Under the pieces are notes generated by a model. It worked only from the letters and a program-made list of their open reading frames with translations, was not told the origin of the DNA and made no database searches. A stretch of DNA of 63,997 bases, counting the filler, from Olpidium bornovanus S191 (taxonomy: Eukaryota; Fungi; Olpidiomycota), in assembly GCA_017911155.1 (NCBI GenBank). It is 33 parts of 33 records of this genome, joined end to end, with 100 filler letters (N's around TTAATTAATTAA, not from the genome) between each part and the next. Parts side by side here need not be neighbours in the genome. Positions count along the whole stretch, not along the records: positions 30,753 to 32,300 come from JAEFCI010008287.1; 32 more parts are not named here. One strand, 5' to 3'. Positions 1 through 63,997 of this stretch are shown here, piece after piece. Position 1 is the stretch's first letter. The number at the start of each line of letters is the position of its first letter. The position numbers and the translations under genes are program-made.

Positions 1-710
1 CATGAGCCCCCCTCAGCAAAACCTGCGCCGAGGTCGGGGGCCCTGCTTGAAATCCAGCCGGACGAAGAGTCCCGTCCGTCTGCAGGGTGCTTGCCAGCCG
101 GAGTCAACCGCCGAAGCTACAAAGAGCGCTATAGTCGCCGATATCTATGCCGAGCCAAGCCACCCGCAGCCTGCGGGAGAGGACCAGGTCCAAAGCAGCC
201 CGCCGGCCGTCCGCCGCCGGATTGGCTCGAAAGACGGCGCGGGATGCCCATAAAGCCGAGTTGCGAAGCGGGCGGCGCAGGCAAGGCGAGCGGCGTGGGC
301 CGCGAGATCCGCCGGCCGGGTAGACCGACAGGACCCGGGAAGCGTTCGAGAGCGGCGCCGGAACCGCGCGGAAAGAATTAAGCGCGAGAAGGAGCTGTCC
401 GTTTGGAGGCCTCTTGCCAGGTGGCGGCTTTAGGACGTGGTCCTCGTTTGTGCGCCGAGCTTTTTGATAAGAGAGGATTTTAAAAGGAGCCGCCGCCGTA
501 TCGGAGACCCCGTTTCGCGTTTTGCCGATTTTTTTTTTACGGCGGGATCTTTCCGCAACCCGCACGGGGGAGGGGGGGGAGGGGATCGCACGTTCCCGGG
601 GGAATATACGGAAGTTCCGTCGTCACCGCCCGGGAAACCGGACCCCCTCCGCCCTCGCCCACTCCGCAAGCAGGGGCGCAAAAAGGTCCGAATTCCGTCT
701 GACGGAGCAG

Positions 711-1688
711 CCCGGCATCGCGCCAGACACAAAACGCCGCAATGGGAAGCGGAGCCAGCAGGCCGGACGGCAGCGGCGCGCCGGGGACGGTCCCGCAAGT
801 TCCCCTCCAGCCGTACGCCGCCCCCAGGCCTCAGGCGCTCCAGCAGAGGGATGCCGCGCCGGCGCACAAAGCCGGTTCGCCGTACGGCGCCGCTCCGGCC
901 TACAACGCCGCCGCCGCGAACACAGGCCGCGGCCAAACGTATCAAGCAGGATCTGCCGCCGCCGCCGCCGCCTTGTCAAGGAAAAACGACTCGAGCAGGC
1001 AGGATGCCAAGCGGCGCCCTGAGTGGGCGTCGGCCGAGTGCCAGAAAGACGAAGAAAATCCCAAATCCAGGGCCGGCCATGGCCGGGGGTACGAGAGCCG
1101 CCAGACCGCGGGCGCGCCGGAAAGCCGCGAGGAGCCATCGACGCGGACCGGCTGGGGACCGGCGGAAGGTACAATGTGCGGTCGGCAGGCCGCATTCCAT
1201 GATCCATGATCCGATGTCATGATGCGCCCCGCCGATCGTTCGCATTCGTTGCAGTCGTGGGCCATATTGACCGATGTCACTTTTGCGGGAAACCTCCAGT
1301 TCCCGATGCGCCAAAGCCAAAGGGGTTCTCAGCCGGGGAGATGGCCATGCTCGCGGACGACGACGATGCAAAGGTTGGGCGGACAGAAGCTTGCTCCTGC
1401 TTCTCCTTTTCGCGGGGAACCCAAATTTCTCCTGGCCCTGACCCCAATCTGCACCGGCAACTTTCCCTGCATCGGTTCCAGGCCGCGGCCCAGAGAAAGC
1501 GGGCGTTCGACCGGGCAAAGTTCCAGCGGGTTAACAAGGGCGGCAGTCCGGAGACCGCCGAGACCCAGTCCGACCTGGCGCCTCCGGTCGCCTCGCAAGT
1601 GAGCCCCGTGCGGCCAGCCAGCGCGAGCGCGCTCACGCCGGACGATGAAGAACTAATGGAGTCGATACTTGATGAGATCCGAGAATGA
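711..1688 (+). CDS. 3' part of a spliced low-complexity hypothetical protein
   Basis: Branch-like CTGAC and acceptor AG at 709-710, then an Ala/Pro/Gln-rich frame and a GTACAA donor at ~1169. Acidic C-terminus ...LTPDDEELMESILDEIRE* at 1688, then A-rich 3' sequence. No family recognised. Confidence 0.4.
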
Positions 1689-1762
1689 TCCGAAAAAAAA
1701 ATAATTTACGCCGGAGGGAGAAAATACTTTCTAAACTATTTACGATACCCCGCATCCGCATG

Positions 1763-1862
1763 NNNNNNNNNNNNNNNNNNNNNNNNNNNNNNNNNNNNNN
1801 NNNNNNTTAATTAATTAANNNNNNNNNNNNNNNNNNNNNNNNNNNNNNNNNNNNNNNNNNNN
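1763..1862. other. Artificial contig linker (first of 32)
   Basis: 44 N + TTAATTAATTAA (stops in all six frames) + 44 N. Others start at 3710, 7236, 8908, 10686, 13188, 15114, 16888, 18650, 20389, 21757, 23891, 25208, 26916, 29548, 30653, 32301, 33624, 34726, 37203, 39979, 41372, 44360, 45935, 48097, 49373, 51854, 52976, 56183, 60330, 61490, 62869. Confidence 0.99.
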
Positions 1863-1983
1863 AAAAAGAAAAAAAAAAAAGGTGGGGAGAAAAGGATACT
1901 ACGGAACAGACGGGAAACGGGCTTGAGAGAGCCTCGGCACATTCCGTCCGTTCGTCTGACGCCTTAGCCAAACTGAGAGAACC

Positions 1984-3709
1984 ATGAGCGACAACGACTA
2001 CGACTCAGACTTCTCCGCGAGCTCCTCCGCGCACGCCCCAGGCCGCAGCAGCCACGCCGCGCTGGAGGATGACGACGGGGGACAGTCCCAGAGCCTCTTC
2101 TTCTCAATCCTGTCCAACATGCCCACCATCGCGCCCACAATTGCGACGTACGGCGGCCCGACGCCTCCCGCCGCCGCCGCCGGTGCGTCTCACGGGCACC
2201 AGGCTCGGGTGGCGCGAAAGCCGGGCCCTGCGCCGCCGTCCGCCTACGGAGTTTCCGCCGTCCCGCTGCGGTTCTCTGCGTCGTTTCTCAAATCAAAAAG
2301 GTGAGCCGCGGGCGGCGAAACGGACCGGTCCGGTCGCGCGTTTGACCCGCTCCCTGGTGCGCTCTGTATCCCCCTTTCGCCTGCCCCGTTCTCGCTTGAG
2401 ACCTACTTTATGCTTAGAGCAGGAGAGGGAAGAACAAAGGTTTCTGGAAAAAAAAAAGAAAAGAAAAGAAAACGAGTTCCCCGTTCTGGGGCCAATGGTT
2501 TCCCGTTTTCAGAAGGACCTGCAAACGCGTTCTGACCTCCGTTCCCCTTACAACTGCCGCCCGTTTTTGACCAGCGAACCGGAAGCTCCGCTGTTCCAGC
2601 AGACAGGTCCCGGAGACGACCCGGGCGGTTCGGCTCACAGCGCCGACGAACGGCCCGGCAATAACGTGTACGGGGAGCGCAGCGCATATGACGACGAGTC
2701 TGCGGTGGCTGCGTATCTGTACGGCAGCCAACAGCCTGGTCAGGATACCCCCGATTCCGGAAACAGCTTTGACGGCCTCGGGGCTTTGGGGGGACAGGAG
2801 AGCGCAGGTGGAGTTGCGCGGTCAACGTCGTCGTCAGATCAGTACGCCTGGGCCGCGGGCTCCCACGATCCAGGACGGTCGTCGATGCTGCGGGTGAGTC
2901 GTCAGAGGAGCGTGGTCTTGTGTTGTGCGGCGGGGATGGTTTAAGCAGAAGCGGCTTACGTGTTAATGTTTCGCGGCGACTCCTCAGCCGTCAGACATAT
3001 ACCGTGAGGAGATGCCGCCACCCCCTGAAAAACCGCTCGCCGGCGATCCTCGCGCCGCAGAGTTGTTACCGGCCGATTTGGTAAGGTTTTAAGAGTTTTC
3101 GCGACGTGTCGTACAATTTCCACGTTGACCCGCGTCGCAGATACCGTTGTCACTAGCCTCCGAACTACCGTACAATCGTCGGTACCGGGATCCATTCTTC
3201 GCCGCCCTTTTCTTGTTGACCATAACCGTATGGGTTTTCGTTGGCCTTCGACTAGTTCTTTCAACTAGTGTAAGAGTAGCAAAAAAAAAAAAAAAAAAAA
3301 TGCAGTCCATTCGTCAGCGGGTTTGCCCTGTTCAAACGTCGGTCCTCCGCTGTTTTAGTCCAAGCCGTTGAAGGGCCACCCTGGCGGCACGGCGTTCTCG
3401 GCTATCCGGGACACTGCTGCGCTCTTCACCTTTATGATCGGCTGTGCACTTGCTGGCGGCGCGGCGTGGATCTGGTGGTTGAGACGATTTGTCAAGGTGA
3501 AGACACCTCCCAAGACTTGTGCACTGCTCACGGACGCTTGCAAGCCAGACTGATTTACTTCTCGTTATTTTATAGCCGTTTGTATGGGTGACGTTGACCT
3601 TCATTCCGATCATCTCCTTGGCACTTTTTCTGTGGACCTTGATTGAGTCGTTCAACACGCCAAGCGCGTCTTCGGACGAAACTCAGGATACCGGGTATGG
3701 CAAACCATG
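1984..3709 (+). CDS. Choline transporter-like (CTL/SLC44, Pns1-related) membrane protein, 5' part, spliced
   Basis: ATG 1984 and GTGAG donors at ~2301 and ~2894. TM-rich exons YRDPFFAALFLLTITVWVFVGL, AALFTFMIGCALAGGAAWIWWLRRFVK and PFVWVTLTFIPIISLALFLWTLIESF match the first helices of CTL family proteins. Confidence 0.6.
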
Positions 3710-3811
3710 NNNNNNNNNNNNNNNNNNNNNNNNNNNNNNNNNNNNNNNNNNNNTTAATTAATTAANNNNNNNNNNNNNNNNNNNNNNNNNNNNNNNNNNN
3801 NNNNNNNNNAT

Positions 3812-3819
3812 CTTCCCCC

Positions 3820-3895
<76 letters not shown>

Positions 3896-3924
3896 TTCCC
3901 CGGTTCCGCGGGACAAAAAAGCCC

Positions 3925-3979
<55 letters not shown>
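3812..3979. repeat. Poly-C tract followed by (GA)n microsatellite
   Basis: About 80 C, then (GA)n at ~3925-3979, read directly. Confidence 0.95.
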
Positions 3980-3980
<1 letters not shown>

Positions 3981-4089
3981 GGCCCCGCGCCGGCGGGTAA
4001 CACGCCTGTCCGCATCGGCCCCTCCCCCCCGCGCCGCGCCGCTCTTCCTCTCCCCCCCCCCGCGCCCGCTGCGGACCGGGGGGAGGGTG

Positions 4090-7000
4090 ATGAGGCGCTG
4101 CTCCCCGGAATCCCCGGACGTCGGTCGTCTCCTCCAGCTCCTGGCGAAAGTCGTTTACGACGACGCCGACCCCGCGTTTTCGCGCAGGTGCGGCGCCGCC
4201 AACCGTCTCGCCGCGGCCGTCGCCGCCCCCGGCGGCCCTTCCGGCAGCGACCTGCGGACTTTGGCGGAAGCCGCGTTCTTCGGTCGGCGGCAGTTTGGCC
4301 TCGTCAGCTTGGAACGGGCCTTCGACGCTCCCAGGTAACGGTCGCGTTGTCGGGGGGGGGGGGGAACGTCGAGACCTGGCTCGGACGTTCGTCCCCGCTA
4401 TCGTCGACGCGAGAACGTTTAGAACTTATCTTTTCCGGGGTCCGCCCTTCTCCGAAGTTCGCCCGCGTCATACAAGTTCGGCGTCGCGAAATGTCTGGCG
4501 ACTGTCGGGGTCGCGCTCGGCGCGGAAGCGGAACTGTTCGTGACCTGGATCTTCAAAAGGCTGGCGGCGGTCCCGGACGAGCCGAACCGGGCGGACGTCG
4601 AGCGAGAGCGCAAAGTGTGGCTCCTCGCCGCTCTTCGCGAGGTACGACTCCAAAGGCCCAAGGAATACGGCAGTTTCCGTTTGGTGGCTCCACAAGCAAC
4701 ACCGCTGCTGCCCGGCTGAGTACGCTCGCTCACGCGCGCGAAAAAAAAAAAAAAAAAAAACACGGACGCGCGCTTCAGGCCGTCAGGTACCCGCTCGACG
4801 GCAAGGAAGCAGACGCGCTGGCCCCGTCCGTTCGCGGTATGCTCGCGGGCATAACGTCTTTCTTGGAGAAGATGGAGGCGTTCGACTATCTCGGGAGCAT
4901 CATCACCATCCTGGAGGCCATATCGACGCGGTTTCCGGACGCGTTTGGCCAAGCTTTTCCGGATGTGGTCGATCTCCTTGTCAGCTGGCATATAGACCCG
5001 AGACTGTCTGACCACTTGCAGAACGCAATGTCAGGTGCGGTTTTTTTTTGTTTTTTTTTTTTGAGCGTGTTGCCGAGTATGCGTTGGTGCTGTAAAGGAT
5101 TTCTTCGTGACACGCAAGCTCGACTCGCCCGCAGACGCCTACCTTGCGTTCGAACCGTTCTGGAAGCCGCATTTGTCTCTGGCCGTGGAAATCATGGTGC
5201 ATCTCATCAAAGATATCGAACAGTCGGCGGCGATTTCCTCGTACCGCCAAGGCAGCTCACGTTTGGCCGCCGAGCTGGAACAACCGAACGGCGAGGGGCG
5301 TTCTGAGCGGGCGAAGCCGCTCTCGAAGGACGACGCCGGGGTGTGCACCTGCGCGCTCGGCACCTTCTGCGCCGTGACGCGTGCCGTAGGTCCTTCCTTG
5401 GAAGGCGAATGCGGGGACGATATCGAACTGCGAATCGATACTATCCGGAAACGCGCGTTGCGGGCGGTCGCGCTGGTAACGGAGCGAATCGGAACTTCAA
5501 AAAAGTGGCTTGCTCTTGGGTTCAAGGCGGTCGAAACGCTCGCCGCCTTCCGCAAGCGGACCTGGTACGACGCACAGTTGGACGCGGCGTTGGTGTTTTC
5601 GGTTTTCAGCAGAACGTCCGTCAGGAGCGCCTCTGGTGCCGAACGGTGGATCCGCGAACTTACGTGCGTAAGTGACGCTTTCGTCCGCGTTTCTCGGATG
5701 CGTCAACAGTTATTATATGATTTTTGACTCTAAATTCGGCTTACCTCGTGGCGCACTTCGCTGCGACGCGTTCCGTGTCCGGTCGCGCCGCAAAACCCAG
5801 GCCGTCGGACGCTGGGGCCCGCGCTATAGTCCAGAGCTCGCGGCCTATCTTGCGGACCCGAACGGTTGTCTGATGAGGATGCGGACTGCGTTTGGCAATT
5901 GCCCGCGGATTTTCTCGTCCTGTTTGAGACTGCTGTCGGCGTTATTTGACTCGTGTGCGGCCGCGTTGTCCTCTGAGCAGGTTTGCGGCATCATTCGACG
6001 CCTGCTCGCCGAAGCAAATCTGATGGTAGCCCAAGTTGCCGCGCGCGCGCGACGACCGTCACATTCCGCTGCAGCCGAAAGCCCCCACTGGTCGACAGCC
6101 ATGTCATTGTGCTGCTCGGAGCCCATCTACTTCGGAATGCCGCCTCAGTGCCCGGAAGCCGGTGACCCGAACGGCCGGCGAACGTCCTCAACTCCCAGCG
6201 TCGCGAAGCCGGTGGCGGAGGCGTTGCTGACGTTCGACGTGATGCTGGTCGAGAAGGTATTACTCAGTTCGGGCGGCAACGCCGACACCGCCGGCCACGT
6301 GGTCATCGCGCTGCTCGCATTGCTGCTCCGGTTTCCCCAAGGGCGATCGGGCTCCGCATGCCCGAGAGCGCAAATGTCCATAATAAACGCGGTCCGCAGG
6401 CTTCAGTCGTTGTGAGTAAACGTCGTCTCGTAACCCTGGCCGGCGCATCTCTGACCGGATTATGGATCGAACTGCAGGCAACAGCCGCATGACGTCGGAG
6501 ACGCGGCAGAGCCACGGGCACCCGTAGCGCCAACTGCGTCTGGGTTACCCGCTCGTTCGACCCAGACGCCCCCGATACCGACAATCAGCGTGCCGTTGGC
6601 CGTGTCGTTGCACATGATCGCGGAATACCTTCTGAACCGCAGCGTTGCCGCAGAAATACGGGAGGCGAGTTTCGAGTGGCTGCAGGATATCGTCCACAGA
6701 GCCTCTCGGGAGCAAAGCGGGCGCGCGGTACCCACCGGGGCCGTCCGCATGATCGAGCTTTTGATGGCGGAAGCGTTGACTGCAATAAGCTCGGAGGGGG
6801 GAAAATTCCGTGCGCGCCTGCTCGATCTGGCCGCGCTTTGCTCGCGGAAACTCAACGTGTTCGTTCGAGGGAGTGCGCTCGCCGCCGTTTTGCAAAGGTC
6901 AGAAAAGGCGCAGCAGCCCGACCGAAATTGGCCCTTGTGGCCTTTAAGCGTTCGCGCGCCGTTTCAATCCCTTCCTGAAGCATCGGACCCCCGCGTTAAA

Positions 7001-7235
7001 AAAATTGCGCAGGCTGGCGGATTCGGAGGAAGCCGTACGGGAAAGCTGCTTCCGGTTCCTCATATCGTTGAATCCAGTCACCACGATCCTCGAGGGCATC
7101 CCGGCGGAAGACTTTAACGCCCGAGAGTTCCAGGTGCCCGGTCATTATGTACTCGTGTGCTTATCCGGGTTCGCGGCGCCGGGTGTTTTCCGGTTCTAAT
7201 CGCGGCCAGCCCGAATGCAGACGGCTGTGATCATG
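4090..7235 (+). CDS. SMG1: SMG1 PIKK-family serine/threonine kinase (NMD), N-terminal HEAT region, multi-exon, 3' truncated
   Basis: Exons encode AKCLATVGVALGAEAELFVTWIFKRL, AFPDVVDLLVSWHIDP and FEPFWKPHLSLAVEIMVHLIKDIEQ, collinear with the SMG1 N-terminal motifs AE.IF.WIF, F.D.VD.LV.WHID and LEPFW...L.F...LL.QFLED.E. Confidence 0.8.
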
Positions 7236-7335
7236 NNNNNNNNNNNNNNNNNNNNNNNNNNNNNNNNNNNNNNNNNNNNTTAATTAATTAANNNNNNNNN
7301 NNNNNNNNNNNNNNNNNNNNNNNNNNNNNNNNNNN

Positions 7336-8722
7336 CATGACTAATACGGTATTCGGTGGCTTAAACTTGTCGCGACAGGCGCATCGATCCCCGCGACAAA
7401 GCCGCGGAGGGGACTTTGACGACAGGTATGCCTCGAAGTACGACAAAGTCCCTTGCAGCCAGTTGGGCGCGCTGATTGTAACCGTGTTTTTTTGTTTCTC
7501 AATCAGAAATGTGGAGCGTCTCGGCGTCCGAACGGAAGCGCCGATGCCGGCTCCATCTATTCCGAGATATGATCCCGCAGACGCCAGCTCGGGATATGGT
7601 GCCCGCCCGTATGGCGACCGCGGTACGTTACGCGGAGGACGGCGGCCACCTTTGGCGCTTTCGAAGTGGTGTCTCGTCTTACCGAAAGCCGTCGAAGCGC
7701 AGATGGCTCCCGGCGATTTCAATCGACGGATGGGGGAATGCAGCGCGGCTACCCGCCTGCGGAAGCCGCACCGAAGCTCAGGTACCCACCCGTGGATAAC
7801 AGAACAGGGCCCAGATATTCACCTGACAACGCGTACGCGCCTGCGGAAACCGCGCAGAAGCCCAGGTACCCGCCCGTGGATAACAGAGCGGGCCCCAGAT
7901 ACTCGCCAGACGGCGCATCACGGTCTGGCTCCGCGCATTACGGGGGTTACGCCGTTCCGCTTTCGTATGAACAGCACCCCGCGTTTCTGGCTCAGCCCGC
8001 GTATGCGACGTCTGACCGCGACCCCAGGATACATGCTCTGGCACCGCCGGCGGCTCCTCAGGCGCCGGCGTACGCGCCCTCTCCGTCCCTGGCTTACGAC
8101 GCGAGGTTCTCGCCCACCGCGCGACCGGCGTCCTCTGCCACGTCGGCGGCTGCGGCGGCAGCAGCCTCCGCCAGATACACCGCGCGGTTGCCGGCAGCGG
8201 CGGCGGCTGCGGGCCCGCAGGCCGAAGCGCCGTACGTTCCGGCCCCCGTCCCGGTTCAGCAGCGCCAGCAGGTTACGCCGCAACCGTTGGTGTACTGCTC
8301 CCCGTTCGCCGTCCCCCACGCGGCGGCGCCCGTCCAGATCCCTGTCGCGTACCAGCAGCAGTATCAACAGCCGACCGCAGCAACTCTCCCACCCTACGCG
8401 TATATGTCGGTCGGGCAAGGGTTTGCCGGTCGTCAATGAAAGGGAAGATATCCCTCCATTCCCCCCTTCCCGCCTCTTCCCCCTCCCGCCCAATTCGCTT
8501 TTTTTGCTGGCGAGCAGTTTGTGTGTCGCCATTGCCGTACCAATGCGTGCGTTTTCATCCTGGTCCGCCATCCTTCCCCCCATCTCGAGGGTTGACGAAG
8601 ATGACTGTGCTTGCAAAGATGGCCGCCCAGAGGACACCGTCGTCCTGTGCACACACGCTCGAATTATATATTCCGCGTCTGTCAGATTTTGAGCGCCTTG
8701 TCCGGCGAAGAACGAAGAACCT

Positions 8723-8768
<46 letters not shown>

Positions 8769-8907
8769 CCCTTTCCCTCCCCCCCCGGGGTTTTTTTTTT
8801 TTTTTTTTTTTTTTCCCTTTGTTCGCGTGTCGCCCAGGACGCCGCCAACCCCGCGCCGGCTGCTCAGCTGCCTCCGAACTGGGAGGTGCGCCAGTCCAAG
8901 TCCAGGG
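7336..8907 (+). CDS. Low-complexity (R/D/Y/P/A/Q-rich) protein with a WW domain starting at the contig end; partial
   Basis: The long exon frame is 7666-8439. The last exon encodes AAQLPPNWEVRQSKSR, the start of a WW domain (LPxxWE.R.S.S). Confidence 0.55.
7756..7911 (+). repeat. 84-bp intragenic tandem duplication (28 aa)
   Basis: PAEAAPKLRYPPVDNRTGPRYSPD / PAETAQKPRYPPVDNRAGPRYSPD; units start at 7756 and 7840. Confidence 0.9.
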
Positions 8908-9547
8908 NNNNNNNNNNNNNNNNNNNNNNNNNNNNNNNNNNNNNNNNNNNNTTAATTAATTAANNNNNNNNNNNNNNNNNNNNNNNNNNNNNNNNNNNNN
9001 NNNNNNNCATGAAACTATTTGAACGTATTGAATTAGCTACTGCTTCAGTGTAATTATAATCGTTGGTGGTGAAATATTGTTGAGAGAGTGAGTGAGAGTG
9101 AGAAATTTGCTAGTTTTGTCTAGCGTTTTCGCTGTAAAGCGCTTTTGTTTTTCGGTTTCCTGGAGGGTTGCGCAATGCTCCGCCGGGTGTTCACCTCCGC
9201 CAGGAAATCTGTTCGGACCTCAGCCCCGTGCCCTCTTTCCGGCTGACGGTCAGAACCGTCGCGACGAATGCTGTTGCTCGTCACGGTGCTGCCGGCTGCT
9301 GCAGATGCTGCTGTCTCCCGGGACGCTAGGTCTCGGGGCTGCAGCCGACCAGCTGGCCTCCTCGCTGCTGCGCAGACTGTGAGCCGGACGGACTCGCGCG
9401 GTTTCGGTCTGCCGCGAAGTCTGCCCCATCTTTCTTGCGAGCTCCGGATTTCTCACAGCCGGCCCCCCACACCCCACCTTGCCCGCGACCCGCAAACCCC
9501 GAACGCTACCGCGAACGAAAAACTGGGAGCCAAGAAAAAAAAGAAAA

Positions 9548-10685
9548 ATGGCCGGTGTTTTCACGGTGTCGTCGAGGAACGTCCTTCTCTCTTCGGCCGC
9601 GCCGCCCGCCCCGGCCACGCTCAGGATCGAGGGGGGCCGCGTTGTGGAGGTGCTTCCGCGCCATACTCCTGCCTCCGACGCCACCAGCGCCGCACACGTT
9701 GATTTCGGCGACCTGGTCATCATGCCGGGAATTGTCGACGCGCATGTCCACATCAACGAGCCCGGCAGGACGCAGTGGGAAGGGTTCGAGCACGCTACCA
9801 AGGCAGCAGCGGCCGGCGGCGTCACGACCCTCATCGATATGCCGCTGAACGCGATACCGCCGACAACCACTGTCCTGAACTTCGAACAGAAGCTCAAAGC
9901 CGCCGAGGGCCAGTGCCGCGTCGACGTCGGGTTTCTTGGTGGCGTAATACCAGGCAATGAGGTGGGCAAATTCGCTGGACGTGTCTCTGGAGCTGTCGGG
10001 CTAGATCTGCCGACTATCACGTTCGTCTTTTTCACCGCGCGCCTCACATACTCTTCGCCAAACTTCTGCTCGCGCTTTTTGTCCTTCGACTCCATTCGGC
10101 CGTCGTGTTCCGGTTCAGAAAGAGCTCCGCCAACTCATCAAGCGTGGCGTGAAAGGTTTTAAATGGTCAGGAGATGTGGCAAATAGGGGCGCCCCTGCCG
10201 CTTCCGCGTAAATTTTGACGATCTGCTTTGGCTGCGGTGTAGCTTTTTGATCGAGAGCGGCGTCGCGGAGTTTCCGCACGTCAACCTGCAGCAACTGCGG
10301 ACTGCGGCCAAGGAACTGTCGGTAAATCTCGTTTCGAAAAAACAAAAAAGAAGGCTGGCCGCGCGGCGCGCGATCTGCTGTATTTCTGGGGGAATATTAT
10401 GAATAACGAGAGAAAACTCGCGGTCGAACGCAGGGTCCCGACCCCGTTCTCATGTTTCATGCGGAGATGGACGAGCCGGCGGAAACCCGATCGAGCGGCG
10501 GCGAGGCGCGGGGCGCCTCGGGTCCGGAATCTTACAACACCTTTTTGGAATCCCGCCCGCAGTCCATGGAAACGCGGGCGATATCGCTGATCGTCAGGCT
10601 TGCGCGGGAATTCCCAGATCTGCGCTGCCACATCGTGCACCTGTCGGCGGGCGCCGCGCTGGACCTCGTGCGGGAGGCCAAACGC
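9548..10685 (+). CDS. DAL1: Allantoinase, spliced, 3' truncated
   Basis: MPGIVDAHVHINEPGRTQWEGFEHATKAAAAGGVTTLIDMPLNAIPPTTT, GVKGFK, FHAEM and CHIVHLS are amidohydrolase/allantoinase motifs. Confidence 0.95.
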
Positions 10686-10785
10686 NNNNNNNNNNNNNNN
10701 NNNNNNNNNNNNNNNNNNNNNNNNNNNNNTTAATTAATTAANNNNNNNNNNNNNNNNNNNNNNNNNNNNNNNNNNNNNNNNNNNN

Positions 10786-12399
10786 CCCTGGTTCGGGTCG
10801 TATTTTTTTTCTGCTCATGTACAGCTCTCCCGGGAGAAGGCAGGGCGGGCGGAAGAGCGCAGGAGCCGGCGGGGGGGGCCTGTTCTCGGGAGAGGGACGG
10901 GGAGGACGGGGAGGGGGCGGAGATGCGGTCGACGGTGTGACGCGTATCTTTACAAGAAGCCTTCGGAGCGCCGCGGCCAACGGGACCGCGGCCGGCGGTC
11001 TGTTTACGTCGGGAGCGGGCGCTGGCGCCACAAGGAGCATATCCATCGCAGGAACGGCGAGGGCGGCGGCCGGCAGCCCGTACAGCCGAGTTGGGGTGCG
11101 TCTTCGACTCGCCTCTCCTCCCTTTCCTTTACCCTTCTCCCCTCCCCTCCCAACCAGCTCGGCCCTTTTCCTCGAACTTGCAAACCCGGCGAGGCGGGCT
11201 CTTTTTGCTCCAAGGGCTGCAACCCGCGGCAAATGGGGAAGCGGGCTAGGGAAAGTTACCTCCTCGCGATGTGAGAGTGTGCGGCACGCTCTATCCGCGC
11301 CGCCGGGATCAGCGCCAGTTCCCGGCCGGATTTTCCGCGGGGGTCTTAACCCAAGCGGATCCACAAAATTTTTCCCTCCCCTCCGAAGCGGCACGCGGCC
11401 TTGGCGGCCGTTCCCTCTCGGCATTGCGCGGCGCCTGGACTGCTCACGTGCCCTCTCCTCCCTTTCGGATGCGCTCCGGAAACATCTAGCGGGAACGCCC
11501 GCGCAAGGGGGCCCCCGACGGCCAGTGGGGCCACGACATGTTCGATCCTTTCGAAGGGGGCCGCGTGCCGAAGAACATGGGAATGTTGAACGGGGGCGCG
11601 ACGTGGGCCGGCAAGGCCGCGATAAACGGCCAGAATGACTTATCGAAGCGCAGGTTGTTGGTGGAAAATCTGCACTATGAGGTGCTTGAAGACGACCTCA
11701 AGGTGGTGCAACTGCTTAAAATCGTTGGCCTTGGGCTGTCCTTCCCCTGTTCTTTTTTTTTCGCGCGAGATGCTGACCGTGGTGCCCGTTTTGCAGGAGC
11801 TATTCGGGTCGTTTGGGACCCTGGTCAAACTGGTTCTCCGCTACGACGCGTCGGGGCGGTCGGAGGGTCGGGCGGAAGTCACGTTCGCAGATGCGGGATG
11901 CGCGAAATCCGCCATGAGCGCGCTAAACAACCGGTTGTTGGACGGTGCGTCCTGATTTATTTTTTTTTTCCTTTCGTTTTCCTTGAACTCGGCGCAGCGG
12001 TTGCGTCCGCTCATGCTCGGGTAATCCGCGGTTCTCGAATCGCAGGTCAGCCTATGCACATCAAGTACTACGAGCCGCCTCCGCGCAGGGAGTCCGGCTT
12101 GTACTCTTCTGGCAGAACGGAGAAGAAGGGTGGAATTTTCGCCCGCCTGGGAGAACTGAACGCGGCGCCCACGCTCAATAGGGGTGGCGGAGGTGACCGG
12201 CGTGTGTTGAGACGCAATGTCCGGCCGACAGCAACACTGGAAGATCTGGACGCCGACATGGACGCATACATGAAGGTGAACGCCGATCCGCCCCAAACCC
12301 CGTTTCCACGCGTCGTCCCCCGTTTTCGCTTCTTTCTTTTTTTCTTCCCCCCGTCCCCTCACCTGTCATTAACTGCGAAATCTCTCATCTCAGGGTTAA
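10786..12399 (+). CDS. RRM RNA-binding protein, ALYREF/Yra1 (THOC4)-like; spliced; ends uncertain
   Basis: WGHDMFD motif; RRM (LLVENLHYEVLEDDLK / ELFGSFG...YDASGRSEGRAEVTF); C-terminal TLEDLDADMDAYMK box typical of REF/Yra1/Chtop proteins. Confidence 0.75.
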
Positions 12400-13313
12400 T
12401 TTTGCCGTCAAGTCCGCCGCCCCCCTAAATAGGTGCATTTTAGTCACATTACGACGAGATCTTCAAGTCTAATGGCATGGGTTCCCGTTTGGGCCGAGTT
12501 TTATCCCGTTTCCGCCGTTCACCGCTTCGTGCGCCAGAATTCCCGCTTGTCTTACGGTTTCTTTTTCGGCCACCGTGTAAATTTTCCCTCGCCTTTTCTC
12601 GCTCCCCAGCTCCCAGCCCAATTTGTTGCCTTGCTGTCCGAAGCTTCGAGAATACCGCCCCTGGTCCTAAGGCCCTTGCTCCCCGGGGGGGAGGAAGAAG
12701 GGGGTGGTGGGGGGGGGGGGAAAGGGGGGGGGGGGTGCTGGGAGGGGTTCGATAAGCTAGAAATATCCGTAGTTCGGCGTCGGACCACTGGGGAGCCCGT
12801 AGTCGATTAGAATTGTTGTGGAAAAAAGAGTGAGTGACCCCCTCAATCCGTCCGCGCTTGGTTCGCGTGTCACCCATTTTTCCATGGTCAGCGTCCTGGA
12901 CCCGGGTCCCACCTTGCCTTCTACCGCTTTTCGACGGCGTAAAAATGGGGAGTCCGCTTCCAAAACTTTTTAGATCGTCGCGCTGTCTTTTACTCTGCGT
13001 GTTTTGAGGGTGACGAGTGGGGGAGGGGCGAGGGAGGTGAGGGGGACGGGCAAGTGTCGCAACGCAACGGACTCTAATAGTACGGGCTTCCGAGCGATCA
13101 TACAGGGGGGGGGGGGGGGATAGGGGGACCGCCCGGGGGCACCCGGGGTCGGTTTTTCCCTTTTTTTTTTTCCCCTTTTTCTTTCTANNNNNNNNNNNNN
13201 NNNNNNNNNNNNNNNNNNNNNNNNNNNNNNNTTAATTAATTAANNNNNNNNNNNNNNNNNNNNNNNNNNNNNNNNNNNNNNNNNNNNGCGGGGGCGGGGG
13301 GGGGGGGGGCGGG

Positions 13314-13358
<45 letters not shown>

Positions 13359-13612
13359 GCAACGCCTGCCCCTGTCGAGCGAACGGCCGCCGTCGCCGGT
13401 CCTTGCAACTCTCAGATGGAGGCCAGCCCCTGTAGTTCTGGTTGACCCTCTCTCCAGCCTCGTTTAGTGGTTTTTTTCTTTTCCTCGTCGGTTCGCTGTT
13501 CGCAGCAGCTGACAGCCGCGCCTATTCCGGCACCTTTCGGCGCTGACTCGTCGCCGCGCGCCGCGCCCGCCGCGCCGCACCTGCGCACAATCCGCGAGCC
13601 GGCAGTTCCGTC

Positions 13613-15082
13613 ATGTTTGACGGAGGCCGTCGACGGGCCGTCGACAGCTGCTGCCAGCGGAGGCATAATCGGACCGAAACCCCACGGAACCTTGCCGGCC
13701 CGAGCGGGCAAGGCCGGCTGGACAGTCAATGCGTCTCACCACTGCTGGCGCTGCCGCCGGAGCTCATACTCTACATTATACAGGTGGACTTCACCAACCT
13801 CGCCCCGCTCAACCGAACATGCCGAGCATTGATGATGCTTGTGCGAGAGTCGCCCTTCTTATGGGTAAATCTCGCGATACAGCTGCGCGGCCGGGAGCGC
13901 GCACTAGCCTTCGCTCTGAGCAACGGTTGCACGGATCTGTCGGTGATTTCCCTCCTGCTGGACTGCTCGGAGTTTCGGGATGCCGCGCTGGTCTGCGCCG
14001 CGGAGGACGGCTCCGCCGGTGTGGTGCAGCTGCTCCTGCGGCGCAAGGGCGACACGTTGGGTCCGGCGGTCAAGGAGCTGGCGCTCAGGCAGGCAGCGCG
14101 CAAGGGGTTTCTGGCCATCGCAGAGCTCCTCCTCGAGGCCGGCACGCAGCCTTCCCCGCTGGCGTTCGAGCTTGCTGCGCACAGCGAGGATCGGCGGCTC
14201 CTGGTCATGCTGCTGGAGGCGGGAAAGCCGACCCAGGAGGACGTCAACGCGGCATTCCGCTTCGCGGTCGGCCACGGACGGTTGGAGACGGCCGAGTGGC
14301 TGCTGCGGGAGTACGGCGCGCAGCCGCAGAACGCGGGGGTATTCAGCGCCGTCCGGCACGGTCACGTCGACACCGTCAGGCTGCTGCTCGATCAAGGGGT
14401 GCCGGTCACCTCTTCGATGCTCGCGGAGGCCGCGTCGGGCGGCCACGCGGACGTGGTAGAGCTCCTGCTACAGCACGGCGCTCGACCGCGCCAGGAACAC
14501 ATCGTCGCCGCCGCGCGCGGTGGCAGCTTCCGAGCCCTCCGAATGCTGACCGCGCCGGCGCTCCTCTGCGGGGAAGGGGAGCCGGTAACGCTGGACGGTT
14601 CTGTCCTTACCGCCGCCCTTCTGCAGGGCACGCCGGAGCAGGCCCAGTACCTTCTCTCGCTCGGCGTCGAACCCGACGCGCACACGGTGCTTTCCACCGC
14701 GCGCGCCGGCCGCGCTGACATCCTCCGCTCCCTCTATACCGACTGCCCCTCGCTCTTCCATTTTCCCGCGGGCCAGAAGGCCCTGGACGCCGCGGTCGAC
14801 TGGCAGCACGCGGACGTGGTGGGGCTTCTCCTCGAATGCGGAGTCCTTCCCGAAGAGAAACACTTGCTTTCCGCTGCGCGGAAAGGGCACCTTGGCATCT
14901 TCCGGGCGCTGCTTGGACATTCCGAAGGCGGGGACGGGCCGTTCGCCTGCGCGGATCCCAGATTCGTAGACGCTGCATGCAGCGGCGGGTCTCATGAAAT
15001 CGTAAACTACCTGATCGAACGTGGAGCGACGGCAACTAGCCGGGCAAAGGCTTTGCTAAAGCAGCAGATGACGGACGTTTAG
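13613..15082 (+). CDS. F-box + ankyrin-repeat protein; 5' end uncertain
   Basis: LLALPPELILYII...LNRTCRALMML F-box signature, then many ankyrin-like repeats (ALVCAAEDGSAGVVQLLL, AVRHGHVDTVRLLLDQG, AASGGHADVVELLLQHGA). The 489-aa ORF is uninterrupted. Confidence 0.85.
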   Translation: MFDGGRRRAVDSCCQRRHNRTETPRNLAGPSGQGRLDSQCVSPLLALPPELILYIIQVDFTNLAPLNRTCRALMMLVRESPFLWVNLAIQLRGRERALAFALSNGCTDLSVISLLLDCSEFRDAALVCAAEDGSAGVVQLLLRRKGDTLGPAVKELALRQAARKGFLAIAELLLEAGTQPSPLAFELAAHSEDRRLLVMLLEAGKPTQEDVNAAFRFAVGHGRLETAEWLLREYGAQPQNAGVFSAVRHGHVDTVRLLLDQGVPVTSSMLAEAASGGHADVVELLLQHGARPRQEHIVAAARGGSFRALRMLTAPALLCGEGEPVTLDGSVLTAALLQGTPEQAQYLLSLGVEPDAHTVLSTARAGRADILRSLYTDCPSLFHFPAGQKALDAAVDWQHADVVGLLLECGVLPEEKHLLSAARKGHLGIFRALLGHSEGGDGPFACADPRFVDAACSGGSHEIVNYLIERGATATSRAKALLKQQMTDV

Positions 15083-15221
15083 ATTCGGCCGGCGATTCTT
15101 CCCCGATCCGGCANNNNNNNNNNNNNNNNNNNNNNNNNNNNNNNNNNNNNNNNNNNNTTAATTAATTAANNNNNNNNNNNNNNNNNNNNNNNNNNNNNNN
15201 NNNNNNNNNNNNNAATTCATT

Positions 15222-15294
<73 letters not shown>

Positions 15295-15410
15295 CTTTTT
15301 CTTTTCCGTTTCTTATCTTTGCGTTTGTTGCCTGTGTTCAGGTTAAATTAACCTGCGGCAGGGTTTTCCAACGCCACACACGCAAACGCACTGCAAGGCT
15401 ACTCCAAACC

Positions 15411-16887
15411 ATGGTGCGCTGCGAAGACGCGTTTCCTCCCGTCTGGGACTCCAACACCCGCTGACTCGCGTTCCTGCACGCTTGCTTGTGGGGAATGCCC
15501 TCGCCGCCTTTTCCACATGCGGACACGATAAGGTCGTTCTCGCTGCCTCGATCGTGACTAAAGGCGGGAAAGGTGTGTGTGTGCTTGGGCGGAGCAGGTT
15601 AGCGCTGGATGGGGAGGGGCGAACGAAGGCGTTTGGAGGCAGATTGCTCGGACCGGTCAGGGGAAACGTCCTCCGTCGGAGACCGAAAACGTGTTTTGGG
15701 ACGGCGTTGTGGGATCCTCGGCGCGCGCCAGAGCCTCGGGGCCCGTTCGGCGCTGGATGACCGCCGCTGAAATAAAACAGGGAGGGACCAGCTTTGTTGC
15801 GCCGCCGTGCACCAATCCTGTGCGCATTCCCGCTCTTTCGTGCCGATTTCCTGGCTGCAGCCCTGGTCTCCCGCCAGTTCCGCGAGATGCCCCGTTCTCG
15901 GATCGAAGGTCTTCTTGCGTCGTTTCCCAAGCTCGTCGCTTCGAACGCCCAGCACACAACTGTGGAGACGGAGTCCGTGCGATACGTGTACCAACCGCTC
16001 GAGGCGGTGTACATGGTCATCATCACGAACAAGGCTTCCAACATCTTGCAGGATATTGAGACGCTGCACCTCTTTGCCCGCGTCGTGGGAGACGTTTGCC
16101 GCGTGCCGGAAGAGAAGGAAATCATCCGCAACGCGTTCGAGCTGATCTGCGCCTTCGATGAGGTCGTCAGCCTCGGGTATCGGGAGAACGTCAACCTTCA
16201 GCAGATCAGAACCATCATTGAAATGGACAGTCACGAGGAGAAAATACAGGAAATGATAGCCAGGGTACTCCGCTTATGTCTGCCATTGGCGGCCAGTCGT
16301 ATCTGGGCAGGATCTGTTGGCGGTGATGGCGTCCCCCGATGCGTTGCTAACCGTTTACTCGCGAAACGAAACTCAGGGCAAGGAGCTGGAGGCGAAGGAG
16401 GTACAGAAGCGCAAGGCGAAGCAAATCGAAATGCAGAAACGCGAAGCCGCCAAGCGCGGGTCTGCGTCCGGCGGCCTGGGAAGCTCGTTCGGCGGTCCGT
16501 TCGGGAGCAGCGCGATTTCCCCTTCGGGCCGCAGTCCCGTCGTGAGCGAGCCGACGCCGTCGGTTAGCAGTTTTGAGTCCTTGTGAGTGTTCCTCGACGC
16601 GCCTAGCAGGAGTTTATGTATATTCTGCTTATGGGATGCGAGGTGATTTCCTGTGTCATCTTTGCGCGGTCAAGTTCCAAGCCCGCGCCCACCTCGAGCG
16701 TGAAGGGGATGCAGCTCGGCCGCAAGACGAAAGCTTCTGACATGTTTGAGGCAATCAAATCCGAGTCGAATTTGGACGACTCAACAACTCCCGCGGGTGC
16801 GCAGCAGACTGCGCCTCGTGTGCCAATGGAGAGGTACGTTCACGGATTGCGGACCTGGGAGAGGAGGGGATGCGGGCGGCAGCGGGG
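15411..16887 (+). CDS. RET2: Coatomer subunit delta, spliced, 3' truncated
   Basis: ATG|GT intron, then VVLAASIVTKGGK and ALVSRQFREMPRSRIEGLLASFPKL...QHTTVETESVRYVYQPLE...SNILQDIETLHLF...MDSHEEKIQE. Confidence 0.96.
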
Positions 16888-17056
16888 NNNNNNNNNNNNN
16901 NNNNNNNNNNNNNNNNNNNNNNNNNNNNNNNTTAATTAATTAANNNNNNNNNNNNNNNNNNNNNNNNNNNNNNNNNNNNNNNNNNNNCATGTGCTTCAAA
17001 ATTGTGCGAGCGCCGTAGGTCTCGCGCCGGACGCTATCTCAATTTTTCGTTGTAGT

Positions 17057-18649
17057 TCACGCCGCTACGACAGGCGCAGATTCATCGGCCGACCTGTTCC
17101 GCATGTACTCGGCTTTGAGCTCCGACATCCTTGAATCCAGCGTTCCGATGACGTGTCCGTGCTCCCGGCATTGGGCCCGGTACATTTTGAGCTGGACGTC
17201 CATGTGGCGGTATTGCGCGCGCTTCTCCTTGTAGAGGTTATGCAGCTGGACGTACTGCTCCTCCATCTCGGGAATGGAGGGAGGTGACGGGGCGGCCCCC
17301 GGGTCCAGTGAGGACGTCTTGGAGGCCCTCATGTTGAGGTACGAGGACTCGTACTGCGTTATCAGGTCTCGCTTCGCTTGCTCCGCCCGCGACAGCGCCA
17401 TTAGCTCCCTCTGATACCTGGTGACAAGCCGGATCAGTTCCGGAGGTTCGGAATGCGCGTCCCCGGGGACTCCGCTGCTGGACTGGGTCCAGCGGTGCAT
17501 GTTGACGGCCCTGCGCCGCTCCTGCTCGAGACTGTTGACCATCGCCTTCGCGTGGGAGACCATGACGGAGATCCGGGCGGCGTCGATCCGCCTGGCGGCC
17601 CGCGCCTTGTTCGTCGCCCGTAGCAAGCCGCGCTCCGAGGACAGGTTGGCTGCCTTCTTCTTCAAGACCGCTATCCGGGAGAGGTCTTCCGCGTAGGCCT
17701 GGTGCTTGAGGTGGATTTCGCGCTCCAGGAGGATCCTTTTCTCGTACACCGCCCGCAGCTCCTCGTCTTGCGACCGGAATTTGTCGTGCATCGAGTCGTT
17801 CTCCAGCCGGGTCTGCACCAGGATTCGGCCCTGGCGTTCGCGCTCGTGCTTGAGCCTCGCCACGGCCGCTTCCAGCCTCGCTTGCTCGGGAACCTGCACG
17901 CTGAGGTACTGGGACGCCAGGCGCGTCTGGTGCGTCAGATCCTGCACTTCCGCGGATATTATCTCCTGGTCGTCGTCCAGCGTCTTTTTCTCGGCCGCGG
18001 CCAACTGCAGCGCCGCCGCCTTCCGCGCGGCGTCCTTTTGGGCCGCCCGCCTCAACCGGAGGTTGTCGTTGTACTTCCGCAGCATGTCCGAAATCTCCGC
18101 TTGGCGGTCCCGGAGCTGGACGGCCAGCGTCACCCGGTCCTGTACGATCGCTTCGCAGCGGTTGCGCGAGCGTTTGATCTCCCATTCGGTGTGCAGGGCC
18201 TGCTTGTTCATGGCGAAGATCTCCCTTTCCTTTTTCTCACACGAGCGCCACAGGTTCACCTGCTCGGCCTGCAGGTGCCGGCATTGGAGCAGGAGGGCGT
18301 CGCGCTCTTCGGCCTGCGAACGGAGCCGCGCCTTACTCTCGTCCGCCCGCAGCTTGGACCGCGCCAAGTCGTGCTCTAGGCCGGATTTTCGGACCTCGAG
18401 CGTTTTGACGGCGCCCTGGAACTGTTCAAACCTTGAGATTCGGAGCCTCGCTTCGCGAGTCATCTCCGACCGCTTGAACTCGAGCGAGCGCATCTCCTCC
18501 TGGTTGCACCGGATTTGCTTGAGCGTGGCATGGCTTTCCGCTTGCATTTCGGCCGTTCCCTGCCGCAGCGTTCGCAGATCGAGCCGCATATCGTGGAGCT
18601 GCTGCCTCAGATTCTCGGTTTTCTCCATAGTCTCCGCCCGATCGCTGGC
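17057..18649 (-). CDS. CFAP58 (CCDC147)-like flagellar coiled-coil protein, divergent; 5' possibly truncated
   Basis: 523-aa coiled-coil ORF with QAEISDMLRK, EELRAVYEK, VNMHRW and QLKMYRAQ in the order and spacing of CFAP58 (QDEITDMKRK, DELALLYEK, LNVHRW, ELNMYE). Confidence 0.65.
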   Translation of the reverse strand, partial: ASDRAETMEKTENLRQQLHDMRLDLRTLRQGTAEMQAESHATLKQIRCNQEEMRSLEFKRSEMTREARLRISRFEQFQGAVKTLEVRKSGLEHDLARSKLRADESKARLRSQAEERDALLLQCRHLQAEQVNLWRSCEKKEREIFAMNKQALHTEWEIKRSRNRCEAIVQDRVTLAVQLRDRQAEISDMLRKYNDNLRLRRAAQKDAARKAAALQLAAAEKKTLDDDQEIISAEVQDLTHQTRLASQYLSVQVPEQARLEAAVARLKHERERQGRILVQTRLENDSMHDKFRSQDEELRAVYEKRILLEREIHLKHQAYAEDLSRIAVLKKKAANLSSERGLLRATNKARAARRIDAARISVMVSHAKAMVNSLEQERRRAVNMHRWTQSSSGVPGDAHSEPPELIRLVTRYQRELMALSRAEQAKRDLITQYESSYLNMRASKTSSLDPGAAPSPPSIPEMEEQYVQLHNLYKEKRAQYRHMDVQLKMYRAQCREHGHVIGTLDSRMSELKAEYMRNRSADESAPVVAA

Positions 18650-18859
18650 NNNNNNNNNNNNNNNNNNNNNNNNNNNNNNNNNNNNNNNNNNNNTTAATTA
18701 ATTAANNNNNNNNNNNNNNNNNNNNNNNNNNNNNNNNNNNNNNNNNNNNAAGGGAAGGTGGAATTTTTTTTTTTGTTCGCACGCGTCCCACAGTCCACGC
18801 GAACCAGGGGCTCTTTGGACCACTGGCGTAGCCGGCTGGGCCGATCTGCACCGTTGGAA

Positions 18860-20388
18860 ATGGGGAAGGTCGGCTCGCTGGTATCGTTTACGGCGGTGTC
18901 TGCGGTCCTCGGCTACCTCTTGTACGTCACCTACGTTGTCCTGCAGCTGTTCTATCCGACGTGGAACTTGCCGCTGCTGGGGGACGCGAACGTTCCGAAA
19001 GGGACCAGCTACCACAAGCCTTACTACCCCGCTTCGCAGCGCTTCGAGCTGCTCGTGTACCTGCGCCCGGGCACGTCACTCGACGAGAGTCATGTGTTCG
19101 ATGCTCACAAGGGCGAAGGTGCTGGCCGCTCGCGGAAGCTGCGCGCTAATTTTTTGGCCACCGCGAGGACATGTTTGTGATGTTGACTGTTGCTTTTCTC
19201 GGCGCCAACGCGGTTTCGCGGGCAGGCCCGGTGTGGCAGCTGCGGGGAATCCAGCTGGATGATGTGAAGGAGACAACGGTGGAGAAGAACATCAGTCTAC
19301 CCGACTCGACGAGAAGTAACGGCACCATGGTCGCCCACGTGTACCTCGTCGCGGAGGGGAAGGAAGCCGACCCGCACAGCGGCAATCGCGACAGCCTGCT
19401 CATGCACGTCTCCACGCCTCTGACGAGGTACATCCGGCTGCTGCCGCAGAATGCGAGAAGGAATCTTTTGGTCTCTAAAGGCGCTGGGTTAGGTGCCGGC
19501 GGGCAAGAGGACGGAAGGGAGCTCTCCATCGTGTCACACTGGAAGCCCGTGCTGCACATCGAAGTCGTCGAAGATCGCAACGAGTACCCTTTCGGCGCGG
19601 TACCTGCGGACTTGCCGCTGAGCTACGTTCAGACCCCTGATTGGCCTTATCTGCCAATGATCCAGATCAACGAGTTGGGGATCCAGAAGAAGCACCTAGT
19701 TCCGATTGAGGCCTCGGAGGGCCGGGATGGGGATAGTGGCGAGAGAAAGGAAGGGAATATGCCCTTGAAAATATCGTTCCGCAGAGTTCATCTCGGACTG
19801 TTTCGTATTGGTCGCACTATGGCCGAGTCCTTGCGGACAATGAGCATGCCAGACTCACCATTTAGAATGTCTGAAATGGAAGTTGACAACCTGCGGCAGT
19901 TGTTTTTCGAGGTATGTTTTGTGGTGTGGAATGTGAAATATGCCCTCGTTTTGTTGTTCCGTTTTTAGGGGCCAACGACAGAGGAGCCCGATTTCACTCT
20001 GACACGGTGCGCGGTCAGCCCAGACGGAACCCCGTCTTTTAGCTGCCACCATGTTTGCGTCTATCATGCACCTGCTCTTCGACTTCCTCGCTTTCAAGTC
20101 GGACATATCGCACTGGCGCGACAAGGAAACCATGGAGGGCGTCTCAAAGACCTCCGTTACGCTCGCCGCCGTCGGGCACGTGATCGCCGTGTTTTACCTT
20201 TGGGATAAGCGCAAGGAGACTAGTTCCCTCGTTATTGGCGGAGCAATCGTCGCTGCTACCGGTAAGAACATGGTGGATAACCAGGAAAAATTCTGCAGTA
20301 GTAAAGGAAGACGGATAAGAAGGAAAAACTTCTAAGTTTAATCGACAAATGCTGCTTGAGCAAATGTCGCAGGGGCGCGCGGTTAAAA
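18860..20388 (+). CDS. CLPTM1/CLPTM1L family membrane protein, spliced, 3' truncated
   Basis: N-terminal TM helix, NGTMVAHVYL, IVSHWKP, YLPMIQINEL, LHLLFDFLAFKSDISHWRDKETMEGVS-like segment (here MHLLFDFLAFKSDISHW). Confidence 0.9.
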
Positions 20389-20606
20389 NNNNNNNNNNNN
20401 NNNNNNNNNNNNNNNNNNNNNNNNNNNNNNNNTTAATTAATTAANNNNNNNNNNNNNNNNNNNNNNNNNNNNNNNNNNNNNNNNNNNNGGCAAGCGCGTC
20501 CTCGGTCAAACGACAACCGCTCGAGACCGCGGACGCGGACGCGGGCTCCGGATCTTCTTTTCCGAAAGGGGATCCGCGTCATTACCTTTCGCCGTTTCCC
20601 GAGGGC

Positions 20607-21164
20607 ATGGATCTGACCCGGGAGCCGAGGGCCGAAGTCTTACGCCTGTCGCCGGAGGTTATCGAGGTGTTCATCCCCGAACCCTCGCCGCCGACAGACT
20701 GGGAGCAAGTCCTGCGCGTGGGCCCGTCAACGATCCCGGGCGCCGGCAACGGCCTGTTCGCGACGCGGCCGATCCCGCTGGGTGTCCCGCTGGGCTTCTA
20801 CTTCGGCATCCCGATGACCGAGGACGAGTACGACTCCATCAAGGACGGCGTCGGCGTCGCTTCGGACTACTCCATCATGTACCGGCGCACGGTACTGGAC
20901 GCCACCGACGCCGAGGGCAGGCCGTTCGCCGCCCCCGCCGGCCGCCTGTACTGCCCGTTCCACTTCATAAACGAGGACGTCGAGCGGCGAAACGTCACCT
21001 TCACCGAGGGCATCGTCGTCAACCAGGTCATCGTGTTCACGACGCGGGCCATCCAGGCCGGCGAGGAGCTGTTCGTCGACTACGGGAAGGACATCACCCG
21101 CCACTGGAAGAGGTGCGCCGGACGCGACGCGGCTGCGGCGGAGGACGCGCCCGACCCCTCTTGA
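20607..21164 (+). CDS. Minimal single-exon SET-domain protein (putative lysine methyltransferase)
   Basis: STIPGAGNGLFATRPIPLG (motif I), YCPFHFINED (motif III variant) and RAIQAGEELFVDYG (motif IV); 185 aa with no pre- or post-SET Cys clusters. Confidence 0.85.
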   Translation: MDLTREPRAEVLRLSPEVIEVFIPEPSPPTDWEQVLRVGPSTIPGAGNGLFATRPIPLGVPLGFYFGIPMTEDEYDSIKDGVGVASDYSIMYRRTVLDATDAEGRPFAAPAGRLYCPFHFINEDVERRNVTFTEGIVVNQVIVFTTRAIQAGEELFVDYGKDITRHWKRCAGRDAAAAEDAPDPS

Positions 21165-21670
21165 TCTGCCGGAGGGGGGCCGCCTCCTCCGGCGTCGCCC
21201 CTTGACGCCCCCCGAAGCCCGGAAGGAGCCGATTTCACCCTTTCTACCCGCGGACTACCCCTGTCTCTCCTCCCCCCCCTCCCCACTTTCTCCTCTGTCC
21301 CGGCTTGACGGCTCGGCGGGGTCAGCGGGCGTTTTTGTGCCCGGTCACAAGAAGCGGCCCCACCGCCGCACCCCGGGGCTGGCGGCGAACGTGTCCAATT
21401 GTTAGCGGTAGATCCTCCCTCCTTTTCTCTCTTCCCCCCCCCCCCCCCCCCCCCCCCGGGGCCCTTTCGTCGGCCGTGTCACCGCCGCCGCCTCCTCTCG
21501 CCCGGTATGGGGGAAAAGCGCCCTTCATTAACGCTTCTGTAATTTGATTTCCAGAGGTCCGACCCCGACCGATTTTTTTTTTTTTTTTTAAAAAAAAAGA
21601 AAAAGGAAACTTCCGCGCTTCCGGCAGCACATCAGCGATAATCGTCGGCTCACCCCGGCGCGCCTCTCTT

Positions 21671-21749
<79 letters not shown>

Positions 21750-21893
21750 CACCCCCNNNNNNNNNNNNNNNNNNNNNNNNNNNNNNNNNNNNNNNNNNNN
21801 TTAATTAATTAANNNNNNNNNNNNNNNNNNNNNNNNNNNNNNNNNNNNNNNNNNNNAAAAAAAAAATCGCCCCCCCCCCCCCCCCCCCCGCGC

Positions 21894-21927
<34 letters not shown>

Positions 21928-21949
21928 CGCCCCCCATTTCTTCTGAAAC

Positions 21950-22950
21950 ACCCTTGCCGCCAAGCTGCCGTTGCTTTGCAAATTGCCGCTGCTGCCTCAC
22001 GCGCAGCTTTTCGCTGTCAGCCGACAACCGTCGCCGCTGATGGCCAGCTGCACATTATCAACCAACCTCCAACCCGGGCCTGACGAAACTCCTAACCGGA
22101 CTTCGGACACCTAACCGCGACAACGTAGGCATCAACGTCAACGGTTTTGATCCATTTACCTCGACATTTTTTTGAAATAAGAAAAAAAACTCAGACGCCG
22201 GCCGATTCCGGAATCGAATTAGAACCACATTCGGGTATCAACGTAACCCCGCCCCCCCCCCCCCCCCTCCCCCTATTCATGGCGCCACAGCTCAAACAGC
22301 GGCAATTGCGCGGCAATCGCAACCCGCGCGTGGCGAAAAAAATACGTTGCTTGCTGAGTGGCGGGAGGGGCCGACCCGTCGATGCCGCGGATCTGCCGTG
22401 AATATTCTGCGCAACGAGACTTCAAAATCACCATTATCTGGGGCTCTTCGGAAGAGCGCAGAGATCCCCCCACCACCCCCCTCCTTCCCCCCCTCCACCC
22501 CTCGTCCTGCCTTCCGCGCACGCCTGTTATTCTGATGCTCCGCACGGCGCGCGCCGAATCAAAACTCGGCCATTCCTGCAAACCAGCCGCGCAAACCCCG
22601 CGGCTGGTTTGCCCGGTCCGCCCGCCCGCTGATTCCCCGCCATGCCATGCCGCCCGTCCCCATTCTCACTGCCGATAAGCGCTGGATGTTTCAAAAGACA
22701 ATTCAATTGATACAAGATAAAAATATTGCGTTGTACATAGGATTTTGAAGTTAGAGGTTTCAAAAGCCTAATCTAATTAATAAAAGATTTACTAGATAGC
22801 GCGTTGTACACTGAATTGGAAAGTTGAATGCAGTAAGTGTTTTTGGGAAAAAACAATGAGGTAGAATGGCGGTGGTTCGGACCTCCGCTCCAAGGAGCTT
22901 CGGCTGCCTACGTACCCGGTTGCCTGGGATCAGAGGGAACAAAGTTCTAA
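21950..22950 (+). repeat. Copy 1 of a ~1 kb non-coding element also present at 53970-55085 (minus)
   Basis: Collinear shared blocks, e.g. ATCAACCARCCTCCAACCCGG, CGCGTGGCGA, GACTTCAARATCAC, CCTGCAAACYAGCCGC and GCGCTSGATGTTTCRAAAG. Confidence 0.85.
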
Positions 22951-23206
22951 ATGGATGGAAGACGAAAGGAAAGAGGGAAAGGCGGGAATTTTCTCGGACC
23001 TACGCTCTTACTTGAGGAGTTTCGGCTGCCTACGCACTCGGTTGTCTGGGACCAGAGGGAACGTAGTTCCAAACGGGGGAAGGAGGGAAAGGAAGGATAA
23101 AAAGGAAAGAATGAAAGGCGGGGATTCCCTCGGACCTACGCTCCTACTGGAGGAGTTTCGGCTGTCTACGTACCCGGTTGCCCGGGATCAGAGGGAGCGT
23201 AGTTCC
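22879..23206 (-). ncRNA. Three tandem copies of a 70-75 nt putative structured RNA module (22879-22948, 22996-23070, 23132-23206)
   Basis: Conserved cores CCCTCTGAT and CGTAGRCAGCCGA; CCCGG-GCAA-CCGGG hairpin in the 23132-23206 copy, degenerate in the other two; closing stem GGAAC(U)ACG/CG(U/G)AGGUCC. A fourth copy is at 53972-54041. Confidence 0.5.
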
Positions 23207-23255
23207 AAACGGGGGTGGAACTGACCTCCAAATGTATGGAGGACAGTGGAAGTGT

Positions 23256-23760
23256 GTAGCGGCTGACCGGGCGCTGCCATCCTTCCTTTCTTCGTTGTTT
23301 TGTTCCTGGAATCGCGGGCGGTCGGCATTTTTTTTTTTTTTTTTTTGCGACCGCCGGAGTCTTTTTACTTTTGCGGCCGCCCGGATTTTCTTCTTTTTTT
23401 TGCGACCTGGAAGGCAGCGTTGTGCCGGGTCTGGCCGGTTCTGCCCTCTAAGAAAGTATGGAGGATTTTTGAAATATGTGGCGGCTGGGAGGGACGCTGC
23501 CACCCTCCTTCCTTCCTTCCTTCCATAGTTGCCAGCATAGCGCGTGGCCGCCACCCTTTTCTTGCGGCGGGAGGTGTCTTTTTTTTTGCAGATGCCTGAA
23601 GACAGGAAGGCGGCGGAATGGCGGAAGGTGGCGTTGTGCCGGGTCTGCCCGACTGTGCCCTACGAATTAAGGTGGGGAAAGGGGGAGAAGGGTGGCGGCT
23701 GATGAGCTCCTGCTGCCCTTCCTTCCTTCCAGCCTTCCTTCGTTGCCGGCATCGAGCGGC
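23256..23760. repeat. Degenerate ~214-bp tandem array with GGCGGC/GCTGCC stem and (CCTT)n linkers
   Basis: GT(A/G)GCGGC...GCTGCC at ~23256, ~23478 and ~23692; GCGTTGTGCCGGGTCTG at 23417 and 23631. Confidence 0.65.
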
Positions 23761-23772
23761 GCCCGCGCATTT

Positions 23773-23806
<34 letters not shown>

Positions 23807-23990
23807 GAGCCTCTAAGGGGGGAGCGGGGGGGTTGGTGCGGCCCCCAGAATTTTTGTCCCTCTTATCTTTTTGAAAAAAAAAAGGAAAAANNNNNNNNNN
23901 NNNNNNNNNNNNNNNNNNNNNNNNNNNNNNNNNNTTAATTAATTAANNNNNNNNNNNNNNNNNNNNNNNNNNNNNNNNNNNNNNNNNNNN

Positions 23991-25033
23991 CATGGAGGTG
24001 AAGCTGGAGGTGGAAACGGGGAAAGAGCCTCCGCTCTGGATCCGGGAATTGATGCAGAGTCAGCTTGTGAGTTGAAAACCACCGATTCTCTCTACTTCCC
24101 TCGGCCCACAAGCGTTTTTTCTCTTGTTTCTTTTTCATTTTCATTTTTTCTTTTGTTGCTTACCGCGCTACACGACCCTCGCGGGACGAAAACCTCTCTC
24201 TCTCCCACCACCCCTCCTCCCTTTCGCCACGGCCAAAAAAAAAGGTTGAAGAGGCTCCCAAGTTCTCAAAGTTCTGCCACGGAAGCGTCTCCCTGCTTGA
24301 GCCGCTGGCGCCCGTGTACCCGTACTGGCTCCACCAGATGGGGACGAACATCCGCCACCGCCGCACGTGCACGCTGCTCGAGCTGACGAGGACAAACGTC
24401 AAGGTCCCGTGGGCGCCGCAGGCGTCGGCGGGCGCGGACGTGGAGGGCGCCGCGATGCGGGCGGCGTCGCAGTCGACCATGACGGTGTCGGAGTCGTCGT
24501 TGAGCATCGCGTCGCGCACGGCGCTGTCGCGGCTGAGCCTCGTGTCGGCGTCGGGGGCGTCCGTCAAGAGGAACCAGGAGGGTGCCGGGGAGAAGGACGA
24601 CGGGCGGCAGCAGCAGCAGCAGCCGTGCGACGCCAAGGCGACGCCGGCGGGGCCGCGGCTGCCGTACATGCCTGCGAAGCGACGCAAGCTCATGGTGCCG
24701 ACGGTGGTTGAGCCCAAGGTGCACTTCGCCAACGAACGCACGTTCCTGGGCTGGACGCACTACGCGCTGTTCCTGCTGAACGGCGCGACGGCGGTCGTGC
24801 GGTTCGGGGCGGGCAGCCCGGCGATGCAGCTGCTCCGGCTGCTCGGGGTGGGGGTCTCGGTGTGCGCGATTGGGTTCCTGTTCGTGGGCCTGTACGTGCG
24901 GGAGCGGCGCCGGATCAAAATCTCGTGGAACCCGCGGCAGGAGCGCATGGACAGCGTACTGCCGCTGTTCGTGATCCTGTTCACGGTGTCGTTCGCCGTC
25001 GCCGTGAACTGGTACGCCGTGTACGCGTATTGA
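23991..25033 (+). CDS. VTC4: Vacuolar transporter chaperone Vtc4-like polyphosphate polymerase subunit, 3' part
   Basis: EVKLEVETGKEPPLWIRELMQSQL|VEEAPKFSKFCHG...PYWLHQM matches the end of the VTC domain; VEPKVHFANERTFLGW starts the DUF202 TM region; stop at 25033. Confidence 0.85.
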
Positions 25034-25307
25034 AACCTTTCTCTTGTTTTGCTTTTTTCGGAAAGAAACGAAAGGTAGTTTAGTTTGCGGGGGAGGGGGG
25101 GACACTCTCCCGCGGCGCTTTTTCTGGGTTCTTTCCTCTTTTTACATTTTGGGGGGGGGGGCCGAGTTGTTGGGGGGGGGGGGGGGGGGGCGCGGGGGGG
25201 GCGCGGGNNNNNNNNNNNNNNNNNNNNNNNNNNNNNNNNNNNNNNNNNNNNTTAATTAATTAANNNNNNNNNNNNNNNNNNNNNNNNNNNNNNNNNNNNN
25301 NNNNNNN

Positions 25308-26209
25308 GTCCTGCCCAGAAAGGCGGACGTGATTGCCCTCGATAAGTAGAGTACCAAAAGCCAAGCTTTCGGCCGTTGCCCAATCGATACCCTCTCCGTC
25401 CTCTATAGACTTGAGTCGGGCTTGCATGATACGAGCAAGGTTGGGGTGTATGTTGAAGCCCTTTGGAGCACCGCTGACGGCCTTGCCGACGGTCATCAGC
25501 TGCTCTACGGGAGCTCCGGTGGAATACCTCGGCGTGACCTGTTCCGCCAACTCCCGGGGACTCTTGAAGCCTGCAGCGAAATTGAAATACGGATGGGGGA
25601 GGTGCGTTTTCCAAAAATAATATCTAAATCGCTATGATCACCTCGGAATGTGGGGTCTGCACGTTTAGCATCGAAGTCTCACCGTTCCACGAACTCGACA
25701 GCCACTCGCGACTGGTGGGTTTGTAGTCTTTGCTCTTTGCATAATTCTCCTCCAAAATCTCCCAGACCCTCTTCTTGATTGCATCGACTTCCTCCGCCTT
25801 GAAGCTCCCCTCGTTTACCAGCCGCTCTGCGTATTTTTCCAAAGCAGGGCGCATCTTCTTGATTGTCTGGTACATGCGGGGCTGGGTGAAGCTTGGTTGG
25901 TCGACCTCGTTATGCCCGTGGCGTCGGTAGCACACAATGTCAATGACGGCGTCTTTCTTAAACGTCTGGCGGTAATCGGCCGCAAGCTGGCAGACGAAGG
26001 TGACGGCCTCGACGTCGTCGCCGTTCACGTGGAACACCGGCGCGTTGGTCACCTTGGCGATGTCCGTGCAGTACGGAGTAGAGCGTGCGAAGCGGGGATC
26101 GGTCGTGAAGCCAATCTGAGGTTCGAAATTCGGGGGAAAAATAATGAAAAATGATTGATACAGAATGATTGACAAATCCCTTTACGCGGCCTTCCCCCCA
26201 CCCCCCCCC

Positions 26210-26243
<34 letters not shown>

Positions 26244-26915
26244 GCTGATTGCACAATGTGCCTTGCCAACCGGGACGCCGGCGGCCTTACCTGATTGTTA
26301 ACGACGATGTGGATGGTGCCGCCGGTTGTATAGGACGGAAGGTCCGCCAGCCCGAAGGTCTCGTATACCACGCCCTGTCCCGCAAACGCGGCGTCGCCGT
26401 GCATCAGGATGGCCATGGACCTGCCGCGGGTCTTCTCGTCTTTGGAGTAGAACTGGAGCGCCCGCGTTTTGCCGAGGACGACAGGATCGACGGCCTCGAG
26501 ATGGGACGGATTGGCCACGAGCGACAAGTGAACGCGCTTCCCTGACGGCGTCGGCCGCTCGTAGTTCATGCCAAGGTGATACTTCACGTCGCCGGAACCT
26601 TCGGCTCCCGGTTCCATGGATCCGCCGAACTCTGCCAGAATCGACTCATTAGGCTTCCGCACGACGTTGCTAAGAACATTCTACCGGATCCATAAGTTGA
26701 GCGGCGGCCGTTAACGTGGATTTTAGTTACGGAAACGAGCTTTTCTTTTTCTTCCGGAGCATGCGACTCACCAACCGTCCGCGATGAGGCATTCCCATGA
26801 CAATATTTTCTATGCCGTTGTCTACAGCTTTATCAATCTGATTTTCGTAAAGCGCTTTGCTCCGTCAAAGCCGCGTCCACAACAAGACAAATCCGTTCCC
26901 GACAAAAAAACCAAA
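25308..26915 (-). CDS. KGD1: 2-oxoglutarate dehydrogenase E1, internal fragment, spliced
   Basis: [83 protein letters not shown]. Confidence 0.98.
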
Positions 26916-27093
26916 NNNNNNNNNNNNNNNNNNNNNNNNNNNNNNNNNNNNNNNNNNNNTTAATTAATTAANNNNNNNNNNNNNNNNNNNNNNNNNNNNN
27001 NNNNNNNNNNNNNNNAGTGGGGGAGAAAAGAAAGGTGTGGTAGATTCGGCACGGGACGCAGATCGAACCCGAGCGCCGCCCACCAAAGGTAGG

Positions 27094-28675
27094 TCAACGC
27101 ACCATTGCGCTTTGCCGGGTGCCGAAGTCGAGCATGATCTCCGCGCTTCCTCCGAGGATCGCGTAGGCGCGTACCTCGCGGTACAGCCGCTCGATCTTCT
27201 CGCCCTGGCCTCCACGAGTGTAAGCCAGACCGCCGAAACTAACGAAAATCGCCGTTTCGCAAGAATCAAGCGGAAGTCAGAAGGAACCGAGTCAGGATCC
27301 TGCCAGACGTTAGTCGACAGACTTTAGAGAACCTGTGAACCTGTGCACTCACATCTGAGGCCGCGTCACGGGCGCAATACTGAAACGCCTGAGTGGCCTG
27401 CGCTTTCAGGAGCGGGATGGGTCCTCAGAGAAGGATTGCTCGTAGCTCCTTCGGGAGCGGGCATTGTCTGCGTGCCGCCGCCCGAACCAACCAGAAAAGC
27501 GACAACGTCAACCTCTCTGGCTCGAGCGAGTCGAAAACAGCCCCTTACGTTCCCAGGAGCAAACCACCGCACCTGGTAAACAATAGCCTCCATCCACGCA
27601 TGCGTCGCCTCAATTTGGCGCGCCATGCGGGGGAGCTTGTTGCGGATGACAGGGTGATCGACCCAATCGTTCGCCAAACGTCCTGCGCTCATGCGCGTAC
27701 TTCATCGCCTCCTCGTAGCACACGCGTGCGAACCGGTTGGCCTGGATGACGATGCCCATGCGCTCGTGGTTGCCGCAGGACGGACAAGTTTTTCGTCAGA
27801 GCGGGAGGTAAAAATGATCTGGTGCGAGATAACGCCAAAAAAAACCAAAAAAAACTATTGAAACTGCATTTTACAAGTTTTCCATGATATACTACAATAA
27901 AGTCATTCCAAACAATTACCTGAAGTGAACCCGAAAGGTCCACGACTTGGAAGTCACCGCATAATACGTGCCTTAAATTAACGGTTCACCTTGCCAATAA
28001 GGTTCTCGGTTGGAACGTTAACGTCCTCAAAGGTGCTATGCAACCAGCACCACAGTTGGGTGATCGGCGCTCCCGCGTGCCGTTGAGTTGACAGCATAAG
28101 ACTTACATGTACGCGGTGCCGCTAGACCACACGCCAGAGCAGTTCATTTGCTTGGTCTTCACACCGGGTATAGTCCTCATCGATCAGTAATAACGAAATG
28201 CCTCCCATACCCTCGCCACCGGTGCGAACAGCGACCGTAAAGAACTTCCGGAAAAAAAAAGGAAAAGAAAAGAAAAAAAAAGACCCCGGGGCAATTAGTC
28301 GTTATTACACTCCAGACGGTTGATGACACCGGCAGCGTTATACTCACGTCTGCAAAAGTACCATTCGTGATCCACTTCTTCTCGCCGTTGACAATGTAGT
28401 GAGTACGTCCGCAAGCCAGTCACATCACTTCCTGGAGACACGAAAACGGAAACGGCAAAGTCGGTGACGCATTACGCAATACAAGCATATCAAACCCTTG
28501 ATGTTGTTTTGACCAGACGCGAAACTCACCGGCGCCGGGCTCGGTTATGGCCAGGCATATGGACTTGTGGCGGTTGAGGCACTGGGGCACAATGCGCACG
28601 CGGAGCTCATCGGATGCAAAGTGGACTATCGGGGCCAGACCAATGCCGAGGCCACCACCAACACAGGTTGGAGGA
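27094..28675 (-). pseudogene. Acyl-CoA dehydrogenase unprocessed pseudogene, 5' part missing
   Basis: Exons GLGIGLAPIVHFAS...ICLAITEPGAG, HYIVNGEKKWITNG and KIERLYREVRAYAILGGSAEIM. Frameshifts near 28400, 28182 and 27665; in-frame TAA in NLIGKVNR*FK at ~27978. Confidence 0.85.
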
Positions 28676-29059
28676 CAAGCGGGACGCCCTCCGCTGGAAT
28701 TTCCGGAGGACGGGTCCTGGAAAAACAACCCCACGAACATTACGTCCTACCAACACGCCAAGGACGGCAGTCTGCGCTCCAAGGTCAAATGGAACGACGG
28801 AGCCAACCAGCCGGCAGGAATGGTGGCAGATTATTGATTAGATATGAACCGCGCCGTCCCGCCGAACGTGACTTCGGCGGCCTTGGCGCCGCCGCTCGCC
28901 GGCGCCGCAGAAGGAATCACCTACGAACCCCGAACCCAAGACGCACCATGAAGTCATCAGTGGAGAGGAAGCAGAGCAATGGCAACAAGCCGCGCAACTG
29001 GAAATCAACTCTCTCCGCAACTTTTTTTTTTTGCCGGGAGAGCTGGCTAGACGCACAGA

Positions 29060-29547
29060 CCGCCGAGCGCTCCGCGGCCGACGGGTATACAAGCGCTAAC
29101 TGCACTTTTTTGACGGCACCATCGTCAAGTATAAAACGCGCTTCGCGGCGCAGAGATGTTCCCAGACAAAAGGAATCGACTGCTGGGAGACCTTCTCACC
29201 GATCGTATCAGCCTCCGCCTTGAAGGCCGTCATTGCCGTGACAACCGCACCATGGTTGGAAAGTTTGCCAGCGAGATGTAGCGCTCGCTTGCCTCGAGAA
29301 AAGCTCAAAAAAGAAGTGTACACAGAATAGCCGGATGGATTCGCTGGAGACAAGACCAATGTATCCAGGCTTCGCCGAGCGCTGTATGGGCGCAAGCAGA
29401 GCGTCCGAGTTTGGAATCTGCGGCTTCATGCGGAGTTGAGATACCTTCCGAGCCCTGTGCCCAATGTCCTCACTGGGAGGGGAGAAATCACGATCGAGGC
29501 GGCTCGCCGTGCGGTATCCGTCGATGTTGACATCATTATCGCCTGAC
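29060..29547 (+). mobile_element. Decayed Ty1/copia reverse transcriptase fragment
   Basis: DGTIVKYKTRFAAQRCSQTKGIDCWETFSPIVS...KEVYTE*PDGF...LRRALYGRKQSVRVWN follows the copia RT consensus, with substitutions and a stop. Confidence 0.9.
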
Positions 29548-29647
29548 NNNNNNNNNNNNNNNNNNNNNNNNNNNNNNNNNNNNNNNNNNNNTTAATTAAT
29601 TAANNNNNNNNNNNNNNNNNNNNNNNNNNNNNNNNNNNNNNNNNNNN

Positions 29648-29859
29648 CATGGCGACACGTGACCTCCGTTCTCCACCCGTCAGTCCCACGTGGAAGTGGT
29701 ATGCCGAGCGCCTCTGGTCCCTGGGTGTCGGCAGTTGCAGGAATGCTAAATTAAAGGCCTTTATGTTGAATTCCGTCAGCATTTTTTATTGTATTATATA
29801 GCGCTGTCAAAAATAAACGTGTCCGGCACCCACGGGCGCACAACGTAAAATTCTTAACA
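29648..29859 (+). mobile_element. 3' part of a 5' LTR of an LTR retrotransposon
   Basis: TATA-like TATTATATAG, AATAAA, terminal ...TTAACA directly followed by a primer-binding site. Confidence 0.7.
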
Positions 29860-29871
29860 GGTTATGAGCCC
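29860..29871 (+). promoter_or_regulatory. Copia-type primer-binding site (internal tRNAiMet-half priming type)
   Basis: GGTTATGAGCCC immediately after the LTR-terminal CA; same type as Drosophila copia GGTTATGGGCCC. Confidence 0.8.
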
Positions 29872-29899
29872 AACTCGGACTTGAGCCTCGTCTTCGCCT

Positions 29900-30300
29900 T
29901 CGGCCCCGAGCTCGCTTCGCCGTCGCTTTTTGCTTTGCCCCCGAGCTCGTTTCGCCGTCGCTTTCTGCCTTCGGGCCCAAGCTCAACTTGCTGTCGCTTC
30001 GGCCCCGAGCTCGCCGTGCTGTCGCTTCGACCCCGAGCTTACTCCGCCAACCGCCGCTCATTGGCTTGCCGCCCCGCTCACCGCTTTCGCCGCATCTGCA
30101 GACAGCTGCCGCAGCCTACACACAGCTGCCGCCGCTGCTTTCGCCACTGCGCTCGTCGACCTTCGACTCCGAGCTCGCCTCGCCTTCAACTTTGGCTCCG
30201 AGCTCGCCCCGCCGCCAACTTCGGCCCCGAGCTCGCCTCGCTTCAACTTCGACTCCGAGCTCACCTCGCCTTCAATTTTGGCACCGAGCTCGACTCGGCA
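29900..30300 (+). repeat. ~30-bp tandem repeats in the retrotransposon leader
   Basis: About ten CCGAGCTC-core units in two blocks (~29900-30040 and ~30160-30300). Confidence 0.85.
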
Positions 30301-30312
30301 CCTCGAGCAACC

Positions 30313-30652
30313 ATGCCAATTGACCCGCTTGATGAAAACACCGCCCAGGCTAGCACAAGCAAACCGAGTAGGAGCGCAATCTTCTCCAACACTCCTCTGG
30401 GTGGTGCATACGGACACGGAGGCCAGTCGCCCCAGACTGCTGCACCTACACCTTTGAATGAAGTCGAAACTTTACGCGCTGCCATCTTTGAAACACAAGC
30501 CCAACTCCGCCGTCAGGCCCAGACAGATCATCATGATCGCAATCGTCTAGACCGCCGTCAAGCACGCGCAACTATTTCGTCAAGTTCTATCTGACGTATC
30601 TTCAGCGAAATACCAAAGTATGACGGAAAAGAAAGCTCCCCTAACTTATGTC
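30313..30652 (+). mobile_element. Probable gag N-terminus with an in-frame TGA
   Basis: ATG 30313, downstream of LTR and PBS; ...SSI*RIFSEIPKYDGKE continues past the stop at 30592-30594. Confidence 0.55.
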
Positions 30653-31022
30653 NNNNNNNNNNNNNNNNNNNNNNNNNNNNNNNNNNNNNNNNNNNNTTAA
30701 TTAATTAANNNNNNNNNNNNNNNNNNNNNNNNNNNNNNNNNNNNNNNNNNNNACGCCCCATCCCGCCCCCGAGGCCACCGCGTCAACCCGCCAGGTGCAT
30801 GGAGAGGGAAAATAGAGGTTCGGGCTTGCCGCGATGGCCGTTTTCTTCTATTGGAGACGCACTATATTTTTTAACGCACCATTTCTTTATTTCAATAGTG
30901 ACACGCAGAGCCATCCTATTTGCCGCGGAGCCCACGGACTATAACTTCACGAATTATGTAAATTATTGCAATGTAAATGCATGCCTCGCCCTAAATAATA
31001 ATATTGGCGGAAATGGGGTTCG

Positions 31023-31102
31023 CCGGGCTTCCCTCTGCATTTATCCGGGCTTGGGACCGGTCCCGGCCCCGTAAGGCGTGAGAAGCTACATTAGCCTCCC
31101 GG
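31023..31102 (-). ncRNA. Twister ribozyme, type P1 with P3 extension
   Basis: Minus strand CCGGGAGGC-UAA-UGUA-GC-[P3]-CCGG-UCCCAAGC-CCGG-AUAAA-UGCA-G-A-GGG-AAGCCCGG. P2 is UGUA/UGCA, P4 is CCGG/CCGG, T1 is CCC/GGG, T2 is GC/GC. Predicted U^A cleavage between 31093 and 31092. P1 is imperfect. Confidence 0.9.
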
Positions 31103-31329
31103 GAAAGGGCCGGTGTCTAAACGCGCTGCCAGGAGGAAGCCGGGGCGGACGGAGAGGGAGGGAGGGGGGTCGGTGCTGGATGCGGGAAAAGGGGGGAAGG
31201 GAGGCGTTGCTGCAGGGGCGGGCGACGCGTCCCAGAGAAACGCGCTGATGGGTTGATAAACCGACGCCCAGCCGACCCCACACCCCCTCTCCCCCTCACA
31301 CACACACACACACACACAAACTCACTCAC

Positions 31330-31361
31330 CCTGGTACGCTGTCACTTCTGTATTTCGGCAT
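31330..31361 (-). CDS. Probable first coding exon (MPKYRSDSVPG) of an unidentified gene
   Basis: GCCACATGC start context, perfect GTGAGT donor at 31329 followed by a (TG)n tract. No downstream exon identified. Confidence 0.45.
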
Positions 31362-32183
31362 GTGGCTCGAAGCAGACCTCAGCGGCGGCGCGCATCCCTC
31401 TGCAAATTGCGTTTGCTGCCGTCTTTCGTCCCGCCCTACCCCGCCCAGCCAGCCCAGCCCGACAGCTCGCTCCCCCCAAACCCGAGCCCCCCTTACCCAT
31501 TCCGCAGCGGGCGAGCCCAGAGCGAGATCGCCGTCGGACCCCGCCCGCGGAGTCGGCCGGCGCCGAGAACGGGAGCTTTTGCGCGCGCGGCTGGCCGTGG
31601 GCGACGCCGGACTGCGACGAAACCGGGTCCGCGCTCGTACGCCGTCACCGCATCGTGCAAGTGCCGCCAAGTATCGTTTTTTTTAATCGGCGCTTATGTT
31701 CTTTTGACCCTCAGCTCACGCCTCTGGCCATCTGCGATTTTTCGAAAAAGAAAACATTTCGCGGTTTCAGAATGCGATGCTTTTGTCTAGTAGAGGCGGA
31801 AGCCCTGGCCGTTTCAAAAAATAATATCTTCTTCTCACGGCGGCTGCAAACACCGGCGCGGATTTCATCTGGATCGCGCTGTCGATTTCTCGTTTCGTCG
31901 TTCCGGGCCCGCCTGTGTTTCAGAGTATCGTGTCAAAATTTTGAGAGAAAACGGGGAGAACTCGAAAAACAAAGGCCGCGGCCCTTTTTCCTTCCCAACC
32001 CCCCCTCCCCCTCCCGCCCCCACCCCCCGAACGACCCAAAGCGCTCGGGCATTCGACGGCAAGAGTTTTTTTTGGCTCCGACGGGGCCGCGGCGAGCACG
32101 AGAGGAAAGCGCCACGGTTGAAGAGAGGAAAGCGACCGCGCGACAAAAAAAGAAGGCGGGCGCGCAGCCGTTTCGCTCTCCCC

Positions 32184-32300
<117 letters not shown>

Positions 32301-32400
32301 NNNNNNNNNNNNNNNNNNNNNNNNNNNNNNNNNNNNNNNNNNNNTTAATTAATTAANNNNNNNNNNNNNNNNNNNNNNNNNNNNNNNNNNNNNNNNNNNN

Positions 32401-32634
32401 CAGCGGAACGGCCGCAAGACTCTGACGACGGTCCAGGGCATTCCGGCAGAATTCAACAGGAAGAGGTTGCTGAAGGCTTTTAAGAAGGAGTTCGCCTGCA
32501 ACGGTACCCTGGTCCACCATGAGGAGCTTGGCGAGGTCATTCAGCTGCAGGGAGACCAGCGCTTGAAGGTCTCCAACTTCCTGGCCGAGGAAGGCATCAC
32601 CAAGAAAGAGCAAATCAAGATCCATGGGTTTTGA
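32401..32634 (+). CDS. SUI1: Translation initiation factor eIF1, 3' part
   Basis: QRNGRKTLTTVQG...KKEFACNG...GEVIQLQGDQR...IKIHGF*. Confidence 0.98.
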   Translation, partial: QRNGRKTLTTVQGIPAEFNRKRLLKAFKKEFACNGTLVHHEELGEVIQLQGDQRLKVSNFLAEEGITKKEQIKIHGF

Positions 32635-34113
32635 AGAGAGCCGGGACGGCCGAAGCGCAGCGGCATCGGCGTTTTTAGGAGTTCTCTTCATTATTTTTTC
32701 TCCCTCCATTTCCCCGAGGGACCCCCGCCGGGGCCTTTCGCGAAAAAATCGTTGTTTGGAAGGAAAAAAGCGTTTGATGCCCGATGCCCATTTCAAGCCT
32801 GTTTCGCTGTTTGTTTTCTGTTCTCTCCGGTTTAAGCCCTCTCCTCTTTGCGTTCGCATGTCACGATGACGATCAGTATTCTGGCGCCTGTTCTGGGCAA
32901 CAAATTGAGTCGAGTCTGCTTAACGGTGCTTTTGATTGGGCAGGCTTAAACTTGGGGATTTGCGCACAGATCAGCGCAAGGAGCAGACAGGGTGGCGTTT
33001 TCCGGATAAGTCAGAACGGCAGTGTGTGTAAATTTAGGTCAAAAGCGTTGCCGGACTTAGCAAGGGAGGAGGCGCTTGCCGTTTTCCTCGCCAGATCCTG
33101 TTCGCCGCCGGAATCCGATCCGGTGATGAACGGCACGGTCGCACCTTTATGTTCTTGCGCACTTCTTCCAGAGAAGGGAGAGATGAGTCCCAGCATCGAC
33201 CGGCCACCTGCTTGTACCAAACCTCGACAACCCGCAACCGACAAAACACAACGAAAACACTACTAGGATTTAAACTGACAAATACATATATAAATTATAA
33301 TTATTGATTTTATATATTATATTATATTATTACTTTTTCTCGCTCCTCCTTCGTCCGACTGTGGATTGTCCGGACGTCGTCGACGACAAGTCTCCGTCGA
33401 TCGTGCGTTCCGTTTTCAGGAATTGCCCTCCCCCCCTGCTCGCGAGCGCAGATCCGCCCTCAAAGACGTTGTACTCGTAAGCGATAGCGCAGATTTTCCC
33501 AAACGCTTTGCGCGAACGCGTTGTTGCCGAGAACTATCTCCACGAGACATTCTGACGCGAATCCGGGAATTCCGCGGATCCGCAAACCCCCCCCCCCCCC
33601 CCCCCCCGTCCTTCCCCCCCCCCNNNNNNNNNNNNNNNNNNNNNNNNNNNNNNNNNNNNNNNNNNNNTTAATTAATTAANNNNNNNNNNNNNNNNNNNNN
33701 NNNNNNNNNNNNNNNNNNNNNNNGACCATGGCTCATCCGGCAAATGCGCCATTATGTGGGACCGGAGGCTCCAGGGGGAAGCGTAGGGAAGTAGTGAGGG
33801 GCGGGAGGGGAAGCGGCGGTGCGGGTTGTGTGGTTTTCGGCGGCAGCCGGCAGCGGCCGGGTTCCATCGGGCCCCGCCGGCGGCCCGTCCGCCCGCCCAA
33901 ATTCCTAACCCCGAGCGGGCGCAAACGACAAAAGAACGCGACTCAATTTTTTTTTTTCCCGTTTCGCGGTGCATCAGAAAATTGCCAATTAAAAAAAAAA
34001 TAAATATTGCGGGTGTCGAGTGAAACGCTTGCGATTGTACTATTCGATGAAATTAAGGCGCCAAACGGTCGTTTCCGGCGGGAACGTCCGCCACGGGGAG
34101 GAGGAGAACCTGC

Positions 34114-34623
34114 GTGCGCGTGAACAACACCTCGGCCCAGGGTTCGGCCGCGGTGCCCCGGCCGGCCGCCGAAGGCGCCGCCGCCGGAGCGGCCTGTACC
34201 GGCACGGCCGTGCCTTTCCCTTCCTCCTCCGAGCCCTCGCCCGAAAACGGATCGCCCCCGCAACAAGCGCCGTGTTACGAATTTCTGTTTTGCAGATCGC
34301 CCGCCCTAATCATGGTCCTAAATCCGCAATTCGTCATTGTCGAAATGACGGACAAGTACCTCGAGGCCACCCTTACCATGCGCAGTGACCTTATCACCGC
34401 GGTATATTCGACGTGTGCCCCGACAGCCCGGAAGATGGAGGGGCGACCGGGGCGAGAAACCTCCGGGCCTCGCTGGAAACCTCCAGGGCATCGGGAAACC
34501 CGCACACCATGGCGGTGCAAAAGGTACGACGTGCGTAACGAAAACAACGTTCTCGTCTAGAAATACTGGTCGCCGGTGAACACTCCGGTACTGAACGAGA
34601 AAACAGTTGGCCAGGTTCAATGA
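34114..34623 (+). pseudogene. Decayed bacterial-type PAS (PAS_4-like) sensor domain
   Basis: Reconstructed YEFLFCRSPALIMVLNPQFVIVEMTDKYLEATLTMRSDLI/RGIFDVCPDSPEDGGATGARNLRASLE...HTMAVQK/YDVRNENNVLV*KYWSPVNTPVLNE. Frameshifts at ~34395 and ~34523; TAG at 34558-34560. Confidence 0.8.
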
Positions 34624-35282
34624 TTCCAGTGTGGAATCATAGAAAGGGCCATGGCGGCCATGGCCCCTTGCGGACATGCCTCCTAGCGGTGTTAGGTTCA
34701 TTCCGGAGGCCTGAAAGCGGCCTACNNNNNNNNNNNNNNNNNNNNNNNNNNNNNNNNNNNNNNNNNNNNTTAATTAATTAANNNNNNNNNNNNNNNNNNN
34801 NNNNNNNNNNNNNNNNNNNNNNNNNCCCCCCCCCCCCCCCCCCCCGAGACAAGTGGGATTATTGGCGTACGGCACGGTGAGGGGCAACCGGGCCCCTTTG
34901 GAAGGGGGGGAAGGGGAACTTTTGTGAAAGTGAAGTCATTATTCTCTTCCGGCAAGAATCGTCCCGCCCCCCCTTTTCCTCCCCCTGCGATCCAAACGCA
35001 CTTTTCACAGTACTGTATGTATAAAATAGGACTAGGAGCTTAGAGAATGTACAACGCCTTAAACGGCGCAACCGTCCGATTTTCTGCATCCTCCGTCTCC
35101 CCTCTTGGTTCGCGTACACCGTTGTTCAGGTTTTTTTTTCTTTACTCCTCACATGGCGTATGGTTAATTAATGTGCGATCCAATAAAAAAAATGGCGGTT
35201 TGGGGGGCGGGAGGTGAGGACGGAGGGGGGGGGGGTGTGTTCTCAAAGAGGTTGTGTTGATGAGCGGGGGGAGTGTATGTGT

Positions 35283-37202
35283 CTAGGCTGCCGTTTCCGA
35301 CCTGAGGTGGTTGATCTTCGTGTCAAGGTCCTGTACCAGCGAATCGGCGGCGGTGTAGATGCCGCTGCGGAGGAGCATCTGCTTTTCCTTCTCCAGCCTC
35401 CATATTTCCCCGGCGACTTGCGGGTGAAGCGCAGGCGCCGCCGGCGCTGCCCCCGGCGCAGGTTCCGGTCGGGCGGTGGTGTATGCCGAAGGCGCCGGCC
35501 GGGCGGAAGCCGGCGGGCGCGCGTCGTCGTTCTTGCCGAGAGACGCCTGAGAGGCGGCGGCGAGGGCGGGCTTGTGCTCGAGATGCCCGGTATCGACAGC
35601 CGACGGGGGGGGCGGCGGCGGCGGCGGCGCGGGCTGAGCTCGGCCGGGGTCCCCGGCCGCCGGTCCGGCAGCCCCGCCGGAGGACGCCTTCAGGTCCCGG
35701 AGCTCCCTGCGCACGTCGTCGAGCGCTCGCCGGTCGCTGGCCATGATCTCCTGCTCCTCCTTGGTGAGGTACCGGAGCCGCAGCTCGTCGAGCTCCCGGT
35801 GCTCGCGGCGCAGCCGCTCTTCGAAGTCCGCCTGCTGCCGGCGCCGCAGCTTCGAGAACTCCTGCAGCGCCCGCACCCACTGCGCCTTGTAGTGCCTCTT
35901 GGACCGCGCGCACCCTTCGAGCCGCGCCTCCGCCTCGGCGCGCAGCTCGCGCTCCCGCGCCACCGCCTCGCGCAGGCTCGCCTCGGGCGTCGAGGCGAGG
36001 TTCTTGCGGAACTCGGCGTACTCCCGCTCCATTTCCCGGTGCATCCGCTTGTATTCCCGCAGCTCCTCCGCCGCCTGCTCCCGCTGCCTCTCGGCCTCGC
36101 GCGTGCGCTCGCGCTCCAGCTCCAGCTTCTGCGCGACCTCCTCCTGCAGCCGCCGCGCCGCGTCCTTCGCGTCGGCCAGCCGCCGGGCGTGCTCCTCCGC
36201 CAGCTCCATCTTGCGCCGCTGCAGCGCCTCTTCCCCTTCGACGAGCCGCTTCTCCCGCTGCTCCAGGTCCGTGAGCAGCGTCCGCGTGCGGTCCTCCAGC
36301 CGCAGCAGCTCCTCCGACTTGCTGCGGTGCATCTCCGACTGCTCCTGGTCCCTGCGTTTCCACTCGACCGCCAGCTGCGAGAGCAGCTGCGCCTCGCGCT
36401 TCTGCAGCTGCTTCCGGAACCGGTCCTCCTCCTCCTGCTTCCACATCTCCAGCTGGATCGCCGTCCTGTACTCGGCCGTGTCCCGGATTCCGTCCGTCAT
36501 CAGCGACGAGTCCCCCCTCGTGCATTCCGAGCCGGTGGCGGGCGTGCCGCCGCTCGAATTCCCCGAGTGCCTGTGGTGGTCGACCGGCTCGGGATGCGTC
36601 CTCTCGTCCTGCTGTTGCCCGCCGTCTCCGGCAACCGCCCGCGTCTCGAACGGCTCCCTCTTGCGGGGCGGCTCGTGCGGCTGCAGCTGCGACTCTATGC
36701 GCTTCGCGCCCTTGGCGACCGACGCCGCCACGGCGAGCGGCTCCTCGACCTCCCCGAAATCCTCGAGCGCCAGGATCACGCGGATCTCGCACGCTTTCTG
36801 AAGCTTGCCGTCGTCTCCTTCCGAGATGCAAACGGCGCTGGTCTCGTAGGTGCGCATGAGAACCTTGTCGTCGTCGTCGTCGTCGTCCGGCCGCCCCGTG
36901 ACGCCTTTGACGACAGGGTCAGACCCGTCCACCGCCCTGGTCGTCTGAAGGAGGACAGGCCCGAGCTGGACGCTGGCCACGCCGACGAAACTGTCTTTTG
37001 AATAGGCCCCGCCGCGCGCGCTGTCCCACACCTCGACCAGCAGCGGCACGGCGTCGAGGTACGTCTTGAGCCTGTCCGCGCTCATGACGAATTCGAAGGC
37101 GCAGAACGAATGCTCCAGCCGAGTCTCTGTCGCGCGGCGGACCTCCACGGGCGGGTAGGTGGAGACTGGAGCGGTGGCCCCGAAAGGAGGGTAACTGTAG
37201 CG
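35283..37202 (-). CDS. CEP120: Centrosomal protein CEP120, C-terminal part
   Basis: C2-domain tail, then TAEYRTAIQLEMWKQ...LAVEWKRRD, SKRHYKAQWVRALQE, LRLRYLTKEE and LLRSGIYTAADSLVQDLD, collinear with the CEP120 coiled-coil motifs. Confidence 0.92.
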   Translation of the reverse strand, partial: RYSYPPFGATAPVSTYPPVEVRRATETRLEHSFCAFEFVMSADRLKTYLDAVPLLVEVWDSARGGAYSKDSFVGVASVQLGPVLLQTTRAVDGSDPVVKGVTGRPDDDDDDDKVLMRTYETSAVCISEGDDGKLQKACEIRVILALEDFGEVEEPLAVAASVAKGAKRIESQLQPHEPPRKREPFETRAVAGDGGQQQDERTHPEPVDHHRHSGNSSGGTPATGSECTRGDSSLMTDGIRDTAEYRTAIQLEMWKQEEEDRFRKQLQKREAQLLSQLAVEWKRRDQEQSEMHRSKSEELLRLEDRTRTLLTDLEQREKRLVEGEEALQRRKMELAEEHARRLADAKDAARRLQEEVAQKLELERERTREAERQREQAAEELREYKRMHREMEREYAEFRKNLASTPEASLREAVARERELRAEAEARLEGCARSKRHYKAQWVRALQEFSKLRRRQQADFEERLRREHRELDELRLRYLTKEEQEIMASDRRALDDVRRELRDLKASSGGAAGPAAGDPGRAQPAPPPPPPPPSAVDTGHLEHKPALAAASQASLGKNDDARPPASARPAPSAYTTARPEPAPGAAPAAPALHPQVAGEIWRLEKEKQMLLRSGIYTAADSLVQDLDTKINHLRSETAA

Positions 37203-37379
37203 NNNNNNNNNNNNNNNNNNNNNNNNNNNNNNNNNNNNNNNNNNNNTTAATTAATTAANNNNNNNNNNNNNNNNNNNNNNNNNNNNNNNNNNNNNNNNNN
37301 NNACGGCTCCGATCTGACTTTGTTGACCCGCCGGGACTGTTGCTTCCTACCCTCCTGACCTATTCGGCGATACGGCAGA

Positions 37380-39264
37380 GCGCAGACTTCCCGGGATCGC
37401 TTCCCTGCTTTTTCCGTTCATGGGCGGTCCGGCATCATCCTCGTCACCGGGAGTCTTTTCGCAAAAGGACCAAATGTTGGTCGCCGCGGGCCACCAGGAT
37501 CGAGAATTCAAGCGGGATTCTTCTTCGTCAGCTTCCGACTCGGACGGCGAACGACGGCCAGCGTACACGGCCTGCGACCGCGGAGCGCAGCCGTTCCAGC
37601 AAGGCGCCGTCCCGGAAGGAACTCAGTCAGATGCGCGGACATTACACCATTTCGCAAAATTGGAGCCGCCAACTGACCGGCCGGTGGCGAATGCGACGCC
37701 GGCGGAGGATAATTTCCCCGGCGTAAGCAACGGGCTGCAGGCGTTTGCTGATGACGCCGGAGATGAACCGGAGCACGCCCACCCGGCGCGACGCGGGAGG
37801 AGATCTTTGCCGCGGACGGGACTGCGGCACCCGTGCAAGGTGCCGGGGTGCGAATGGTCATTCAAGCGATACGAGCACTTGAAACGGCACATGATGACGC
37901 ATTCAGGAGAGAGGCCTTTTGCGTGCGCTTTCCCGGGTTGCCACAAGTCGTTTGGGAGGTCGGACAACTTCACGGCGCACGTCCGGACCCACGAGGCCAA
38001 TCGGCGGAAGTCGAGCGTTTCAGGGTTGGACGTGGGTTCGCACAAGCGGCCGGCGGCGGAGACGTCGGAGGAACTGAAGAGGTTCAAGGTCACCGACGAC
38101 GATTCAAGCGCCAATTCGCCGTTCTCCGACGCTTCCGACAACGGCTCCCGCTCCGTGTCTCCGGCGCAGTTGAGTCCGACTGCGAAGTGCTGCTCGATCC
38201 AGATGATGCTCAACGACGCCGCGGTGCCGGAGCAGACGCGGACATCGCTGACGGAGATTGACGGTCCCCCGGAACGCACGAGCCCGACGCAGCAGGCCGC
38301 CGAGCGCAGCGACGAGGAGAAAAAGAACTCCGCGGCCATTCTCTTGGCCTCGATGAGGACGTCTTCGTCGTCAGCTGCGCGGGCGTCGTCAGCTCAGGAC
38401 CGCCGTGCTTCGTACCTAGGAGCCCAGTTCACCTACCCGACCATCCCGCAGCAGGGCGCGCAGCCCGTTTTCGTCCTGCCGCCGCCAGCCACCCAGTTCC
38501 AGTTCCAGCACCCGCAGAGCGGGATGGTCATTGCTGGAGGCGCTTTCCCGCCGGGGTCTTTCGTCGTCCCCTTGGCCCACGTACCGCACCAATCCCAAGC
38601 CCCGATGGAGCCCGCGGTTGTTCCGCTGAACAACCGGCCGCGGTCACGGACGCTGCCCACGATGCCGAACCTTCTTGTCCTCCCCGCCCAGCTCGCGCCC
38701 TGTCCCCCATATGCCGTTCCCGCCGTCCCTCCCGGGCCTTTCCGCACCGCAGATGCCCTGAAGGCGGAGAACGACCCCGCAGTCGCCGGCCGCCACCTGG
38801 CGGGCGCCGGCAGCGGAGCCTCGGGGACGGAGGGCGACGAAGCGGACGCCCCGGCGTCGAAGCCGCACTGCTGTCACCACCCGGGCTGCGCTCGGCGGTT
38901 CAAGCGCCGCGAGCACCTGCGCCGTCACTTGCGCACGCACACGTCCGAGAAGCCGTTCGAGTGCCCCGTGTGCCACAAGAATTTCTCGCGAAACGACAAC
39001 CTCACCCAGCACATCCGCATCCACAGGGGCTCCAGGTCGCAGCAGCGGAACTTCGAGGCGGAAAACGACGACGGAGACCCTGCGGGGTCCCCGGCGGCAA
39101 CGGCGGTGGCGGCGGCGGTGCCGTCCAGTCCCATCTCTGACGACCAGCTGTCCGACCCCTCGGCCTCCGCGCCGTCGTCGCCCATCACTGACGCAGGCGC
39201 CGCCGCTTCCTCCCCACCACCAAAGGCCGCCTCCGGGATGGGCGGAAGGGGAGCGTCAGCATAG
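37380..39264 (+). CDS. C2H2 zinc-finger transcription factor with two separated finger pairs; 5' truncated
   Basis: [19 protein letters not shown]...[19 protein letters not shown] and [19 protein letters not shown]...[17 protein letters not shown] (Msn2/Seb1/Rsv2-like); acceptor at ~37379. Confidence 0.92.
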
Positions 39265-40644
39265 GTTAACACATCTCTGTGCGGGGCCGGCCGGTTTTGT
39301 TCGGGCGCCGGTAGCCCGTCTGTCAACCGATTCGCCCGCGGGTTTCTCCTCTGCGCAGGACTTGATGGGGAAGGAGGACGTGGAGAGGCGGGGGGGCGGG
39401 GCGGATCGGAAAAGTTCCTTAATGCCAGCTATCGTCTTCCATTCCCCCCTTCCCCTCCTTGCACTTTTTCGCCGCCCGAGCCTGTATTCGCTTCCCACCT
39501 TCCCCCCCCCCTTTTTGTGTACATACGTTCTTGACCATTTTTTTTTACCTGGTCTTCGCTCGACACCACCCCTCCCCGTCACAACCCTGTTTCCCTACGT
39601 CCGCGTGCCGCTCACTTTTAATGAGATCGAGTTTTTTCCTTGTTTTTGGTGTGTTTTCCTTTTTCCTTTTTTTTTTTTCGTTTTTTTCTGCGGCGCTTCT
39701 CTCAGCAGATTGTCGGCCCAATTTTTTTTTTTTTTTTTTTTTTTTTGCTCAACCGACTCCCCCCTTCCCCGCCCCCCTCTCACTCCGTGTCGTCTTGCTT
39801 TTCGGCTTAAGAACTTACTTTGGCCATCGCCAATCCTCCCCGCCTCTTTTTTTTGATTTGAAAGCTCCCCCGTCTTCCCTCCCATCTTTCTTCCCCCTCA
39901 CACTCCTTTCCTCCCCTCCCCCCCCCCCCCCCTCCTCCCCCCCCCGCCGCCCCCCCCCCCTCCCCCCCCCCAAACCCCNNNNNNNNNNNNNNNNNNNNNN
40001 NNNNNNNNNNNNNNNNNNNNNNTTAATTAATTAANNNNNNNNNNNNNNNNNNNNNNNNNNNNNNNNNNNNNNNNNNNNGTGTGCACGATTTGTGTGCACG
40101 CCGGCTCTTCGTCCTGATGTGCGACGAGCGGACCGATTGCAGACGAGGTCCACGGAAGCGGGCGGGCAGGGGTCGAAAAGCCCGACGTCCCCCCCCGCCC
40201 CCCCACGTGGGAACAACGACGGGAGAGCCCTTTTCCCAAAAAGAAAGAGAAAAACAAACATCCGTAAGGAAAACGAAACCCAGCGGGACAAACCCCCGGG
40301 CCTCGGCACGGAGCTTTCTTTATATCTCACTTCCTTTTTTTTTTTTTTTTGCGGAAGCGCTTCCTCCTCACTCGCCCTGGCGTCTGACATTCTCCACCGC
40401 CGTCGTCAGCGCGATGGCCTCCGCAAATCTGGCGGCGGGCACCGTCCCGCCAGTGCCCCAGACGCCCGTGCTGCCCGCCTCGACGTACCGGGTCGGGAGT
40501 TTCTCCAAGAATTTCAATGGCTGCTGACGATAATAATTAATTAATGCAAGGCCGAACAACGGCCCTCGCCCATCTCCCCACCACCTCCCTCCTCCCTCCT
40601 TTTGAATATGGCATCTGGTGGCGAAGCAAGACACCTGGTGCGAA

Positions 40645-40717
40645 GCGCGGATAGCTCAAGGTAGAGCATCCCTCAAGGTGTGTGGAAAACGCCCTGAGTT
40701 TGACCCTCGGTCGGGTT
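40645..40717 (+). pseudogene. Degenerate tRNA-like sequence (tRNA pseudogene or SINE head)
   Basis: GCGCGGA-TA-GCTC-AAGGTA-GAGC D arm and CTGAG-TTTGACC-CTCGG T arm (TTT instead of TTC). Acceptor and anticodon stems pair poorly. Confidence 0.55.
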
Positions 40718-41471
40718 TATAACACCCCCCCACCCCTCCCTTCCCCCCCTATTTACCCGGAATTATTTCTCTCCCTCTCTTGCCTTCTTCAAGCGCTTTC
40801 CTGCGCGCCCCGCCAAAGTCCACTCGTCCCCGGCATCTGGTATGCGTTAAAATAATCCCACCGTCTCCCTGGATTTGTACACAATTCCCGGTGCATTGGT
40901 AGAGTTGTGTGTGTGGGGGGGGAGGGGGGGGGGGTGTTTGGGGAGAGCGGGATGTGGAGCAGGAGGGCGCCGGGGGTATGGGGGTGGGGCTGAGCCCGAC
41001 CGCGGAAGGTCTTGGCCTCCTTTGCGCGACTCTTTAGCCGACATTTTTCTACGACGATCCGTTTGCCAAATAAATGGATATACTGAGACCACAGGATTGG
41101 AATCCAGAGGCTTCGGCGGCCAAATGCGTCTGGCGCTTCTCAAAGCGCATCCGGTGCTGCGTTCCGTGGCGGACTTGGGCGCGCAACCAAGCAGTTCCTC
41201 GGTTCTGGAATAACGGCACGAAATTCGATGGCAAATCAGCTCCGCGACAACATGTTGGCCATTATATTCATTACGATCCCTCACAGCGACTACTATGCCT
41301 CTAATATGCGGACCGGTACAACGTGCGGCAGGGAAGGCTTCGAACAAAGAGAATTTCGCCGGAAGAAGAGANNNNNNNNNNNNNNNNNNNNNNNNNNNNN
41401 NNNNNNNNNNNNNNNTTAATTAATTAANNNNNNNNNNNNNNNNNNNNNNNNNNNNNNNNNNNNNNNNNNNN

Positions 41472-42289
41472 CCATGCACCGGTACGCGTCCTCCGCAATA
41501 GCGAACAGGTGGGGTTCAAGATCTCCCCGTTTCTTCCCGCTGTACGCCTGCACGACATCGTGCGAATATACGGCAACGCGCTCAAAAGGGTTGAGCGCGA
41601 TCAGGACGATGCCGGAGTAGGTGTAGATGTTATGCTGCGCATATCGCGTTCTGATATTGTGCAAGACTGCAACGCAGAAGTCGCAGAGTCGGTGTTGGAA
41701 ACCCCTATGACCAATGTCAACGGAGCATCACACGAAAGCCAGAAAGGCCAAGAAAAAAAGAAAGCCGTGGCGCGAACACACCGTACCCGCGGGTTCGTGC
41801 AGATAACTTAAATTCGTCAGGTCGTCGATGCCCTCCAACATTGGGGGGTTCCGGAGGCACGGCAGCGTGTCCGCCGCCGTCCCCTCCTTCCTCCCGTAGG
41901 TGATCTCCGCCACGTGCGTGCCGCCGTTCTCATCTTTGAAAGTGAGTTTCGCGACCTGCAACACAGTGTCGACATCCCGCTCAGTCAGCACCCCTCCAAT
42001 CCAGCCTTCCTGATCATCTCGGAACCAGCACCTGGTGCCCTAAAAGAGCCAAAAGATCGCAGTTATGATGTCAGCGCACAGGCGGGGAGTGGGCAGCAGC
42101 TGCCTTCCCGACCGCGGACCCGGCAAAAAGCACAACGGCTGGCAAGAGAAGCGTTGTGCCGGTTCGGCGGCCAAGTAGGACTGCCCATGCTGCTGCCAGC
42201 AAGGGCGGGCTCCCTCCCCGCGACTCAGCCGCGGTACGGACCTTCTGGTACACCTCGAGGTCGTTCTTGACCTGCGCGGTTGCCGCCAT
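41472..42289 (-). CDS. MYO2: Class V myosin, N-terminal exons
   Basis: MAATAQVKNDLEVYQK|GTRCWFRDDQEGW...LRNPPMLEGIDDLTNLSYLHEPA|VLHNIRTRYAQHNIYTYSGIVLIALNPF...PHLFAIAEDAYRCM. Confidence 0.95.
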
Positions 42290-42662
42290 GACGAAGGGGC
42301 GCGGGTGAGATTTGTGAGCCCCGCCGAGCAGGCAGGCCGGCCGGCTGGCGGTTGCGGGGGGGCGCGGGCGGGGGAGGCCCCGGGAAAGCGAGGAAGATTT
42401 TTTTTTTTGATTATTATTCCCGACGAAACCCGGGGAGAAGGAAAAACCCCCGCCGGAAATCCCGCGAACGCGGAGAAAAAATCCGCCCCCGCGCGCCGTC
42501 TCTTCCTCCTCAGCCCTCCTCTCCTCGCCCTCCTCCTCATCGCACCCCTCTCCGCCTTTTCCTTCCTCCGCCTTCCGCATACGCTCCGCCGGGGCGCTCT
42601 CGCTCTCGTCTCCATCTCTCCGTGCCACTCCCGACACGCCCGTGCACTCCCCTCTCCGCCCG

Positions 42663-42683
42663 ACGCCGCCCCCCCTCCACCCC

Positions 42684-42725
<42 letters not shown>

Positions 42726-42780
42726 CCCCCCTCCCCCCCCCCCTTCCCCCCCCCGCCCCACCCCCGCCCCCCCCCCCCCC

Positions 42781-42813
<33 letters not shown>

Positions 42814-42814
42814 G

Positions 42815-42890
<76 letters not shown>
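42663..42890. repeat. Interrupted poly-C tract between divergent MYO2 and VIP1
   Basis: More than 200 nt almost pure C, flanked by unique sequence on both sides. Confidence 0.9.
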
Positions 42891-43329
42891 CCATTCCCGC
42901 GCCTTTCCCCCGTTGCCGCACCCTCTGTCGTCCGCCGTAGCAAGCAGCCCTTCTTCCTCTCTCGGTAGTTCCCACCGCCTCCGATCCACCCACGCGCGCG
43001 CTCCCTCCGCCCAGTCCTGCCCCCACGCCCTCCGGGATGGAGGCGAACGTCTCCGCCGAGCGACGCAACGGCGTCGGCAGCCAGAGTGGGACTTGCGCCG
43101 GCAGAGCGCACCAGCCGCACCGGCAGGCTGCTTCGGAGAAAAAGCGTCAGTTGCTGGTGGATGGCTTCTCGCGGTGGCTTTTTTTTTTGCGCCGCTCTTG
43201 CCCGGATTTCTAGAATTCCTCCGATCGCACGCCTGCCGGGACCGAACAGGGAAGGTAGCCGCAGCCGTAAACCGTCCAGCGATTACCGACCCGCTTTCCC
43301 CCTTCGCCGTTGACTTCACACAGCTTCGC

Positions 43330-44359
43330 TCGCCGTTTGCGCAATGGACAAGAAGGCCCAATCAAAGCCAATGAGGAACCTGCTCAGCCGCCTGGGCAAG
43401 GATTACGATGTTCACGTCTTCGGCGACAGGGTTATCCTCGATGACGACGTCAACGACTGGCCAGTCTGCGACCTCCTGATCGCTTTCTTCTCCAGCGGAT
43501 TCCCGCTGCACAAAGCCGTCGAATACGTCAACCTGCGCCAGCCCTACTCCGTTAACGACCTCGAATTGCAGGAGGTTCTGCTCGATAGGCGCTGCGTCCT
43601 TACCATCCTGGACGCAATCGGCGTCCCAACCCCGAGACGTTTGGTTGTCCATCGCGGTGTCCCGCCGGCTGTGTCGGGGGCGGTCGTCGACCGCGTCCGC
43701 ACTCAGCTTGGCTGCGACCTTCTCCGAGGCCCTTTCGTGGACAGCGAAGTCTACCAACCGGATGAAGACACCTTGATCGCAAACGGGCAGAAGTTGTCCA
43801 AAAACTTCGTTGAGAAACCTTGCGATTCCGAATGCCACGACATCAATATTTACTTTGCGAAATCGAACGGAGGAGGCGTACGGCGGCTTTTCAGAAAGGT
43901 ACGAGAATTCATCGATGATGACCTGATCGGCAAGCGGACCTGTTGGGGTGGAAATCTGTGAACTTACAGGAAGATCGTGCAGGTTGCCAACGAGTCGAGC
44001 AGATATGATCCGGAAACGCCGACTATTCGAGACGACGGACCGTATATTTATGAGGTGTGCTTGCGCGGTCGACGAGAAAGCGTTCGTTGGCAGCTGTAGC
44101 ACAAGTATAACGTTCATTGATCGCAGGAGCTCATGGATGTGGACAACGCCGAGGACGTGAAAGTCTACACCATAGGACCTGAGTACGCCTACGCGGAAAC
44201 TAGAAAGTACGTGGGAACGTTTACAACATCCGCTTCTTCATGATGTCCGCAGCGCCAATTTCCTGATTGCGTTCCAGATCACCCATCGTCGACGGTCTCG
44301 TTACCCGGAACGACGAAGGCAAAGAGATCCGGTACGTGACGGAACTGTCGCGTCAAGAG
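43330..44359 (+). CDS. VIP1: Inositol pyrophosphate kinase Vip1/Asp1/PPIP5K, N-terminal kinase region; true start upstream
   Basis: [51 protein letters not shown]...[28 protein letters not shown]|SPIVDG. Confidence 0.96.
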
Positions 44360-45309
44360 NNNNNNNNNNNNNNNNNNNNNNNNNNNNNNNNNNNNNNNNN
44401 NNNTTAATTAATTAANNNNNNNNNNNNNNNNNNNNNNNNNNNNNNNNNNNNNNNNNNNNAAAAAAAAAAAAAAAAAAAAAACGAAAAAGGAAAAAAGAAA
44501 AAAACTCAAGCCGGCCCCAGCGGTGGACGGAGACCGTTGCCCAGGGAGCGTTCGCCGTGGAGGTGTTCGACAAGCTTCTCTTGATTATTTTTTTTTGGTT
44601 GGGGAGGGGGGAGAGGGTGCGAAAGGGATAGAACGCTCTGCGCTTCTTTCGTCAGTACAAAATTCACAGTGGAGGCAGTCGCGAGGGTGGCGAAGCGGGC
44701 CGATTTTCGAAACGCGCTGGGTCCCAATGGACGCCTGCTGTCCTCACAACACAGCGTGACGCGACGCGAGGGAGCCGAGGAGTCCCTTACCGCGAATGCG
44801 GCCCCCCGCGCGGGAGCGGCGTGTGCTCTGCGCTCTGACAAGTGCAGCGGCGCTCGGCGCCCGTCCTCTCAAAACCAATTGGCGGCCACTCCACCTCGCG
44901 TGCCCGGGCCTGAAAGGACTGCTGACCTTGCGGCTGAGCGGAAAGCGGGAGGCGGGAAAGCGGTTAGGTGGGAAGTGAGGGTGTGGGGAGGAGGGAGCCG
45001 GGTCGCGCGGAGGGAGCCCGTTTTTGCGCGCGCCCGGGTCCCCCTCGTTCTCGCCGCGGCCCCGCCCCCCGCTCCGCCCCGCCCCTCGCCCCTTTTCCTC
45101 CCAGAGGGCGCGCCTCATGACCTGCGAGGGTGCGCCCGAGTGTATTCGCAGGGTTAAGACGCTTTTTCTCTCTCTTTCTATCTCAAGGCCGCCCCGCCCC
45201 CTCTTCCGCGTGCAGAACGCCTGCTCGCAATTATGGAAGCGACGCGCAGATTGAGACGCGCTTTTCTCGTAAGCCCCGCTGTCGCCATTCCGCACGGGCT
45301 CAAATCGTC

Positions 45310-45372
45310 GGCTGGGGCTTTCTCTTTAGAACCATACCAGGCTGGGGCTTCCTCGTTAGAACCATACCAGGC
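45310..45372. repeat. 30-bp tandem duplication
   Basis: GGCTGGGGCTT(T/C)CTC(T/G)TTAGAACCATACCA twice. Confidence 0.9.
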
Positions 45373-46034
45373 AGAATCGCCAAAGACGGAGCTATCGAGG
45401 GCTGCGGCCGCGGTCACCACGCTCCGGTTCCTCTATCGACAGCCGTCGAAAGAGGCACGGCGAGATGTTCGTCCCCGAGGGCAGACCAAACGCGTTTCCG
45501 CGGCCTTCCGCACGTAAACTTATCCGTGATTCTCCTATTGAGCGCAAACCCGCCGACGCGGCCGCATCGCCCGAGATTATCAGAGAGATGTTAAACCTGA
45601 CCTTTGCAAATGAAACGGGCCGCAGCGCGGCCAAAATGGTGCGTTATGAAACGCGCTGGCTGCTTGCCGCGGAGTGCTACAGTTCGCTTGTGTTTTGCTA
45701 AGAAAGACAGACGTTCTTCTGTCCATTTAAAAAAAAATGCTTGTTTCCGCTCGGTTTTTGCAGTCGCGCTCTCGTGTATCGACAACGCCTACGAGCCGGC
45801 GGGCCTCTGGAATTTCTCGCTTTCGTCACCCCACAGCCCCGTCCCAATGAAATCAAAACCCACCTTCGTCGTCCTCCTACAAGTCGAACCTCACTTGTTG
45901 CAATTTCCTTATCTGGTTCGAGCTTTTCCATGGGNNNNNNNNNNNNNNNNNNNNNNNNNNNNNNNNNNNNNNNNNNNNTTAATTAATTAANNNNNNNNNN
46001 NNNNNNNNNNNNNNNNNNNNNNNNNNNNNNNNNN

Positions 46035-46424
46035 CGGGGCCGCCCCAACCGGGCGGGCCGGCGGGGACGCGGAATTGCGGGACCGCTTCGGGCGCTTCAG
46101 CGGAGTCCGACTCCACCGGCCTTGCGGCGGCGCGCCCGGGGCCGCCCCAACCGGGTGGGCCGGCGGGGACGCGGAATTGCGGGACCGCTTCGGGCGCTTC
46201 AGCGGCGTCCGACTCCACCGGCCTTGCGGCGGCCCGCCCGGGGCCGCTCCGACCTGGCGGGCCGGCGGGGATGCGGAATTGCGGGACCGCTTCGGGCGCT
46301 TCAGCGGAGTCCGACTCCACCGGCCTTGAGGCGGCCCGCCCGGGGCCGCCCCAACCGGGAGGGCCGGCGGGGATGCGGAATTGCGGGACCGCTTCGGGTG
46401 CTTCAGCGGAGTTCGGCTCCACCG
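46035..46424 (-). repeat. 102-bp coding tandem repeat, at least 4 units
   Basis: GCGGAATTGCGG recurs at 46069, 46171, 46273 and 46375; unit VESDSAEAPEAVPQFRIPAGPPGWGGPGRAAARP. Confidence 0.97.
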
Positions 46425-46710
46425 GCGCCGCCGCGGGCGAGTCCGCCGCCGCAGACGGGTCGTCCGCCGCGGTGGTGGAAAGCCGGCGGACAGCGGCCGC
46501 GGCCCGGGTGAGCGGGTTGGCCCGTTCCGCGAAGGCTGCCGGCGGGAAACCGGAAACGGCGGCGGCGCGGCGGCGCAGGACCGTCTCCACCCTGGCGCGA
46601 GCCCGCGCCGCGGAGGAGGCGCAGGCGTACGCGGCCGCGGCTTCCGCCGCTCCGCGTACGGCGGCCCGGCGCGGCAGGGCGGCAGCGGCGCTTGTTCCCA
46701 AGAGCATCAT
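46035..46710 (-). CDS. Protein with mitochondrial-presequence-like N-terminus followed by 34-aa tandem repeats; 3' truncated
   Basis: MMLLGTSAAAALPRRAAVRG...VRRLSTTAA is Ala/Arg-rich and acid-poor; the repeats follow. Confidence 0.6.
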
Positions 46711-47366
46711 CGGCCGGGGGGGGGTGTGTGTGTGTGTGGTTTTCGTGCGTTCGCCACGGTTTCGCGTGGCTCTCTCTCTCTCTCTGTCTCTCGCCGCTGT
46801 TGCCCGCCCGAGCGAGGCGTCGGGGTGTTGGTTGTTTGCCGTCGTGTGCCCGCCGGGTGCGGAGCGGCCAGTCGTTGGGGGGAAAAGGGGCGGGGAGAAG
46901 GTGGTGCTCGGGTGCCACTTGCGCGTACACATTTGAATTTTTCGCATTCATTCAGCTGGAAGAGGGACAAAACTTCGCCAAAAAAGAAGCAAGCAAAGGA
47001 TGCTCGCTGTGTGGACCCTCTCTGGCCACGATACGAAGTCATAGACACCGTTGGCCGCGAGCGCGGCAAGTTTGGCGCGCATAGCGGCAGCCCAGAGGCG
47101 GCAAGGCTGGGCGATAGATTGCTTCAGCGTACGACGGAGGTTCTGGGTCATAACGAGAGCATCGAAGCAGAGTGAACGATAAAGAACGAACGCGACTGGT
47201 TCGGTGACGGGCGTCAGCCACTCTTCTCAACTCACAATGGTTTATTGTATTTGGTTCATTGCATTTGCCAACAGTGACGTTGCCAATGACCCGACGGACC
47301 CGAATCGCTTTCTTCGTCGTCGGATCTGGCTTCGAGAACGAAGGAAAAAAAAAAAAGAGAAAAAAG

Positions 47367-47593
47367 TGTTGTGAACGAAGAAGAACTCTGTTGATCTGAG
47401 TGCGGAAGCAACCGAGAACCCGACGACAATAGCTCTCTACTTAATAGCTAACTATGCTAGGAGTAACTGTCGCAAAGCGGCGTGTCTACGGGATGATGTT
47501 TGTAGGCAACATGGCAGTCGGCATGGTGCATGCATGGGCATTTCATTTACGGTGAGATATAATTGGTACATTTATGATACAACACTCCCCCTC
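47367..47593 (-). mobile_element. Copia-type 3' LTR (47367-47584) with polypurine tract (47585-47593)
   Basis: On the minus strand GAGGGGGAG directly precedes TGTTGT...ACAACA (218 bp, 6-bp terminal inverted repeats). Upstream SFRRLLAMPG resembles a decayed copia pol end. Confidence 0.8.
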
Positions 47594-48204
47594 GGCCGGG
47601 CATGGCGAGAAGACGTCGAAAGGACGTGGAGTGAGTCGTGGCTGTCTCGTTAAAGACCTCCATCATTCGAAAGATGCTGGAGGAAAGGAGTACAGCTCTG
47701 CCGAACGGAATAAAACCCTACGTCGCCAAAAATCCTGTGGGCAAAAAAGGGCGCGGAGGAAAAAGACCCACTCGCATAATAGCTCAAAAAGGAGCATAAC
47801 AAGCTCTAAAGGAGCACTGTGAGCATAGAAAACATATCGCCATGGTTCGGCATGTCGCCGTTTTCGCCGTGGTCATAATTGGCAGGTTAAGCACAACCGT
47901 GCTTAGTAAGCACTACGCCAACGAGATCCTCCCCGAAACGGGCCCGTAACGAGCAATATCCTTAGCACTCGTCAACCATGAAGACCGACCGAAACTGCGA
48001 CACAAAACGCGCTCAAAACCGTGTTTTCAGCGGGTTTCTGGATGCTGGGGAGTAGCCTACAGCTCGCGCAATGTGCGCATTCCAAGCAAACGCACCNNNN
48101 NNNNNNNNNNNNNNNNNNNNNNNNNNNNNNNNNNNNNNNNTTAATTAATTAANNNNNNNNNNNNNNNNNNNNNNNNNNNNNNNNNNNNNNNNNNNNCATG
48201 ATCC

Positions 48205-49107
48205 TCACGAGCACGCGCGCTTTACCGCATTGGCAGCACTAGTGACAATTACTTGTGTAAGGCGGAAATATTCTTTGAAGATCGGGTCCCAACCAGATTT
48301 CTCCTCCTTAAGTAAATCCTGTAGCTCCTCCAGCGCCGCGCGGTGGTAAATCAAGGGGTCATTGTCGTACAAATGCACGTTGGATATCGCCAAGTCCAGT
48401 GAAGAGAGACGATTCACCCAGCCGGCGACGTCATCAGGCGAGTATTGCGCACCAAGGTTCTCGTGGACGGCCCGGGGCAGCTCGTTTGCCACGGAAGCCA
48501 GGAAATCGCGAACAGCGTCGTTCGTGAATTCCGCTTGGAGATTCAGGCGGTCGCCGTCGACTGAGCGGAGTATGTCGGGCACGGGCGGCGATCTCCGTGC
48601 TGCTTCTCTGGGATTCAGGAAGGTCCAGATGGCGCTGTAGAACTTCCACAGTTTCTCCGCGCGAGACGGTGTGCCCTCGGAGAGGACGTGAACGCGGCGG
48701 CCGTTCGGGCCGATATTGAAGTTCTTTCTTTTGAATTTTAAGACGCCCGACCGCACCGTGAATTCTTCCGGCGCCAGCAAGTCTCCCGGCCGGGCGATGT
48801 CAAAATGCGCGTCGCCGTCGACAATTATTTCGCCGGGGTCGGGAATCGTGAGGATCGCCGAGGTTCGCATTTCGCCGGATTCCGAGAAGGGAGGGTTCTC
48901 GAAGTTATTGGCGATGAAGTTCACGGTCAGTTCCGCCAGGTTCATGTGGTCCTTTAAACCGTCCGCAAGGGCCTTGAGCCAGATTTCCCGGTGGTCCCCC
49001 CCGCCGTCGGGACTGGGCGTCGCGGACGTGCAGTCGGACGAAGGGGCGGCGAAGACGAGCGCCGGGGCGGCGGCGACAAGCGCCAGGAGAGAGGCGGCGA
49101 GTTTCAT
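48205..49107 (-). CDS. Intronless secreted protein of unknown function
   Basis: Signal-peptide-like MKLAASLLALVAAAPALVFA|AP; 300-aa complete ORF with no recognised domain. Confidence 0.8.
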   Translation of the reverse strand: MKLAASLLALVAAAPALVFAAPSSDCTSATPSPDGGGDHREIWLKALADGLKDHMNLAELTVNFIANNFENPPFSESGEMRTSAILTIPDPGEIIVDGDAHFDIARPGDLLAPEEFTVRSGVLKFKRKNFNIGPNGRRVHVLSEGTPSRAEKLWKFYSAIWTFLNPREAARRSPPVPDILRSVDGDRLNLQAEFTNDAVRDFLASVANELPRAVHENLGAQYSPDDVAGWVNRLSSLDLAISNVHLYDNDPLIYHRAALEELQDLLKEEKSGWDPIFKEYFRLTQVIVTSAANAVKRACS

Positions 49108-49878
49108 GGTGCTTTAGACGAGGAGCGAGCGAGGTCCGGGGGTGCCCGGCGCGTCCGCAGTTGCTGGCGAACAAGCTGGGGGAGGGGTTGTTGGCGCCGG
49201 TCTTCAGGCGTGTTATTTATACGGTTGTTTACTGGGGGGGAGGGCGGGGCGCGGGAGGGGAAGAGGACGGCGGGCGGGCGGGGAGAAAAGGGGCCAGTCC
49301 CTTCCTCGGTCCGGGATCTCCGGGTGGCCTTGCGGGCGGGGGCGGGCGGCGGGAGGGGAAAGGGAGGGGGGGNNNNNNNNNNNNNNNNNNNNNNNNNNNN
49401 NNNNNNNNNNNNNNNNTTAATTAATTAANNNNNNNNNNNNNNNNNNNNNNNNNNNNNNNNNNNNNNNNNNNNCATGCGGGACATCAAGTGAGCGGGCCGG
49501 CTCCCTCGGTTTTTTTCCCCTGCTTGCGTGCGTTTTCAAACTCTCTCGCCCGGGGACCCGCTTCCGGGGCTCTCGCGCGGCTGACAACCCCCCTTCACGG
49601 AAAACACGGGCGGCGGCGGCGGCGCTGGTCCCAGGTTACGCGCGGAGCGGGAGAAAGAGTTTGACGAAAAAAACGACGAGGGAGCGCAAGTGAAGGGGGC
49701 CGCCCTCCAGATCCAACGGATGTGCGTTCGCCCGGCAGTTTTTTTTCTGCTTGCCGCTTGCTGCCCGCCGCGGCGGATCATAACCGCTAATTTTCGCACC
49801 GCCCACTTTCACCCCCACCACCCATTCCTTCCCCCCCTTCCCCTCTCTCAACCCCGTCCCCTTTTCCCCGACGTGTAG

Positions 49879-51724
49879 ATGGAAGGGTTACCGGACTAGG
49901 AAAAGATGGGCCGGCGTGGTCGAGCAAGAAAACATATTTCTCGGCATGGATTACATCAAGACGGATCCGAAGACCAGCCCCGTCGCGAAAGCGGACGCGA
50001 ACTCCGTTCGGCGGAAAGTCGTCCAAAAACAGTTCGAAGAGGAGTATCGGCAGGCCATGATCGACATCAAGGAAAAGTGTGTCCCCACCTCCCCCCTTCC
50101 CCCTCTCCCCCCCTCCCTCCCAACCTCGCGTCTTTGGATCGTCCAAAAACGGATCTTTTTTGCCGTTCGCGTGTGAAAAGCTCCCCTCCCCTCCGTCCCC
50201 CTCCCCCCCCGGCCGGCCCACCTGACGAGAGAACCCTTTCCCGTGGCAGAATTCGAACGGTGGAAGGGCCGGACATCAAGGAAGGCTTTCAAGACAGCTT
50301 TCGGAGATGGTATATGGAGTACAGACGCGAGCAGGGAAAATATCCTTTTTTTTGTTAGAAGCCTTCTCGGTTCGCCCCACGCGGGGATTTGCAAAAATCT
50401 GCGGGGTCTACCCGCAAAGAAAAATCCCACGGATGGTTGTTTTTATATATATTGTGCCTTGATCCGAACGCATTTTCCGTCCCGCTCCTATTTTTTTCTG
50501 TTTTTTCCTTTTTTTTCCTTCTTGCCGAAATACGCTGCCGGACTTCCCGTCCGACAAGCACTGGCAGATGCCCACCTTCAAATTCGGGCAGCCGGACCCG
50601 GATTTGGAGATGCAGGAAGCCGCGAAGGCCGCGGCGGAAAAGGCCCGCCCCGCCGCGGCTTCCAAAAAAGCGGCCGCCGCCAAAGGGAAAGACGCGAAGG
50701 GCAAGAAAAAGGGCAAAGACAAAGAGGGAAAGGGAAAATCGAAAAAGTCTGAGGCGGTGAGGGCCCCGAAAAAAACGCGAGCGCGCGCGCGCGCGCCGCG
50801 GCCAATTCGCAGAATTGCGGGCCCCCCTCGGCCACCGCCACGGAGCTGAAAAAAAAAATTGGCCCGCCGTTTTAGCCGGAGCCGGAGGAAGGGGATCCGG
50901 CGGACAAGGTGACGCCGTACCAGATGGCGGCCAAAGAGTCGTAAGAGAAGTTTTTTTTTTCTGTGAGCGCGACGCGGCCGACGTCACGAGGAGATCCGCC
51001 TGCTGATTCGGCACGCGAAACCTGCCGGGGGGGGGGGGGGGGGGGCGGGGGGGGGGGGGGGGGGGGGGGCCCGGCGACGGGGATTAAATCAAATTCGCCC
51101 CAGCAATCGAGCGTACGCTGTCGCCTGGAAATCCAGAGACGAGTCCGAAAATTTTGCGCAGCGGCACGACCCGGAGATCATCAAAAACGACAAGCGCAAA
51201 GAAGTCGAAGCGGAGGTGCGGCCTTTCCCGCCCGTCCCTCCTCCTCCCTCCCCCCCGGCTCGGCCGTCCCGGAAACAAAACGCGGACGCCCTCCCGTCAG
51301 GCCGATGGGTCCGACTCCCGTCGCCCAGCCTTTGTTGATAGAAACTTCCTTGTCCGAACGGGGCAGATCAAGCTGGACGTGTTCGAGTTGCTGAAGGAGG
51401 AGCTGCGCAATCTGAAAATGGCCGTAGAAAAGACGAAAGGGAGGAAAGGGAAGAAAAAGAAAGGTGGGTCGCTCCTCGGCAGGCGGTCGCGGCCCCGACG
51501 AAAGCTCTTCCCTTCCCCCTCCCCCCCATCCCCGCGCAGGCGTCCTGACGTAGAAGCTTGTTCGAGATCAGGGAAGGGAAAGAAAGGCAAGAAAGCGAAA
51601 AAAGGCGGCAAGAAAGAGAAGGGAAAAAAGGGGAAGAAGGGAAAGAAGGACAAGGATCTCACGGCCGGGCGCCCGCCGGAAGAGCTCTTCGAAGAACTTA
51701 CGCGGGCGGGGATCATACAAAAAG
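49879..51724 (+). CDS. IQCA1: IQ and AAA domain protein IQCA1 / dynein regulatory complex subunit DRC11, internal exons
   Basis: IQ tail WKGYRTRK, ENIFLGM, EGPDIKE, NFAQRHDPEIIKNDKRKEVEAE, ELRNLKMAVEK and the K-rich linker ending KDKDLTAGRPPEELFEEL. Confidence 0.88.
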
Positions 51725-52903
51725 TAAGCGCGGAGGCGGGAGGGTGACTGGCTCGGGGCAAAATCGCGCAAGCCGGAATTCTCCTATTCCCTCACGTCCC
51801 CCACGCCCCATTGGTAAACCGTGAACCCTGTTTCTCGCCCGGCAACCAGCATGNNNNNNNNNNNNNNNNNNNNNNNNNNNNNNNNNNNNNNNNNNNNTTA
51901 ATTAATTAANNNNNNNNNNNNNNNNNNNNNNNNNNNNNNNNNNNNNNNNNNNNCATGCGGAAGTCGAGAGGCTGCGCAATTGGACAGCTAGAATGCAAAG
52001 CTGCCACGGCGGCAAAACGCAGCAATTAATGTGTTGTGTTTACGCAAAAAAAAAAACCGTCGAAAGGCGGTAGCATTGGCGCACCCAGCAAACGGCAGCA
52101 ACAACGGCCGAAAAGAAGGCGTATCGTTTTGCAATTCTTATGTTGACTATCCGGCCTTCATCGCGCAAGTTCAGAAATTTGACAGTGAGGAGAATCTGAT
52201 TCGCGACTTGGAGAGCGGTTAACATGGCGGCGACGACGGAGTTCAACAGCGAACCGCCGTACGTCCGGTCCGTCGATTTATTTGGCACGTTCGGGGCGCC
52301 GTCGCTGGATAACAGCGGGCTGGTTTCCTCGCTTGGTTCGCCAAGCCGATGTTGTGGACGGGGCGGGCCCGCGCCGAAAGTGCCGCCCCGCCGCCCAACG
52401 CACTGCGGGCGGGCCCTGCTCAGCACTAGTACGAGCACCGGGACGAGCGCGTGCAATACTCTGCAAGTTTGATTGGAGCGGGAGCGGTCGGTGCGACGGA
52501 CAACCGGGCATTCGCCAACGTGCCCTGCAGGCGTGTTCTGCTGGCTCACATTTCGTTGGCGCATTCCGTGACGGTGCCGGGATCCGCGACGCTCTTAAAC
52601 GATGCCGGAGGGAAAGCGGCGTCAGGCGCCGCAAGCTGTTGCGAGCTCTCTCCGTGCGGGGGAGCGGCTCACCGGAATTTCTCCGCATACGAATCGCTCC
52701 ATGGCCGCCGTTTTCTCCGCACGGTCAACACAAATCTCTCGCTCGCCGCCAGCGTCCGCCCGGGGGGAAGCCGAAATCGGAACGTCGGGGCGGCGCGGGC
52801 GGTTGCGTGTCTTGTCTTGGCGCGGGGGAAGAGGGGGGGTTGGCGCACCTCCGGCAACGGCCGCCGGCGGGGGAGGCGGGGACGCGTTGCGGCGCGAACG
52901 CGT

Positions 52904-52950
<47 letters not shown>

Positions 52951-53092
52951 CCCCCCGGGGGGGGGGGGGGGGGGGNNNNNNNNNNNNNNNNNNNNNNNNN
53001 NNNNNNNNNNNNNNNNNNNTTAATTAATTAANNNNNNNNNNNNNNNNNNNNNNNNNNNNNNNNNNNNNNNNNNNNAAAACGCGCTGGTTTAG

Positions 53093-53326
53093 CACATCTC
53101 CGGATACCACAAAAATCTCGACGGAGACCTCCAATCTCAACGGAAAAGCCATTCCGACGCGAGAAAATTCAAATGGGATGAAACGAAGTGTTAGGGAAAT
53201 GCACGATGGGCGTTGCCACTGGGGGCTTCGGTACGAATCGTCGACATCGAGAGTATCCGAACGCGGGCGAGGTTTTTGTTGAGATTGGAGGTCTCCATCG
53301 CGATTTTAGTGGAATCCGGAGAGGTG
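53093..53326. repeat. Imperfect 49-bp inverted repeat (MITE-like or hairpin)
   Basis: Arm 53093-53141 is the reverse complement of 53278-53326 with 5 mismatches; 136-nt spacer. Confidence 0.9.
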
Positions 53327-53969
53327 TTAATCGATCTGTTTCGCACCTCGCACAATCCCGATAAAACCCCGATCCAACCGTCAAAACCACCTCACGGGCC
53401 CGATCCCTCGTAATAGGGCCTTTTCGACCTGTGACGGTATCTCGCGCTTTTTTTTTCCGTTAATTTCAATTGAGCTGATCTTGGTCCTTTCCGTCCTTCT
53501 CGCCCTTCCATACAGGCCTTCGGCCGCGGACCCGGGCGGAGTGGCACCTCGGGGCAAGGCGAATGGCGGCCGGAACCGCCGGCGGCCTTCGGGCCAGGAG
53601 CACCGGGTTACAGGTATAGCCGCCGCCGGGGCGCTCCCCCCCCACCACCGGAAGGATTTCCCGGTGTGAGCGCTTCCCTTCCCCCGCCCCGCACCTAGGA
53701 CTCCGGAAGATTTGTTCGGTCCCCCTCCCCACTCTCCGCCTCCTCCCTTTCTTTCTCATACATCTCCTCCGTTCGCTCCCTCCTCCCTCATCGTCATCAC
53801 CTCTCCCTTCATTCCCCTTCACTTCCCTGCACTCCCTCACCACATCCCCTCACCACATCCACTCACCTTTTCCCTCCGCCCACACTCCCTTTCCCGAATC
53901 AAAATGTACTTATGTAGGGGCTTTTCGGCCCTCCCTTTTATTTTTTATTTTATACTTTTTATTAATTCA

Positions 53970-55085
53970 ATGGAACTACGAACCCTCTGATCCCGGGCGA
54001 CCGGGTACGTAGGCAGCCGAGGCTCTTCGGAGCGGAGGTCCGAGGTTCCCCCCCCCCCACCCCCCACCCACCCAACTCCTCTCCTTCGAATCCACTGCCC
54101 CTTCACGCCTTCCCCGAAACATTAATGTACTCAACTTTACAATCCAACTCAAACTGCACCATTTTTTCAACTTATTAATCAAATCTGAATCTTGCAATCT
54201 CACTTTAAATATACATTCCAATGTACAACGCGATGTTTTTTAATCTTGAAGCAATCAAATTGACTTTCGAAACATCGAGCGCTCTTTTTCGGTGAGGATG
54301 AGAATGGTCGAGTTCGCCGCGGCACGGCCGGGAATCGGTTAGCGGGCGGCGGCGGTTTCGGGGGGGCGGGCGGCGGCGGTCTTTCCGCGGCGGGTTGGGT
54401 GGGGTGGTTCTTCGGGAGGAGGGGAGGGGGGGGGGGGGGGGGGGGGGGGGCGGGGGGGGAATGGGGGGAAAATGGACGGGTTTGAGCGGCTAGTTTGCAG
54501 GCGAGGCCGAGTTCCGACTCGGCGCGGAGCATCGGAGTAACAGGCGTGCCCGGAGGGCGGGGGAGCCTCGGCCCTACTCCGAGGGGCCCCGGACAACCGT
54601 GATCTTGAAGTCCATTTTGCGCCGAACTTCCGCGGCCGGTCCGCGATAGCAGATACAGGGGCCCGGGGAGGATGGCCGGTGAACCTTCCCTCTCGCCACT
54701 CTGCGAGCAACACATCTCCCTCGCCACGCGTCCGCTTTTTGCTTGCTTTTTGAGCCGCGGCGCCCTGAATACGGGGGATGGGGGAGGGGGCTACGTTGAT
54801 GCGCGACCGCTGTTCCGAATCGACCTCCGGGATTCGTTGGCGCCGGAGTTTTTTTTTTTCAATTAGCCGAAGTAAAATGATATATCAAAACCGCTGGCGT
54901 TGATGCGTAATGGGGCCACGGCCCGTCGAAGTCCGGTTTGGAGTTCCGCCAAGGGCCGGGTTGGAGGCTGGTTGATGATGGGCAGCTGGGCCAACAGCGG
55001 CAACGGCTGTCGCCCGACAAGCGAAAACCTGGTGCGGGCGGCAGCGGCGGCATTTGGCAAGCAACGGCAGATGGGCGGCAAACGG
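53970..55085 (-). repeat. Copy 2 of the ~1 kb non-coding element (homologous to 21950-22950)
   Basis: Same conserved blocks in the same order on the reverse strand, ending in the structured module. Confidence 0.85.
53972..54041 (+). ncRNA. Fourth copy of the putative structured RNA module
   Basis: GGAACUACG-AACCCUCUGAU-CCCGG(GCGA)CCGGG-UACGUAGGCAGCCGAG-GCUC(UUCG)GAGC-GGAGGUCC. Confidence 0.55.
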
Positions 55086-55519
55086 GGCCTCAAAAAGGGA
55101 GCCAATTATGACCCTGACACAATGCACGATGATTATTACGATGAAAAAATTTTTGTTCATTGTTACGACAGTGTCGATGATTAGTGGTATTCGAAAATCA
55201 AATGGAACGATCACCCGTCATATGCTAACATTTTGGAGCCATTCACCAACATTGACCGTACAAAAAAAAATTATACAATTCTTCCGTGGAAAACGCTTGG
55301 AAATTCCTCTGTAATTTGCTCTGTACTACTCAAATGAATCTAACCCCGCGCTAACCCTTCACATATCTACCTTTAACCAACATGTTGAGATCTCCAAATG
55401 CATATGGGGGAGATATGAGTTCGCTGCGCATTCATCTTGAACCTCAGATTTACCGTGAAGTCATCACCCCCGCCGACGGACCCAAATGGAAAAAAAAAAT
55501 CCATGCAGTGTGGACTTGA

Positions 55520-56182
55520 TTTTTGCAAAGACGGGGACGATAAGGTCACGGATCTCCTGGCTGTCTACGTCGACGACCTCGTTCTTGCGGGTCCTGACAA
55601 GACCATTTTAGATGTGGTCGAGGAACAACTCACGGAATGCTTCGCGTCGAGTTGGCCACTTCAGGCAAAGTGTCACAGATTCTTGGGATGCGTGTGTCGA
55701 CAGATGTTGCGGGTAATCGTTATCTTGATCAGGAACAATATGTTCTCCGTCTTCTTGAGCGCATGCATCATCAAAACTGTTACGCCGTGAGCACTCCGCT
55801 TGAACCAGACACGGATCCGCAGATTACATCCGCGCGGACAAGACGATGTCGTGCCAGATCACGAGTTACACCGCTATCGCGAGCTGATCGGCTGTTTACA
55901 GTTCTTATCCGTATGCACAAGGCCTGATATCAGTACCGCTGTGAATTTTCTGGCGAGATTTATGTCCAACCCGAATGGTCCTCATTGGGATTCATTGAAA
56001 CGGACTTTGCGCTACCTGCGGGTGACCCCATCGCTCGGGCTCAAATTCAATCACCGTCAGCCAGATTATCTGCCATCCCCGACTCTTCAAGCGTTCGTTG
56101 ACAGCGCTTATGCGAATGACTCTGTTGACAGGAGATCCATCACGGGATACGTCGTTTACGACAATGGGTCACCTGTTGCATG
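55520..56182 (+). mobile_element. Ty1/copia RT-RNase H fragment with frameshifts
   Basis: LLAVYVDDLVLAG, ILGMRV...LDQEQYVLRLLER, YRELIGCLQFLSVCTRPDISTAVNFLARF and FVDSAYANDSVDRRSITGY lie in three successive frames. Confidence 0.95.
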
Positions 56183-56282
56183 NNNNNNNNNNNNNNNNNN
56201 NNNNNNNNNNNNNNNNNNNNNNNNNNTTAATTAATTAANNNNNNNNNNNNNNNNNNNNNNNNNNNNNNNNNNNNNNNNNNNN

Positions 56283-56914
56283 ACGCCTGCAGGCTGCTCT
56301 AGTCACGTGCCTGGCCACTAGACACACCAAGGTGCGCCTACCCCGCGGTGTGGCCCCCGCCCCCGTCACATGACCCACATGGGCCCGCCCACGCAGGGGG
56401 GCCTGCACACTGGGCCCGCCCACGCAGGGGGGCCCGCACACTCGGCCCGCCCACACAGGGGGGCCGCACGCTTGATGCCCGCATGGGGAACTGTTCCCCC
56501 ATGAAACTGTCTCCGTGCGGAACCCCACACGGTGCACCCATGCCCGGCGCGCCCTTGCCCGGCACGCCCCGCCTGGAGCGCCCCACACGGCGCGCACATG
56601 CCCGGCGCGCCCATGCCCGTCGCGCCCACGCTCGGCGCGCCCATGCCCGGCACGCCCTGCCCGGAGCGTCCCACATGACACGCCCCGCACGACAAGCCCA
56701 CACACGATGAGGGCGCGGCTGTGCTCACACCCGCGCTGCGTGTATATAAGACGTGTCTCCGCGTCCTAGAATGTAAACTCAAGAGCCTAACATAGTTCGC
56801 AGATCCAGAGTGCACAGACCCCGAACTCGATCTCGAACCCGACTCACACAAGTCTCTAGATAATTCCGTCCCTCGATTGCACTGCTTGTGCGTGACGTGA
56901 ATAGACTTGTTACA
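56283..56914 (+). mobile_element. LTR-like sequence with internal GC-rich minisatellites
   Basis: 31-bp repeats at ~56381-56472 and 15-bp GCCCATGCCCGGCGC repeats at ~56537-56660; TATATAA at ~56744; ends ...TTGTTACA; no PBS follows. Confidence 0.55.
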
Positions 56915-57589
56915 CTCAGGCACACCCGAATAGACTTCGACGTCCCACTACACCTTCCATCGATGTACCGTTCGACCTCGATGCTTTCCGTTCAATTTCG
57001 ATGCCTCTCGCTTGACCTCGAAGCCCAATCCCGATGGTCTTCGCCCGACTTCGATACCCACCGCTCGAGCTCGATGTACCACCCGCTTCTCCTTATTGTT
57101 CGGGCCCCCAATCGAGGGGGGCCCGAATACGTAAAACCCCTGGTGTCTTCTCTTCCAATAAAAAGAAGGAACCTTCGCCGGACCCCCCACCCACAACACC
57201 ATAGCTGCTCGTACGCCCCGAACGACAGTAGCGAAATATGAAAGGAGCAAGAATGTTTCGATGCGTTTATGACGCTCTGCGCGACAAGAGCTGGCGGATC
57301 AAACGACAGTTCCTCGTATGCCCCGCAGGTCTCTCCGTCCAACGCATCCCTCCGTCGTCGACCCATTCGCGTCATCGCCGCACGATTGTATCTTGCTACC
57401 AATATCGGCGCGCGGCATCTTACAACAGGCAGAACAGCTATAGCTTGACACGCAACCTCATATTTGGAACTTTGATAATCGGATTTGGTTGGTAAAACTC
57501 AAATTTTGGAATCTCATGATTGGTGCATGTTCACCCCCTCAGCCGGTGTTTCCTTAGCGGCGCTTGCCCTCCGGTCGGCCAGCGCTGCT

Positions 57590-59900
57590 GTCAAAAATCC
57601 GGGTCGGAGGTCAAAGACTCCTCAGTTTCACTTTCAACAGTATCTACTTTCTCGCTCCGATTCGACAATCTACAAGTAGCAAACCCTTCATCCGTTAATC
57701 GAAGACTAAATTTGTGGCGTTCATCTGTAGCCAACACTGTCGTTACTTCTTGCTCTTGACTTCCATCTGGACTTGTAATCGTCAGCGTCTCTGTTCCATC
57801 AGTGTGACAGTGTTGCAAGCATTGTATCAAAGCACGTGCCGTCTGACCCAGAATCACGTTATAGCCGAGCTTCTCTTGTAAAAACACGGTGCACGGTAAA
57901 AGTCACATCACCAATTGCTACTTCTACATTCGGGCAGGCGCCGGCCAATTGATTTTCACCCGTAGAAGTAACCCTCGTCCAACCTGGTCACGGATCGTAT
58001 GGTATCCGCGCCTCCTGAGCTATCCAACTTTTCATCACAGTAATTTCTGATCCACTGTCCACCAAGGCTCGTACTGTCCACCCAAGCTTGGGCACAAAAA
58101 GATCAACCTCTGGACACGCGCGGCTCCAGCAGGAAGGCAGCGTCATTGTCGAAGCCCTTTGTCCGCCTTCCTCGTTGGTCTCCACGACCTTCACGTTCTG
58201 CGCATTACTCTGAACGGTGTCGCGTGGCTGTCTCCATTCGTCGGAACTGGAATTGACGGCCAACCGCTCGTACCGTCGCAGGAGTGCACGAGTTCATGAA
58301 CGTCTTAACACCCATTGTCATTTGCGCCCCCAGAACCGCTCGAACGGCCATCTGCTCGGGATCCTGAAGCTCCTGAATTGGCGCCTTCAGTTTTCCTCTC
58401 TCGTTCGGTGCTGTCGTTTTGGCCGATCCAGTCAAGGTCTCCGTTTCCAAATCTAAGGCTCGAGATTCCAAATTCGGCGGATGAAGTTCCTCGTTAGGCC
58501 CGAACTCCTGCGTCGCCTCCGGTACAGATCTTATTATTCTGCTTCGCAACAGATTCTCTATCCGTGGTTGTAGCGCCACCCGTGTTTTCTTCCGGCTACT
58601 GTCACTCTCGGGTATTCTCGTCCGTTTCTCTTCAACCCCCACTTGATGCCTTACTCCCACTTCTTGTTGACCCTGCCTCCCTAGCCGAATAGAACGTGAT
58701 CCTCCCCGTTGACCCAGGGGCTCATTGTTAGCTCCTGTCCCTGCGCTCCTGTCACCACCTTCAGACAGCACGAGTCGCCGAATCCCGCCCATTCCTGCCG
58801 GTGGCGGCACAAACACAACACCGTCCGGTCGAGTAATCCTTCCGTCCTTGAAAATGATAGCTCCTTGATGAATTGCCATTGATAGGTCCCAACAAAAGCG
58901 CTTGGTATGTCCAGTTTCGTCGCACCAAAGGCACCTCAACGGCAAGTTCCCCTGCGGGCCCACAGCTATTGGTACTGATGGTTTTGTCATCAACGGAATC
59001 TCTTTGCTCCCACCGCTTCATTGCACACGATGGAATGCATCCAAATCTTTTGCCAGCGAAGCCTGAAAAGGGCACAACTGGTTCATCTGTTCGGTCAATG
59101 CTTTCATCGGGTCAGTCACTTTAGTCGGACCCTTGTCATCATCTGCCGCCGTTCTCGCTTTCACAGTGTTCCGAAGAAAATGTGCCCCCGTTGCTTTTTC
59201 TCGAGCTACTCCTCCTTCACGTCGAGCAATTTCCTTGACCTTTTGCCAATCCTCTGTATATTTCCCGTCCCCGCACAAGTGCTCATACATAAGATCCTTC
59301 CATTCCTTCGGCAAGGATTCCAAATACGCTCGGGGCTTGTCCACGAAGGCAAGTCGACTCCGAGGATCCAGTTCATTATATTTCTTTTCAAAAAGACGCA
59401 AAATTTCGTAAGGGTCCGCTGACTTCTCGCTCAGAATCCATTCCGAGAACCGAGCGGTCATCATCCGACTTTCATCTTCCAAATTAAATTCCGCCCGTAA
59501 CTTTTCTTTGAATGTCGTCCATTCCGCTGTGGATTTTAGATCCTCCAGGACGTCCTGAACTTGCTGTTCTGACTCTGGGTGTACAGTGAATAAGAAGGTC
59601 TTCTTCTTCTCACTCGTCGACAAATCTAAGGGCCGGAAGTACAGGTCAAACTTTTTTAAATATGCCGTTATGTCTTTCATGCGAAAGTAATCATTCTTAG
59701 CAACGAATTCCCGCAGTGTCATTTTGATTTCATCCCGTCAATGAGCTTTGTCTAAACGCAGTTGTGCTGCCAAGAGCAGCTCTTCAACTCTTTGCGTTGA
59801 CCTCGAACCCGGACCCGACTCTGCCCCTAACCGAATCGTCTTCAGCCCCATAGGGGTCTCCTCGGATTCCCCGTCTGACGCCGAGGTTGGGTGTTCTCGC
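57590..59900 (-). mobile_element. Decayed Ty3/gypsy-type gag, zinc knuckle and aspartic protease
   Basis: Gag-like ORF 59018-59722; CLWCDETGHTKRFC CCHC knuckle in the same frame after a TGA; ALVDSGSEITVM protease motif and YNVILG. No RT recognised downstream. Possible PBS TGGCACTCCCGGGCAGG at 60230-60246. Confidence 0.85.
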
Positions 59901-60666
59901 CATGCCACCTCCTCTCCTCGAGATCCCATGGTCCCGTTGTGCGTGCAGTTGCTGCTCTCACCCTCGTGACCACTCGTGTTTGTTACACTTTCGCCTCCTC
60001 TGCTCTCGATTTTGCTTCCGTAACCGCCACTCTCGTCCCCATGGCGCTTGTGCTTGTCGCCGTCGCCTGTGGTCGTCGCTCGTCGTCACTCTCGGTCCCG
60101 CAACGCTTGTGCTTGTTGCCGTCGCTTGCCGTCGCCGCTCGTTATCCGTCACTCGGCGTCGCCGCTCGTCGTCCGTCACTCGTCGTCGTCTTCCGTCGTC
60201 GCCGCCCAAACCGTCCCTACAAATGCCTTCCTGCCCGGGAGTGCCAACTATTGCATAACTAAGACCAAGAAGGGCAGGTTTTCGAGGCGGCGCAGGGCCT
60301 CTTGTTCGTGGGACGGTAATTGCCGAGAGNNNNNNNNNNNNNNNNNNNNNNNNNNNNNNNNNNNNNNNNNNNNTTAATTAATTAANNNNNNNNNNNNNNN
60401 NNNNNNNNNNNNNNNNNNNNNNNNNNNNNCATGGAGCGCTGGTGGCAACGAGCGTTGATTCGAACACGGTTGTTTACCGTGAGAACAGCTAGGTCTGCGA
60501 AGAGCTTGTGATTACGTCGAATTCGGCATCCGCTGCGGCCGATGCGGCATTTTGGACGCGTCCGTTTTTCGCACTCAATCCAATGGCGGACATCAGGGTC
60601 TCGCGTTCTCAAGGCGAAAACGTCCCCCGTTGTCCCGATCGACCCTGACGCCGCTTTCCAGCTTTT

Positions 60667-61385
60667 TTAGATATTCTCGTCCGCGAACAGATCGACGTCC
60701 TCCCAAACTCGTTCTCCTACACCCCGCAGAACACAATTCGCGTCCCTGTCGACCGCTTCCACTTGATCCCGCGCGAGACGTAAATTGGTTACTTGTCCGC
60801 GCGCAAAATACCCCTTTCCTCCCCCTCCCCCTTCTCCTAGGCCGCGGGCGAAAGCTTTCCACGTCACAGGAAAAAACGCAGCCTGCTGGGAGAACACTCA
60901 CGATCGTCCTCCTCGTCCAACGGGGGAAGGTCTTTCAGGTGCTCCTCCGGCGCGACTGTTTCTGAGCGAAATACGGGAGCAGTGAGGAACCGGCGCCAAC
61001 CCTCCTTCCCTTCCCCCGCGCCGCGCCTTTCCTCCTCTTCCCCCTCACACGCCGGGAAATGAATACCGGCCACCCGAAATAATAAAAAGGGAAACCCGCT
61101 GACCGTCAGCCGGAAGCTCGTCCGCACGCCACTCGTCGTCGACGATGTCGACGAGCACCGCGTCGGCCAGGTGGACGTTAGAGTACTGGCTGTCCTGGCA
61201 AAGTTATTGATCCGCGGAAAAAAGAGGACGGGACCCGCGCGGGAGAGAGGAAGGGAAGGGGTGTTGGTGTAGGAGAGGAGGGAAGCCGCGTCAGGAAGGC
61301 CGGACTTTCCCGCGTCGACAGCCGCGGCCGGCCCCAGGCCGGGTGGGGGAAAGGGCGGGGGGAGGGGTGGGGGGGGGCTTGCCAT
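60667..61385 (-). CDS. APC13: Anaphase-promoting complex subunit Apc13-like, spliced
   Basis: Reconstructed M|DSQYSNVHLADAVLVDIVDDEWRADELPAD...VAPEEHLKDLPPLDEEDD...ERVWEDVDL resembles fungal Apc13 (MDSNYNYVH...W..D.LP.D...EHLPP...W.DL). Confidence 0.75.
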
Positions 61386-61589
61386 GATTATTCGGGGCGG
61401 GACCGCGGGCGCGCCGGCTCCCGTGCGCGCGGGGCGTGGGGGTGTGTCTCTCGCTGAGGGTCGGTCGGGCGGGCGGGATTTTCCGGCGGNNNNNNNNNNN
61501 NNNNNNNNNNNNNNNNNNNNNNNNNNNNNNNNNTTAATTAATTAANNNNNNNNNNNNNNNNNNNNNNNNNNNNNNNNNNNNNNNNNNNN

Positions 61590-62463
61590 CTCAACTTGAA
61601 CACGCAGGTCCGGATGGGGATCCCGATGGAGCGCCAGATCGGCTCGCTGAGGATGGTCGTCCTCTACGTCCTGTCGGGAGTCGGCGGAAACCTTTTCGGC
61701 GCCATCATGACGGACACAGGTTAGATTTCTCCCCTCTTCCTCCCCACGTTCTTCACCCCTGACCCTCCCTCCGCCGAGGCCAATCCCTCGAGCTTTTTTT
61801 TTTTTTTTTTGCCGGGAGTGCTCTACTTCGCGCGAGGTGACGAGGGTGAGACGGGTGGGGGGGCTGATTTTACGTTTCCGTTTTTTTTTTTTTTTTTTTT
61901 TTTTTTTTGCGTATCCCGGCCTGGCTCCGCGGACGCGCGCGCGCGCGGAGGAATCCGCCGGTTTTTTTTTTTTTTTTTTTCCTTTGGTTTTCCGTGTTCC
62001 TTCCCCCGCGCTCTCGCTCGCAGTGTCCGTCGGGGTCTCCAGCTCCCTGTACGGGCTGTACGGGCTGCTCTGCCTGGACCTCTTCCAGAACTGGCCGCTG
62101 CTGTCCACGCCGTGGCGGGACGCCGCGCAGTTGCTCCTGCAGGTGGCGTTCGCGCTCGCGCTCGGGGTGGTGTTCCCGTACATCGACAACTACGCGCACG
62201 TCGGCGGCTTCGTTGTCGGCCTCCTTGGCGGCCTGGCGCTGATGCCGACGATCAAGTTCGGCCGCGCCGACCGCGCCCGCAAGTTCCTGCTCAAGTGGGC
62301 GAGCGTGCCCGTCCTCGCCGGCCTGCTGTCCTACGGGTTCTGGACGTTCTACGGCAGCGCTGGCGCCGAGCCCGCCTGCCGCTGGTGCTACTACCTCAAC
62401 TGCGCCGTCGAGTTCTGGTGCCCCAGGTCGTCCAACGTCGGGCAGCCGCAGGCGTCGTCTTAA
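61590..62463 (+). CDS. Rhomboid-family intramembrane protease, 3' part
   Basis: GIPMERQIGSLRMVVLYVLSGVGGNLFG, SVGVSSSLYG, IDNYAHVGGFVVG and the C-terminal CRWCYYLNC. Confidence 0.93.
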
Positions 62464-62729
62464 ATCAACAAAAAAAAAGAAAGAAATAAAAAGAAAATAA
62501 AAATAAAAGGAGAAAGAAACAATCCAAACCGCAAACATTTTTATTTTCTCACATGTGGAGCATCCCTCTCTCTTCCCCCCCCCCCCCCCCTTCCCCCCCC
62601 CCCCCCCCCCCAACCACACACACACACACACATCTCCTCCCATAATGCACAACTTTTTTTATTTTCGCCGTTATCGTTGTCCAGGAAGCTTATAGAACTA
62701 TATAAACCAGCTCACGGGCGGTTTCTCGT

Positions 62730-62868
62730 TCATGCGTCTCTCTTACGCATGGCGATCTGATCACGATAATTTGTGAACTTCATCCGGTCCAACGGTTTGG
62801 TGAAGATGTCAGCTGGGTTATCGACCGACGGGACTCTCCTGATCCCGATGGTCCCTTCGGCCACGCTC
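62730..62868 (-). mobile_element. Ty1/copia pol C-terminus (RNase H end)
   Basis: VAEGTIGIRRVPSVDNPADIFTKPLDRMKF...*; no PPT or LTR seen downstream. Confidence 0.9.
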
Positions 62869-63332
62869 NNNNNNNNNNNNNNNNNNNNNNNNNNNNNNNN
62901 NNNNNNNNNNNNTTAATTAATTAANNNNNNNNNNNNNNNNNNNNNNNNNNNNNNNNNNNNNNNNNNNNCTTTCCCGTCTTTCGGTCCTTTTCCTGCTTTT
63001 CCCTCCTTTCCATCCGGTCTGGATTTACCTGGTGGGGGGGAGGGGGGGGGAGGGCAGGGGGGTGTGGAGAGTGCCACCGGTGTTTTGTTCCAATAAGGGG
63101 CACAGGAAAAAAAGGGGGGGTTGCACACAGGGAAAACAAGCCAAAAAAGGAGCCAAAAAAAGGGAGACGCAGGGAGGCGCAGGGAGGAGCAAGCCAAAAA
63201 AAGGGAGCCAAAAAAAGCGGGACGGGAGGACAGAGAGGACAAAAAATACGGGACGGAAAGACGGGAAGACTTGGGGACACGGGGGGACAGTAAAAAAAAT
63301 AATGCTGCCAGAAAGGGAGACTGAGGCAAAGT

Positions 63333-63498
63333 TGTGTTCAGTGGCAGGGAGCATCCCCAAGAAAGGTACCGGCCAACTGGGAAAAAAATGCCAGTTGCCG
63401 TGGGGCCGAAGGGACTGACGTGGACGGCACATAAAATCTCTGATGACAGGCCGTTCACTCCTCATCAACCTACCCATTTTTCCTGGGCTTTTCCCTCC
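63333..63498 (-). ncRNA. HDV-like (delta) ribozyme candidate
   Basis: P1 GGAGGGA/UCCCUUC (7 bp), P2 UGUG/CACA, P3 CCG/CAG (1 mismatch), L3 UCCACGU, P1.1 CC/GG at canonical spacing, J4/2 CUGAA (C at 63341). J1/2 folds into two hairpins; the P4 junction is non-canonical. Confidence 0.55.
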
Positions 63499-63997
63499 AG
63501 TGTTTTCTCGCCAGTGTTTTTGGCGTTTCCCGTGTTTTCAATGAAAGCTAAGTGACGGTGACAGTACTTTTACTGGCCTTTCTTTTACAGAACTCAAATG
63601 TTGTTTCCTTCGTTTGTTCTGCAGTATGAAAGAGACCGACAAGTTTTTTGGGTTCACCGGCAGCAGCAGCGGGAATGATGGTGGGGGCAGGGGGAAAGAC
63701 CGCGGTGCGGGGGCCGATGCCTCCAAGGTGAGCATTTCCATTTGACATTTCCATTTGCTTTTCCTTGAATATTCCCCACCTTACATTTTTCTTGGCATTT
63801 CGACGGGAGACACATTTCCAGTATTGGTGCAAATATTTGCAGGCTTACAAGTAGAGTTCAGCTCAGATTGCTGCTGTCTCATGACGTCTCCTATTGGTGC
63901 AGACAGCAAGGTCATTATGCCCGGCACTGCCCGGATCGTTTACAACAAAAGACGGCTTCCGAGGGTGCCGGGTTTTGCAACAAGGTTATTGATGACA

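Follow-up and report, generated by a model that had tools for sequence, protein, structure and literature searches.

A twister ribozyme match with an intact conserved core on a short, apparently non-coding contig of Olpidium bornovanus

Twister ribozymes are predicted in more than 1000 species. To our knowledge, the only twisters with an established biological role are the retrotransposon-linked variants of Schistosoma. For another self-cleaving RNA, the HDV-like ribozyme of CPEB3, cleavage of the pre-mRNA in competition with splicing has reportedly been proposed. Twisters cut at U-A in the loop L1, and twister variants are situated at the very 5' end of the Perere-3 elements (RTE clade) of S. 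mansoni, as described by Liu et al. (PMC8501958). In Perere-3, the AA of the cut site directly adjoins the target-site duplication, from which the P1 5' strand is drawn; P1 is imperfect for this reason, and twister cleavage frees the element RNA and allows its translation (PMC8501958). HDV-like ribozymes do likewise for R2 and L1Tc (PMC6765202). Twister and hammerhead ribozymes also occur in the 5' UTRs of fungal RNA viruses, where they adjoin an ORF in RNA genomes (PMC13725137). Within the class, a P3 hairpin is present in 78% of annotated twisters, and the general-base guanine is G45 in Osa-1-4 (PMC6154101). The literature was searched for reports joining a twister ribozyme with zoosporic fungi, and nothing was found.

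The window analysed here is a stretch of 63,997 nucleotides joined from 33 records of the Olpidium bornovanus S191 assembly (GCA_017911155.1), in which positions 30753-32300 derive from JAEFCI010008287.1 (the fragment). Real sequence runs from 30753 to about 32184 (about 1.43 kb), with a patchy G+C content of 44-75%, a GT microsatellite and long purine and pyrimidine tracts. At the end of the fragment, 32185-32300, the plus strand has a stretch of 116 C (the minus strand 116 G), which we take to be, most likely, a poly-G artefact of two-colour sequencing carried into the assembly, and not genome. Ten ORFs of the fragment gave no credible Pfam match (best E 0.15, under cut-off), and none of the ten was present in a collection of 15 billion proteins; the 1.43 kb look entirely non-coding.

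A cmscan search with all families of Rfam 15 gave a match to twister-P1 (RF03160) on the minus strand, 31095-31027, with a score of 45.0 bits, an E-value of 2.5e-8 and an alignment spanning model positions 1-68 of 68. No second ribozyme, of whatever class, was detected in the fragment by this search, all other Rfam matches having E-values of about 1 or worse. Weak miRNA-family matches at 31176-31301 (E about 1) were set aside, as they merely reflect pairable G-rich and C-rich tracts: minus-strand 31270-31320 (GT microsatellite and a G-rich block) can pair with the C/T-rich 31150-31235 in a long imperfect hairpin. When the full pseudoknotted structure of the twister was written out and checked pair by pair, 25 of the 25 helix and pseudoknot pairs were standard pairs. 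A first-pass annotation had placed all conserved twister elements on the minus strand and the cleavage between 31093 and 31092; the former is borne out by cmscan and the pairing, and the latter is the same bond as predicted from where cmscan aligns the UAA loop. The P3 hairpin, UCUC-AC-GCCU(UACG)GGGC-C-GGGA, is present exactly as it had been written there. Minus strand 31096-31026 is thus very probably a true twister ribozyme of type P1 that carries a P3 hairpin, with the following predicted parts:

31096-31026, minus strand: whole type-P1 twister with P3 hairpin (cmscan, RF03160; 25 standard pairs)
31093/31092, minus strand: predicted scissile bond U31093/A31092, from the UAA loop position in the cmscan alignment
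31093-31091, minus strand: L1 cleavage loop UAA (U31093, A31092, A31091), directly 5' of P2 (cmscan)
31096-31093, minus strand: P1 5' strand GGCU, including U-1; pairs with AGCC 31029-31026
31029-31026, minus strand: P1 3' strand AGCC; pairs with GGCU 31096-31093
31090-31087, minus strand: P2 5' strand UGUA; pairs with UGCA 31039-31036 (4 bp, one G.U)
31039-31036, minus strand: P2 3' strand UGCA; pairs with UGUA 31090-31087
31086-31085, minus strand: L2 GC, 5' half of pseudoknot T1; pairs with G31050 and C31049 of L4
about 31084-31061, minus strand: P3 hairpin (optional), with UCUC/GGGA outer helix, AC/C internal loop, GCCU/GGGC inner helix and UACG loop
31060-31045, minus strand: P4, CCGG 31060-57 with CCGG 31048-45, closing L4 UCCCAAGC; identical to the class consensus
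31056-49, minus strand: L4 UCCCAAGC; identical to the class consensus
31044-31040, minus strand: L2 3' strand AUAAA; identical to the consensus NUAAA
31035-31031, minus strand: L1 3' strand GAGGG; GGG 31033-31031 pairs with CCC 31055-31053 to give pseudoknot T2

Compared with the described type-P1 twisters (RF03160, clan CL00120; Osa-1-4 of rice and the Sma-1 series of S. mansoni), the fragment copy has identical UAA, GC, AUAAA, UCCCAAGC and GAGGG elements and an identical P4 (CCGG/CCGG); it also shares the 4-bp P2, the presence of P3 and the capacity for both pseudoknots. The loops match, letter for letter, the twisters tabulated for S. mansoni and rice in PMC8501958 and 17 natural examples from public contigs. 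The five pairs of pseudoknots T1 and T2 are all G-C, P2 covaries among natural twisters (17 tabulated examples), and the P3 hairpin alone folds at -7.3 kcal/mol. Unlike the described members, the copy has a shorter P1 that may draw in U-1, an internal loop and a UACG loop in P3, and U-A instead of C-G as the P3 closing pair.

Comparison with the Rfam twister-P1 model, which the first-pass annotation had suggested, thus gave a match over the full length, but its 45.0 bits lie under the Rfam gathering score of 67.2. Three environmental twisters with the same perfect core reach 67.5, 63.2 and 60.5 bits, two of the three also under 67.2, and the gathering score is therefore no sharp line and excludes clear members. 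Against these environmental type-P1 twisters (45 versus 60-67 bits), a further 15-20 bits are lost at three places, namely P1 with U-1, the length and internal loop of P3, and the P3 closing pair. In the P1 region, the model expects ccuu-U-AA, whereas the minus strand has GCU-AA, and cmscan treats U-1 as a deletion; P1 can be drawn either with 4 bp including U-1 or with 3 bp and an AA bulge. The P3 closing pair next to P4 is U-A, as against C...G in 17 of the 17 natural examples tabulated; both sides are changed with the pairing retained. None of these score-lowering changes in P1 and P3 touches an invariant position.

For catalysis, A31092 is, as we read it, the conserved adenine beside the cut, the general acid of the published mechanism. 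G31035 appears to correspond to the conserved general-base guanine, by our own numbering of Osa-1-4. Upon transcription of the minus strand, P2, P3 and P4 would form, and L4 would dock through T1 (31086-85 with 31050-49) and T2 (31055-53 with 31033-31). G31035 and A31092 would then catalyse the attack of the U31093 2'-OH on its 3' phosphate, which would yield a 5' product with a 2',3'-cyclic phosphate end at 31093 and a 3' product with a 5'-OH start at A31092. This course of events is inferred from the twister class, as the minus-strand copy itself shows the sequence elements alone.

Of about 2600 natural twister candidates assayed in vitro by McKinley et al., 94% were active (PMC11662667). 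According to the same work, twisters tolerate imperfections in P1, P2 and P4, their activity is independent of the length and stability of P3, P1 is dispensable, and sensitivity is confined to the pseudoknots and the conserved loop bases (PMC11662667). Since the score losses of the fragment copy fall in P1 and P3, parts that were tolerant in these assays, intrinsic activity is expected, and we consider it probable that the minus-strand twister would cleave in vitro. Taken as a whole, the locus is, in our judgement with good confidence, best explained by a genuine and complete twister that is probably active. Its tentatively favoured role is the trimming of the 5' end of the downstream RNA.

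Relatives of the fragment were sought in JGI metagenomes with a twister pattern fixed on the fragment's own P2, and with generic-core scans. The P2-specific pattern found three twisters, all in the tightly packed, ORF-rich surroundings that prokaryotes or phages typically show; their flanks are unrelated to the fragment, and the three were rejected as its relatives. The generic-core scans yielded 3 viral loci and 14 loci in prokaryote genomes. Beyond the 30-35-nt core, blastn detected nothing common to the fragment and any scanned locus (metagenome, viral and prokaryote). Several of the other loci deserve mention in their own right. A scaffold filed under Alcanivorax profundi (positions 1-2754) and one filed under Thalassococcus profundi consist of a tandem repeat with an 869-nt unit, each unit holding a variant twister with no AA at its cut site, and the same ribozyme with its immediate flanks recurs in both assemblies; the repeat looks like satellite or retroelement DNA of a eukaryote carried into both bacterial assemblies. 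Tiny scaffolds of Marinifilum breve (668 nt) and Vibrio aquaticus (351 nt) carry twisters with the P3 CTGTAGCTCTTCTAGAGTTACTG, which is of the Schistosoma mansoni type (PMC8501958), and are probably contamination of the bacterial assemblies. On a contig of a Nitrosopumilaceae metagenome-assembled genome, two identical 60-nt twisters (141-200 and 605-664) lie on the same strand 464 nt apart, with only the ribozyme repeated, so that a transcript would be cut into a unit of about 460 nt. Within the fragment itself, minus-strand 31404-31386, 365 nt upstream on the same strand, matches the twister 3' strand 31039-31021 in 16 of 19 positions (UGCAGAGGGA.GC.CG.CG); as a candidate second twister remnant, this segment scored 23 against a shuffle maximum of 22 (n = 300) with no extension, and was treated as chance.

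As to function, we tentatively favour a ribozyme that trims the 5' end of the RNA downstream of it, from 31092 towards 30753 and beyond; by analogy with Perere-3 in Schistosoma, the RNA so trimmed could be a repeated or mobile element. In a fungal setting, the twisters and hammerheads of the RNA-virus 5' UTRs (PMC13725137) offer a likeness in that the fragment twister, too, would be upstream of an RNA whose 5' end its cleavage would create; unlike those, it is situated in DNA with no ORF in view. In a more specific form, which is possible if on the doubtful side, an element (non-LTR retrotransposon or non-autonomous repeat) would start at the twister and reach from A31092 past the fragment end, and cleavage would free its RNA from read-through transcripts. 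Perere-3 in S. mansoni (PMC8501958) is the precedent, along with the HDV-like ribozymes of R2 and L1Tc (PMC6765202), and the fragment copy resembles the Perere-3 variants in its conserved core, its weak P1, which is short and imperfect, and a sequence character that differs across the cut. The G+C content is about 0.70 upstream of the ribozyme and falls to 0.44 beyond it, but AT-rich patches are found elsewhere in the fragment too. The break of the short contig 270 nt downstream would also suit a repeat, since assemblies often end in such sequence. Against a retroelement stand several observations. In the 270 nt between ribozyme and fragment end, no RT, APE or other ORF is visible (stops in all frames, no Pfam match), and, unlike in Perere-3, neither a target-site duplication nor a further copy was seen, the latter in the metagenome, viral and prokaryote-genome scans. 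The first-pass annotation had likewise remarked that there was no retroelement ORF nearby, a point without force because only these 270 nt lie downstream before the fragment ends. Also unlike in Perere-3, P1 exceeds what random flanks tend to provide: among arbitrary flanks (12-mers from the fragment), only 3-8% yield a 4-bp Watson-Crick P1, which mildly argues that the P1 5' strand is part of the unit and not a random insertion flank.

It is unlikely, by comparison, that the fragment holds an orphan or decaying twister copy, inactive through misfolding by a 5' hairpin and GC-rich flanks, or never transcribed. Left unconstrained, the 84-nt region has a minimum-free-energy fold (-33.2 kcal/mol) other than the twister fold, the nested part of which amounts to -16.9 kcal/mol. 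If P2 and P4 are imposed and the bases of the pseudoknots left unpaired, -25.1 kcal/mol is obtained, 8.1 above the minimum and with the five G-C pseudoknot pairs uncounted; the same gap, with pseudoknot pairs likewise uncounted, is 3.8-5.1 kcal/mol in three environmental twisters. Included in the minimum-free-energy fold is a competing element:

31100-31080, minus strand: 5' hairpin of 9 bp, GGGAGGCUA(AUG)UAGCUUCUC; -11.3 kcal/mol alone

This hairpin would be the first to form during transcription, and it would sequester T1 and the 5' strands of P2 and P3 along with the cut site. By way of this upstream hairpin and the GC-rich flanks, the native transcript may cleave more slowly than the minimal ribozyme; flanking sequence modulates twister and CPEB3 ribozymes, as stated in references cited in PMC11662667. 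In favour of decay, several fungal twister candidates were inactive in vitro, but imperfections of the present kind are tolerated by twisters (PMC11662667). In addition, the invariant nucleotides are unchanged and all pairs are kept, which would be unusual for a neutral relic.

The first-pass annotation had preferred an intronic or UTR ribozyme that acts as that of CPEB3 is said to act. The twister in its reading stood, by cmscan and pairing; the intron was not supported. Two features on the same strand bear on it:

31329-31324, minus strand: donor-like GTGAGT, the first unit of the GT microsatellite GGTGAGTGAGTTTGTGTGTG...
about 31235-31126, minus strand: 75% pyrimidine tract ending in CUGGCAG, a candidate acceptor; ends at 31126, 30 nt upstream of P1

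A twister placed within intron 1 of a protein-coding gene, where its cleavage of the pre-mRNA would compete with splicing, seems rather improbable to us; processing of an RNA 5' end, on the pattern of Perere-3, is no less likely. The intron draws on the GTGAGT at 31329-31324 that follows an ATG-initiated frame of 11 codons (ATG and 10 codons) on the same strand, and on AGs preceded by U-rich stretches downstream of the ribozyme. The GTGAGT is indeed upstream on the same strand, at a distance of 233-236 nt and not the approximately 225 nt given earlier, but instead of ending a probable coding exon it heads the microsatellite and occurs at about chance frequency (two overlapping GTRAGT sites, 0.63 expected per strand from base composition), and the 11 codons carry no coding signal. 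The 114-codon ORF around the ATG frame starts at TTG, gave no Pfam match and is absent from the collection of 15 billion proteins; its G+C by codon position is flat (0.71/0.72/0.67), and it therefore shows no coding periodicity. Further, the pyrimidine tract has its terminal CAG at 31126, upstream of the ribozyme, and an intron using this acceptor would leave the ribozyme outside, in the next exon. Because of the same tract, and hence of composition, all three minus-strand frames are open from 31329 to the ribozyme; a 74-codon minus-strand frame closed by the UAA of the ribozyme was for that reason given no weight. With CPEB3 and the amniote intronic hammerheads, the fragment twister, which is of a different ribozyme class, shares only the concept of self-cleavage within a pre-mRNA and, with CPEB3, a possibly inhibitory upstream flank, the CPEB3 5' flank being mentioned as inhibitory in PMC11662667. 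Still more improbable is a single-copy twister in, or at the edge of, an intron of an early-diverging fungus, with the hairpin 31100-31080 gating cleavage and splicing competing; if this were true, a twister would for the first time have been assigned a definite role in a gene of its host.

Chance resemblance within GC-rich DNA, to which the score under the gathering threshold might point, is negligible in our estimate, being excluded by the covariance-model E-value (2.5e-8, and by arithmetic still about 3e-5 for the twister family alone after rescaling to the whole scan of about 8 Gb) and by intact pairing, with some 29 fixed bases, four helices and two pseudoknots all correct.

The locus is one more match to a known ribozyme class, on a short non-coding contig. 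The twister identification made at first pass is right, and the CPEB3-like reading attached to it is speculation. With its catalytic core untouched, a fungal copy would make a promising candidate for the first fungal twister found to be active, and its copy number and flanks could show whether the link between twisters and retrotransposons reaches beyond flatworms.
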